A stretch of 64,000 bases of DNA from contig NC_086097.1 of assembly GCF_963921235.1 (NCBI RefSeq), forward strand, positions 130,326,001 to 130,390,000, given 5' to 3'. Under the pieces are notes generated by a model that was given only the letters and a program-made list of their open reading frames with translations, ran no database searches and was not told the DNA's origin. Position numbers and translations under genes: made by a program. The stretch is from Mobula hypostoma (lineage: Eukaryota). Below are positions 1 to 64,000 of this stretch, piece by piece; position 1 is the stretch's first letter, and each line of letters begins with the position of its first letter.

Positions 1-749
1 AAATTATAAATCTTTCTACTTAGAGTCTGTTGCAGCAGCAGTAGTAAACTTGTCCATAAAATTCACTGGTAAAGGCCTTGGTCACATGCATGTTATCAGT
101 GGTCAGCTGCAATGCATTTTCACAATTCAATCTTACCAGAAAATTTTTAACAAATTTTGAAAAAGAAACAATATTGTAATAATTCACAATGTTGTTGCTT
201 CAGTTATGCAAATATAAGTTTTGGAATTCATCAAATCTTCAGATGGTAGTTACAGCGAAAGTAGCAGAGATTTACCAGAGTTTCTAGGAGTCAGGATAAG
301 CACTATTTGATTAATGAATGCTTACGCACTTCATGCAGTCTCTGGGCTTGGAAAAGATTTCTTTCATGGGTCATTGGCTGGACTGATACATGGAGAATGC
401 CAACATGAGTGAGCTGATGGATGGTCCAGTAATTATCTAATGTGTTCAGGATATACAGAAGAGATAAATATATAGAGGGTAGAAGAGCAGGACAAATGCA
501 TTTATAATTTGAAAAAACTGGCCTGCTGAGTTCCTCAGCACCTCATGTGTGTATTGTCTCCACATTCATTGCAGAAGACTAACTAAATCATTAATTTTCA
601 AATTTGATTTTAAAACTAACCAGTAGACATTTTATTGTGGTATTTAATTGATATGAGTGACATTGGGTGTGTACCCTGGAATTTTGCATAAATAATCACC
701 CAAGTTGTATACACCATAAAAATAAAAACTTGCATTACATTTTGGAATA

Positions 750-1440
750 CCCATTGTCTTAGCTAAAATCACAAGGCAGGCACAACAGCGGCTCAACTTT
801 CTTAGAAGCTTGCCTATGTTCGGCATGTTCACCTAAAACTTTGACAAACTTCTATCAGTGGGCAGTGGAAAGTATCTGAACTGGTTGCATCATGGCTCGG
901 CGTGGAAACATCAGTGCCCAGGAATGGAAAAGTCAACAGTAAGTGGTGGATACAGCCCAGTCCATCACAGGAAATGCCCTTCCCACCACTGAGCACATTT
1001 GTAATCAGTGCTATCATTAGAAAGCAGCATTCATCATCAGGGAGCCCACCATCCAGGTCATGCTCTCTGCTTGCTACCACCATCGGGTAGGAGGTACAGG
1101 AGCCTTTTAGGTCCCACACTGCCAGGTTATTACCCTACAACCTTCAGGCTCCTGAACCAGTGTGGATTACTTCACTCACCTCAAGTCTGAACTGATTCCA
1201 CAACCAACAGACTCACTTTCAAGCACTCCACAGCTCATGAGTCTACAACTCATGTTCTTTGTATTGTTTATTTTCTATTTGCACATTGGTTGTTTGTTAG
1301 TTTAGGTTTATGTAGTTTTCCATAAATTCTATTGTATTTCTTTGTTTTCCTGTGTATGCCTGCAGAAAATGAATCTCAAGGTAGCATATGTAACATATAC
1401 TGACTTTGACAGTAAACTTACTTTGACCTTGTCTTTGACT
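750..1440 (+). mobile_element. Rex1/Babar-type LINE 3' fragment, decayed
   Basis: Remnant of ITRQAQQRLNFLRSL...CIMAR, followed by the family 3' UTR and an (actttg)n-like tail shared with many copies in the window. Confidence 0.7.
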
Positions 1441-3519
1441 GAAAGCCTGAACAGAGTAACTATGGGTGTGGAGGTTAACGAGTTCTCCTCTCTCCAGTTG
1501 TCATGCAACCACTGTTGGGTTTGGAATAGTTTCTAACCAACGACTTCTGGAATCCATTAATTTTTGCACAATTCACTATAGATTCCAGAGTTGAGGATTA
1601 GAATGGAAACTTGGAAAGTGCAGAGCTAAATTAATCTCACAGTCACCATCCATTCCCTAAGGGAGTTGGCTGGGTGGGGTGTGCAGGGTGGAATGAGAGA
1701 GGTGGTAGCAAATATCTTCTACATGTGCTCCCTTATGAAACAATTCAAAGTGAAAGTAAATCTGAGATGTTGAAAAGGTTGTCTTTGCATTGCAGCCTCA
1801 ATCTGAAGCGATGGAATGGAAGTATTTGAAGGTCTAAATTTGAGACGAACTACAAACCTTTATATTTTTGAGAAGGACTCCATGAAGGCTGTAGGAGCTG
1901 GAACCACCGAAACCTTATCTAGACTGGGTAAATTATGAGCCCCCAGATGAAAAGAGCAAGAAGAAAAACTCTGAAGTTCTCTATTGTTGACCCATAGCTT
2001 TAGTTCACCCAAGTGTGGTATGGTGCAAAACTCCATTTGACCTGTGCACAATATGGTTTACCCATGCTCCTAATTGTTCTTGTCAGCATAGACACCAGCA
2101 GGAGCTTCATTGAAAACTACATTTTAATAAACTGATAGCATCAAATTCCTTTTGATGTGTTGTTATTTTGTGGAAGTGCTATCTAATTACAGTTCAACTA
2201 CTCAGGACAGAAGACAGCAGCAGAAACATAGAGGGAAGTAAGTTGAAGCCAACATTCAGATTTAGTAAAGCAAGTGGTAATTAAGATGAAGCTGATGATC
2301 TTCATTAAAAGTCTTGGGACATTGATATATTGGTCAATGCTGAAATGTACAACTCTAGTAGCTTAGTCCAAGGATTTCCGAAGCAAGTTCCTGTAGAAGA
2401 ACTTTAGTTTTCTGGCTGAGGGGAATCTCAAACCAGAGCCAAAGGAAAAGTGTTTAGACCAAATATTGAAAAGGAGCAAATTGAGTTTCATGTCAAATGG
2501 GCACACGTACCAGAACAGCTGCAAGGTAGACACCAGTCAAGTAATAGAAAATGGTTTATCCCAAGAAAATATGGTGAAGCAGTAGGAATAGGTGGTGCTT
2601 AACCAAGCATGTGATACCATCTGCCAGGACAAAGTCTGGCATTGTGCTTCTCTCTTAAGCCTGAAGATTCAATAAATGCTTTTATGCATTTCACTCTTGA
2701 TTGCCACCGCTGTATTTGCTTCTATCGTTCTTTTCTAAATTAGGACAACTGCCAGTGTAATTTTTTTTTCCATATGGTCTAGTACTTCTGCAGTCAGTTT
2801 GTTCACTAACTACTGCCTCAGAAAAAAGATTTATTCTGTCAAGACAGTTACAGATTTCAAACATCCTCCTCAAATCTCCTCAACTTCCTCTTCATCTGCT
2901 ACCAATTCTCCAGTCCTTATGAATAACTGAAGTCCTTCATCTTGAAATGATTCTAGGAAATCTCTTCGGCACTCTCCAATATTTTGCCATTCTTCCTAAC
3001 ATGTGCAACCCAGAGTGGACCACTATTACAACTGAAACTTAACTAGTATTTAAACAGGTTTTGAAGAACGTCCTTGCTCTTGTACTATGCCTCAATTTAT
3101 AAAGCCAAGAATCCCCCATTTTAAGCATTCTACACAGTTGTCTTGCAACTTTTAAAAATGTATCGGTGCACACTATTTCTCTTTTCTAAATACTCTTTAT
3201 ACCTTTTACTGAAATATGTCACTTCTCATGTGCCTGTGATCAACTCCATCCTCATGTCAAAACTTTCAGATTTAATCATAGCAATTATCCTGAAGACAAA
3301 ATTTTGTTATAAACAGGCTTAAACTTCAAAATTATGTTGCAGAATAAATGAAAACAATATTGCTGTAAGAGAGTTTGGTGCAATATCAGAAAGTGTTTAA
3401 TGGAATCAACAAACTACTAAACAACTGAAGTCCTGACTCAAACCACAACACTAAGGATGAAATGACCGGTAGCTATTGAAGCAAGTGGTGGACTACTTTC
3501 CAATGAGCAATCAGATTTG

Positions 3520-3555
3520 CAGTCCTGATGCAGGGTTTCAACCGGAAATGTCGAC
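3520..3555 (+). ncRNA. Degenerate PLE-type minimal hammerhead motif
   Basis: cagtc-ctgatgc-agggtttcaaccg-gaaa-tgtc-gac, followed by PLE terminal-repeat sequence; A9 is mutated. Confidence 0.5.
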
Positions 3556-4026
3556 AATTCCTTTCCTCCCACAGATGTTGCGTGATTCCTTGAATTCCTC
3601 CAGCAAATTGATTGCTGCTCAAGATGCCAGCATCTACAGTCTCTTGTGTGTCCAGGTTTGCAGTCAATTGATTTGATAGGATACTGTTGATTCTATTCAA
3701 GTTTTCATTTGACACCAAAAGCAATATACTATGGATGCTTAAAGTCAGAAATAAAAAACACCCTAGAAACGCTCTGGCCATCTCCATGTACCTGCTCACC
3801 TCATCACTTTGTCTTTCATTCTTATGATAATAAATGCTAATGGACAGTGGAAAGGATGGGGAGAGGTAAATTTTAAATCAATGATCTTTCAACTGCTTTA
3901 AGTCTGTTTAAATACAGGCACTAATACATTTCCACATTTTATATTGTAAACACTCCACATGATGACGAAGGCTCAAGTACAACAAAATGCAAATTAGAAT
4001 GAAGACAAGAAATTCAGAGCTTACTC

Positions 4027-4107
4027 CAGGGGTTCTCAACCATTTTTGCGCCATGGATGAATACTATTAAGCAAGAGGCCCGTGGATCCCAGGCTGGGAA
4101 ATCTGTG
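4027..4107. mobile_element. 81-bp hAT-type MITE
   Basis: Starts caggggttctcaacc, with a degenerate inverted end. Flanking 8-mers gcttactc (4019-4026) and gcttacac (4108-4115). Confidence 0.6.
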
Positions 4108-4567
4108 GCTTACACAGTGAATTGGAGCACCTCTGCTCCATCTGCCACAAGCAGAGCTTCCCGGTGGTCCAGCATTTTAACTCTCATTCCCATTCCCTTT
4201 CCGACATGTCAGTCCATGATCTCCTCTTGTGCCACAATGAGGTCACTCTCAGGGTGGAGGAGCAACACCTAATATTCTGTCTGGGCTAGCCTCCAATCAA
4301 ATGGCACGAATATCGATTTCTCCTTCAGGTAAAAAAAAATTTCCCTCCCTCTCCCCTCTTCTTCTATTTGCCACTCTCACTTACCTGTTCTCACCTGCCC
4401 ATCACCACCTCCTTCCCTTTCTTCTATGGTCAACTCTCCTCTCCCATCAGGTTCTTCCCTCTCCAGTTCTTTATCTTTCCCACCCATCTGGCTTCACCTA
4501 TCACCTCTAGCGATCCTTCTTCCCCTCCCCACATTTTTATTCTTGGCATCTTCCCCCTTCCTTTCCA

Positions 4568-5200
4568 TGTCATGGTCCCATCTGGCAATTTCCCATCTTG
4601 CTTTTACCTCCTTAATTGGGCCTTAATCCCTCGTCTAATTTCCAATCATTCCCAATTCCACTAATTACAGCACACCTGGTTCCCATTCGCGAACACAGCA
4701 TAAAACTCGGGCGGCACAGCCATGCTTCGCCAGTTCGTTGGTTGACTCTAATGTGAGTAAACCTCGTTTCCTGATTCCTTGGGACTGTCAGTTCTGAGCT
4801 CCACATCATTTTCTGGATACTCTACGTCAGAGGTCCCCAACTTTTTGCTCACTGCGGACTGGTTTAATATTGACGATATTCTTGCGGACCGGCTGGCGGG
4901 AGTGGGGGGATATTCAAGTTCAACAGTGCGTGACGGGGAATGAGGAAAGGTGCAGCTGACTCATATCGTTTCATATCGCCAAATCATATCATTTCCACGC
5001 AGCCCGGTAGCACATGCTCGCGGCCCGGTACTGGTCCATGGCCCAATGGTTGGGGACCACTGCTCTACGTAAACCTTGTCTCCATGTAAAGACTCTCCTG
5101 GATACCGGCTCCCCGTTTGCGGCAGTGCTAATGCCTCACGATTCTACCTCCGTGCCTGTATCCTACACTTGGGTTCGTCCTCAGCCTCGTCCTTGCAACA
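4568..5200. mobile_element. Solo LTR (Gypsy- or BEL-like)
   Basis: Begins tgtca and ends tgcaaca (TG...CA); perfect 5-bp TSD ttcca at 4563-4567 and 5201-5205. Confidence 0.75.
4828..5062. mobile_element. hAT (Charlie-like) MITE nested in the solo LTR
   Basis: TIRs cagaggtccccaac / gttggggaccactg; perfect 8-bp TSD ctctacgt at 4820-4827 and 5063-5070. Confidence 0.9.
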
Positions 5201-5649
5201 TTCCAGGCCTGAAGAAAAGTCTCAGTCTGAAAAGTCAACTCTTTGTGTGTGTTACAGTGAATTGATTGTTCACGTGAAGCACCCTTCCTAATCCATAAGC
5301 AGAAGCTCCCAAGTATCTTAAAAAGTATGTTTGCAAAGTTAACTGTTTATATAATACATTTCATATCTCTTACAGAATGTTGCAAGCACCTTATAACCAA
5401 TGAAGCACTCTTGATGTCTGGTCAGTAATGAAGGAGACAGAACAGTCGGTTTTCTCACAGCAAATTCCTGTCAACAGCTAAGCTGTTCGTGTCCAGAGAA
5501 TTCGATGTTTAGAAAAGTTAGATAAGGGATAAATATCAAACAGGGAGAATGTTCCCACTCTTCTTCAACACAAGAGTTTAGGATTGGTCTGCACTGCAGT
5601 TTTACCACAGTAATGCATCACATCATTGGTGATTAGATAGGAGTCTGGG

Positions 5650-6165
5650 AGGGAAGAAGCCATGCCAGTGGCTCTACTTTGGAGTTTTAGGAGATTTGGT
5701 ATTTCATCAAAGACTCTAGCAAACCTCTGCAGATGTATGGTGGAGTCATTCTGACTGGTTGCGTCACAGCCTACTTTGGAGCCTCCAATGCACAGCATCA
5801 CAAGAAACAGTAGAAGGTTCTAGATTCAGCCAGTTTCATCATAGGCAACCTGCTATCAAGGAGATCTTCAAAAAGTGGTTCTTCAAGAAGGCCACATCCA
5901 GCATTAAAGACCCTCACCATCCTTGCTATACATGCCATCTTATACCTTCCTACCACTGGGGATGAGGCACAGGGGCCTGAAGAGTTCACACAGCTTCTTC
6001 CCCTCCATTATCAGACTTCTAAACGGTCCATGAACACTTCCTCCTTTTTTGTCTTTGCACCATTTATTTTTGTGTCTTATAGTCATTTTTATGTTTTGCA
6101 TTATACTGCTGCCACAAAACAATACATTGCACAATGTATATCAATGACAAAAAACCTGGTTTTGT
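5650..6165 (+). mobile_element. Rex1/Babar-type LINE 3' fragment
   Basis: Remnants ...ESFLTGCVTAYFG and KKATSSIKDPHHP (ORF 5759..5965), plus family tail. Confidence 0.65.
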
Positions 6166-8029
6166 TTCTGACAACTAGGGAAGTATTTTTTCATGATATA
6201 TTCAGTGTAATATTCCTGCATGCACACACAGAGCACCCCATGGAGGAAAGCTTTCTCTGACTCCATTTGATAAGGGTCAGAGACTCCACTGCAGCTGGAT
6301 CCACAGGAGACTGTTGGTTGAACCATGAGAAGTTGCTTGGTAATTTCTAATGAGCTCTGAGAGCCACTTGCTGCACAGCAGGCATGTTCAAGCACGGTGC
6401 AGGTGAGATAAACCCAGATGGCCCGCAAATACTTATGGGGAACTTCACACTGTTTGATTGAAATCATACTGAGAGTTTCAGAATTCTATCTTGTGGCAGT
6501 CCCATGACCCGCCGGGCTCCCAGTTTTATGGACTGAATTGTATTGGATGCTGACATCACTGGCAATGTTTATATTTATAGTTCATCCCTACTTACCCCAA
6601 AATGGAGGAGGCTGTTAAAAATCACACAAGGTTGATGGGTCTGAAGTCACACAGCCAGATTAGTGAAGGATGGCAAATTTCCTTCCTTGATGGACGTTGA
6701 TGAACAAGATAAGATTTTATAACAGTATTACACTACACACTTTTCTTTTTGAATACGAGATTTAATTGCTACTAGAGCCACAGCCTCAGAGCACCTTCTA
6801 GGTGCTAACTTTAGAGACACATTACTTTGCAAGTACAATTATATTTCTTCTCAAAGTCAAAGTAAATTTCTTATCAAAGCATATACAGTATATGTCACCA
6901 TATACTACCTTGACATTCATTCTCTTGCAGACATTTACAGGAAACAATACTATGGAATATATGAAAAAACTATATAAAAACAGACAAACAACCAATTTGC
7001 AAAAAAACACAAATCATGCAAATAATAAAAAAATGTAAACAAATAATACTGAGAAGTGAATTGTAGGAGCCTGATGGTTGTAGGGTAATAACCGTTCCTG
7101 AAACTGGGTGTGTTTCCTTCTACTCACAATACCATCTGGTTCTGCATCATTGGTAAACTTGGAAATATAACACCTGGTTCTCTCTATCAAGTTGTTGATA
7201 TGGAGAGTGGGCAGTGAGGTCCCAAACAGTGATGCCCGTGGTTCCAACCTGAGAAAGATTCATATGCCCACTTTGCTTTCTGCCCAATCATCAATTCCCA
7301 ATCCACATCAGGATATTACCTCCAGCTCCCAAATTTGCTGACTACAGGGAACTTATCAACAGCCTGAAAATCCAGATATTTCCAATATTATCAAAGATCC
7401 AATCCCCCTCCAATCGGGCAGAAGTTACAAACAGCTCCAGTCCTAAGTGTGTACTGCCAGTCTCAAGATCAGCTTCTTATCCCACTATGATAAGGTTATT
7501 TAATGGTTCCTTGGATTGACAAGGATAGACTCTTGACGTCACAACCTACTTCATTATGGCCTTATTGTTTGCACTTTCTTTGTGACTATAACACTATATT
7601 CTGCATTCTGTTATTGTTTACCCCTTGTTTTAGCTTAATGTACTGATGTGATGAAATGCTTTGTATGGAAGGCATGCAAAACACTATACCACAGTTCATG
7701 TCCAATTTAAAAAAATACCAAGTTACTATTGATTCCCCCTTTGTTCATTCGACTACTGATGTACGCAAAGAACTCCAGCAGGTGAAACACAGTTTCCCTT
7801 TCATACATCCATGTTCACTCTGCTCAGACCTACTACTCTTCTCCATATGTTCAATTTTTTATCCTTCATTGCAGATTCAAACATTTTGTCAACCACTGGC
7901 ATTAAGCTAACAGGTTTGTAGTTCCCTGACAAGGTAGAACTTCATGCAGTTAGAGATGAAGGATCACTTAATGAATAAAAAGTATTCTCATTACGGTACT
8001 TATCTCATCTATTATTAACAGAGTTAATC

Positions 8030-8810
8030 AAATCCTTTTCTCTCTGTCTTTACACATTGCACTATTTTCAGCTTTGTTTTCCCTTGATCTACCTCAATGC
8101 ACTGAAATGTTGAAATGATGTGTATGGACAGGATGCAAAACTGTATTTCTAGTTCCTCAGGAGGCTAAAAAAGTTTGCCATGTCCACTTTGCCCTTGCCA
8201 ATTTTTATCAATACACCATATAAAGCCTCCTCTATGAATGCATAATAGTTTGTTTTGGCAATGGCTTTGCCTGAGACAGCAACACAACTCAGCACATCAC
8301 GGAAACCAACTTCCCTTCCATCATTCTATCAACATTTCTTGCTACATCAGTCAAAGACCCTCCCACACTGGAGATTTTCTCTTCTCCCCACTCCCACTGG
8401 GCAGAAGGTACAACAACTGAAAGCACGTACCAACAGGCACAAGAGCAGCTTCTATCTCACTGTTATCAGATTATTGAACGGTTCCATAGTACGATACAGA
8501 ACACAGAACAACATAGGCTTCTACAGCACATTACAGGCCCTTCGGCCCACAATGTTGTTCCAACCATGATATGCTGGAATCTTGACTTCACGATCTACCT
8601 CGTTATGATTCTTCACCCTATTGTCTTCTTGTCATGCACTTTCTCACTAAGAGCACAAAATAAAGTGTTACAGCTGTAGTTTTCCCTTGTACTACTTCAA
8701 TGCACTGTTGTAATGAATTGATCTGTATGAATGGTATGCAAGACATGTTTTTCACTGTTCCTCAGTGTGTCAACAGTAAACTCGTTTATCAGTGAGATAA
8801 TAATGAACCA
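8030..8810 (+). mobile_element. Rex1/Babar-type LINE 3' fragments with a tiny CR1 3'-end insertion (~8490-8565)
   Basis: Remnants FLRRLKKF and LKARTNRHKSSFYLTVIRLLN (ORF 8255..8569); cagcacattacaggcccttcggcccacaatgttg is an antisense CR1 terminus. Confidence 0.65.
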
Positions 8811-9090
8811 ATTTACTCTACCCAGATGAAGAATCTCTCATTTTGTCCATTTATCATTTGTACTGCAAGTACTTGATTATAATTGCCTCTTCACCTGCTT
8901 GCACAAAGAGCTCATCCTTACTCTAACTTCCTAATTTTTTCCTCAACTTCCCTACCAGGTTTTTGGCATAAACCATTTTCCCAGCCCTATCTGAAAATCA
9001 AAAAACAAGAATATCTGCAGACACTGGAAATCTGAAATAAAAGTAGACCCGTTTGAGTACATTGGTTTATTATCGTCATGTGTACCAAGT

Positions 9091-9603
9091 GCGCCTCAAG
9101 TGGCAACCTAGTCCAGCTCCTGGCCTTCACATGTGACTTAGCTACTAAGCCCGGCAAAACTGTTTCTACTGACAGGAGAATGGGCAAAGGCAGGTTACTG
9201 GTGACTTAAAACCAGTCGCTTCGGGCAGATGGGCTCGTCAGCCATAGTTGGCAGCTCATCTAGGAGGAGGAAAACTCTGATCTCAAACCTCCGCTGCCTT
9301 GCGACTATACCCACTCACGGGGAAGGCTTTGGGAGTAAATCCCAAGGGAAAAATCTGGAGATGGAATCCCTAAGGCAGTCTTACATTGAGTCCAATGCTG
9401 ACTGGCAACTCCTATGATGCTGCTGATACCAAACTGTGTCGGTCTCTGCCATTTCTTTGGGTTCTTCAGATGCGTGGAGAGGGGGGAGCTTGCTATTTGG
9501 GCAACAGCTTGCTCTCCATATCGTACTGCCCAGGCTTGTGTATCGAGACAGCTAGGATGCAATATCCATGATCAACTCTGACTGACAGAGGCCCCAGACT
9601 CAG
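9091..9603 (+). mobile_element. Non-autonomous RTE-related retroelement/SINE
   Basis: 7-bp TSD accaagt (9084-9090, 9604-9610), an RTE-5'UTR-like motif ggaaaactctgatctcaaacc and a short (cagact) tail. It splits an antisense Rex1-type tail. Confidence 0.6.
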
Positions 9604-10124
9604 ACCAAGTTGCGGTGAAAAACTTGTCTCACATAATATTTATGCAGATCAGTTCACTACAACAGCACATTGAGTTAGAAGAAGGTAATACAACAACAGA
9701 GTGCAGAACAAAATGTTACAGTTACAGGGGAAGTGCAGTTCAAGCAGACAATAAGGTTCAAGTCCACAATAAGGTAGACTCTGAGCGCAAGAGTCCTCCT
9801 TATCATACTAAGGGACCATATAATCATCTTTTAAAAGTGAATGGAAGCTGTCCTTGAGACTGTGATTTCAGCTTTTTTTTAAAAACTATCTGCCAGACTG
9901 GAGAGGTTGTTTTGCCTTGTGGGGTTAAATACAAATTCTGGAAACACTCAGCAAATCGAGCAGCATCTGAGGTGGGAGAAACAGATAACTCTCTTGCACA
10001 AGTTCTCTCTCAGTAACTGCCCCATTAGCCACTGAACAGATGACTTCATTTATAGCTTATCCTCAAGGTAACTCCTATCTCACAATACTACAAATATTCC
10101 CTTTCTTCTGTCCATCCGTCCTGA

Positions 10125-10860
10125 CACCCCAAAACCAGGGTTGAATGAAGAGCCAACAAAATGGCACCTGCTGTTGACCTGTTGCTCTGGTAGGCAGATC
10201 TGAGCAGATCCAAGTTGCTTCTCAGGCAGGAGTTAATTTGCTTCCTCACCAACCTCTCAAAGCACTTCATCACAGTGGATGTAAGTGCTACTGGATGATA
10301 GTTATTGAGGCAGGTCACCATGTTCTACTTGAAGCAAGTGGGTACCTCAGACAGCCCGAAGCGAGAGGAGGAAGATATTGAGGAACACCCCAGCCAGATG
10401 ATCAGCACAGGTCTTTGGTACTTGGCAAGGTACCTTGTATGGGCTTTCCATGGGTTCATCCTCCGGAAGGACGCTCTCACATCAGCATCATTGCCGGATG
10501 AAATCACAGGATCGTTGGGAATGGTGAGAGTTCATGAAACTGTCTCCATGTTTTGATGGTCAAAGCAAAGAGAAAAAGCATTGAACTCAGGCAACACACA
10601 CATAAAATGCTGGAGGAACTCTGCAGGCCAGGGAGCATCAATGGAAAAGAGTACGGTCTACTGAGTTCGTTCAGCATTTTGTGTGTGTTGCTTGGATTTC
10701 CAGAATCTGCAGATTTTCTCTTGGTAGGCGTTGAGCTCATCTGGGAGCAAAACTTTGTTGCCACTTGGTTTCTCTTTGAAGGAGGTGATAGCATTCAAGC
10801 CCCATTTATGTTAATAGCTACCTACCACAAGGTACTAATATTCTTGGTTTATAAGAAAAC
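10125..10860 (-). mobile_element. Rex1/Babar-type LINE internal fragment (RT N-terminus)
   Basis: ORF 10088..10321 CLNNYHPVALTSTVMKCFERLV...AYQSNRST; ORF 10325..10507 DVRASFRRMNPWKA. Confidence 0.8.
10591..10727. mobile_element. Short fold-back PLE terminal-repeat insertion
   Basis: Inverted arms 10591-10621 and 10663-10691; flanks gcattgaactca / gcgttgagctca. Confidence 0.65.
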
Positions 10861-10869
10861 CACCTAACA

Positions 10870-11422
10870 CCCTGTTGAAAATATCCTGACTGGTTATACC
10901 ATGGTCTGGCACAGCAATTCGGATGTGCAGAAATGTAAGAAGTTGTAGAGCGCAGTGGACTCAGTACATTTTATCTCTGGAACATTCCTCTCCACATGAA
11001 AAATATGTACATGAAGTGCTCCCTCAAGAAAGCAACGTCTACCATCAAAGATCTCCACTATCCAGGCCCTACCATTTTCTTGCCGCTACCATTAGGGAGG
11101 AGGTATAGTAGCCTGATGTCCAACACTACCAGATTCAAGAGCAGCTACTTCTCTTGAAGCATTTGATTCTTGAAACAACCTGCACAACCCTAATTGCTAC
11201 TTCAATATAGCAAGATGATGACCACCTAGAAAATATTGCACTGCAATAATTTTTTTTCATTCTGTTTCTCTTCTTTTGCGTATAATTTTATTTATGTTTT
11301 TCTTGTGAGTGTTGTCTCTGATGCTATGTGCCTGTGACATTGCTGTAAGTTTTTCATTGCAACATGTACTTGTACAAGTACAAGTAGAAGTACTTGTGCA
11401 TATGACAATAACCTTGACCTTG
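10870..11422 (+). mobile_element. Rex1/Babar-type LINE 3' fragment
   Basis: Remnant ENILTGYTMVWHSNS, family UTR and (accttg)n tail. Confidence 0.65.
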
Positions 11423-13833
11423 AAGCATTTTGCCACTATTTCTTAGTTAATATAAATATCAGGAAAAAAGTTACTAATAAACAAATCATTGTCATTTGTG
11501 TTTGGTGTAAGTATGTTCATCCAAACAGGGGCTCAAGTCAGAGGTGGAAATAATTCCTAAAATTGGAAAGAAGGGATGACTTTGTCTTAATTTAACTCAG
11601 AGGGATTTAGGTGGGAAGGGGTGGGTAGGTGAGAACAAAACAACGAGGACAGTGTGTTTTTGGATTGCCTTGCAGGTGGGTTGGCACCGCAATCAGATGC
11701 GATACCCAATATCTCACAACAGAAGTAGCTTGACCTTTATGAGAAAGTTAATGTTAATATTTTGATAAATAGGGAAACTTTTCAGCTTTATTTCCTACTA
11801 CTGAGAATTTTCAGAATGTTGTTTTCAAATGGTGATTGCAGTAGGTGAGGAACAAGCAAAGGAAGCTGTTTGTTAGGTTTGGGAAAAGTCCAAAGATTAG
11901 CTTTCAAAAGTTGAAAGACGGCATGCCATATTCTACAAATATATCCTTAGCTGTAATGCGACTATGCTGATCTACTTAGAAATAAAAATAAGTATTTAAT
12001 CTTCCTTTTTATGAGTTATTTATTTCTGTTTGCTTGGAACTCTATTTAACTCAACTAAATAATTCAATTAAGAGGCACTCAAACAATATTTTCCCAAACC
12101 TCTATGATGTGAGCTAGCTATTATAAAGTAAGAGAGATTAATAAAGAGTGATTTAGCCTGGGTTTTTCCTTCTTCTAGGAAAGGCTTGGGCACTGGTCTT
12201 CTTTCCGATTTGCAGTACACCAACTGAAGATATTGGAAGTTTCTAGTAGGAAATGTTCATTTGAAAAGGTGACTGAGCATTGGCATCTCTGCGGCAGCCA
12301 ATGAATAAGAGGTCACTGGTTGACAACAGCATCTACTTATAAGGGGCCTCCTGAAACTACAAGAAACAGAACTCATGACAAAACCTATATCAAATACTTC
12401 CAACTAAAGCAGGATTATTTCTCCAATAAGAGATAGAAGAAGGAGGAGGTCATTCGGCCTCTCAAGGCTATTCTACCATTCAATGCTAAAAAGCGAAGAG
12501 CTATCAGAATCAGGTTTGATATCGTCGGCAAATGTCGTGAATTTGTTAACTTTAGAGCAGCGGTAGAATGGAATGTATAATAAATATAGATGGAAAAAAC
12601 TGAATTATAGCCAATATATATTTATATATGCCTTTTAAATAGTTAAGTTAAAATAGGTAATGAAAAAAAACAGAATTTAAAAAAAGTAGTGAGGTAGTGT
12701 TCACGGGTTCAATGTTCACTTAGGAATTGGATGGCAGAGATGAAGAAACTGTTCCTGAATCGCTGAGTGTGTACCTTCAGGCTTCTGCACTTCCTTCCTG
12801 ATGAGAAGAGGGCATGTCCTGGGTGGTGGGGGTCCTCAATGATAGAATTCAAATATAGAGCGATAGACTACAACAGTTTGTGAATTTAGAGTTAATCAAA
12901 TCAAATCTGAAAGTAGGTACTATTAGTAAAGGTAATTATTAATTATGATAATGGTGAATCTGATTGATTTTCATAAAAACTTACCTGGTTCACTAATATC
13001 CACTGGTCTAGCATATTGTAACTCCAGACATCATCTTAAGTTGGTGACTTCTCCTTTGCCCTATGTAATGCTGCGGCAATGCCAGAGGGCACTTAATTCA
13101 AAGAAGAGTGTCCTTTCACAGCATCATTGGGTCTGGAAGCACACTCAGGGTAAAGACATTAAGAGAATCAGTGCATGGAATCCATGTTAAGCATTTAACA
13201 CCCCCAGCAGAGCAAGAGGAGAGGGAAGGAAAGTGAAATGTAAAGAACACTTAGAGTAAGATCAGTCTACTAGATGCATACAGTTTGAAAGTCTTGTTTC
13301 ATCATTGGCACAGCTAAACCCAATACAACTACACACATGTATGTTTGTCTCCATTGGCTCAGATTGATGTTTTTAGGGAAACTACAAGCAGATGTCCATG
13401 TAACTGTGTAACTGACAGTAGCTTTGAGACTTTCATGGATTCATTCCCGGATATGAAAATCCTAAATTGTTGTCAGTGAGTTCTCCACTGAGAATATTGT
13501 TTGGAATTGCAAACAATTGTAGATCCTGAAAATCTGAAATTAAAAACAAAAAGAGCTGGGTTACTAAGCAGTACTAAGCAGGTCAGCCAGCACCTATGGA
13601 AAGAAAAACAAGAGTTAGCATTTTCAGGTTGAAACCCCTTGACGTTGATTGGAGTCTTCTCCATGTGATCCAGAAAAATCAGTTGAATCAATGTGAATTT
13701 ATAATTTGAAGACTGTGTTTAGTGTAAAATACCTTAGAAATGGCATGTTTTCCTTTGCATGTTGTCTAAGGGAGCTTCAAGTTGTCTAAACCACAGATAT
13801 TGATTCAGAACATCATTGGTCCTATAGTATGTA

Positions 13834-14386
13834 CACTCAGTAGCCACATTATTAGGTGTCTCCTGTACCTAATAATGTGGCCACTGAATGTATGTTCATG
13901 GTCTTCAGCAGCTGTAGCCCATCCACTTAAAAGTTTGACATTTTGTGTATTCAGAGATGCTCTTCTGCATGCCACTGTTATAATGCGTGGTTATTTGAGT
14001 TCCTGTCGCCTTCCTGACAGCTTGAAACAGTCTGGCCATTTTCTTCTGACCCCTCTCATTAGCAAGGCATTTCACCCATGAAACTGCCACTCACTGGATG
14101 TTTATTGTTTTTTGCACCATTCTCTGAAAATTCTAGAGCCTATTGTGTGTGAAAATCCCGGGAGATCAGCAGTTTCTGAGATACTCAAACCACCCCACCT
14201 GGTACCAATAATCATTTTACTTAGATCGCATTTTTCCCCATTCTGATGTTTGGTCTGAACAACAACTGGACCTCTTGACCATGTCTGCATACTTTTATGC
14301 ATTGAGTTACTGCCAGATGATTGGCTGATTAGATATTTGCTTTAACAAGCAGCTGTACAGGTGTATCTAATAATGTAGCCAGAGCG
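13834..14386 (-). mobile_element. Tc1/mariner deletion derivative
   Basis: TIR cactcagtrgccac-ttattaggt with TA flanks (13832-33, 14387-88). Transposase N-terminal remnants GLSISETADLPGFSHT and NERGQKKMARL...RKATGTQITTHYN (ORFs 14102..14302, 13905..14090). Confidence 0.85.
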
Positions 14387-16069
14387 TATGTAGATTGTAA
14401 TTCACAGAAAAATATTGCAAAATATTACAATATAAAAAATTACATTAAATTTCACCTGGTCACATATCTTCGTTTAGCACTCTCTGAAAGTTAATTTCAT
14501 GTCTATGAGAACTCTTAATGCAACTGGCAGCCCTGATATTTTGATGACATCTATGCTACTGGGCAAGAGTGTATCTCAAAATCTGTCAGATTGGTAAATG
14601 GGCGATTCACATTAGATCTTTGCTAGCTGCCTTCTTGCAGGTCAATAGTTATCCCCATCAGTTCAGTATTAATTCCAAAATCCTTACCTTTAGGCTGAAA
14701 TTAAATTGTTTTAAACTCAGTTGCATTATTGAAATCAATGTAAATATCAAAGCTTCAATAGGGGAAGACGAGTCTTAGGGTTGTATACTGCATATATAGT
14801 TTGATAATAAATGCACAGAGTAGTATCAGAATTAGTGCTGAAGAGGGTAAAATTGCTGTTACTTTTCCACAATTGTATGTGATTAACTGAAGTGAATCTA
14901 ATGGGGAAGATTATCTGTTGCATTGTGATCACTGACTGCCTACCATGTGGGCTCCAGCGTAGCACCTGTACAATCTTGTCTCAACTCTTCAGTGAAGCCC
15001 ATAAAATTGAACCCGGTTGCAATCACACAATGGCTTTGATTGTCAGTAACGTCCTGACTCCCAATTCATCAACTGTCAGAAAGGTTAATGTTAATTGCTA
15101 TTTGCAAGTGCCTTTAACATTCAATTTTATTCAGTCGCACTTAGAACCTGTTAAAATAATTGAATATATTAGACATTTTATATGTTTAAATACTAAACAA
15201 AAATCACACAGAAAACATCAATGAGGAACATTGAAACCTAACTGTTAATAAACAATTGAAATCGCTCCAACTCTTCTGAGAGCTAATGTGTCCCAGTCGG
15301 AAAATGGAAATCCTGCAGAATACCCCCACTGCCCTGTCGAGCTTCATGACAAGACTGTCATGAAGGCAGCCACAGCTCAGGCAGAGGGGAGAAGTGATCA
15401 CTGCTGGCTAAGTCTGACACCGGTATGGGACACTGAGAATTCCAGGGGAATACCCGTGTGACTTCCAGTGAAAATCCTAGTGTCAGAGTGGAAGATCTAC
15501 TCTCACAGCTGTACGAATGATGAATTTTCGTGCTGTTTCTGATTTGTTACTTATTCAGCTTTTTTTTTGCTTACAGTTAAACCATAATCATTGCTTTATC
15601 CTTTGATATGATATGCTGCTTTATGTTTGGTTTATTGGAGAGACAATATTCCTTCAGCTTTGCATTCTGGATTACATGATATCATTCTGCACTGTTTCTA
15701 CTTTGCAGCTGTGCATTGCAGTCACTTAATCTTGTCTTTTATATAGTGTTGCAAGAGTATGGGGCTATACTGTATTTTTTTAAAATCAAAAATGTTGTGA
15801 AAATTACAACCAATATCAAATGCAGGTATGACTAACTGTCCTTTGAAGGAATTTGATGCAAAACTTGATGAAATCTGAACACCAATAAATGCCACTTTCT
15901 TCCTCTTGTTCATAGTTGAAGAACTTGGCTTGATTGCACCAGTCAGGCGCATTTGAAAAGAAGGAACTGAATTTATATAGTGTTTATGGCTGAAGAGTTT
16001 TTCCAAAGTACATATTTAAACACTTTTGTGCAGGGAATTATGTAGGAACCTCCTTGCACATTGCATATA

Positions 16070-16748
16070 CACTCAGTTGCCACTTGATTAGGTACCTCCA
16101 GTACCACTGAGTGTATGTTCATAGTCTGCTACTGTAGACTGAATGACTAAAGGTGTGACGTGATGTGTGCTCAGAGAAGCTCTTCTGCACACCAATGCTG
16201 TAATGCGTAGTTATTTGAGTTACTCATAAACACAAGAAAGTCTGCAGATGCTGGAAGTCCAAAGTAACACACACAAAATGCTGGAGAAACTCGGCAGGTC
16301 AGGCAGTATCTATGGAAATGAGACTCTTCAGGAAGGGTCTCGGCCTGGAATATTGACTGTTTACTCATTCCATAGGTACTGACCTGCTGGGTTCTTCCAG
16401 CATTTTGTATTTGAATTGCTGTTGCTTTCCTGGCAGCTTCAATCAGTCTGGCCATTCTCCTCTGACCTCTCTTTTCACTAGGTACTTTTGACCACAGAAC
16501 TGCTGCTCACTGAATGTTTTCTTGCATCACCTCTCAAAAGTGCTGTGCGTGAAAATCCCAGGAGATCAACAGTTTCTGAGACACTCGAACCACCCGTGGC
16601 ACCAACAGTCAAAATCACTTAGATCACACTTCCTCCTGAACTCGTCCGCATTCTTTCATGCACTGAGTTGCTGCCACATGGTTGTCTGATTAGGTACTTG
16701 CATTACAAGCAGGTGTGCAGGTAAACCTAATAAAGTGGCCACTGAGTG
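16070..16748 (-). mobile_element. Second copy of the Tc1 derivative, containing a fold-back PLE insertion (16225-16407)
   Basis: TA-cactcagttgccac...gtggccactgagtg-TA; internal sequence is colinear with 13834-14386. Confidence 0.85.
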
Positions 16749-17809
16749 TATTAATATGGGTATTGGCTTATTCTTTTCATATGTACCTAGATACGGAGAA
16801 AAAGGTTCGAAGGTTCAAAGGTAAAATTTAATGTCAGAGAAATGTATACAATATACATCCTGAAATGCTTTTTCTTTGCAACCATCCACAAAAACAGAGG
16901 AATGCCCCAAAGAATAAACGACAGTTAAATGTTAGAACCCCAAAGCTCCCCCACCAGCTCCCTCCCCCTGCGCGTAAGTGGCAGCGAGCAAAAATGCCCC
17001 CTCCCTCCGCCGGCAAAAAAAAGCATCAGCACCATCACTGAGCACTCAATCGTGAGCAAAGCAACAGCAAGGACACAGACTTGCAGTTACCCCAAAGACT
17101 TTGTGTTTCACCCAGTATTTGGGATAAGGGAGAAAGAGATGTCTTCATTTTCCCAGTGAGCAGGGAGACATAACAAACAACCCGCTGGTTTACGATGTTA
17201 AAAACTTAGTTTTGTTGCCATCCATAAGTACTTTGAGGTGGTAAAAGGGAAAAGCAATAACAGAATCCAGATTATAGTGTTATGGTTACAACTACAGAGT
17301 AAGTGCAGTGCAAGTAAGGTGCATGGACCATGATGAAGGAGATTGTGAGGACAGGAATTTATCTTTAGCCATGGGACAGAGGCTGGCAGTGCATACTTTC
17401 AAGTTTTTGTATTGTTTGCTAAATAGGAGGGCGTTTGGAGAGAATGTGTGGGGTGGGAGGGTTCTTGATTTTGCTGGCTGCTTCCCTTAGGCAGCATGGC
17501 AATGTGCCACAACCGGCAGTGTGATAGTCACTTTCCCTAGTGGTGCAGAATAAATATTGACTAGGGGTAACTTCATAAGTGTGCAGATGTTCATCTCAAT
17601 AGGGAGCACTAAACACACTACATAGAAACACACTGGACTCTGCCTGCGAAATTTCATTGACTTCAAAGGAATTTAGTTTCAGAGTTATATCATTCTGCAA
17701 GAATAGTATAAATGGCATTAACATATCCGACTAGGAATGACTTTTAAGGTCCCACATTTTGCATTTGCCTGAAAAAATGGTTGATGGTCTTTGATAAATG
17801 TATCATCTG

Positions 17810-17930
17810 CAAGATGACATCTCTGACAGTGAGGAGCCTTCCTCAGTGCTGCACCAGAATGCCAGCCAAGAATTTTGTGCTCAAGTCTCCAGAGTAGGAC
17901 TCAAGCTCACGGTATCCAACACTGGCAACA
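17810..17930 (-). mobile_element. Ancient SINE remnant (DeuSINE/SacSINE-like)
   Basis: gacagtgaggagccttcctcagtgctgcaccagaatgccagccaagaattttgtgctcaagtctccagagtaggactcaa; related remnants near 5370-5570, 30775-30830 and 39640-39855. Confidence 0.45.
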
Positions 17931-18434
17931 ATTCTGCCCACAAATGACAGATGTGGACATGCTTGAACTTTACACAGCGAATAGAGTGTCCGAGTTTTCA
18001 GTCATTTGAAAAGACTTTCACACATTGAGTTAATTATTGTCTGAAAAATTCTTTGCTTCGTTCAGTACTTATGAATCTCGCTTTGGCCCAACTCGCCTTG
18101 TATGAGTTGAAATATGACATTGTAAATCATCTTTAATATTTTTTTATTAGAAGGCAGCGCCGAGTTGGATTTGGATTTGACTTTTAGTCCCACATGACAC
18201 ACACATCTGAGCTGAACTTGGCAATGGTGTTTGAATAATTATAAGCAATGATACCATACTTTCTTCCACATATTAAAGTATAGATTAATCAAGAAAAATC
18301 AGATAATACAGAATACATTAGCTTTTAGAAGAAACTACAAACAGCATTCTGTCAAGTGGATATATCTTAATGGTATTTATAATATCAACATAAAAAGCAG
18401 GAAAATTTAAAGAATCCCTGGCTTCATGGTATTA

Positions 18435-18925
18435 TCATCATTCAGGCCTGACATAGTCACTCTTAGTCAGAAACCTTGAAGCAGGCAGTTTTGATAGAAC
18501 TGACAGTGGCTTGGGAAGACCGGATTGAGGAGGCATTCGACTGTAAGTGGGACAACTACTTAGAGCTGGTAGAGCAGTGCCAGAGATAGGGGCAGCTGAC
18601 ACTTTCCAAGTCTATAGAGGTGGGATGTAGAGGCTTTACTGGCTGTTTGCTGTGCAGAACCTCTCCCTTTGGCATCACAGAATTGCAAAGCAAAAGGCCA
18701 TCAGGACTGTCACAAAGCCTGCTGAATGTACCTCCGGATTGTTCTGGATCAAGAGCTGTGACCCGCTGACCAATACTGCTGGGATCCAACCTGGGGTTGA
18801 TCAACCCTGTTTGGGTCACCTAGGCAAAGGTGTCTGATGTTGAAAGACTTGAAACACCCAATGACTCTAGGTTACGTCACTGATGATGTGTCCCGGGACA
18901 TCTAGGATGTATCTCAGCATCTCAT
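18435..18925 (+). mobile_element. HERO-like (R2 superfamily) non-LTR retrotransposon 3' fragment: restriction-like endonuclease plus structured 3' UTR
   Basis: RPDIV (18444-18458), then after a frameshift KQAVLIELTVAWEDRIEEAFDCKWDNYLELVEQCQR*G...IEVGCRGF, then KAIRTVTKPAECTSGLFWIK. This is a PD-(D/E)xK REL domain of the HERO type. Confidence 0.8.
18829..18892 (+). ncRNA. Candidate permuted/pseudoknotted hammerhead-like RNA
   Basis: GUC (18832-34), GAAA (18851-54) and CUGAUGA (18880-86), with stems I and III in correct register and a weak stem II; see finding. Confidence 0.45.
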
Positions 18926-19681
18926 CAGATAAATTATACATGTAATCATATGTCTTAGGGGTTTGTTATTTGGAAGTGATTATTAACAATTTCCTTCATA
19001 TTCTGTATTCTTTTATTGTCTTATTAAATTCAATGCTTCTTTTTTCATTCTGTTCATCCTTGGGTTTTAGTGCCATTTATTGGAATATTTCTTCCACTGA
19101 ACAGTACATTAAAACTACAGAAGAGCTTTGCTTGATCAATTTCTTAGCCTACTTGATTTGTATGGGGAAGTAATTTGATAAGAGACTAGTGTGATGTTCT
19201 TGCTCCAAAATATACATACTGTGGCATATTATGATATGCAATATTATAATATTATGAATGCTATATGTAAATGAATATGTTTAAATGAGTATATGATGTA
19301 GGCACCATTTATTGTTGTGGCTTACTGTTAGTCTGGGATCAACTACACTGTAGACATCATGGTGCTTCATGTATTCCAGTAGTTTAACTTTGTATGTAAC
19401 ACTCCCCAAATACATGACATATACAACAATGGAACAATACAGAGACAATTAATATATCCGCTGCTCAGGAATGCAAGTAGCACAATCATTATGTAACAGG
19501 ACTAACAATTCGGAGATAGGCACTAAGATTTTGCAGATATGAATTCACAAAAGTGGCTGGAAATTTGAACATTCAGTTACATAAATTTTTAAAAATGCTC
19601 ATGTCTGTACTGGTGATCTGGATACTTCTGGGTTGCTCCTAAAATTGAGCTAGGCCAGGTATCTTTTAGGAAGTTCCAAGT

Positions 19682-20812
19682 TCAAAGTTCAAAGTTCAAA
19701 TTAAGATTATTATCAAAGTACATACTGTATAGATTCATTTTCTTGCAGGCATTCAATGTAGAAGAAAGGGATACCACAGAATCAATACAAAATTCACACA
19801 AAGACTGGCAAACAACCAATTGGCCAAAGAAGACAAACTGTGCAAATACAAATAACAATAACAATGATAATAATAATAATAAATGATTTATTATCACAGA
19901 TAGGACAATCTATAATAACCATCCACATATAATTCACAGGATTAATAAATATAGCCACTCCAAACACACAACATGCGGAAATCAATGTGAAAAACACCAG
20001 AAATATGCTAAATTAAAGGAGGAAATTGAAAGACTATGGAACATGAACAGGGTATACATTGTCCCAACAATAATATCTATGACTGGCGTCACCCCAAAGT
20101 CACTACACAATATCATTAAACAGTTAGGCCGACACAGCAATGTTTATGTAAATCTCCGGAAAGCAACAATACTAAACACCACTGGAATAGTCCAAAAATT
20201 CCTAACAATTGAGAAATGAGTGTGCTTGGCTATGAGTTGAGAAAAATAAATAATCCTGCAAATATGAGTTGTAGAGTCCTTGAAAGAGAGCCCTTAGGTT
20301 GTGAAATCATTTCGGTGTTGAGATGAGTGAAGTTGTCCATGCTAGTTCAGGATTCTGATGGTTGAAGGTTAATAACTGTTCGTGAACCAGGTAGTGTGGA
20401 ACGTGAGGCTCCTGTAGCTCCTTCCCAATTGCTGCAGCATGAAAAATGCAAGGCCTGCCTGGATGGTGGGGGTCTGTGATGATGGATGTTGTTTTCTTGT
20501 GGCAGTGTTCCTTGTGGATATGCTTAATGGTAGAGAGGGCTTTTCCTGTGATGGACTGGGCTGTATTCACTACTTTTTGTTTGCTTTCCTGTTCTTGGAC
20601 ATTGGTATTTCCATACCAGGCCATAATTCAGCTGGCCAAGGACACTCTCCATTCTGCATCGATAGAAGTTTGTTAAAGTTTTAGATGACATGCCAAATTT
20701 GTGAAAACATCAAGGAAAGAGGTGCTGCCATGCCATCTTTGTAGTGACACTTACGTGCTGGTCAGGGCAGATCCTCTGAAATGATAACACCAAGGAATTT
20801 AAACCAACTGAC
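19682..20812 (-). mobile_element. Rex1/Babar-type LINE 3' portion, interrupted by an R4/Dong fragment
   Basis: ORF 20307..20624 MAWYGNTN...KVVNTAQSITG...SIITDPHHPG; (ttcaaag)n tail at 19682. Confidence 0.8.
19885..20250 (+). mobile_element. R4/Dong-like non-LTR retrotransposon 3' fragment next to a (TAA)n tract
   Basis: IITDRTIYNNHPHII...KHQKYAKLKEEIERLWNMNRVYIVPTIISMTGVTPKSL...LRKATILNTTGIVQKFL (REL domain). It follows (TAA)5 at 19868-19882 and ends aaaaataaataat. Confidence 0.75.
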
Positions 20813-20829
20813 CCGTATGCTGAGGTATA

Positions 20830-22300
20830 GTCAAAATCTTTCCTTGCATATTGTCCATACAGGTTAATTCATTACAGCAGGCCAGTGAGGTAGTATAAGG
20901 TAAAGCAATAACAGAATGCAGAATACTTTATACTTTATTGTCGCCAAACAATTGATACTAGAGCGTACATTCATCACAGCGATATTTGATTCTGCTCTTC
21001 TTGCTCCCTGGAGTACAAGTCGATAGTAAATATTAAAAATTTAAATTATAAATCATAACTAGAAAATAGAAGTGGGAAAGTAAGGTAGTGCAAAAAAACT
21101 GAGAGGCAGGTCCGGATATTTGGAGGGTATGGCTCAGATCCGGGTCAGGATCCATTCAGCAGTCTTATCACAGTTGGAAAGAAGCTGTTCCCAAATCTGG
21201 TATTCCCTATGAGTACATAGGGAATAAAGTGTTACGGTTACAGAGAAAGTGCAGTGCAGGCGGACCATAAGGTGAAAGGTCACAGTGAGGTAGATTGTGA
21301 GGGCAAGAATCCATCTTATTGTTCCAGGGGTCTGTTCAATGGTCTTATAATAGCAGAATAGAAGCTTTCCTTAAGCCTGGTATTGTGTGCTTGCAAGCTT
21401 TTGAATCTTCTGCCCATTGGGAGGGGGAGGAGAGAAAATATCTGCGGTGTCTTTACTCAGGTAGCAAGAAGAGTTCCAGGAGAGTGGGCTGGTTTCCATG
21501 ATGTCCTGTAATGTGTCCACAACTCTCTGCAGGTTCTTGCAGTAACGGGCAGAGCATATATATCTGGTTAAAATGCTTTCTATGGTATGTCAATAAAAAT
21601 TGGTGAGGGTTATCAGGGACGTGCCTAATCTCTTGAGCTTCCTGAGGATGTAGAGGTGCTCATGATTTTTCTTGGCCATGGTATTAGCGTGGTTGGACCT
21701 GTGTAAGTTATTGGTGATGCTCACTCCTAGGAATTCAAAGCTCTTAACTTTTTTGACCTCAGCACCATTGATGTAAACAGAAGCATTCTCACCACCCCCT
21801 CATCCTGAAGTGATGACCAGCTCTTCTGTTTTGCTGAGATTGATGGAAAGATTATTGTTATTATACCATGTCACCTGGCTCTTTGTCTCCTCTGACTCTG
21901 GTTATTTGAGATATGGCTCACTACGATGATATCATTTGCAAACTTGTATATGGAGTTAGAGCAGAATTTGGCCACGTGGTCATGAGTACATAGGGACTAG
22001 AGTAGGGTGGGTGAGGATGCAGCCCTGTGAAGCACCCGTGTTGAGGATAATCATGGCAGACGTACTGCTGGCTTTTCTTACTGATAGTAGTCTGTTGCTC
22101 AGGAAATAAAGGATCTAATTGCAAAGGGAGGGGTTTCCGCCCAGGTCTAGGCATCTGGAGATGAGATTGTTTGGAATTATAGCATTGAAGGCAAAGTTGT
22201 AGTCAATAAACAATAGTTTGTCATACTGTGTCTATCTTTGTTGTCCATGTGCTTCAGAGATGAGTGTAGGACCAGGGGGATAGCATCTGCCATATAGATG
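20830..22300 (-). mobile_element. Rex1/Babar-type LINE RT fragment with a second nested 3' tail (~20928-21200)
   Basis: Antisense YKFANDII, FEFLGVSITNNL and HLYILRKL remnants. Confidence 0.7.
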
Positions 22301-23309
22301 CTTTACCTTGTTTTTCTTAGGTACCAGAATGATAGTGTCTTTAAAGCAGGTGGGAACCTCAGATCAAAGCAGGGAAAGGTTAAAAAGGTCTGCAAAAACA
22401 CCCGCTGGCTGATCTTCACAGAAACTAATGATACGGCCAGGAACAAAACCTGGGCCAGATGCTTTCCGCAGGTTCACTCTCCAAAAGTTCACAACAGTGA
22501 CTATGGGCTCAGGTGCATTGCAGGCTGTTGGGGTTGGCAGCGATATTCTGATCCCCCTCCGTTCAAAGTATGCATAGAACGCATTGAGCTAATTGTGAAG
22601 GGATGCACTATTCTCAGTGATGCAGGCTGACTTCATCTTGCAGCTCATTATAACATGTAAGTCCCGCCAAAACTGATGGCTGTTCTGGGACTTGGTTTTG
22701 GCCTGGTATTATGTCTGTTTTATTTGGGTACATGAGGAGAAATTGAATTATGATGCAGCAAAAAGTATGGATGTGAAAATTGTTTGCCTGGGATGATAAA
22801 CTGTTTAGATTGATAATTAAAATGATGTACTGGATGCCTTATTACTGTGCTATGACCATCTCTGTAAAGCAAATGTTGGAAGTTTAAAAAAAAGTAGTTT
22901 ACACACAAAAGAACATTTGCTATTAAATATGGATGGCATTTTCATATCTAGTGTTTATTCATGTGTTCCTTTGAGCAGTTTACCCTTTTTTAGATTTTAC
23001 TAGCTCTTAAAGGAATGCTTTAACCTTTTAAGGACAATTTGCTGAGTTTATGAATATAAACAAGATTAGATGACATTGACATTTTAGGACAACTGCCATC
23101 CCCCATGCTGGTATTAGAAAGCAGAATCGCAAATTATCAAAGGTGATCTCGAATTATAAGAGTGTGTGATTTCATTTGGCTGGAAGGCAATTAATTCATT
23201 TTTTTTCCCTGCTCAGTATTGTATGGAATTTACAAGATAGAAACAAACCATTTAGCCCAACAATATTTATGCCCCACGTGAGTCTGTTTGCACATAAAAT
23301 AATTTTACC

Positions 23310-23600
23310 TCAGAGTCATAGAATTATAGAGCACAGAAGCAAGCTCTTCAGTCTAAATCAATTATGCTGAAAAAGAGGCCTCTCTGAGCTGGTTCCATTT
23401 GACTGCATTTGGCCCATATCCCTCTAAACCTTTCTATCCATGTGCCAATCAAAATGACATTTAAACATTATACATAATTGTGCCCACCTCTACTATTTCC
23501 TCTGGCAGTTCATTCCATACAACTACGACCCTCTGTGTGGGGTGAGGGGGGGAACTTGCCTCTCAGGTTTCCTTTAAATCTTTCCTTTCTCACATGAAAT
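23310..23600 (-). mobile_element. CR1 LINE 3' end, old
   Basis: Antisense CR1 terminal block (atttggcccatatccctctaaacctttctatccatg...). Confidence 0.6.
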
Positions 23601-24789
23601 TTATTCAATTTACATAAAGTTCCATTTCCTTCTCCCTCATGAACTTATTGAGTTTAAATGCTCTGATAACGGCCGTTCCAGACTCATGATGAACAGTTTT
23701 GGCCCAAAATGTTGACTGTTTATTCCCTTCTGTGGAAGTTGATTGACCTGTTGTGTTCCTCCAGCGGTTTGTGTGTGTGTGCTGTATTGCTTCATGTTCG
23801 GCCATTTAACTCTTTCTTGAAAATAGGGTTGAGTATCAAAAACATTCAAAGTCTTCATCTGTCTTTGGCGGTTGGCAATTTCAGAGGTGACGCAGATTAG
23901 AGGTTGAAGTTTTTCACTCTTTTTGTGCAGTCCCTTTCCTCATTTGCTGTGACACTGACACAGGATGACAGTAAGGCAATGCCATCTTGTTTAGCATGCA
24001 GATCTCAACAGTGAGGCTTCCAATTGGCTTTCCAGAACAAGCATTGGTTAACCCCACCCTCCCCCACAGGGGTCTCTTCAAAACTCTGCTGCCTTGTATT
24101 ATAGAATTTGCACACCTCTGGGTTCATTGCCCACGTTGATTCATCGACCGACAATATGTTCATTTTAAGGTTACCATCCTTCCTCATACCAACTTCATAT
24201 TCTTTACTTTCTTTCAATTCTGGCTTCTTAAGCATCCTAGATTCTAATTATTTCATCATCGATGCCGATGCATTGATCCTAACCTTCGGAATTCCCAACC
24301 TGAACCTTTTCCTCTCTCTATCCTTCTTTAATAAGCTTCTTAGCAGAAATACTTCAACAACCTTAATATTTCCTTAGGTGACATGGCTGGAAATAGTATT
24401 TGATAATGCTTCTTTAACATGATTTGGGCCGTTTAGCTAAGATGAAAATGCCAAATCCATGAAGTCATTGTAAAGTGAAGAATACAATTGCAAACTGATC
24501 AATCTTAAGTATTTCTATTTATTGTGTTTTATAATTATTATTGTGTTCTTTTACTTAGTATGTTTATGTGGGCTGCCTTGGATCCAGAGTAACAATTATT
24601 TTGCTCTCCTTTGCACTTGTATACTGGAAGTGACATTAAACAATCTTGAATACCATTCTTTGTAAAATAAGAGTTTTAATTAAAGTAAAACCCCAGCAGA
24701 ACAAAGATAATTTAATATTTGTACAGACCTATGCCAACATTTTCTTGAGTAGAAACACAAAATTCAATGGATTACTTCAAATTGTGCTT

Positions 24790-24795
24790 TTTATT
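24790..24795 (-). terminator. Candidate distal polyadenylation signal AATAAA
   Basis: tttatt on the plus strand, near the end of the repeat-free block, with U/GU-rich sequence downstream on the minus strand. Confidence 0.5.
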
Positions 24796-26014
24796 ATATA
24801 TTACATGTAGAAAATATTTGCATAATTTCCATTAAACAGGTTACACTAACAGCAAGAATGCAAAAAAAACACTGATACAAATATACAGGAAAAAAAACAA
24901 GCTTTGGAGAATTAGAGCCACAACGCACAATACAGGAACTTTGTCTATTTAACTTAAGAGCCATTCCTGAAATGAAATGAAAAAGTGGCGTGTGTTTTGC
25001 TCTAGAGATTTCAACCAGTTATTATACATTCTAATTTGGGTTCCAAGTCCAGCCTCTCCTCTGGTTTCCTTCTGGGAATTCTTATTGAAAGACAAAATGT
25101 TCCTTCCCCTATAAAATCTAGCGCAAATACAAACTGAAAAAAAAGCAAGGTTTACTTATATAAAGGAAAGATGCAGGTGGTGCTTTAGGAGATTGGAAAT
25201 GGCTGCAACTTATCAAAAATCTGTTATCTGGGCCAATGGAGAGTCTTGCAGTAAACTGCAAATATTCACTTCCGATGCGATGCAGTTATATTGCAACAGT
25301 AAGCTGCCTTTTCAAAGCCTTACATCAGCAAGATAAAAGCAGTATTGTATTGTTTTTGCATTGCTGTATTATGCTTGCAGGATTTACTGCTCAGGCATAG
25401 TTGAAGAAAGTTATCCTGCTACACAAGTTGTATAAACAACTATTTCAGCATTCCTCCTAATTATATTTCTACATGACAGTCCTAGGGTAATAGTAATGGT
25501 ATAAAACAAACCAGTAACGCTGCATTAACAACATAAAGAAAATGGAGAAAATGCATGAGGTTTCCTTCTCACATGACTGAGCATGATTTTCTCTTTACCT
25601 TTAATGTCACTCCCAGAAGTTGCTCTTCTCTTGCCTTTTATCTGTCAGAAGCCACTATTTGAATGTTAAACAGACAAACCTCATCTTAAACAGACCTAAA
25701 TTTGTGTTTGCATGGATGGGTGCAATAGGAAGATCAGAGGCAGAGGAGAAAAAGTGACGTCAAACAACATGACGGTAGTCTACATTAATTGAACATGTAA
25801 GCTGTATTGCACATTGATTCAGACCCCAGCAAACATCCTCTCCTGGAAGGCAGAAGTCTCAGAATTTGTCCCAGTTAGGACACTTAAGTAGGAAAAGTAT
25901 TGCCACAATATGTCCTGAACTCCTCACAGTAATCTACTGGGTCGGCTTTGTGGTAAGAATTGTAATAAGGCAATAACAGGAGCACAAATAATCTGTTGCC
26001 ATTTGGTTTTTCAT

Positions 26015-26020
26015 TTTATT
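26015..26020 (-). terminator. Candidate proximal polyadenylation signal AATAAA
   Basis: tttatt on the plus strand within the putative UTR. Confidence 0.3.
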
Positions 26021-27869
26021 GATGAAGTAATGAATGTAGTTGCTCACCGCACACCTGCCTTCTGTGAATCGTGTGTACATAACCAATAAAATGACTTGGT
26101 ACATTAACCTGGTACCACAACTAAATAATTCCTGGGCAAAACCTAGAGAGGGCACTAATGGTTAAGGCACTCAAAATGGAAGCAGTTAACATTTGCCATA
26201 TGAACTCAGCTCAATCTTTTATGAAACATAACCTAAAAGAGAAATTATTTCATTTCAGTTAAGCTACATTCTAATATTCTACATTTGCTATAAGCTGCGA
26301 TCACTATGATTAAGAGCACACTGTTTAAAGATTTAACATAGCATTAATGTAATAGTTCAGTAGAAGTTTCATTTAAGATAAAGTTTAAACATTTTTCTTC
26401 AGCATAGTGAGCTGAGAAGTCTAGGTTTGACTCAAGATTTTTTTAAAAAATAAAATTAAACTTACCTGTTGAGGCAGATAACTGTACTGTTCTGTACTGT
26501 ACTTTCTAAAGTGCTTACACAACTGGAAATGTTAAGGAAATGCACTTCTAGTCTGATATCCCAGTTTTCTCAGTTAAGAGAGAAAATACCTACTAACCTA
26601 ATGGTGCCTGAAATCTCACGGTATTATGCAATGGTAACTAGATGGAGCATGGACTGAATTCCTGATGTGCAATGAGTTTATCTAGCAATAGTTGTGACAA
26701 AAAGGACAATCTTTGTTAATGTATTGAAACTTTGAATTTTTTTGCTTTTCAATATTTGTGCGTAAAGTCTGAAATTTCTTCCTCATGATATATTTCCTAA
26801 CTTGCACTAAAGAACAACCCATCCATTGAATGTTATAATACATCAAACTCAAAAATACACCAGTGAAAAATAACAGGTTTCAACATATCTGTGAATGTAC
26901 ATAGAAGAGCAGCAAGCAAACAATTCAGCATAAAACATCCTAAATGTCTAGTCACTTTGTTAATACATTTTGGAAAATTAATCCTTTAATCCTATGAATT
27001 GTACAATGACATCTTACTATGATCTGCATAGCCAAGTCTCTGGGGGTATTGGTAGTAGTTTTATAAGGCTATCTCCAGAGGTTTTTTTTGGAATTTCTGT
27101 AAGATCTCATTCATTTTGAAGTATGACATTACATCCTGACTCAAGCAATGAATCAAGCAGACGAAACCAAGTGTCTTACTGTGGAGTAATTAATGGGTTT
27201 GTAGAGATCACAGAGTTGCTTTGAATTGAAATGCAATGTACAGTACAATTACACACATTGTTGGATACCTCCTTTCACAGAAGAGTTATGCATAATCTTC
27301 TTAGTGAAAACATTGTAAATTGCCTACTAATTCACATTAATTCCTATTTTTTGCTAATAAAATATTACTACAAAGAGCACATTTTAATATTAATTTCTAT
27401 AACTGTGATTCTTTTAATTGAAGCACAATACAAAGAACACTCCCCCCACCCCATAACAAAAGTAAACGTAAGGCACTTTAATTTGCGGACTTCCAAACAC
27501 CCAAATTGATCATTTTGACTGCATTATTCCTTTGCAACAATATCGATTCTTTGGAATTCTTTAAACATTTTTACTTGGGAACAATCAGGAAGACAGTTTG
27601 TGGTGGAACTGAGAATTCATCCAAATGATAGTTCACTGGGAACGTTGGCTAGTCATCAGCTGACATCCTTGCGTCATTACAAACGAGTAAACAGTTTGCA
27701 TCCTGTTACCTGAAGTGAATTATTTCTAGAAAAGAGAAATAAAAGCTTGATTTCTACATCTAGTGAATTATCTTTGAGGCAGCGTGGCCCGTGATCTTCA
27801 CATGGTCGATATCCTGATGCCCAAAATGGACCATCTTCTTTCTCTCCATTGTCTTGACGCTGCTTTTAA

Positions 27870-27925
27870 CTATGAATGTCCATGAACAGAGGCACTTGAG
27901 AGATCGTTGCGTATGATTTCATTTA
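27870..27925 (-). CDS. NFATC1: Terminal coding exon of nuclear factor of activated T cells c1 (long-isoform C-terminus)
   Basis: The minus strand reads tctcttttgattctcctcAG|TA AAT GAA ATC ATA CGC AAC GAT CTC TCA AGT GCC TCT GTT CAT GGA CAT TCA TAG = (V)NEIIRNDLSSASVHGHS*. This matches the NFATC1 C-terminus as I recall it (LYLDD-VNEIIRNDLSS...), whereas NFATC2 has VNEIIRKEF. There is a polypyrimidine tract and an AG acceptor at 27926-27927; a phase-1 intron gives G|TA = Val. Confidence 0.88.
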
Positions 27926-28169
27926 CTGAGGAGAATCAAAAGAGAGGTTATTACAAAAAAGTCCTTTAACCTTTTTTTTTGTTCATTAACAGAGTGTTGA
28001 TTCATTGCTGAACCCACATTGTTTCCTGAGAGCAAATAGTTGTTAGCTTACTTCAGTTAAGATTCACCCATATTATTGTCAGTCTGGAGTTACATCCATG
28101 CTCGACCAGTAAGGATGGGAGATTCCTTCCTCAACTGGTATTAGGTTGGATTTTAGAAAAGTCTAGAAA

Positions 28170-29600
28170 TCACAAAACCGCAAGTATTGAGAAAATGAAA
28201 TTAAAGCAGAAACTATTGAAAACACTTGGTAGGCCAGGCAGCATCTGTGGAAAGAGAAACAAAGGTAACATTTCAGGACAAAAACCCTTTGTCACAACTA
28301 TGAAAGAGGGACAATTAATTAGGTTTATGTTACAGGGAGAGAGGGGAGGGTTAGGTAGACCAATGTTGCCATGTGGAGAAGATGCAGATGAAGTGATCTG
28401 GTGGATCCATTAATGAGGGGAGGGAGGGAAAGAGGGAGAGGGAGGGGGCAGGGGAGAGAAAGAGGGAGGGGAGAGGGGGAGAGAAAGAGGGAGGGAGAGA
28501 GGGGGAGGAGGGGCAGGGGAGAGGGAGGGGGAGAGGGAGAGAGAGAGGGAGAAAGGGAGGGAGGGAAAGAATGAACAAAGTAACATAAAATCAACGAAGC
28601 GAAGGCTGTGGAGACAGATAGCACACAAAGAGGAATGCAAATGTTGTGAAACGCAGAGCTGCAGGTTTTGAAATGCCCATTAGACTTGCTTTAGTTAGAT
28701 TTTCCACAGGGCTGCCTCCTCAGTCCTTTCAGTATTCCAGAGGGACCATTCTCTTATTCTCTGACCTGCTCTTCCAGTTTCACCAACAAATTCCCTCTCT
28801 TGGCATTTTTCCGTTTAAAAGCAACATCTGCGTTTTATCTCTCCCCATCTCATCATCAAGGTACCCAAATAATCCTTCCAACATAGCAGTCATTTACATG
28901 CATTTCTTCCAATCTAAGCTGCTGCTCGTGATGTGATCTTCTCTTCACTGGAAGAACCAACAGCAGAATAGGTACAGTTATGCATTCAGTCTGTAGATAC
29001 AACTTTGAGCTTCCAGTTGCCTCTCATTTTAATTCTCAGTCCCATTTCTACTCTGACCTATCTGCACTATAACAACAATGCCTGATTACCTTCATTTTCC
29101 CCCGAGCATGTCACTGTCTTCTGAACTGAATACTGAATTCTGCAACTTTCTGGCTTTCTTTTAGTCAGAACAGGTTTGTTCTGCTGATGATCCATCGACT
29201 CAGTTACTCCCTTTACATTTCCTTGGTCTGACCTGCTCAAATTGCCTCTGGTTCTGCATTTTGCAGTTTGTGTCTTCCTCTAGCTGTGTTCTCTCTCTTT
29301 AACTGCCATCATTTAATCGCTTTTATATTCTTTTTGTTTCCATTGAGCAGACTTGACTGGCCTAATGCACTAATTCTGCTCCTATATCTTACCGTTTTAT
29401 AGTTTTATGTCTTCTCCCCCTTTCTAATATCCCTCATGAAGCTATTGATGTAATCTGCAGCTTATCCCCATGGTATCCCTGGCCTTAACAAATCCATGAT
29501 CATCCCTTTATCCAATCTAAATCCTGCCTCAAGACTCCTGCCCTCAGTTTACAATTAGCCTTGTTGCACACTTTCTCAATTCTGATAAAGGGTCTTTAAA
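28170..29600. mobile_element. Old PLE remnant with inverted arrangement, containing a GA-rich tract
   Basis: Antisense terminal repeat at ~28170-28400; sense decayed GIY-YIG-like region at ~28660-29150; ends in ttctgataaagggtc (hammerhead remnant). Confidence 0.45.
28416..28570 (+). repeat. Polypurine (GGA/GA)-rich low-complexity tract
   Basis: About 155 nt of almost only G and A. Confidence 0.9.
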
Positions 29601-32419
29601 TCTTTAAATGGAGCCCTTCCGCTGGCAACTTGTTCCACGTTATCATCACATTCTGAGTGAAGAAGTTTCCCCTCACATTCCCCTTAAACATTTCACCCTT
29701 TACCCTTAACCTATGACCTTAGTTCTAGTCTCATCCGACCTCAGTGGAGAAAGCCTCCTTGCATTTACCCTGTCTATACCCTCATAATACCTCTATCAAA
29801 TCTTCCCCCATTCTCCTACACTCCAGAGAATAAAGTCATAACCTATTCAATCTTGGATTTGTGGGTTGTTTGAGTTACTGCTCTGGTGTCATGCTATACA
29901 TTTTTACCACTACAGACACCATTCCCACACAGCCTCTCTATGCTGAACTCTGCCTAATCAAAAACTTTTACACTGACTTGTTTCAGACCTACTGTGCAAT
30001 AAATGAACCCTTACACTGCTTTAATTTGTAGAACTTGCTACCAAAAATTGAGTTTCTTAACTTAAAAATGCAGGCATTTAGCATGCTGCCAAGAAAAAGG
30101 TGAAACAACTCAGTGACTAACTTCTAAATTATCCGAATCTCAAAACTATTCGAAACAAGATCAAATGATCAGTCAATATACCAACCTTGCCATGCCAGCT
30201 GTGAGTCATATATTGACCAAACTATTAAATGATATTTGTATATCCAAGCCCAATAGCAGAGGTGATAAAGCCCTATAGGTACATAGTAGCCAAGAACCTT
30301 TGTCCTCTCTCTCTTAGCTTAAGGAGGAACATTAGAAACTGGAGGAGATACAAGTTAATAAGATTCAACCGCAGCTGCTTTTGCTCACTGACTGTTGCAG
30401 GAACATATCCATATGATTAATTGCTTGGTCATATAGAAAGAATTGGTTGTGGTTATAAATAGTACCTGCCTATACAGGGGAGTGAATTTCCTTTCTTTTA
30501 ACCACACTGCTGGGTAGTTGCAGGCACAATACTTATCTTATTCCACTTTTCAAATAATCCATAGCCCAACTATAGCTTCGCTCTATCTTCCCCATCTTGT
30601 TCCTATATAACATAATACCCAGCCCAACAAAATCAATCTAAGTAAGCAATTTCTAATTGCCAGCCAGTCTTATTAAGGGACAGGGTTCCTTATTTCCTAC
30701 ATCCTTCGTGTGAAGCAGACCTTCCCCACTTCCCCCTCAGCAGCCTACCTCTCATTCCAAGATTATGCTCCCACACACCTCAGACAGTGCAGCACTTCCC
30801 TAGCACTGCTTTGAAGTGATACTGCCAAGTTTAAAAGCTACAGGACAGATTTCAGGATGCTTCAGTCAAACGGTAAACTTTGCACGAGCTTTGTTTTGCT
30901 TTTCACATTAAATAGTGCAATGGAAAATGCGAGGTGCCACTTTCCATTCTTTTTATGATTCAGAAATGATAGTTATACTTTTACTCTTCAGGACTACGTG
31001 AAGCAGTGCTGTCTTATCAGTTAACATCAGCTCACAGAACTGCTCATCCCCTGACTATTTCCCTTTGTTAAGATTTTTTTTAAATAATACCCCATTTTCT
31101 GCAGTGTTCCCACACTCAAGACTACGTTCATTTATCTTTCTGTGTTCTTTGGCAGTTGAGAGGGGAAATGACTAAATGTGGCAGGATCAAGTTAACACCA
31201 CACAAACAATTTCATATCTCTTGTTCTGATTTAGTTGTGATAACCAAAATGTCAGTGAAGATGTCACTTGTTTGCACTTCCAACTGTTGCTTAAAATAGG
31301 TCTTTTTGAGAAGCATGTATTAGAATGACCACGTCATGGAACCAGCACAGGAAAATGTGCTACCATTTCTGATTTGGCCTGTGTCCCCATCTCCTCTCAG
31401 GACATTGAGATAACATTGCACTGGAAAACCATGATAGACTTCTGCCACCACAGCAGCAGTGCTGACTTAAAGATGTGAAAAATAATATTGGACCTTTCAG
31501 GAAAAGAAAACACCTTCAACAATACATGAAGAGAACATGGAACATAGAGTGATACAGAATGAAAAGAAGCCACACACCCTATTGTCCCTGTGCTGGGTCT
31601 TTAAAAGAGGTATCCATGCCTCTCCTTTCCTCTTCCCTTATCTCAGCAACGTTTCTTTTTTTAAATCCAATGCTCTTGTCCCTTTAGGCAGCATGTTGGC
31701 ATTTCATACAATCTGGGTCCTTCACCAATTGTCTCAAGTGTTTTCTGCATCGCTCTCTTGCCGCAAGAATTTGTTTCTCCACCTGTGCCCCACCAAAGCG
31801 CTTCATAATTTGGAACAATTCACTCCTCAATCTCCTCTTCTCCACTGGGTCTGAGGTTAACACGTAACAGTAACTGCAATACCTCATAACTTGGCACCTT
31901 TCCTATGATGCGAGAAAAGGATCTGCTGGAGGAACTCAGTGGGCAGTGGGTCAAGCAGCATCTGTGGGGAGCGGGGGGAAGGGGTTGGTGGGAGGAGGGA
32001 CTTGTCAAAACTCTACTTCAATCTTGATGAATGTCTTTGAACTGAAACATTAAACCTTCCAACACCCTCAAATCCAAGTTCCTCCTGACTGATGATCACT
32101 GAGCCAGAATCCTAAGCAACATTGGGAGATTAGCCATCATCACAAGAACAGCAGGAGTTCAATTCTGAAATCAACTAGAGTTGAATAATATATAAAGACC
32201 ACCTCCTCGTGTGTGTAAAAAAATGTCCCAACACTGTCTCCTGAAAAACAACTGTTTATTAATTGATCTGATTCATAATGTTTTTGTCCTGTTTTCTTGT
32301 TTTTTCCATCCATGAGATAAATAATATTGAGGAAGGATAACAGCAAGAAAATATAAATCTAGGTGTTAATGTTGTGTTGAGGATAAATGCTAACAGCCCA
32401 TGCCAGCTTCTCAAAGAGG

Positions 32420-33630
32420 GAATAAGACCATAACATATAGAGCAGAATTAGGCCATTTGTCCCATCGAGTCTGCTCTGCCATTTCATCATGGCTGATCCA
32501 ATTTTCCTCTCAGCCCCAATCTCCTGACTTCTTCCCGTATCCCTTCGTGCCCTGACCATTCAAGAACCTATCAACCTCTGCCTTAAATATATATAAAGAC
32601 GGTCTCCAGGGCTACCTGTGGCAAAGAATTCCACAGATTCACCACTCTGGCTAAAGAAATTCTTCCTCATCTTCTAAAAAGATGCCCCTCTATTCTGAGT
32701 CCCGTGTGTCCTCTGGTCTTAGTCCTTCCAACCATAGAAGAGATCCTCTCCACATCCACTCTATCAAAGCCTTTCACCATTCGATAGGTTTCCATGAGGT
32801 CATCCTTCATTCTTCTGAATTCTAGTGAATACAGGCCCAAAACCATCAAATGCTCTTCATATGACAAGTCATTCAATCCTGGAAACTTTTTCTAAAACCT
32901 CCTTTGAACTCTCTCCAGTTTCAGTACAACCTTTCTACGATAATACCATGGGCTTGTAGCTTGTTAAGCAGCCTCATGTATGGCATCTTGTCAAAGGCCT
33001 TCTGAAAATACAAGTACACAACATCAACCAATTCTCTTCGTTTAACCTGCTTGTTATTTCTTCAAAGAATTCCAAAAGGCTTGTCAGGCAAGTTTTTCCC
33101 TTAAGGAAACCATGCTGGCTATGGCCTACTTAATGGTGTGCATCCAAGTACCCTGAGCCTTCATCCTTAATAATTGACTCCAACATCTTCCCAATCACTG
33201 AGGTTAGACTAACTGGCCTATAGTTTCCTTTCTTCTACCTCTCTCCCTTCTTGAAGATTGGAGTGACACTTGCAATTTTCCAGACTTCTGGAACCATACT
33301 AGAATCTAGCGAATCTTGAGAGACCATTACTAATGCCTCCACAATCTCTTCAGGCATCTTGGGTGTACAGCATCTAGTTCAGTTGACTTATTTATCTTCA
33401 GACCTTTCAGTTTCCCATGAAGCTTCTCTCCAGTTACGTTAACTTCACACACTTCACTCCTCTGACACCTGGAACTTCCACCATACTGCCTGTGTCTTCC
33501 ATAGTGAAGACTGATGCAAAATACTTACGCAGCTCGTCCGCCATTTTGTTGTCCCCCATTACTACCTCTCCAGCATTGTTTTCCATCAGTCCAATATCAA
33601 CTCTCGCCTCTCTTTTGCACTTTATGTAAG
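32420..33630 (-). mobile_element. CR1 LINE fragment with an internal deletion (~32942)
   Basis: ORF 32667..32876 LSYEEHLMVLGLYSLEFRRM; same family as 40625-43715, but lacks its central RT block; (taagacca) tail. Confidence 0.85.
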
Positions 33631-33929
33631 TGAAATATTTACACTTTATGTATGTACGATAACTCCTTTAAATATAAAATATGTTAGATCAAGATAAGGA
33701 TCATGATCGCAGGTAGATTACAAAAAGGCAAAGGGTTTGCAGGTACCACCACAAGATACTGTACATACATTCTTATGCGTTCCTCTTTGTCACATGTCCA
33801 ACAATCTTCCCTTCACTTTCAAACAGCCCATTTCCATATTAACATACAGCAGTACAACACTGAACAATGCTGAATTCATTGAATGTTTAACCAGCCCTTC
33901 TTCCTACACAACATCCATATTACTCCATT

Positions 33930-36100
33930 CTTTGCCTATTTGTGAGCCTATTTCAGAACCTTTTAAATGCCACTCTTTTATTTGCCTTCACCGCCACCAT
34001 AGCAACACATTCCAAGCACCTACTACCCCGTGTAACAAACTTGCCCTGCATATCGTGATTTTTATTGACGACCTGGATGTCGGGGTAGAAGGGTGGGTTG
34101 GCAAGTTTGCAGACGACACAAAGGTTGGTGGTGTTGTAGATAGTGTAGAGGATGGTCAAAGATTGCAGAGAGACATTGATAGGATGCAGAAGTGGGCTGA
34201 GAAGTGGCAGATGGAGTTCAACCCGGAGAAGTGTGAGGTGGTACACTTTGGAAGGACAAACTCCAAGGCAGAGTACAAAGTAAATGGCAGGATACTTGGT
34301 AGTGTGGAGAAGCAGAAGGATCTCGGGGTACATGTCCACAGATCCCTGAAAGTTGCCTCACAGGTAGATAGGGTAGTTAAGAAAGCTTATGGGGTGTTAG
34401 CTTTCATAAGTCGAGGGATAGAGTTTAAGAGACGCGATGTAATGATGCAGCTCTATAAAACTCTGGTTAGGCCACACTTGGAGTATTGTGTCCAGTTCTG
34501 GTCACCTCACTATAGGAAGGATGTGGAAGCATTGGAAAGGGTACAGAGGAGATTTACCAGGATGCTGCCTGGTTTAGAAAGTATGCATTATGATCAGAGA
34601 TTAAGGGAGCTAGGGCTTTACTCTTTGGAGAGAAGGAGGATGAGAGGAGACATGATAGAGGTGTACAAGATAATAAGAGGAATAGATAGAGTGGATAGCC
34701 AGCGCCTCTTCCCCAGGGAACCACTGTTCAATACAAGAGGACATGGCTTTAAGGTAAGGGGTGGGAAGTTCAAGGGGGATATTAGAGGAAGGTTTTTTAC
34801 TCAGAGAGTGGTTGGTGCGTGGAATGCACTGCCTGAGTCAGTGGTGGAGGCAGATACACTAGTGAAGTTTAAGAGACTACTAGACAGGTATATGGAGGAA
34901 TCTAAGGTGGGGGCTTATATGGGAGGCAGGGTTTGATGGTCGGCACAACATTGTGGGCCGAAGGGCCTGTACTGTGCTGTACCATTCTATGATCTATGTT
35001 CTATATCTCCTTTGAACATATCCCCTTTCATCTTAAATGCATGCCCTCTAGATTAGACATTTTGAATTGAATTGACTTTATTACTTACATCGTTCATTTA
35101 CATGAGGAGTAAAAGTCTTTACGTTATGTCTCCATCTAAATGTGCAATGTGCAATTTATAATAAATAGTATGTACAACAGGACATTCAATATAATATAGA
35201 AATACAATTGTATCAGCATGAATTAATCAGTCTGATCCTGGAAAAGATTCCGACTGTCTCTCAAATCTTATTAAATTCTATCAGGTTTCCCCTCAGCCTC
35301 CGCCACTCTAGAGAAAACAACCCAACTTTATTCAACCTCTTCTTATAGGTCATGCCCTTTAATCCAGGCAAAATCCTGGTAAAACTCTTCTGCATCCTCT
35401 CCAAAGCCTCTACATCAATTGTAAAGTGGGGCAACCAGAACTGAATGCAATACTCCAGATGTGGCCTAACAAGAGTTTTATTAGTACTCAGTGTCTCGAC
35501 TTATAAAGGCAATCATGCCATAACAAAACACACAGAATGCTGGAGGCACTCAAGTGGTCAAGCACCATCGATGGATAAGAGTAGACAGTCGACCTTCCTT
35601 CAGGAACTCTACCACCTTATCAGCCATTTTGTAGGAGCTATGGATTTAGACCCAATGATCCCTCTATATATCACTGTTAAGTGTCCTGCCACTAACTGCA
35701 TACTCTCCCTTTATGTGATTTCCTAAAGTGTAACACCTCACTAGGCTGAATTAAGATCCATCTGCCATTCCTCTTTTTATACTCTCAACTGATTCATATC
35801 CCGCTGTATCATTTGGTATTCTTCTACAATACCACCAATCTTTTTATTGTCTGCATACTTACTAACCTAACCATCCCAGTCTTCATCCAACTCATTTACA
35901 TATATTATAAACAGCTGGGGTCGCAGTGATGCGCTCTGCAGAGCACCAATAATCACGGACCTGTACAATGAGTCTCATCAACCACTAACTACCCTCTACC
36001 CTAGCTTATGGGAAGCTAATTCTGAAACCATGTGGTCAACCTCCTTGAAAAGCTCTATCAAGTTAATAAGATATGACTTGTCCTGCACAAAGCTACAGTT
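33930..36100 (-). mobile_element. Old antisense CR1, interrupted by younger insertions
   Basis: Antisense remnants such as caatactccagatgtggcctaacaagagtttta (YKTLVRPHLEYC-like) and gtctgcatacttacta (SKYAD). Confidence 0.6.
34055..35002 (+). mobile_element. Young 5'-truncated CR1 LINE with an uninterrupted RT C-terminal frame
   Basis: IFIDDLDVGVEGWVGKFADDTK...YKTLVRPHLEYCVQFWSPHY...FFTQRVVGAWNALP, open to 34936; (ttctatg)n-like tail; TSD atatc at 34050-34054 and 35003-35007. Confidence 0.95.
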
Positions 36101-37621
36101 TCCAAGATTATCCATATTTCTTGTCGTGAACAATGGAACATTTGCTACTCATCAGTCCTATGGGAATTGCCTGTAGCTAAAAATGACACAAAGATTTTGG
36201 TTAAGGACCAGAAACCTCATCTTTTGCTTTTCTCAATAACCTGGCATATAGCTCATGAGGCCTTGGGGACATCACCTCAAAGTTCTTTAAGCGAATCTCA
36301 GATCTCAAGAGACCTAATAAGAAATGGTTTGGCCTCAATATCTCTGCTCGTGCTAAGCTCCAAACCTCAATTGTTCCATCTAGAGTAGAATAGTGGCCAA
36401 GATTTTCCTCAGTGAGGAGCTGGCAGTATTGGGGTGGTGGAGAAATCAAAGCTAGACTGGTAATCAATCAGTGAGTCGCTTTTAGCCCTATGTTATAAAG
36501 CTGGGAGCAGGTTATGAGTTGGAAAATTGGAAATAAGGACTAATAAACATATCCAAATGGATTTCGTGCCAAAACAAATCTGCAAGTGATTCTGTTTCTG
36601 TGTTAATGTTAATGACATCTACACATTGAAGGTTTAGAAACAGTGAAGTCCCACAATGGACCAAGTCATATTAAATTAAGTTATGTGAACAGAGAATGCA
36701 ACACGAGGCAGGCCTACATCTGAAACTGCTGTGCAGCTCCACTCTTTCTGTGATTCTTGGGGATTTTTTTTTAAGGTGATAGTCATTCACAGCATAAATC
36801 TACAACTATAGTTGTGGGTTGTGCAAAGGATAACTCAAGGAACATATGCTGCCTCTTCTAAATGTTGTACTCCAGCGATCAACGTTCCTGGCCCAGGGAA
36901 ATTCAGCTCTGTTTTTTAAATGTGTATGCTGTTGAACCCATGGTGCAGAACAGCTCTGGTGGTCAAAGATCCAGAGCCCACACATTAAAACTTTCACAAT
37001 CTTCTGCCTCCCTTTCTACCTCTTCCAAGACGGAACAAGTTGCAGCCAACAAGCACACCCCCTCTACTTCCCAGAAGAACCAGATCAGCAACACATGCGG
37101 GAATAGCATCAGCTACAAATCCCTTTCCAAGCAGCACACTGGCCTGGCTTGAAAGTACATAGCTGCTCCCTGAGTGTGCTGCAAACTGAATCCTAGCACT
37201 CGCTGAACAAGAGAAAGAACCTTCCCCATAAAGACCGCCTTAGTGCAACAATGCAGCTCAGCATCAGTGAGGGATGGGAAAAAAAAATACTACTATGGAG
37301 TCACAGAGTGATACGGCATAGAAATAGGCCCTTCAGTCCACAGGGTCTGGATCAAACACCTACTAGTATTAATCTTGTATTAGAGACATAGTTAACCAGC
37401 ACAGATACAGGCCCCCTGGGTCCAACTCTTTCACGCTGAGCAGGTTGCTTACTTGAGCTAGTCCCACTTCTACCTGTTTGGTCCGCCATATCCCTTTAAA
37501 AAGCCCACATATTTACTTCAGTTGGTTTACCTCCCACGAATGAATAATGACCCTTATTCACTTTTACTGTACCCCAGAGACACAACAGATTCTGCAAATG
37601 CTGGAAATTTTGATAAAATAT

Positions 37622-37654
37622 CTGATGAAGGGTCTCAGGCTGAAACGTCGACTG
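37622..37654 (+). ncRNA. PLE-type minimal hammerhead motif (core intact, 5' stem I arm lost)
   Basis: ctgatga-agggtctcaggct-gaaa-cg-tc-gactg inside a short fold-back PLE remnant (37580-37700). Confidence 0.6.
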
Positions 37655-37789
37655 TTTATTAGATGCTGAGTTCCTCCAGCATTTTGTATACGTTGCTGAC
37701 TATAACTCAACTGTCTTTCCAATCATCCAGGCAGACAGTGTCTACTTTGCTCAATGACTCCAATTTGCATTCAAACTCATTACTTCTAT

Positions 37790-38150
37790 TCAAGCAGACA
37801 AAATGGTGTAGTGGGTAAAATTGCTGTCATACAGATCGGGAGACACAAGTTCAGGTGCTGTCTATGTGGAGTCTGCATGTTCTCCAGGTGAATGTGTGGA
37901 TTTCCCTTGGATGCACTGGTTTCCTCCTGTATCCTATGTATCTTATGTCAAAGATGTGAGAGCAGATGGGTTAATTAGTCATTGTAAATTGCACCTAGCC
38001 TACAGGAGAATGATAGAATATAGTGAAGAAGAATCGATAATTATGTGGGAAGAATATGAAATTAGATCAATATAGGATTAGTGTAAATGGATGGTTGATG
38101 CATGGACTCTGTGGACTAAAGGGCCCATTTCTGTATCCCTCCATGACTCC
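37790..38150 (+). mobile_element. tRNA-derived V-SINE-like element
   Basis: Core gtggagtctgcatgttctcc...ggtttcctcc...caaagatgtg...ggttaattagtcattgtaaattg and a CR1-like tail; a related copy lies at ~52290-52545. Confidence 0.6.
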
Positions 38151-39369
38151 AACTCTTTGACATCCTTCTCCCCTTTAATCTGCCTCAAACTGGTCCACCA
38201 ATTCTACCTCCTTTTTCCCCATGATGCAGGTAGGTGGTCAGATAATCAGGAGAAAGGTTGATGCACATGAGGGGAAGAATAGGTCACAAGAAATAAGATG
38301 GGGAACGGAATTGTTGTGTTTGGAACAAGCATTGATCCAATGGGCAGAATGGTTTCCTTCCGTTTTGCAGTAAGCAATCAGTTAAGTACTATAATAGCTT
38401 TAGATGAAGGGAAGCTATTTGGAGATGGATGATAGATATGGAAATGTAACAATCAGCAGGCAGGATTCTGATAACTGGAATTCTACACGAGTGCAATATT
38501 CAGTCCATGGTCTGGCAATGACACAATTTCAAGTGCAGTTGGTCCCTTTATATGATTTCAATCTGGAAAGAAGCCAGATTGTGTTGATAGCAAGAAAGAG
38601 GAGTTGAGGGATTTCTTCAATAATTTTAAGCTGATTAAGTTTGCACAGTCAGATGGGAACTTCCCATCTGTCCCAGATTATTAAGAAAAGAAAAAGGGGA
38701 TATTGCTGTGGCCTTGGCAGAAATCTCTGAATCCTCTTTAGCCATAGGTGAGGTTCCAGGGGACCAGAGAGTTGGCAACATTGTTCCTTTGCTTCACAGG
38801 CATAATAGGGATAAGTACCATGTTTCCAAAAGAAAAAATCAAAACCCAACTAAATTTGCTCAGTTCTTTTTTTTTTGAAAATCTCAAGATTGGCAGATCC
38901 ACTCTACTCTCCTGACAAATACTGGTGCTCACATATATGTGTGATGTTCCAAGAAAAAGAATTAACTAGTCTTGTCTACGTCAACACATTGCAATGGGTC
39001 TTCCCCAGCCAGAAAAGAAAGCAGCCCTGTCATCAGTAATCTTGGTTTGCAACGTATTCATAACCACCTTTCAACTGAATGAAATGAAACTCATAAACAG
39101 GTACTCTCACTGATTGTGAATTATCACAGAAGATAAGCACAGAAATTTAGTAAAATGATAAAAATATACAGTAACTATCATTGCCAGCTTGACTGATTAA
39201 ATACTTATCTCTTTAATTTCATTACATTTTTGAAGCAGTTAATGACAAGATTAATTTTTTGGATGTCTAATAATATAAATTTGGATGAAAATAATTCAAA
39301 AGATTATTCATAGCAATGCTAAGAGAATGCAGCATATCAAGCATAATCCTTTTTTCCATGAGACACATG

Positions 39370-39610
39370 AGACCCCAGATTCTGGAATATGGAGGAACAA
39401 ACAGGAATACGGAGGAACAAACAAGATGCTGGAGGAACTCAGTGGATCAGGTAGCATCTATGGATGGAAATGGACCATCAGTGTTTCGGGTCAAGAACTC
39501 TCATTTGGTATGACCAAACCAATCCAGATAAAGGGTCTCAACACAAAATGTCAGCTGTTCACTTTGCCCCACGGATGCTACCTGACCTGCTGAGTTCCTC
39601 CAGCAGCTTT
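39370..39610. mobile_element. Fold-back PLE terminal-repeat dimer
   Basis: Arms tgctggaggaactcag...aggtagcatc and gatgctacctgacctgctgagttcctccagca; decayed hammerhead remnants on both strands; 20-bp tandem duplication at ~39384-39423. Confidence 0.65.
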
Positions 39611-39859
39611 TCTTCTCTCACTTTATTCAAGATGTTGAAATGAAGACTTGTCTGTTTCCTCAGGTTGAAATCAAAGATCCCATCATTTACTAAATGAGCA
39701 GGTAAGTTCCTGTGACAATATTCAATTAACATCACTAATAAAAAAGAGAGATCACGTGATCATCATCTCAATGCTGCTTGTGGGGAACATGTGTAAAAGT
39801 TGGATGTTTCACATTCTACCTTATGTCAATAACTAAACTTCAGCCTCCTTGACTGCTAA

Positions 39860-40290
39860 AATAATCAGGAATTTCCCCTCCACCTTCCTTTTATAATTTC
39901 TTTGTTGCCTATACGCAGTGAGTCATCTTGGGTTTAACTCTAGGGACTCCAATCCGAGAGGCTCTTGTGAATGGAATTCTAATCAATGAGTGACATTTAT
40001 GTCCTCATATATGGCGTGGGCAGTATGGATAAATATATTAAAGAGGTGAAAAGAAGTTTTAAAGATATGCAATAATAGTAGCAGTTAGCAATCAGCATTT
40101 CTACTTAGCTGTGAATTAGGAAGAAAAACAAAATGTATTATTTTCTGAGTCAAACTTTCCACTGGCATAAAACGCAAGAAAAGCAAAAAACCACCTTTTA
40201 ACTTGTACCACTTCCATAAGGTGTTACCTACCTGTGAAAAAAGTCTTCAGAGTCTAACACTATTAAATTCATGACAAAGGAAGTAGTCAG
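39860..40290. promoter_or_regulatory. Candidate inducible intronic enhancer (kB, AP-1, NFAT:AP-1 composite, ETS motifs)
   Basis: GGGAAATTCC (minus, 39868-39877); TGAGTCA 39919-39925; CAGTGGAAA-GTT-TGACTCA (minus, 40146-40164); GGAAGT cores at 40209-40215 (minus) and 40278-40284 (plus). Confidence 0.45.
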
Positions 40291-40624
40291 GATATAACCT
40301 GCTGTTCCTTAGGTGGTGTTTGAAAGAAGTGTGTAGAGTTATCATGGTTTCTGTCAAGTATACAAGCCATGCAATCTTCTCACAGGTACCACCTGGTAGG
40401 CAGTACAGAGGTCCAAAGTCCTACACCACCAAGTTCAAGAGCTGCTAGTTCCCTTTAACCGTTTCATTCTTCAACTAACTAGCAAGATCATAATCACTCT
40501 AGCTTCGTGGAACTATGATACCTTTGATCATCTTTCACTAAAATGAAATCTTTCTGTTCTGATTGTGGTCTTTATTTTTTTTAAAAAAAGCATAATTTAA
40601 GTTTCATTTATCTATTCTTGTAAA

Positions 40625-43600
40625 TAAGACATTAAGACCATAAGATATAAGAGCAGAATTAGGCCATTTGGCCCATCGAGTCTACTCTGGCATTTCATCA
40701 TGGCTGATCCAATTTTCCTCTCAGCCCCAACCTCCTGCCTCCTCCCCGTATCCTTTCATGTCCTAACCAATCAAGAATCTATCGACCTCTGCCTTAAATA
40801 TATGTATAGACTTGACCTCCACAGCTGCCTGTGGCAAAAAATTCCACAGACTCACCACGTTCTGGCTAATCAAATTCCTTCTCATCTCTACTCTAAAAGG
40901 ACACCCTTCTATTCTGAGGCTGTGTCCTCTGGTCTTAGACGTTCCCATCATAGGAACCATCCTCTCACATCCAATCTATCTTTAGATACAACACTGAGTC
41001 ACATCATCTGCAGAAATTCTGTGATGACTCAGCAAAAGCTGGGTGTACAAAGGGAGAATGGGAGGATGAATACAGGGCCCCGGTGAGGACTTTGTCAAAT
41101 GGTGCAAGCTGAATCAGCTGCAGCTCAATATTAGTAAGACTAGGAGATGGTGATGGACTTTAGGAAGACTAGGCCTGCATTGGTCCCTGATTAGTGGTGA
41201 TGACATACAAGTACCTGAAGGTGAACCTGGATCACAGACTTGAGTGGAGCACCAACACAGAGGCTGTGTACAAGAAGGGTCAGAGTTGCCTCTACTTCCT
41301 GAGGAGACTGAGATCCTTTGGAGTATGCAGGCCCCTCCTTCATGTTCTACCAATCTGTTGTTGCCAGTACAATCTTCTATGCAGTGGTGTGCTGGGACAA
41401 CAGCATCAACACAGGTGATGCCAACAGGCTGAATAAACTGACTGGAAAGGCTGGCTCCTTAGGAGTCAAACTGGACACACTGGAGGCTGTAGTAGAACAA
41501 AGAACCCACTGAAAATCCTGGCATTTCTGGACAATGTTTCTCACCTTCTGCATGGCTGAACAGAGGAGCACTTTTATTAACAGACTAAGACAGCTACTCT
41601 GCTCCAAAGAGTACTATATTCTTACCCTCTGCCATTAGGCTCTATAATGATTTAACTTATAGCCGGGGAAGTGATGGCCCCCTCATGTTAGACTGTTGGT
41701 GGAACTTATTTTTTATTCTTTCTACTTCTCTATTAAAATTTATATCTGTGCACTTGTAATACTTCTGTGACACTGTAATTTCATTTGGGATCAATAAAGT
41801 ATCTATCTATCTATCTATCAAGACATTTCACCATTTGATAGGTTTCAATGAGGTCACCCCTCATTTTTCTGAATTCTAGTGAATACAGGCTCAGAGCCAT
41901 CAAACACTCTTCATATGATAAGCCATTCAATCCTGGAATAATTTTCTTAAACCTCTTTTGAACCCTCTCCAGTTTCAGCACATTCTTTCTAAGACAAGGG
42001 GCACAAAACTAATCACAATACTCCAAGTGAGGCCTCACCAGTGCTTCATAAAGTCTCAACATTACACTCTCGCTTTTATGTTCTAGTCCTCATGAAATGA
42101 ATGCTAACACTGCATTTAGTGAAAAATGATCAAAGGTATCATAGTTGCCGCAGGCAGCTGTGTAGGCCAAGTCTTCCTCACCAGAGACTCAACCTGCAAG
42201 TTAACCGTTAAGGAATCCTGCACAAAGACTCCCAGGTGTCTTTGTGCCTCCATTTTTTTATATTTTCTCTCCATTTATAAATAGTCAACCCTTTCATTTC
42301 TTCCACCAAAGTGCATGACTATACACTTCCCGACACTGCATTCCACCTGCCACTTCTTTGCCTGTTCTCTTAATCTGTCTAAATCCTTCTGTAGCTTCTC
42401 TACTTCCTCAAAACTACCTGCTCCTCTACCTACCTTCTTATCATCCGCAAACTTGCAACAGAGCCATCAATTCTATCATCCAAATCATTGACATATAACG
42501 TAAAAAGAATCAGACCCAACACAGACCCCTGTGGACCATCACTAGTCACCAGCAGCCAGTCACAAAAGGCTCCCTTCACTCCCACTTTTTGCTTCCTGCC
42601 AAGCAGTGGCAGCTTTATCATTGCTAGAATCCTTCCTGTAATACCATGAGTTTGTAGCTTGTTAAGCAGCTTCATATGTGGCATGTTGTCAAAGGCCTGC
42701 TGAAAATCCAAGTACATATCAACTGATACTCCTTTGGCTATCCTGTTTGTTATTTCTTCAAAGAATTTCAAAAAATTTGTCAGGCAAGATTTTCCCTTGA
42801 GGAAACCATGCTGACTGTGGTCTATTTTATCATGTGCCTCCAAGTACCCTGAGACCTCATCTTTAATAATTGATTCCAACATCTTCCCAACCACTGAGGT
42901 CAATCTAAATCGCCTATAATTTCCTTTCTTCTGCCTCTCTCCTTTCTCGAAGAACGGAGTGACATTTGCAGTTTCCAGTCTTTCAGAACCATTCCAGAAT
43001 CTAGTGATTCTTGAACGATCATTACTAATACCTCCACAATCTCTTCAGAACACTGGGGTGTGCACCATCTGGTCCAGGTGAAATATCTACCTTCAAACCT
43101 TTCAGTTTCCCAAGAACCTTCTCCCTAGTAATGGTAACTCACACACTGCAAGAGCCTTGACATTTGGAACTTCCACCATACTGCTAGTGTCTTTCCACAG
43201 TGAAGACTGATGCAAAACACTTATTCAGTTTGTCCACCATTTCCTTGTCCCTCATTACCACTTCTCCAGCGGTCCGAGATCCACTCTTGCCTTTTTTTTT
43301 AAACTTTATATATCTGAAGAAACTTTTTGTATCCTCCTTAATATTATTGGCCAGCTTACTTTCTTCGTCTATCTTTACCTTCTTAATGATCTTTTTAGTT
43401 GCCGTCTGTTGGTTTTTAAAAGCTTCCCAATCTACTAACTTCACACTAATTTTTGCTCTATTAAATGCCTCTCTTTGGCTTTCATATTGGCTTTGACTTC
43501 TCCTGTTAGCCATGGTTGTGTCATCTTTCTTTTAGAATACTTCTTCCTCTTTGGGATGTATATTTCCTCTGCCTTCCTAATTGCTTCCAGAAATCCCAGC

Positions 43601-43715
43601 CATTGCTGCTCTGCCATCATCCCTGCCAGTGTTCTTTTCCAATCAATTCTGGCCAGCTCCTCTCTCAAGTCTCTGTAATTCCCTTAACTCCACTGTAATA
43701 CTGATACATCTGCTT
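40625..43715 (-). mobile_element. CR1 LINE, ~2.2 kb plus a nested insertion
   Basis: ORF 42430..42903 TSVVGKMLESIIKD...SQHGFLKGKSCLTN...YLDFQQAFD...PQGSVLG; ORFs 43184..43513 and 40763..40960. Confidence 0.92.
40981..41819 (+). mobile_element. Rex1/Babar LINE 3' fragment nested in CR1
   Basis: YKYLKVNLDHRLEWSTNTEAVYKKGQSCLYFLRRLRSFGVC; AATAAA plus (TATC)n tail; atctatc at both junctions. Confidence 0.9.
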
Positions 43716-43951
43716 AAATGCTACTTATCTAATGCCATATATCTGTAAATTTTTCATTGCACCTGTGCATATATCTACTTGTGCATATTACAATAAATTC
43801 ATCTTGACAGCTCTTGCTCTGATGAAGGATGTTTCACTTCAAATGTTGATATGTTGCTTTTCCATGGATGCCTCACCTGCTAAGTTTCCAGGTTTTTTCT
43901 TTCAGATTTCCGACAAATTTATAGCTAACAAGAAACCTAATCTATATTAGG

Positions 43952-44780
43952 CATGACTGCATGGCCAGATTCTGCCCTAACTCCATCTACAAGTTTGCAG
44001 ATGATACCATCATAGTGGACGATATCTCAAATAATGATGAGTCATAATACAAGAATGGGAGAGGAAGCATACTGACAGAGTGTAATAATCAGAATCTTTT
44101 CCTCAATTTTCCTCAGAAAAACTGGTCATTGACTTCAATGTACAGGCTTCTCTCTACATCAATGGTGCTAAGGTCAAGAGGGTGGAGAGTTTCAAATTCC
44201 TGGGCTGGCCATCGCCAATAGCCTGGCCTGGCCCAACCATGTGGTTGCCACAGCCAAGAAAGTTCACCAATGCCTCTACTTCATCAGGAAGCTAAAGAAA
44301 TTTGGTAAGTCTCCGTTGACCCGTACAAATGTTTTATCAATGCACCGTAGAAAGCGTTCTATCCAGAAGCGTCACGACTTGGTACGGCAACTCCTCTGCC
44401 CGCCACTGCAGGAACCTGCAGAGAGTTGTCAACACAGCACAGCTCATCACGGAAACCAGTGTCCCTTCTGTGGACTCTATCCACAGTTGTTGCCTCAGTT
44501 ACGCAGACAGTATAATGAAACACCCTACCCACCCCATCAGGCAGATGACATGAAAACTTGAAAACACATGAGGCTCAAGGACAATTTCTACCCTGCTGTT
44601 ATAAGACTATTGAACAGTTCCCTAATATGGTACGATTTACTCTTTACTCACAGTCTACCTCATTATGACCTTGAAACTTATTATCTACCTGTACTGCACT
44701 TTCTCTGTAGCTGTTGCACTTTATTCTGCTATTGTTTTACTTTGTACTACCTTGTATGAACTGATCCATTTAACGGTAAG
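43952..44780 (+). mobile_element. Rex1/Babar-type LINE RT/3' fragment
   Basis: YKFADDT at ~43990; AKKVHQCLYFIRKLKKFG; FYQCTVESVLSRSVTTWYGN. Confidence 0.85.
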
Positions 44781-46204
44781 CTCAACCACCATACAGTACT
44801 TGCAAACATTTCATAGTTATCAGACAGGATGATGCATTGGAGTCAAACATCCCTTTACCTATCACCAATATTTTTATAACTATCAATAAACTTCCTTGGA
44901 TGAAAATTAATAGAAAGTACCTTTTTAGATGTCCTAATTATTTTTCTCCTGTGTTCCTGACCTGCATGCTTTGAAGAGTAATCATTAATTACTGCTTTCT
45001 TCAGGGCAATCCCAGTAGCTCGGCAACTACATTCCTCCTCAGAACTCCCACACTGCTGTTGGTCTTGCTGTGGGGTAAGGAAACCTCACAGGTTTCCTTG
45101 AAGACAATTCACACCTCCTGGTAAGTAGTTCACCAAAAGACAACCACAGCAACCCAGTAAGCAGTCACACCCTCCTGAGTGAAGGAGGCAGCACGCAAAG
45201 AAGCAACGTGTTTGTGGAGAACTGAAGGTGTGAAGCAGTCATCCATTTTTCAGAAAAGCAATAAGGCTTTCCTCATGAAGGCTCAGAACAGAATTGATAA
45301 ATCTATCTCACACTGTATAAGACCGGTTTGTGTATGGATGTGTGGCTCAAAGGTAATTAGAAATCAAACCCAAAGTGACCATCTTCTATCCATATCACAA
45401 CAGAAATTTTCATTGCATAGCAATGAGGTTCCTCCAGGTGCTCTGATTTCCTTCTGCATCCTAAAACATGAGTGTTTCTAGCTTAATTAGACACCGTGTG
45501 TTGTCATTAAACTGCTGGTGGTGATAGAATATCAGGATGGAGGGCAGTGATGGGAATGTGGGATGTGGGGAGGGAGGGGAATAAAATATAATCAGTGTAA
45601 GGTTGGTGTAAAAATAAATGCCTGACAGCAGGCACAGATGTGGTGGGCCGAAGTGCCTCATTCTTTGCTCTGTAACCTTATTTATAACTTATTGTACATT
45701 AGTCCCAAACTGTTATAAATAGGCTAATTAAGCACGGGAGATCATGGATTTTTTTTATCCCATTTTACAGATACAATGAAAGTGAGGCATTTCAGACAAT
45801 TGGAAGACTATTGTGCTCCCTCCACCCTACCTTGGAATTTCTGAAGTTATTTAATTCTAATCAGTCTTCATGTTACTAAATTGTAGAAAGGCTATGGTTT
45901 CTAAGCAACCTTTCTCCCTGCCAGTTATTAATAATAAACAGAATTACATTAATGATGTCAGTTCATAATATGTGACCCTTCTAAGACTCTCCTGAAAATC
46001 TGATGGCAGATTTTTTTTTGTTTTTATGTCCACTTCAATCAACCTGAATGTAAATGAAGGATTGGTTAATTGTTCCAGTAATATGGGCACGGCTGCTAAT
46101 AATGAAATCCATTGCAGTCAAATTTCAATGACAACAAATGAGGCCTAAATGACAAATTTCTGTGTTTATCATGTGCAGGGCAATCTGCCGTCACATGAGA
46201 TTAG

Positions 46205-46805
46205 AATCACAAGAAAGTCTGCAGATGCTGGAAATCCAAAGCAACGCACACAAAATGCTGGAGAAGCTCAGATACTCAGGCAGCATCTATGGAAATGAAT
46301 AAACAGTTGACATTTCGGGCTGGGATCCTTCCTCAGGACTGAAAAGGATGGAGGAAGACATCAGAATAAAACGTTGGGGAGAGGGGAAGGAGGATAGCTA
46401 GAAGGTGCTAGGCAAAGCCAGGGTTGGAAAGATACAGAGCTGGAGAAGAATGAATATGATAGGAGAGGAGTGTGGATTATAGGAGAAGGAGAAGATGGAG
46501 GGAACCCTGGGGGAGGTGAGAAGAAGTAAGAGGCCAGATTGGGGAATAGAAGAAAGGGAGGGGGTGATTTTTTTTCTGGAAGTAGAAATCGATATTAATT
46601 TCATCAGGTTAAAGGCTACCCAGATGTAATATAAGGTGTTGCTCCTCCACTCAGAAGGTGGCCTCATCTTAGCACAAGAGGAGGCATAGACCGACACGTC
46701 AGAACTGGAATGGGAATAGTAATTAAAATGTTTGGCAACCGGGAAGTTCCGCTTCTGGTGGATGGGGCGGAGGTGCAGGCATTCCACAAATGGTCACCCA
46801 ATCTG
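46205..46805 (-). mobile_element. Penelope-like element 3' fragment
   Basis: ORF 46398..46787 HLRPIHQKRNFPVAKHFN; same UTR and terminal repeat as 58772-59568. Confidence 0.8.
46304..46341 (-). ncRNA. PLE-type minimal hammerhead motif
   Basis: Minus strand cagtc-ctgagga-aggatcccagccc-gaaa-tg-tc-aactg; canonical CUGANGA and GAAA, with a UC cleavage site. Confidence 0.6.
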
Positions 46806-48784
46806 TAGAAAGAGTCAGCCCAATCTGTGGCACAAATATATCATTAAGGGTTGCTTATAATCATCAGATTTAAGTTCTTAAGCTGCTTCCTGTTTAATCA
46901 AATTGAATTGTGCCACATAATATCGTCACAATATTAAGCATTTAATCTGAACTACAATTACCTGTGATAGGTTTTGAAGGATTGAAGCATGGTCGGAACA
47001 CCTCTGTATCACTTTAAAATTGTTGAAGGGTGCACCTATTTTAAACGATGGCACTGGAGTGTGGTGAACCTTTGCAAGCTGCTCTCAGCAGATTTATTTA
47101 TTACATCTATTATTTTTATTCTATTTTTCTAAATCTAAATGCTAAAACCATGAATTACTTATCAATGTTCTTATGGCTCTTGGGTAAGACCATTTGATAT
47201 GGGAGCAGTATTAAATCATTCCACCTAACAAATCTGCTCTGCCTTTCAATTAAACCCAATCTTTTTTTCAACGTTACTCTTCCATTTTCTCCCCATAACC
47301 CTTGAATCCTTGAAACCTTTTTCCAGCTTCGATCCTATTTTTTACACGCACTGCACTTGCTCTGTGACTAACACTTTATTCTGCATTCTGTTATGGCTTT
47401 TCCCTTTCTACTATCTTGATGTACTTATATATTAAAATGATACATGGTGACATGCAACACAAAGTTTTTCACTGTATCTCGGTACATGTGACAATAATAA
47501 ACCAATTACGAAGGCATTAAGCCCACCAGACTGAGAAGGATCGGTCATTTAGAAGGTCTTGAAACTCAAATCAGGTTGCTTTGTGTACCTTCACAATTAC
47601 AACTGTTCACTCTATACAAAATGAAACTAAATTTACTTTTTTATACGGACTTAAAAAGAGAATTTCCTTCTTTGCATGATGCAGAATTGCAAATGTGATT
47701 AATACCAGAAGTGTTTTACAATCCGACACTAGGGGGCTTAAAACTCTCACAAGATTACTTTCACTATGGTGGTCTTTTCTTTCCAACAGCAGTCTTCTGT
47801 AAGTCTCCCACTGATGACAAGACACTCTCCCATATTTAGCGGTCTTAATTTAGTCCCATCAGCTCAGAGTATACCCAAATAGATTCCTGAGATAGTGCAA
47901 GTTGTTTTACATGATTGAAAGAGACAAGGGGGTTAAGGGTTCAATTTTTCATAAATTCCTTTTAAGTTACACTCAAATCCTCTGTCTCTATACAGATGTT
48001 CGTCACTGAGCAACGCGACTGTCCAAAGCAATACTGATCAGACAAGCCTTTGCTGCTCCTGTTTCAATAAACTGTGAACATGTGTAAGAAAAAAAAGATA
48101 CCGGAATAACAAACAAAGGGCAGATGGTCCTCTGAAAAATCAAGGTAGGAATTGTATCTGGTTGGCTGACACTTGACTCCAAAGACATGCTGTGGCTTAT
48201 GTCAATTTGGTAACTCACAACTTGGTATTGAATTTATATCACAATTCTTTTTTTTAAAGTTCAATTTGATCCAAAAGCACCAAGGAGAAATAAATAATTG
48301 GAAATCCAATTGCACATAGATGGCCTGGAACTTCTGTTGGAATATCATGCATAGTTCTGTTCTCCATTTTGTACGAAGGATGTGGATGAATTCAAAAAGG
48401 TGCAAAGGAGAAGAAAAGGATGACATCACATGTGAGAGGTTATGTCAATCAGTCAAAAAATGAACAGTCTGGGATTTCTGTACCAAGAAAAGGGAAAATT
48501 GTGGAACAGTGTGATACAATTATGGCAGGTTTGATCAGATGGAACAGAAAATGTTGGAAACGCTCAGCAAGGCAGTCAGCATCAGTGCAATTAACTTTTC
48601 AGGTGCATTCAGGTCAGAGCTAATGTTAAGTCTGTTTTCCCCTCCTCAGATGCTGCCTAACTAGCTGAGGGTTTCCAGAATTTTCTGTTCTCATTTCAGA
48701 TTTCTAGCATGTGTGGATATTTTTGCTTTGTATAGATGTGATAGGTTTGTTAGCTCCTTAATAAATCTATTGGGGAACTCGTAA

Positions 48785-49962
48785 ATGTTTACTGGGAGTG
48801 TTGCCAACTAAAGGCACTAAGTATTGTTAAGGATCCCTACCACCCATCCCACAATCCCTTTGATCTCCATCAGGAAGGAGATACAGAAACATCAGGACTA
48901 GGACTGCCAGACTGGGTAACAGCTTCTTCCCTCGGGCTGTGAGACTCATGAATACCCTGTCACCATTGAGGTCTTGTCACTAGGAGCTGTTTGCTGTACT
49001 GTTTACTATTTACCTGTGCTGCGCACTACATGCATTTTGAATTATATTAGATTCATTTATTTATGGCAATATTCTGTTTTATATGCTGTGTGTGATATAC
49101 GTTTTGTGGGTGCACAGTAGTCCAGAGGAGCGTTGTTTTGTTTGGTTATATATACGTACAGTCAGATGGCAATAAACTTGAATTTGAACTTTAGAAAGTT
49201 AATGCAGATGGTACCAGGTGTGATGAGAGAAGGCTCATCACAGGCTTTAGCGTAGAATATAGTCAGGCTAAATGGCCTATTTCTGCACTGTACTTTGGCA
49301 TTCACCAAGCACCAAAACTCTCTTAGTGTCAAATACATAGTTTTAAATATCAATCAATCAATCAAATTACGAAAAATATGGAGCATTAAGTTCTTGTAGG
49401 AAAGTGGTGCTCAAATAAAACAGCCTTTTTATTATTATTCTGCAATTCCACAAGCAATGCTTGGTATGGCAAATGTTCTGCACGTGACCACAAGAAATAC
49501 CGCAGTATTGTGGACACAGTTCAGCGTGTCACCGAAACAGGACTCCTCTCTACGGATTCTGTCTATACTTCTCACTGCCTCAGTAAAGCAGCCAGAATAA
49601 TCAAAGACCATCCACCCTAGACATTCTCCCTCCTCCTCTGTCCCACCGGGCAGAAGTTACAAAGGCCTCAAAGCATGTACCTTTAGACTTGAGCGCGGCT
49701 TTCATCTCACTGTTATCAGACTCTTAAATGGACCTCTTGTATGATAAGGTGGACTCTTCGCCTCACCATCTAGGCTGTTATGATCTTGCACTTTATCGTC
49801 TACTTCCACTGCACCCTTTTGGTGGCTTTTACTCTACATTGTTATTGTTTTACCTTGTTCTAGCTCAATGATCTATGTAATGATTTGATCTGTATAAACA
49901 TATGAGGATAAACTTTTCACTGTATCTTGGTACATGTAACTATAAAAAACCAAAACCAATAC
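48785..49962 (+). mobile_element. Two Rex1/Babar-type 3' fragments (~48785-49190 and ~49455-49962)
   Basis: Remnants SIVKDPYHP and AWYGKCSARDHKK; tails aataaacttgaatttgaa and aaaccaaaaccaatacc. Confidence 0.65.
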
Positions 49963-50691
49963 CTAAGCAATACTCTATTGTTTGATTCTGTTTGGCAATA
50001 CCCTTTCACAGTTCTTCCAGACTTTGAGGATTTAACAAACCTGAGCAACCTCTCCCTAACCCTCCACCAAAAAAGGGTATGCCTCCAGCTAGCTGTTGAA
50101 CAAATCAGCTTTGGTTGCTAATTAGCACAGTGCATGAGATCATACTAGGATGTTTTAATCAACAATGCTATTTAATAATAAATGATGATCAAAACAATTA
50201 GCTTTCTAATCCACTGGCTTTTTTGGTATGTGAAATAAATTGCTTTAGGCAGATATTTTATTAAAATACCATTTGACTTGATAGTAAAACCTTGGTTGAG
50301 GATACAGAATTGATTAGCACAGAGCTTCTTCACAGCTGGGACCTGGAATCTGATCCAGTCCACAATGACAGAGAAAGACTTTCTTGCTGTGTTGTTTAGA
50401 AGTGTGAAATATGCTTGGGTAATGTAAGCCTGATCTCTGGAGGGTGTCAATCTGCAATACAAATCTATCCACAATAACAGCATGGTGCTAATTTGGCAAT
50501 CTTACTCAATGAAAATGGACTCAGCTCTGTACCCTCCTGAGACTGGCATTTGAGTTCAGGGTCATGTTGAGGAGGGGCTACATTAGTTATAACCTGCGAG
50601 TGCTAATTGGAAGTATTCAGCATGGAGATCTGTATTAATCTTGCAGCGTTAACACAATCTATGCCAACAACCAATCAAATTATTTTCTATA

Positions 50692-51188
50692 AAACATAGA
50701 AACATAGAAAACCTACAGCACAATATAGGCCCTTCAGCCCACAAAGTTGTGCTGAACATGTCCCTACCTTAGAAATTACTAGGCTTACCTATAGCCCTCT
50801 ATTTCTCTAAGCTCCATGTACCTATACAAAAGTCTCTTAAAAGACCCTATCGGATCTGCCTCTACCACCGTTGCCGGCAGCCCATTCCACGCACTCACCA
50901 CTCTCTGCGTAAAAAACTTACCCCTGACATCTCCTCGGTACCTTCTCCCCAGCACCTTAAACCTGTGTCCTCTTGTGGCAACCATTTCAGTCCTGGGAAA
51001 AAGCCTCTGGCTATCCACACGATCAATGCCTCTCATCATTTTATACACCTCTAATAGGTCACCTCTCATTCTCCGTCGCTCCAAGGAAAAAAGGCCAAGT
51101 TTAATCAACCAATTCTCATAAGGCATGCTCCCCAATCCAGGCAACATCCTTGTAAATCTCCTCTGCACCCTTTCTATGGCTTCCACAG
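50692..51188 (-). mobile_element. Young CR1 3' fragment
   Basis: ORF 50785..51201 AIERVQRRFTRMLPGL...FFTQRVVSAWNGLP; (aaacatag)n tail on the plus strand. Confidence 0.92.
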
Positions 51189-53149
51189 TGATGGCTTCCA
51201 AAAATATATCAAAAAAAGTTAACGTAAAAAAGCAGTTAATGGTTCATGTCAAGTGCCTGATTAAATGTTTATTTTCCTTTCCATAGATTCTATCTGACCT
51301 GCTGAGTATTTCTATTATTTTGTTTTTGTTTATGATTTGCAGCATTTTTATTTACATATATTATACATTTTAAAATCTACTCATATTAGATTTACTGTGA
51401 TATTTATTAATAGTTGTAATTTCAATGCATTCTTATTAATTGCACAACTGTTTGTTCCACTAGTATCTGTACTAATCACAAGTATAATGAATACCATGAC
51501 CAACATCATTCAAGCCTGTTTTTGGAAGCATTTCAAAGAGAGGTACTTGCACTCTGCAGACCTATACTGGAATAGCAAAGTATTTGTTAGGCTGGTTGAG
51601 TTTTCTCAACAGTAATTAGCTTCAAATATCAGAAAGAAACACAATTTATTGTGAATTTGGAAAATAATTAATATTAACCCACCTTAGGCTACTTAATTTT
51701 AAGTTCACTTTCTAATAGATTAACATAAGAATCTTTGGCCAACAGGAAGTTCATTGTATCCATTACAAAGAAACACACTGTATTTGGACGATAGGGGCTA
51801 CCTTTATAACTTATCATTAAGCAACTGCATTACCTATTAGAAGTGAAAATAAATGCTTAACATGTTCAAGCAAAATGGGCTGTGTATGACAACTCAGTGT
51901 TGCTTTGTTAGCCAAACATGTAGTGACAAAAAGGCTTTTCATTTACCAGATTAACAACAGATTCCGGTAATCAAGCAGCAATTCTTTTAACAGTAAGTAA
52001 GACTGAAATTACGTGATTTATAAGCGCAGAAGGCCCGTGCATTCAGCACTATCAGTCCACAGCAATAGCATACATGTAATAAATTGAGAACACTTGCTTG
52101 ACAACTTTGCCATTAAAAATGAAACCAGAACAAATTATGTTAAGTTAGAGTGACAGGACCAAGTGCCTGAATTGGTTAGAGCCAACCAAGACTTAAAATG
52201 CCTTTTGAGTTTAGGGAAAGGTCAATCACCAAATATCAAATTGCCCAGCAGGGCTACAACTTACGCTTTCTCTGATGTTAATGTATGGCAGAGAGGCGCT
52301 GCTGTCTCACAACTCCAGTGACCCTGTGTAGAGATGACATAGTCTCCTGCGACCACAATGGCTTCTCCCGGATACTTTAGTTTCCTCCCTTGCAAAAACA
52401 TGCCGGTGGGTGAATTGGGTGCAGGAAACTGCCATCACTGTGGTTGGCAGGCAGGAGAAAGCAGAGCTGGGGGGTATAAGTGGTGATTGGTGTCTAAGAA
52501 ATTGGCTCAAGAGTGCCTGTTACTGTACTGGATCTCTAAATAAATAAGTAAAAACAAACAAATAAATGGCTTGGAGAATAAGTGAAGCTGGGCTGTCAGA
52601 GCTTTCCCCAACCCTAAGAGACTGGAAAGGCGGCTAAAAGGAAGCATGAAGTTCAGGGAGGATGGGGGAGATGACAGGGTGGAGAGATATCTGGAAGGGA
52701 AGGGGAGAGAAAGCACACGAGGGAGTGAGACGGCATGGGGAAAAAGAGAGAGCAGGGTGTTAGCAAAATGGCAAAAACTATAGAGGAGATGTGGGAAAGA
52801 AAAGGAATGTGGTAAAGAGAGGGAAAGGGAAAATCAGGGATATGACTGAGAATGGAAAGAGAAAGTAGGAGGGTGATAGAAAGGGAGGAATAATTGAATG
52901 GGAGAGTGGCAGAAGAACTGGAGAGGTAAAGGAAACAGGTTTTGGAGGTTCAGTTGTTGAGTTTATTTAACAAAAGATCTATGGATCCTTGGAATAATAC
53001 TGGAATCAAGGGAAATGGGATTACTACAGAGAAGAGGTGAAGAGGCCCATCATCAGCCAAGATCTTATTGAATGGTGGAGCAAGCTTCTCAGTGGCCTAC
53101 TCTTGCTCTTGTTTCTTAAGGTCTTAGCAGACCTGGTTGTCAATACACT

Positions 53150-53720
53150 GTAAGAGATTTGGATGTGGATCTAGGTGACATGATCAATAAGTTCACAGAG
53201 GACACCAAGGTTGACGGCCTTTTAGTCCACAAGGTGATATTGATATGTTAGTGAAATGGGCTGTGATAGGATAAACCATGAAGAGAAACGTCTGCAAGGG
53301 TATTGAGGAGCAGAGAGACCTTGGTGTGCAAGTCCAAAGGTCATTGAAGGTGATAGTGCATGTAAAAAATGTGGTTAAGAAGGCAAATGGGATATGGGAT
53401 ATTGCTCCTCATTAGTTGGGGCATTAAAATAAAACAGTGAGGTGATGCTCTAACTTTACACACTATTGATCAGACCTTAGTTGGAGTAATACAGACAGTT
53501 CTGGTCACCACATTATTGGAAGAATGTGATAGAAATGCCATGATAACGCCTGGGATGGTGCATTTCAGTTATGAGGAGGGTCTGTTCTCTCTGGAGCAGA
53601 AGAGGTTATGATTGAGATAATATTATGAGGCATAATAGATAGGATAGATCACAGGAAACCATTCCCAATATCAGAGGTAGATAAAACTAGAGGATATAGA
53701 TTTAGGATAAGGGATGAGAG
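53150..53720 (+). mobile_element. Old CR1 RT fragment
   Basis: Remnants INKFTEDTKV and QRDLGVQV; cagttctggtcaccacatta. Confidence 0.65.
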
Positions 53721-55779
53721 AGGTGGGCTGTGGGGGGTGGGAGGAATAAATGGCCAACTTCCATGGCCCTATAGCTCTGTTTTTCTGATATAATACCACT
53801 CGTATAAGATGTCTGTGTTAGCTAAACTCCGCAACAGAGTAAATTGCCTGTTGTTTTGCATGACCATATTTGGATCTTCAACTACTTTCTTTAGATGGGT
53901 AGCAGTGAGTTCCAATAACCCAAGCCAATATAAAGTAAGTTGCCATTGCATGTTGGAGACCATCCCTATTGTAAGCCTGAATTCTTTAGGCCACAATGTA
54001 ATGGACATTAATGGCTAAATTCACGGTTGGCTTGTGGAGATTTTAAGTGACGTCTGCCGCTTTACATCATCCACCTCATTAGCAGTTTATTTTCACACAT
54101 AAAATTGCAAGTGAACCACTGATTTTTCCAGATGTGATTATCTCAATAAATGTGCGCCAAGTCAAAGCAGTACCGCCTTCAACTGTCTCACTGCTTAGAA
54201 ATGTCATACCATCTTTGTCTTTAAGTACTTTGCCTTTCTACCTTATGTGAGAAGCTGGAACTTGAAACCATTCCCCTGGTTATAAAGCACTTTGGGGTGA
54301 CTGGTCATGGAAGAAATGGAGCTCTGATTTCACACAAAAGCATTTGTTATATAACCAGAATCTTGTTATATAATATATACATTTAAATATGAGTCCTCTG
54401 TATTAAACTGGATTTTTCAGAATCATGATTGAGACTTTGAATAAATGGATTTTAAAACATACCAGAATCCATTAAATCGATTCTACAACTTGATCTCACA
54501 GATTTTTTTTCTTGTGAAGTTGGAATTTAGACTGTTGCTTTTCTGTATGTAATAGAGTTACAAACCCATGTCATTGTGCCAAACTTATATAAAATTGCAG
54601 CAGGGCTATTGTGTCCAATTCTGAATAGTATACTTCAGTAAGGGCATAAGAATTGGAGAGGGGACAGAAGAGATCTACTCGAATGAATGGCAGCAGACTG
54701 GTGAAAATGGAGTTCCCTTTACAGCAAGGGGTAAGAAATGATCAACTTTGACTATGGGTCTGCAAACTGGGTACAGATTTAACTATGACATTTGGAACAA
54801 AATATAATATATACTTGGAGGAAGCAATGCTATTATGGGTTAGCCAAAGAACTAGTATAGATTTATGGATTGGATGGCACAGTGCAATTCTTTGATTCAA
54901 GAATTTTTTTTCAATTATAGCTTGCAGTATGGGTTTAGACACAAAAAAAATTGCAATTCATGAGCTGTGAGTTCCTAATTATAGATTGAATTTATATAAA
55001 CTGAATGACAGCAGTATAGTGAGAAACTGCTTTCAAACCACAAGAAGCACTCTGCAATGGAAAATACATAAAACCCACTCGTGTCATAAAGCATGTCTTT
55101 ACCACAGGTGTTAGACTACCTTTCAAAGCAGTTACAACCTGAGTCTATTTTTATACCTACACAATCACAATCACAAAGGGAGTGCCCTTTTTACTAGATC
55201 CGTTGATGATAGTGCAGTCACTAACTGACACGTAGCAAAGGATTTGTAATCAGAGAAACAAACAACACTAAAAGAGTCACGAGATTCACGGATAGCATTG
55301 ATGTTACTGTCAGTTAGAATAAAGGAATAATTTTCCTAACTTTGATATCAATTTCTCTTCTTGAAAATCAAAATAAATTTAAGCACAGAATCAAAAGAGA
55401 TAGCAATCCATTAAATTTCTATTTGTTTTTAATCCAGCAAATCAATAAAGATAAAACAATACTGAATTACAACATAATGTTCACAAGATATTTCTTAATT
55501 AGATCCAGCAGGACAAACTCAATTTTGCTATCGATTATATAGCTGAAATTGTTTTAGAGACTGGGTTAACAGGAATGTTGATAAAGTGCCATTGCAAGGA
55601 TAAAAGAAATTATATACAGGGCATTTAATTTAGAGTACTCATGCTATTCTTTTCCATTATCTCAGAAACGAATTCAGTCTCCAAGCATTATTTCTGAATT
55701 TATGTTTGACCTTCAAATGGCAAACAGCAAAGTAGCTCAATAGTTACAAGCTATTCTGGCTTCCGCACCCTTCCTTTCT

Positions 55780-55814
55780 AGTCCTGATGAAGGGTCTTGG
55801 CCCAAAATGTTGAC
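55780..55814 (+). ncRNA. PLE-type minimal hammerhead motif, CpG-decayed
   Basis: agtc-ctgatga-agggtcttggccc-aaaa-tg-tt-gac; most differences from the window consensus are CpG transitions. Confidence 0.55.
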
Positions 55815-56166
55815 CGTTCATTTCCTTCTATGGATACTGCCTGACTTGCTGAGTTTCTCCAGCATTTTGTGTATGAAGTTCAAAGGTTAAATTACCCCAA
55901 AGGTAGGTTTAACATTGCAGGAATTTTCAAGAATTGCTTCTAAGAGACGTTAAATGCATGGTTAGCTTATTCTGACCATAGGAAAGGTAAACAAATGCCC
56001 TCTAAAATGGACCTTTTCAAGGTATGAGATTATGCATTTGGGAACAAGAAAAATACAAGAAAATATGCAATGAATGGCTGTAGAGGAATGGGGAATCCTT
56101 GAAATTCATGCCCAAAGAGAGCAGATAAGATTTCACTACATGCAATCTATTCAGTCATTGGTGCTA

Positions 56167-57410
56167 AGATTCAAGATTAAAGATTGTTTAATGTTATTTC
56201 CAGCATAGAAGTGTAAAGTAGAATGAAATAATTGTTACTCTGGATCCAATGCACCACAAAACAAAACACAATAATAAATATATAAGATAATATATAAGAT
56301 ATCCATAAATTGATTGTATGCCCATAAAGTGACACTACGCAGAGGAGTGTCTGTACGTAAGGTGACTCTGACAGGAAATGATAAAGTATTGGTGGTGGGT
56401 GGGTTTGTATGTGGAGGTGTTGATCAGCCTTATTGCTTGGGGAAAGTAAAGTAACTGTTTCTGAGTCTAGTAGTCCTGGCGTGGATGCTACATAGCCTTC
56501 TCCCTGAAGGAGCAGAACAACCAGTGCAAGAGCAGGGTAGATGCGATCCTTCATGATATTGGGGCCTTTTACTAGGACATTTATGTACATCTGTCCTTTA
56601 TGGTGGGTAGACTGGTTCCCAAGATGCATTGGGCAGTTTGGCCTACCCATGGCAGAGCCTTCCTATATGCTGCAGTGCAGTTTCCACACCATGCAGTGAT
56701 GCAGCTTGTTAGGATGCTCTCTACAGTGCATCTGTAGAATGGCATGAGTATAGATGTGCATAGTCCTGTTCTCTTTAGCCTCCTCAGAAAGTAGTGGCAT
56801 TGATAAGCTTTCTTGACGGTGTAGCATGTGTTCTGGAACCATGGAAGTTTGTGTTGGATGTGCACTCCCAGGAGTTGAATCTGCTTGCAGTTTCCACTGT
56901 TGTGCCACCAATGCAAAGACGGATGTGAGTGGTGCAAGTGATCCTGAAGCCAATAACCATCTCCTTTGTCTTGCTGACATTGAGGAGGAGGTGATTTGCC
57001 TGACACCAGGCCTCAAGCTCTTTTATTTCCTCTCCGTAGGCCGTCTGAATCATTTTGGTGATGAGCCCCACCACTGTCATGTCATGAGCGAACTTGCCAA
57101 TATTATTCCTCGAGTGTTTGGCCATGCACTCATGGGCAAGCAGAGAGTACAGCATTGGGCTCAGCTCACAGTCTTGGAGCACCCAAGTTGAAGATGATGG
57201 TGAGGGAGAAGTGGTTGTGCATCTGGACTATCTGAGGTCTCATAGGAAGTCTATCACCCAGTTGCACAGTAGTATATTTTGACCGAGGAGTAGGAGTTTG
57301 TTCACCAAGGTCTGTGGGGCAATAATGTTGAATGCTGAACTAAAATCTAGAAATAGCATTCTGATATAAATGTCCTTGTTTTCTAGTTGTTTCAGGGCTA
57401 GGTTCATGAC
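56167..57410 (-). mobile_element. Rex1/Babar-type LINE RT/3' fragment
   Basis: ORF 56784..57182 LSPMLYSL...IGKFAHDMTVVGLI...LNVSKTKEMVI; ORF 56581..57006 KKAYQCHYFLRRLKR...ESILTSCITAWCGNC. Confidence 0.88.
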
Positions 57411-58771
57411 ATAGGCTATGAAATCAAATCATTAAAAAGGGGTGACATAGAGTCAGAAGGAACGAAGGAACTGTAAGGGTAAAAAGACCCTGATGGAGGC
57501 TCAAACACTAATAAGGATGTGGCCTACAAATCACAACAGGAGATAGAAAATGCATGCCAAAAGGGCAATGTTAACAATAGTTATGGGGGACTTCAATATG
57601 CAGGTAGATTGGGAAATCAAGTTGGTGCTGGATTACAGGAGGGGGAATTTCTAGAGTGCCTACAAGATGGCTTTTTAGAGCAGCTCGTAGTTGAGCCCAC
57701 TGGAGGATCAGATATTCTGGGTTGAGTGTTGTGTAATAAACCAGAATTGATCAGAGAGCACAAGGTAAAAGAACTTATAGGGGACAATAATCATAATATG
57801 ATTGAATCCACCCTGAAATTTGAAAAGGGGAAGCTAAAGTCAGACGTATCAGTATTACAGTGGACTATAGGGAAGTACAGAGGCATGAAAGAGGAGTTGG
57901 CTAGAATTGATAGGAAAAGAACACTGGCAGGGATGATGGCAGAGCAGCAATGGCCGGAATTTCTGGAAGCAATTCAGAAGGTACAGATATATGCATTCCA
58001 AAAAGGAAGAGGTAGCCTAAAGGAAAGATGACACAATGGTGGCTAACAAGAGAAGTCAAAACCAACATAAAAGTCAAAGAGATGGTATATAATAGAGCAA
58101 AAAATCAGTGGAAAGTTAGAGGATTGGGAAGCTTTTAAAAACCAACAGAAGGCAAGTAAAAAATCATTAAAGAGGTAAAGATGAAATACAAAGATAAGCT
58201 AGTAAATAATACTAAAGAGAATACCAAAAGTTTCTTCAGATACATAAAATCTAAGAGAGAGCTGAGAGTGGATATCGGACCATTGCAAAATGATGCTGGA
58301 GAGGTGGTAATGGTAGACAATGAAATAGTGGACAAACTGAATAAGTATTTTGCATCAGTCTTCACTGTTAAAGACACTAGCAGTAAGGTGGAAGCTCCAG
58401 GTGTCAGGGGGTGTGAAGTGTGTGAATTTACCATAACTACAAAGAAGGTTCTTGGGAATCTGAAAGGTCTGAGGGTAGATAAGTCACCTGGACCGGATAA
58501 TGTACACCCCAGAGTTCTGAAAATGGTGGTTAAAGAGATTATGGAGGCATTATTAATGATCTTTCAAGAATCACTCAATTCTGGAATGAGTCCAGAAGAA
58601 TGGAAAATTGCAAATGTCACTTCACTCTTTAAGAAGGGAGAGTGGCAGGAAAAAGGAAACTATAGGCCAGTTAGTCTAACCTCAATAGCTGGGAAGATGT
58701 TGAAGTTGATTATTAAGGATGAGGTCTCAGAGAACTTGAAGTGACATGTTAAAATAGGCCATAGTCAGCAT

Positions 58772-59568
58772 CACACACAAAATGTTGGAGGGACTCAGTA
58801 GGCCAGGCAGCATCTAAGAAAAGAGTACAGTCGAAGTTTCGGGCCAAAACCCTTTGGCAGGACTGGAGATAAAAGCTGAGGAATAGATTTAAAAGGTGGG
58901 GGAGGGAAGAGAGAAACTCAAGGTGATAAGTGAAACCTGAAGGGGGAAGGATGAAGTAAAGAGCTGGGGATTTGATTGATGAAAGAGATAGAAGGCCATG
59001 GAAGAAAGAAAAGGGGGAGGAGCACCAGAAGGAGGCAATGGTCGGGTAAGGAGATAAGGTGAGAGAGAGAAAAAGGGATGGGAAATGGTGAAGGGTGGGT
59101 GAGGAGCATTACCAGAAGTTTGAGAAATCGATGTTCATGCCATCAGGTTGGAGGCCACCCAAACAGAATATAAGGTGTTGTTCCTCCAACCTAAGTATGG
59201 CCTCATCATGACAATGGAGGATGCCATGGATGGACATATTGGAACGTGAATGGGAAGTGGAATTAAAATGGGTGGCCACTGGGAGATCCTACTTTTTCTG
59301 GTGGACGGAACATAGGTGCTCGGCAAAGCGGTCTCCCAATCTATGTCGGGTCTCACCAATGTACAGCAGGCCACACCGGGAGCACCGAACACAACAGACT
59401 CACAGGTGAAGTGTTGCCTCACCTGGATGGACTGTTTAGGGACCCGAATGGTAGTGAGGGAGGAGGTGTAGGGGCAGGTGTAGCACTTGATCTGCCTGCA
59501 AGGAGAAGAAGTGGCAGGAGGGAGACCACCTCACCACCCACCCCCCACCAGCCTCCCACCACCAACTA
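58772..59568 (-). mobile_element. Penelope-like element 3' fragment with GIY-YIG endonuclease remnant
   Basis: Minus strand RQHFTCES.../CGLLYIGETRHRLGDRFAEHL...PVATHFN...LRLEEQHLIFCLGGLQPDGMNIDFSNF; flanks catagtcagca (58760-70) and catagacagca (59569-79). Confidence 0.9.
58828..58865 (-). ncRNA. PLE-type hammerhead motif with perfect stems and an altered core
   Basis: Minus strand cagtc-ctgccaa-agggttttggccc-gaaa-ct-tc-gactg. Confidence 0.55.
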
Positions 59569-60974
59569 CATAGACAGCAGGGTTTCTTCAGTGGAAAGTC
59601 TTGCCTGACAAATCGGTTGAAATTCTTTGAAGAAATAACAAGCAGGAAAGACAACGGAAAATCCGTTGATGTACTTGGATTTTCAGAAGCCCTTTGACAA
59701 GATGCCACACATGAGGCTGCTTAATAGGTTATGAGCCCACGGTATTTTTGAGGAAGTAGAGAAGCTGCAGAGGGATTTAGACAGATCATGAGAATCTGTC
59801 AAAGAAGGGCAAAGAAGTGGCAGGTGGAATAAAGTGTCCGGAAATATATATTGGTTATTGGTTGAAGAAATGAACGGGTTGACCATTGTCTAAATGGAGA
59901 AAAGATACCCAAAAATGTAGGTGCAAAAAGAACTTGCAGTCCTTGTGCAGGATTCCCTAAAGGTTAATTTGCAGGTTGAGTTTGTGGTGAGGAAGGCAAA
60001 TGCAATGTTAGCATTCATTTCAAGAGGACTAGGAAATAAAAACAAGGATGTAATGTTGAAACTTTATAAAGCACTGGTGAGGCCTCATTTGGAGTATTGT
60101 TAGCAGGTTTATCTTAAAAAGGATATGCTGAAACTGGAGAGGATTCAAAGGAAGTTCATGAAAATGATTCCAGATTGAATGGCTTGTCATATGAAGAGCA
60201 TTTGATGGCTCTGGGCTTGTATTCACTGGAATTCAGAAGAATGAGGGTTGATCTCATTGAAACCAATCAAATGGTGAAAGGCCTTGATAGAGTGGATGTG
60301 GAGAGGATGTTTCCTATGGACAGAGAGCCTAAGACCAGAGGACACAGCTTCAAGATAGAGGGGCAGCCTTTCAGAATGGAGATGAGGAGGAATTTCTTTA
60401 GTCAGAGATTGGTGAATCTGTGGAAATCTTTGCCTCGGGCAGCTGTAGAGGACAAGGCTTTATGCATATTTAAGGCGGAGGCTGATAGATTCTTGAGTAG
60501 TCAGGACATGAAGGGATACAGGGAGAAAGCAGGAGACTGGGGCTGAGAAGAATATTGGATCAGTCGTGATCAAATGGCCTAATTCTACCCTTTTATCATA
60601 AGGTCTTGTCTGTCGTAGACTGGTTCTGTTGGAAAGCTTATTGTTGGAGTTATGGTAATTGGAAATTTGAAGTCAGGCACACGGCACCTACCACTGGTCT
60701 TTAAAACAGCTGTTGATAGGGATATAACAATCCCCTTTCTGAAGTTTTCTGCTGTGAGGAATTCAGTCTAATGCATCTGTAGCATTCAGCCGCATCAAAC
60801 ACATCAAAGAGTTCCAAAGGAGGGCAAACCAAGAATCAAACAGCACAACTTTGAATTAACTTATTAAAGCAGTGAAATGCATGTAGAAACATATACATAT
60901 CACAAAGGAAGAATCTGAACTAACATCAAATAAGCTGGATGGGTCATAAAAAAGATCCACAAGGTGGTTACTGG

Positions 60975-61360
60975 ATTGGAGGGTTTGAGTTATATAAAGA
61001 AGCTGGGACTTTACTTGCTGGAGCATAGGAGACAGAGGGGTGACCTTATCAGACATATAAAATTATAAGACGTATAAAAAGGTGGATAGACACAGACTTT
61101 TTCCTAGGATAGTGAGTGGGCTAAAACTAGAAGGTACAGGCTTAAGGTCAGTAGGTTATAAAAGGGGGCTAAGTGGTGACTTTTACACATACAGCATGTG
61201 TGTATCTGGAACCTGTAGAAGTGGGTACAATTAAAATGTTTGAAAGGTAGTTGGACAGGTACATGGATACAAAAAGCTAGAGGTACAGGCCAAACACAGG
61301 CAAAATAGTCTAACTCATATAGACACTGTGGTCAGCACAGATGAGTTGGCTGCATTCACT
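60975..61360 (+). mobile_element. Old CR1 3' fragment
   Basis: Remnant LEHRRQRGDLIRHIKL and CR1 terminal block. Confidence 0.6.
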
Positions 61361-62999
61361 AAGAGCAGAAATTGTAAATAAGAGTACTTATGACCAACAT
61401 AAATGCTAATTTTGGCATGTTAACAAGGGATTAAAGGAAGTGTTATTTACTCAACTAAAACCAACACTATAGCCTGTTTGTACATTACAGACATTGCAGA
61501 ACTAACAATAGAAGAAATGCCAGTGTTTGTTATCATTACTCCTTACTGATTACTGATAATAACTTTCAGACCTCTGCATAAATAGTTAATATGGGAACCC
61601 CAAGTCCACTAATTCAATTCTCTATCGCAACCTTCATCATCAGAATGAAGGGGATTCACTGGAATTGATGTGAATTTTTGTTGGCTGTCTCCCAGCTGGG
61701 ATAGAATGACAATCTAGACCCAGTTTGAGATACATTAACTGGTCAGGGAAAGGGATTTATATAACACAAGAATAAAATCTGTAGTAGGCCAGGCAACTCT
61801 TCAAGCCTACACTGCAATTTCAGAACCACAATCAGGTTTAATATCACTGACATTTGTCGTGAAATTTGCTGTTTTGCAGCAGCAGTACACCGCAATAGAT
61901 AATAATAAAAAAATCTATACATTTCAGTAAGAAATATATATCAAAAAATTAACTGAGTATTACAAAAAGACAGCAAGTACCCACGGCTGTTACTGAGGAT
62001 TTTTGCTGTAGCAGTCCTAAACGAAAATCTGTGATAATTCCCATTGGAGCTGCATGCAAAGAGATGTCACTTGTAGGTGCCATCTTGAAGAATCAATTTA
62101 GTAAACACATGGCTGTTCTGGTGCTTCGTGTATTTTGCTATATCCCCATTTACTCAGTATCCAAAACAGCTGAGCAATCACAGACTTTTGGGAAAGAGAA
62201 TTCTGAAGATGTATACCCTTTCTGCAAAGACTTTTCTCCTCACCTTTCTTTCACAGTGTGGCGTGGTGACTATTGCTATTGCTACCATACATCCCAGGCT
62301 AGTCCATATTAGCTGACCTCTTTCCCTGTAGCTGTGTCCCTTAGTTATAGCACTCCAACATTTCAGCATTTACCCTTTTGAATTCACTCTGAATTTAGTA
62401 AGTCTAGTTGAGATACTTTATTATTCTTTCAGACTCCAGTGAGATTTAAACCATCTCACTCAATGTCTTCACATAGGGCAAGTCTTTCTTCCCAGAAAGC
62501 AATCAAGCAATTCTATACCATGTTCCAGCCAAGTATACCCTCATCGTAATAATGTCAAAATCAAATTTATTCAGAGGACAGAGTGCTATTATCTATTTGA
62601 TCAGGGTGGCCAGTCATATCCTCACTAACTCCTGAACCATCTGTGCTGCAAATACCGCAGGGGTGTATGGGGTGTCCAGGGAAGGGCAGCACCCCTGGAG
62701 AAGGGGCTTGTCGTGTCCATCCTGGGACAGCCCAAGTTCAAGTTTAGTTTATTGTTATATTGCTTATATTGTTTATTGTTATATTAGTTTAAATTTGTTA
62801 TATTGCTACTTTAATACTGGTTTTATGGCTGTCATGCATCTGAGTTGTGCTTTGGTACTGCTGGACATTGCTTGTACTGGCTGGTTACTTGACTTTATTT
62901 ATTGTTTGTTTATTTTATTTGTTGTTTTATAGCACTGAGTATGAGAGTTGCGAACTCATTTTTGCTGTATTGGTGCACGACAAATTGTACTATGCAATG

Positions 63000-64000
63000 A
63001 CAATAAAGATATTTCATTTCATATTGTCATGCAACCCGTACCTCTTACACATGTATACCACCAAATGAAACAAGGTGCACAACACAGCACCTATAACTTA
63101 CACACATACTGTAACACATTAAGTCATATCACCAAAAATAAATTTAAAAATAATAAAGTGCATATATTACAGAAGTTAAAAAGTAAACAGTATAATGGGA
63201 CTGCTGCTTCATACATGATGAGACCTGGTCGGCAGCAGGAAGTTCAGTAGTCTTATGCACTGGGGGATGAAGTTTTTTCCCCATCCTAACAGTCCTTGTC
63301 TTAATGTGATAGTACCTCCTGCTTGACGTAGGGGTTCAAAGAGATTGTTGGAAGGGCGGGAGGGATCACTGACAATGCCAAGGGCCCTGCATACACAGAG
63401 CACCTGATAAGTATCTCTGATGGGTGGAAGAGAGACCCCGATGATCCTTTGTCAGGACTTGTGGTCAGATCCCTTGCAATTGCCATACAGGAGGTGATGC
63501 AGCTTGTCAGGACACTCTCAATATTGCACCTGCAAAAACTGGTTAATGCTGGGGGGGCGGATGCGTGTGGGAACCTCGCTCTCCTTGATATCTTCAGTAA
63601 GTGGAAGCATTGCTGTACTTTCTTGACCAAAGAGGCGGTGTTGAGAGATCCGGTGAGATCTCCATTATGTGCACATCCAGGAACTTGGTGCTCCTAACTC
63701 TTTCCATGGAGGAGCCATACATGCGCCGTGAGGAATGGTCAGCCTGCACCTTCCTAAAGTCCACAATCAGCTCTTTGGTCTTGTCCACATCGACACTCAA
63801 GTTGTTGTTCTCCCACAGTTCTACCAGGAGTTCCATCTCCTCTCTGTAAGCTGTCTCGCTGTCATTATTGATGAGGCCCTCCACTGTTCTGTCATCAGCG
63901 AACTTGATGATTTAGTTTGATTGGATCTGGCAGTGCAGTTCTGGATCAGCAACAGGCTGAGCATGCAGCCCTGGGGAGCGTGATGGAGCTAGAGATGTTT
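63000..64000 (-). mobile_element. Rex1/Babar-type LINE RT/3' fragment (runs off the window)
   Basis: KFADDRTVEGLINNDSETAYREE...DKTKELIVDFRK...KFLDVHI; KKVQQCFHLL...ESVLTSCITS. Confidence 0.88.

Follow-up and report, generated by a model that had tools for sequence, protein, structure and literature searches.

The 3' UTR of a HERO-like non-LTR retrotransposon of Mobula hypostoma contains a hammerhead core that, judged by its recurrence in related loci, is real and not a product of chance, and whose strands almost certainly follow the order P0, P1, II, NC, III, cut, I, II', GAAA, III', k-turn, NC', I', CUGANGA, P0'. There is equally little doubt, on the same comparisons, that stems I, II, and III would cross one another and that P0 and P1 would stand between A9 and G10.1. 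Our main reading, to which we give a probability of about 0.5, is that this is a hammerhead of new wiring, kept by a clade of elements encoding a reverse transcriptase (RT) and a restriction-like endonuclease, and that it enables replication via a unit-length circular RNA. Relative to type SGC, a hammerhead published with the same block order, the new features are two inserted helices (P0 and P1), a k-turn that brings a second helix with it, and junctions at which copies stand head to tail. The interest is in the family and not in the copy found in the window (the whole stretch of 64,000 nucleotides analysed, whose numbering is used throughout); that copy is probably an inactive, truncated, and decayed by-product.

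The window copy is a 5'-truncated, decayed non-LTR retrotransposon copy that retains the end of the ORF and the 3' UTR (18407..18921, + strand), as delimited by alignments of other copies, which mostly start at 18407-18415 and end at 18921. The best of these other copies are 75-79% identical to it, and the host assembly (3.5 Gb) holds 2480 candidate matches to its DNA. Its upstream part (18407..18800, + strand) is a remnant of the C-terminal endonuclease region, with stops and frameshifts, aligned by tblastn to residues 979-1052 of protein P0031 (51%, E 9e-14), and its broken ORF matches the C-terminal end of ~1080-aa proteins, many of them from named teleost fishes, that carry RT and zinc-knuckle domains. 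In the full-length relatives the RVT_1 domain is present and zf-RVT falls below threshold; the C-terminal RPD...E motif we take to be restriction-like endonuclease-like, and a comparison of the C-terminal profile with solved structures gave no matches. These proteins thus show the layout of a HERO-type element, one ORF in which RT and a zinc knuckle are combined with a restriction-like endonuclease at the C-terminus. The HERO label itself comes from the initial annotation and is presumptive; no named HERO reference sequence turned up among the matches. The label agrees with the HERO descriptions in the accessible parts of PMC4640811 and PMC9004415. Viral contigs yielded no pattern matches and no confirmed protein relatives. 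A young family with long open frames occurs at many places in the same genome (~60% identity, no stops), so that the clade has recently been active there.

Relatives were sampled as 80 metagenome loci, chosen by the C-terminal protein alone and ~37-65% identical to the query. A descriptor whose only requirements are the two core blocks, with GAAA after the cut and CUGANGA after GAAA, plus pairing in stems I and III, matches in its strict form 48 of the 80 loci (46 of the 68 with at least 200 nt after the ORF), compared with no match in 186,178 nt of opposite strand and two in 6800 shuffles; one of the two control matches, in L170, looks like a true motif further downstream, and the other, in L167, like chance. 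With one mismatch allowed per block, 63 of the 80 loci match. The 17 misses comprise 10 contigs that end too soon, a variant core (L124), a motif located further on (L170), two partly deleted loci (L159 and L162), and three loci (L136, L148, and L154) with no recognisable motif despite enough downstream sequence; L148 has a CUGAAGA in a different setting. The 48 motif loci form 23 clusters at 80% identity, with a mean of 58% between clusters. The initial annotation, made from the window alone, had proposed a hammerhead core in a non-circular, pseudoknotted order within the 3' UTR of a retrotransposon with RT and restriction-like endonuclease, and the related loci support it: the core conservation and the stem covariation by which it expected such a ribozyme to be recognised are both seen, in the 48 loci with the motif and in the covarying stems I, II, and III. 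Its letters and coordinates were likewise correct, for GUC (C at 18834), GAA (18851-53), CUGAUGA (18880-86), stem III (18829-33/18854-58), and stem I (18835-40/18874-79).

All parts of the predicted domain lie on the + strand. P0, which would close the whole domain, has its 5' strand at 18778..18788 and its partner after CUGAUGA at 18887..18897 (9 of 11 positions paired in the window copy), the latter being the strand from which the initial annotation had built stem II; P0 is closed in the majority fold. The P1 hairpin (18789..18812, 6 of 8 paired) carries a self-complementary loop, TGATCA (18798-18803), a candidate kissing loop, and in the closest families the stop codon of the ORF is the TGA at 18798-18800 (the ORF end in L012). 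Stem II joins 18813..18817, with G10.1 at 18813, to 18846..18850, with 11.1 at 18850; it is paired at 5 of 5 positions, two of them G-U, and two C>T changes in its 3' strand represent decay. The non-canonical (NC) helix of the k-turn pairs 18819..18824 with 18866..18871 (6 of 6). The non-bulged strand of the k-turn (18825..18827) reads C-G-A in the family and C-A-A in the window copy, where it is broken (position 18826 is G in 17 of 29 copies and A in 10); the bulged strand (18860..18865) consists of the 3-nt bulge, G-A, and then 3b. Stem III has its 5' strand at 18828..18833, ending in G16.2-U16.1, and its 3' strand, preceded by G12-A13-A14-A15.1, within 18851..18859. The cut is predicted 3' of C17 (18834), a position at which all 48 related loci have C, A, or U. 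Stem I pairs 18835..18840 (1.1-1.6) with 18874..18879 (2.x) at all 6 positions, one of them G-U, and a linker at 18841..18845, of 0-6 nt across clusters, connects stem I to stem II at their distal ends, just as the initial annotation had supposed for its short linker. The CUGAUGA core, C3 to A9, occupies 18880..18886 (a U3-A8 variant is found in L124), and the 3' tail (18898..18921) runs to the element's fixed terminus, with 28 of 58 alignments stopping at 18921 and most others within 2-5 nt of it. All core letters are kept in the window copy, as in 7 of 29 old copies; its defects are the G-U at 10.1-11.1, the broken k-turn, and the incompletely paired P0 and P1.

Genomic copies run unbroken through the predicted cut: the 21 nt that follow it have 2792 exact matches, of which 2653 are preceded by RTH, and 67 of the 69 junction copies that reach it continue through. 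This bears out the caveat of the initial annotation that the template must have been uncut or re-ligated. Three candidate footprints of the cut were rejected. Truncation at the cut had been considered on account of a count of only 546 of 2792 with GTGTM before it; given the RTH count, this low ratio reflects other subfamily letters. The idea that junction copies start at the cut was dropped with 67 of 69 intact, and addition of bases by template jumping was found in 0 of 27 copies examined, exactly one base being present at position 17 in all 27. The ends of the elements are fixed, 41-51 nt after C3 in related families, and in some loci they are followed by the beginning of another unit. Among the 37 metagenome loci with at least 300 nt downstream, 5 pass from the 3' end straight into a 5' UTR and ORF start with a shared spacing, and L005, of the window's own subfamily, has a head-to-tail junction too. 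The junction pattern has 82 matches in the M. hypostoma genome and none in the control. In the young family, 95 of 113 exact 5'-start motifs have a 3' end at the exact spacing; the 4-nt spacer is unchanged in 86 of the 95 junctions, implying ~2.5% decay per site, and with such decay ~95 would be expected if every start has a junction. For 4 of the first 6 5'-start motifs on contig C1, another cut-site match follows 3.52-3.65 kb downstream. Head-to-tail copies with two ribozymes one unit apart, as expected of replication via a circle, are thereby present. No trimers were found among 41 listed 5'-start motifs on five contigs, where no two lie within 262 kb. Copies ending just inside the 5' start are not in excess (104 found vs ~120 expected from junctions alone), and 1 of 78 old copies extends 11 nt; variable internal starts were rejected on these counts, which also show no sloppy-start footprint of a continuous template.

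Some further observations concern sequences near these junctions. The 5' UTRs past the junction in L094, L111, L113, L131, and L160 share short repeated motifs and a C-rich/G-rich block before the ORF, a possible promoter or translation element. At G000:C1:3472447-3473344 (- strand) a 5'-start motif stands 877 nt from a ribozyme match, possibly in an internally deleted, non-autonomous element, and in L044 the 3' end of the element is followed by ~30 nt of 5'-start sequence, after which the sequence diverges.

From the junctions and the intact cut sites, it follows that the template is unbroken at the cut as well as at the 3'/5' junction. A circle derived from a two-ribozyme transcript would provide such a continuous template and, at the same time, a job for the ribozyme. 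The transcript of a tandem (head-to-tail) locus would carry two ribozymes, which the self-complementary P1 loops would bring together and align to exchange halves. Two cuts would free a unit RNA whose two ends would re-form one ribozyme; after the cut, the halves would stay paired via P0, II, III, and NC (~28 base pairs), with the ends held for ligation, and either the ribozyme itself or a ligase of the host would close the nick. From a fixed internal site ~45 nt past CUGANGA, the element protein would then reverse-transcribe round the circle, and any copy reaching full length would continue across the junction and so rebuild the tandem. The same cycle has been proposed for Penelope elements, as described in part of PMC4209133, and it has been shown up to the circles for retrozymes, where, according to the accessible part of PMC7229834, sealing was mostly the work of a host ligase. 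Self-ligation by retrozyme hammerheads is inefficient (1-3% in the accessible part of PMC7229834), and a host ligase may thus be needed. Against a circle stand the lack of trimers among the 41 listed motifs and the lack of an excess inside the 5' start. The cost of a circle is precise internal priming, which is not known for an R2-group enzyme. The reading in its full detail is held more tentatively, at rather below even odds: a widespread clade of autonomous R2-group elements would replicate via a 3.6-kb circular RNA, with a seventh hammerhead wiring, a split block C with a kissing loop, and a k-turn cage; two ribozymes would kiss, cut, and swap halves; and the RT would prime internally and roll across the junction.

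A linear template is possible, if on balance unlikely. The ribozyme would be active, the P1 loops would pair two RNAs in one particle, and the RT would jump from the 5' end of one to the 3' end of its partner, the ribozyme serving as a switch that destroys RNA not claimed by the element protein. Such a scheme offers a free 3' end for priming and explains both the sharp 3' end and the P1 loop; the R2 RT does jump between template ends; and in some families the final codons fall within P0 and P1, so that translation could control folding. However, the jump would need ~100% efficiency without added bases (95 of 113 junctions, as expected if all starts have one), and R2 template jumps add bases. 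A kill switch alone would also be a weak reason for a core kept over 37-64% protein identity. Less probable still is a pseudo-LTR-like read-through, in which tandem masters would be transcribed from the upstream copy, with uncut RNA as template and cut RNA as an mRNA led by the 3' half of the ribozyme, in the manner of the 5' HDV-like ribozyme of R2. This would account for the lack of trimers among the 41 listed motifs and has a parallel in the 5'-end ribozymes that aid translation in R2-type elements and RNA viruses (accessible parts of PMC13725137 and PMC6765202), but the cut RNA would also serve as template and give copies beginning at the cut, of which there are 2 in 69 at most, and the downstream ribozyme would cut too.

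Both the circle and these alternatives presuppose cleavage, for which the family offers several signs at positions outside the descriptor's requirements (position 17, G16.2, C11.1, C15.2, and position 7). Of the 48 loci, 17 have C at position 17, another 17 have A, 14 have U, and none has G, and a second subfamily in the M. hypostoma genome has A17; G16.2 is kept in 46, C11.1 in 43, C15.2 in 46, and U16.1 in 45 of the 48, and position 7 takes all four bases. The A15.1-U16.1 pair is A-U in 23 of 23 clusters. The 3-8 pair, compared in 50 loci, is C-G in 48, U-A in one, and U-G in one, which makes a single compensatory event; the U3 with A8 occurs in L124, where all stems are intact, and the same swap from C3-G8 is found in Penelope hammerheads (accessible part of PMC4209133). 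The patterns at position 17, at the core neighbours, and at the 3-8 pair fit selection on cleavage, and we are fairly confident in predicting that the ribozyme, at the level of the family, cleaves after position 17. What speaks against catalysis is that helices inserted at A9-G10.1 could abolish it, the only precedent met in the accessible part of PMC4209133 for an insertion there being one extra base. The domain might alternatively lack catalysis and serve as a scaffold for protein binding, its hammerhead fold retained while it labels the 3' end for the RT; this we consider quite improbable. The genomic copies are uncut at the site, the inserted junction may distort the A9/G10.1 site, and R2-group proteins bind structured 3' UTRs, all as a scaffold would have it, but a scaffold gives no reason for C, A, and U but not G at position 17, nor for the swap of C3-G8 to U3-A8. 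The contig end of L134 (1279) falls exactly at the predicted position 17; with ~11 contigs ending in this stretch such a coincidence has a chance of ~7%, and it was not counted as a sign of cleavage.

The wiring of stem II is where the fold departs most from that first proposed. With the 5' strand taken 20-22 nt upstream of the cut (18813-17/18846-50 in the window), at least 4 Watson-Crick pairs form in 20 of 23 clusters, compared with 2 of 22 when stem II is built from the strand after CUGANGA, as in the initial annotation (18888-92/18846-50), which was in error here. When strands are swapped between clusters, the upstream register scores 98 vs 65.3+-3.7 (0 of 5000 swaps) and the alternative 53 vs 45.7+-3.2 (98 of 5000, a slight excess), counts that overstate independence, as do those from shuffles, since the clusters are related. 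The partner of the strand after CUGANGA lies instead near the end of the ORF, and the two form P0, for which 82 of 88 cells are paired in 22 clusters in a fitted register. The P1 hairpin takes up the stretch from there to G10.1, and in 16 of 23 clusters the P0/P1 junction is free of unpaired bases. In stems I, II, and III, 112, 109, and 113 of 115 cells are paired, with G-C at 10.1-11.1 in 18 of 23 clusters; pairing was a selection criterion for stems I and III, and the registers of P0, P1, and II were fitted, so that the controls for the latter three are generous. An unfitted MAFFT alignment of 19 sequences was made up of the window, L124, and 17 of the 23 cluster representatives (L126, L131, L139, L153, L161, and L164, with other lengths or cut ends, were left out). 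In it, 89.8% of the cells of stems I, II, III, and NC are paired, vs 62.4+-1.5 in the control and 35-48% with slid partners, and two-sided changes number 111 vs 30.3 in the control. As the strand after CUGANGA is taken by P0, and stem II comes from upstream, the block composed of CUGANGA and its two neighbouring stem strands (block C) is split, with two helices between A9 and G10.1; the direct link, or link of one or two bases, usual between A9 and 10.1 in a hammerhead is replaced by P0 and P1.

A plain type-SGC fold, with stem II from the strand after CUGAUGA, is very improbable, except perhaps as a minor alternative state. In the window's family 4 of its 5 positions can pair, and it shows a slight excess over controls, in the swaps given above and on the unfitted alignment (54.7% of cells paired vs 47.8+-3.4 in shuffles, 13 of 500), but slid registers score as well (37-51%), its stem II forms in few clusters, and its stem II strand is occupied by the covarying P0. 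The additional helix once suggested between 18813-18 and 18862-67 is present in the minimum-energy fold, but it competes with the covarying helices. Weakest of all, a chance arrangement in one decayed copy, for which the descriptor expectation of 0.067 per 64-kb strand (30 dinucleotide shuffles) leaves some room beside the single match in the window (18834/18851/18880), is refuted by the 48 of 80 related loci with the motif at the same place and with covarying stems. Two divergent families, in L153 (873-950) and L164 (1954-2037), have U15.2-A16.2 (an AUA triplet) and a longer span from II to III, and are without the k-turn signature.

The split fold recommended by these comparisons has two elaborations, the first of which is the loop of P1. 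A palindrome of at least 6 nt is centred in P1 in 15 of 23 clusters, vs a mean of 3.8 and a maximum of 11 in 2000 shuffles, and it is represented by four different words (TGATCA in 10, TGGCCA in 2, GACGTC in 2, and AGTACT in 1); a GACG tetraloop caps P1 in 4 of 23 clusters, two of them GACGTC cases. The stop codon was rejected as the cause of the palindrome, as the two coincide in only 2 of 23 clusters. Palindromic loops and GACG tetraloops both serve RNA dimerisation in retroviruses (accessible part of PMC516450), and we infer that the RNA of the element may dimerise through the P1 loop. P1 thus resembles the retroviral dimer-initiation hairpins of PMC516450, as far as these are described there, in its palindromic loops or GACG tetraloops, and differs in being built into the ribozyme core of a non-LTR element, with dimerisation only predicted. 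Of two palindromes for which the initial annotation had suggested a part in dimerisation or in competing folds, that at 18794-18807 is the top of this conserved hairpin, which points to dimerisation, and that at 18889-18900 depends on letters that only the window copy has (18895 is G there, against A in all 29 other copies) and was dropped.

The second elaboration is the k-turn. Its signature, a 3-nt bulge with tandem G.A and A.G, caps stem III in 42 of the 48 loci; by cluster, it is present in 18 of 23 and absent in five; other bulge lengths are seen in 0 of 23 clusters for 2, 4, or 5 nt, and in 2 of 23 for 1 nt. The window copy, with its changed strand, does not form it. In the 18 clusters, 89 of 90 cells of the NC helix are paired vs 46.4+-4.9 upon swapping, its register having been set by k-turn geometry only and not selected for pairing, and the 3b.3n pair obeys the rule for ion-induced folding (accessible part of PMC4382518) in 15 of 18, with ~7 expected at even base use. 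By turning the arm of stem III back on itself, the putative kink would allow I, II, and NC to meet at their distal ends via linkers of 0-6 nt, an arrangement that may replace the usual contact between loop I and loop II. In L119, L121, L126, and L133, an apparent second k-turn-like internal loop in P0 and GACG or GATG tetraloops on P1 were noted by eye.

The block order has a published precedent. The initial annotation had held that the order UH, GAAA, CUGANGA lies outside types I-III, which is right; the order is not new, though: Eckert et al. (2023; PMC10085705) named it type SGC (HRIMA-1) and, in the accessible part of that work, report cleavage at 0.007-0.19 per min, place it in metatranscriptomes only and in no genome of a known organism, and assume block C to be inseparable. 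As far as type SGC is described there, the element shares with it the S > G > C order, the three crossing stems, the short I-II linker, and the full core. However, block C supplies stem II in type SGC, whereas the element, with its split block C, draws stem II from an upstream strand; a helix joins the outer strands of I and II in type SGC, whereas in the element those strands are part of the NC helix and P0, with a k-turn instead; and the hammerhead of the element is found in an animal genome, in an autonomous retrotransposon. The hammerheads of Penelope-like pseudo-LTRs, as characterised in part of PMC4209133, are of type I, with a minimal stem III, are associated with a GIY-YIG endonuclease and a telomerase-like RT, and are without pseudoknot, k-turn, or inserted helices. 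Metazoan non-LTR retrozymes (accessible part of PMC7229834) are similar in their tandem copies, double self-cleavage, circular RNA, and proposed rolling reverse transcription, of which cleavage and circle are only predicted in the element; they differ in being non-coding, of 170-400 nt, and of canonical type I, the element being a 3.6-kb coding unit. The HDV-like ribozymes of R2 and L1Tc (accessible parts of PMC6765202 and PMC13580325) are also self-cleaving RNAs in non-LTR elements, as predicted here, and R2 shares the endonuclease type; they are, however, of another class, are located at the 5' end, and make a cut that defines the end of the inserted copy, whereas copies of the element run through the cut.

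No prior description of a hammerhead in HERO, or of a k-turn hammerhead retrotransposon, was found in the literature searched, the scope of which excluded most subscription journals, Repbase Reports, patents, bioRxiv supplements, and Fell et al. (2025) with its supplement, which lists Hero elements and may carry annotations of their UTRs. The accessible parts of PMC10162972, PMC3088659, PMC9004415, and PMC4640811 contain nothing on such a hammerhead, the last two only describing HERO; within the same literature the term type SGC occurs only in PMC10085705, and a 2026 paper (PMC13725137), in its accessible part, cites only Eckert and two others for variant hammerheads. Rfam showed neither a hammerhead nor any other relevant family in this region of the window or at 10 related loci. 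As far as this literature goes, the element would present the first non-circularly permuted hammerhead from an animal genome, in thousands of copies. A split block C contradicts the assumption behind the scheme of six permutations, and for this reason current descriptors and Rfam models miss the hammerhead of the element. The junction counts, in turn, make the long-standing proposal for Penelope (circle, more-than-unit cDNA, tandem) testable in an R2-group element. R2-group elements are now used for gene insertion, and a ribozyme in the 3' UTR of the template, together with internal priming, would affect the design of such insertions.

Two further features lie downstream of the element in the window. 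Positions 19396-19505 (+ strand) resemble a decayed U6 snRNA (Rfam RF00026, 20.2 bits, E 0.097, below the gathering threshold), probably a pseudogene. An open frame of 110 aa at 19887-20219 (+ strand) resembles the C-terminal endonuclease region of another non-LTR element, which we take to be R4/Rex6-like.
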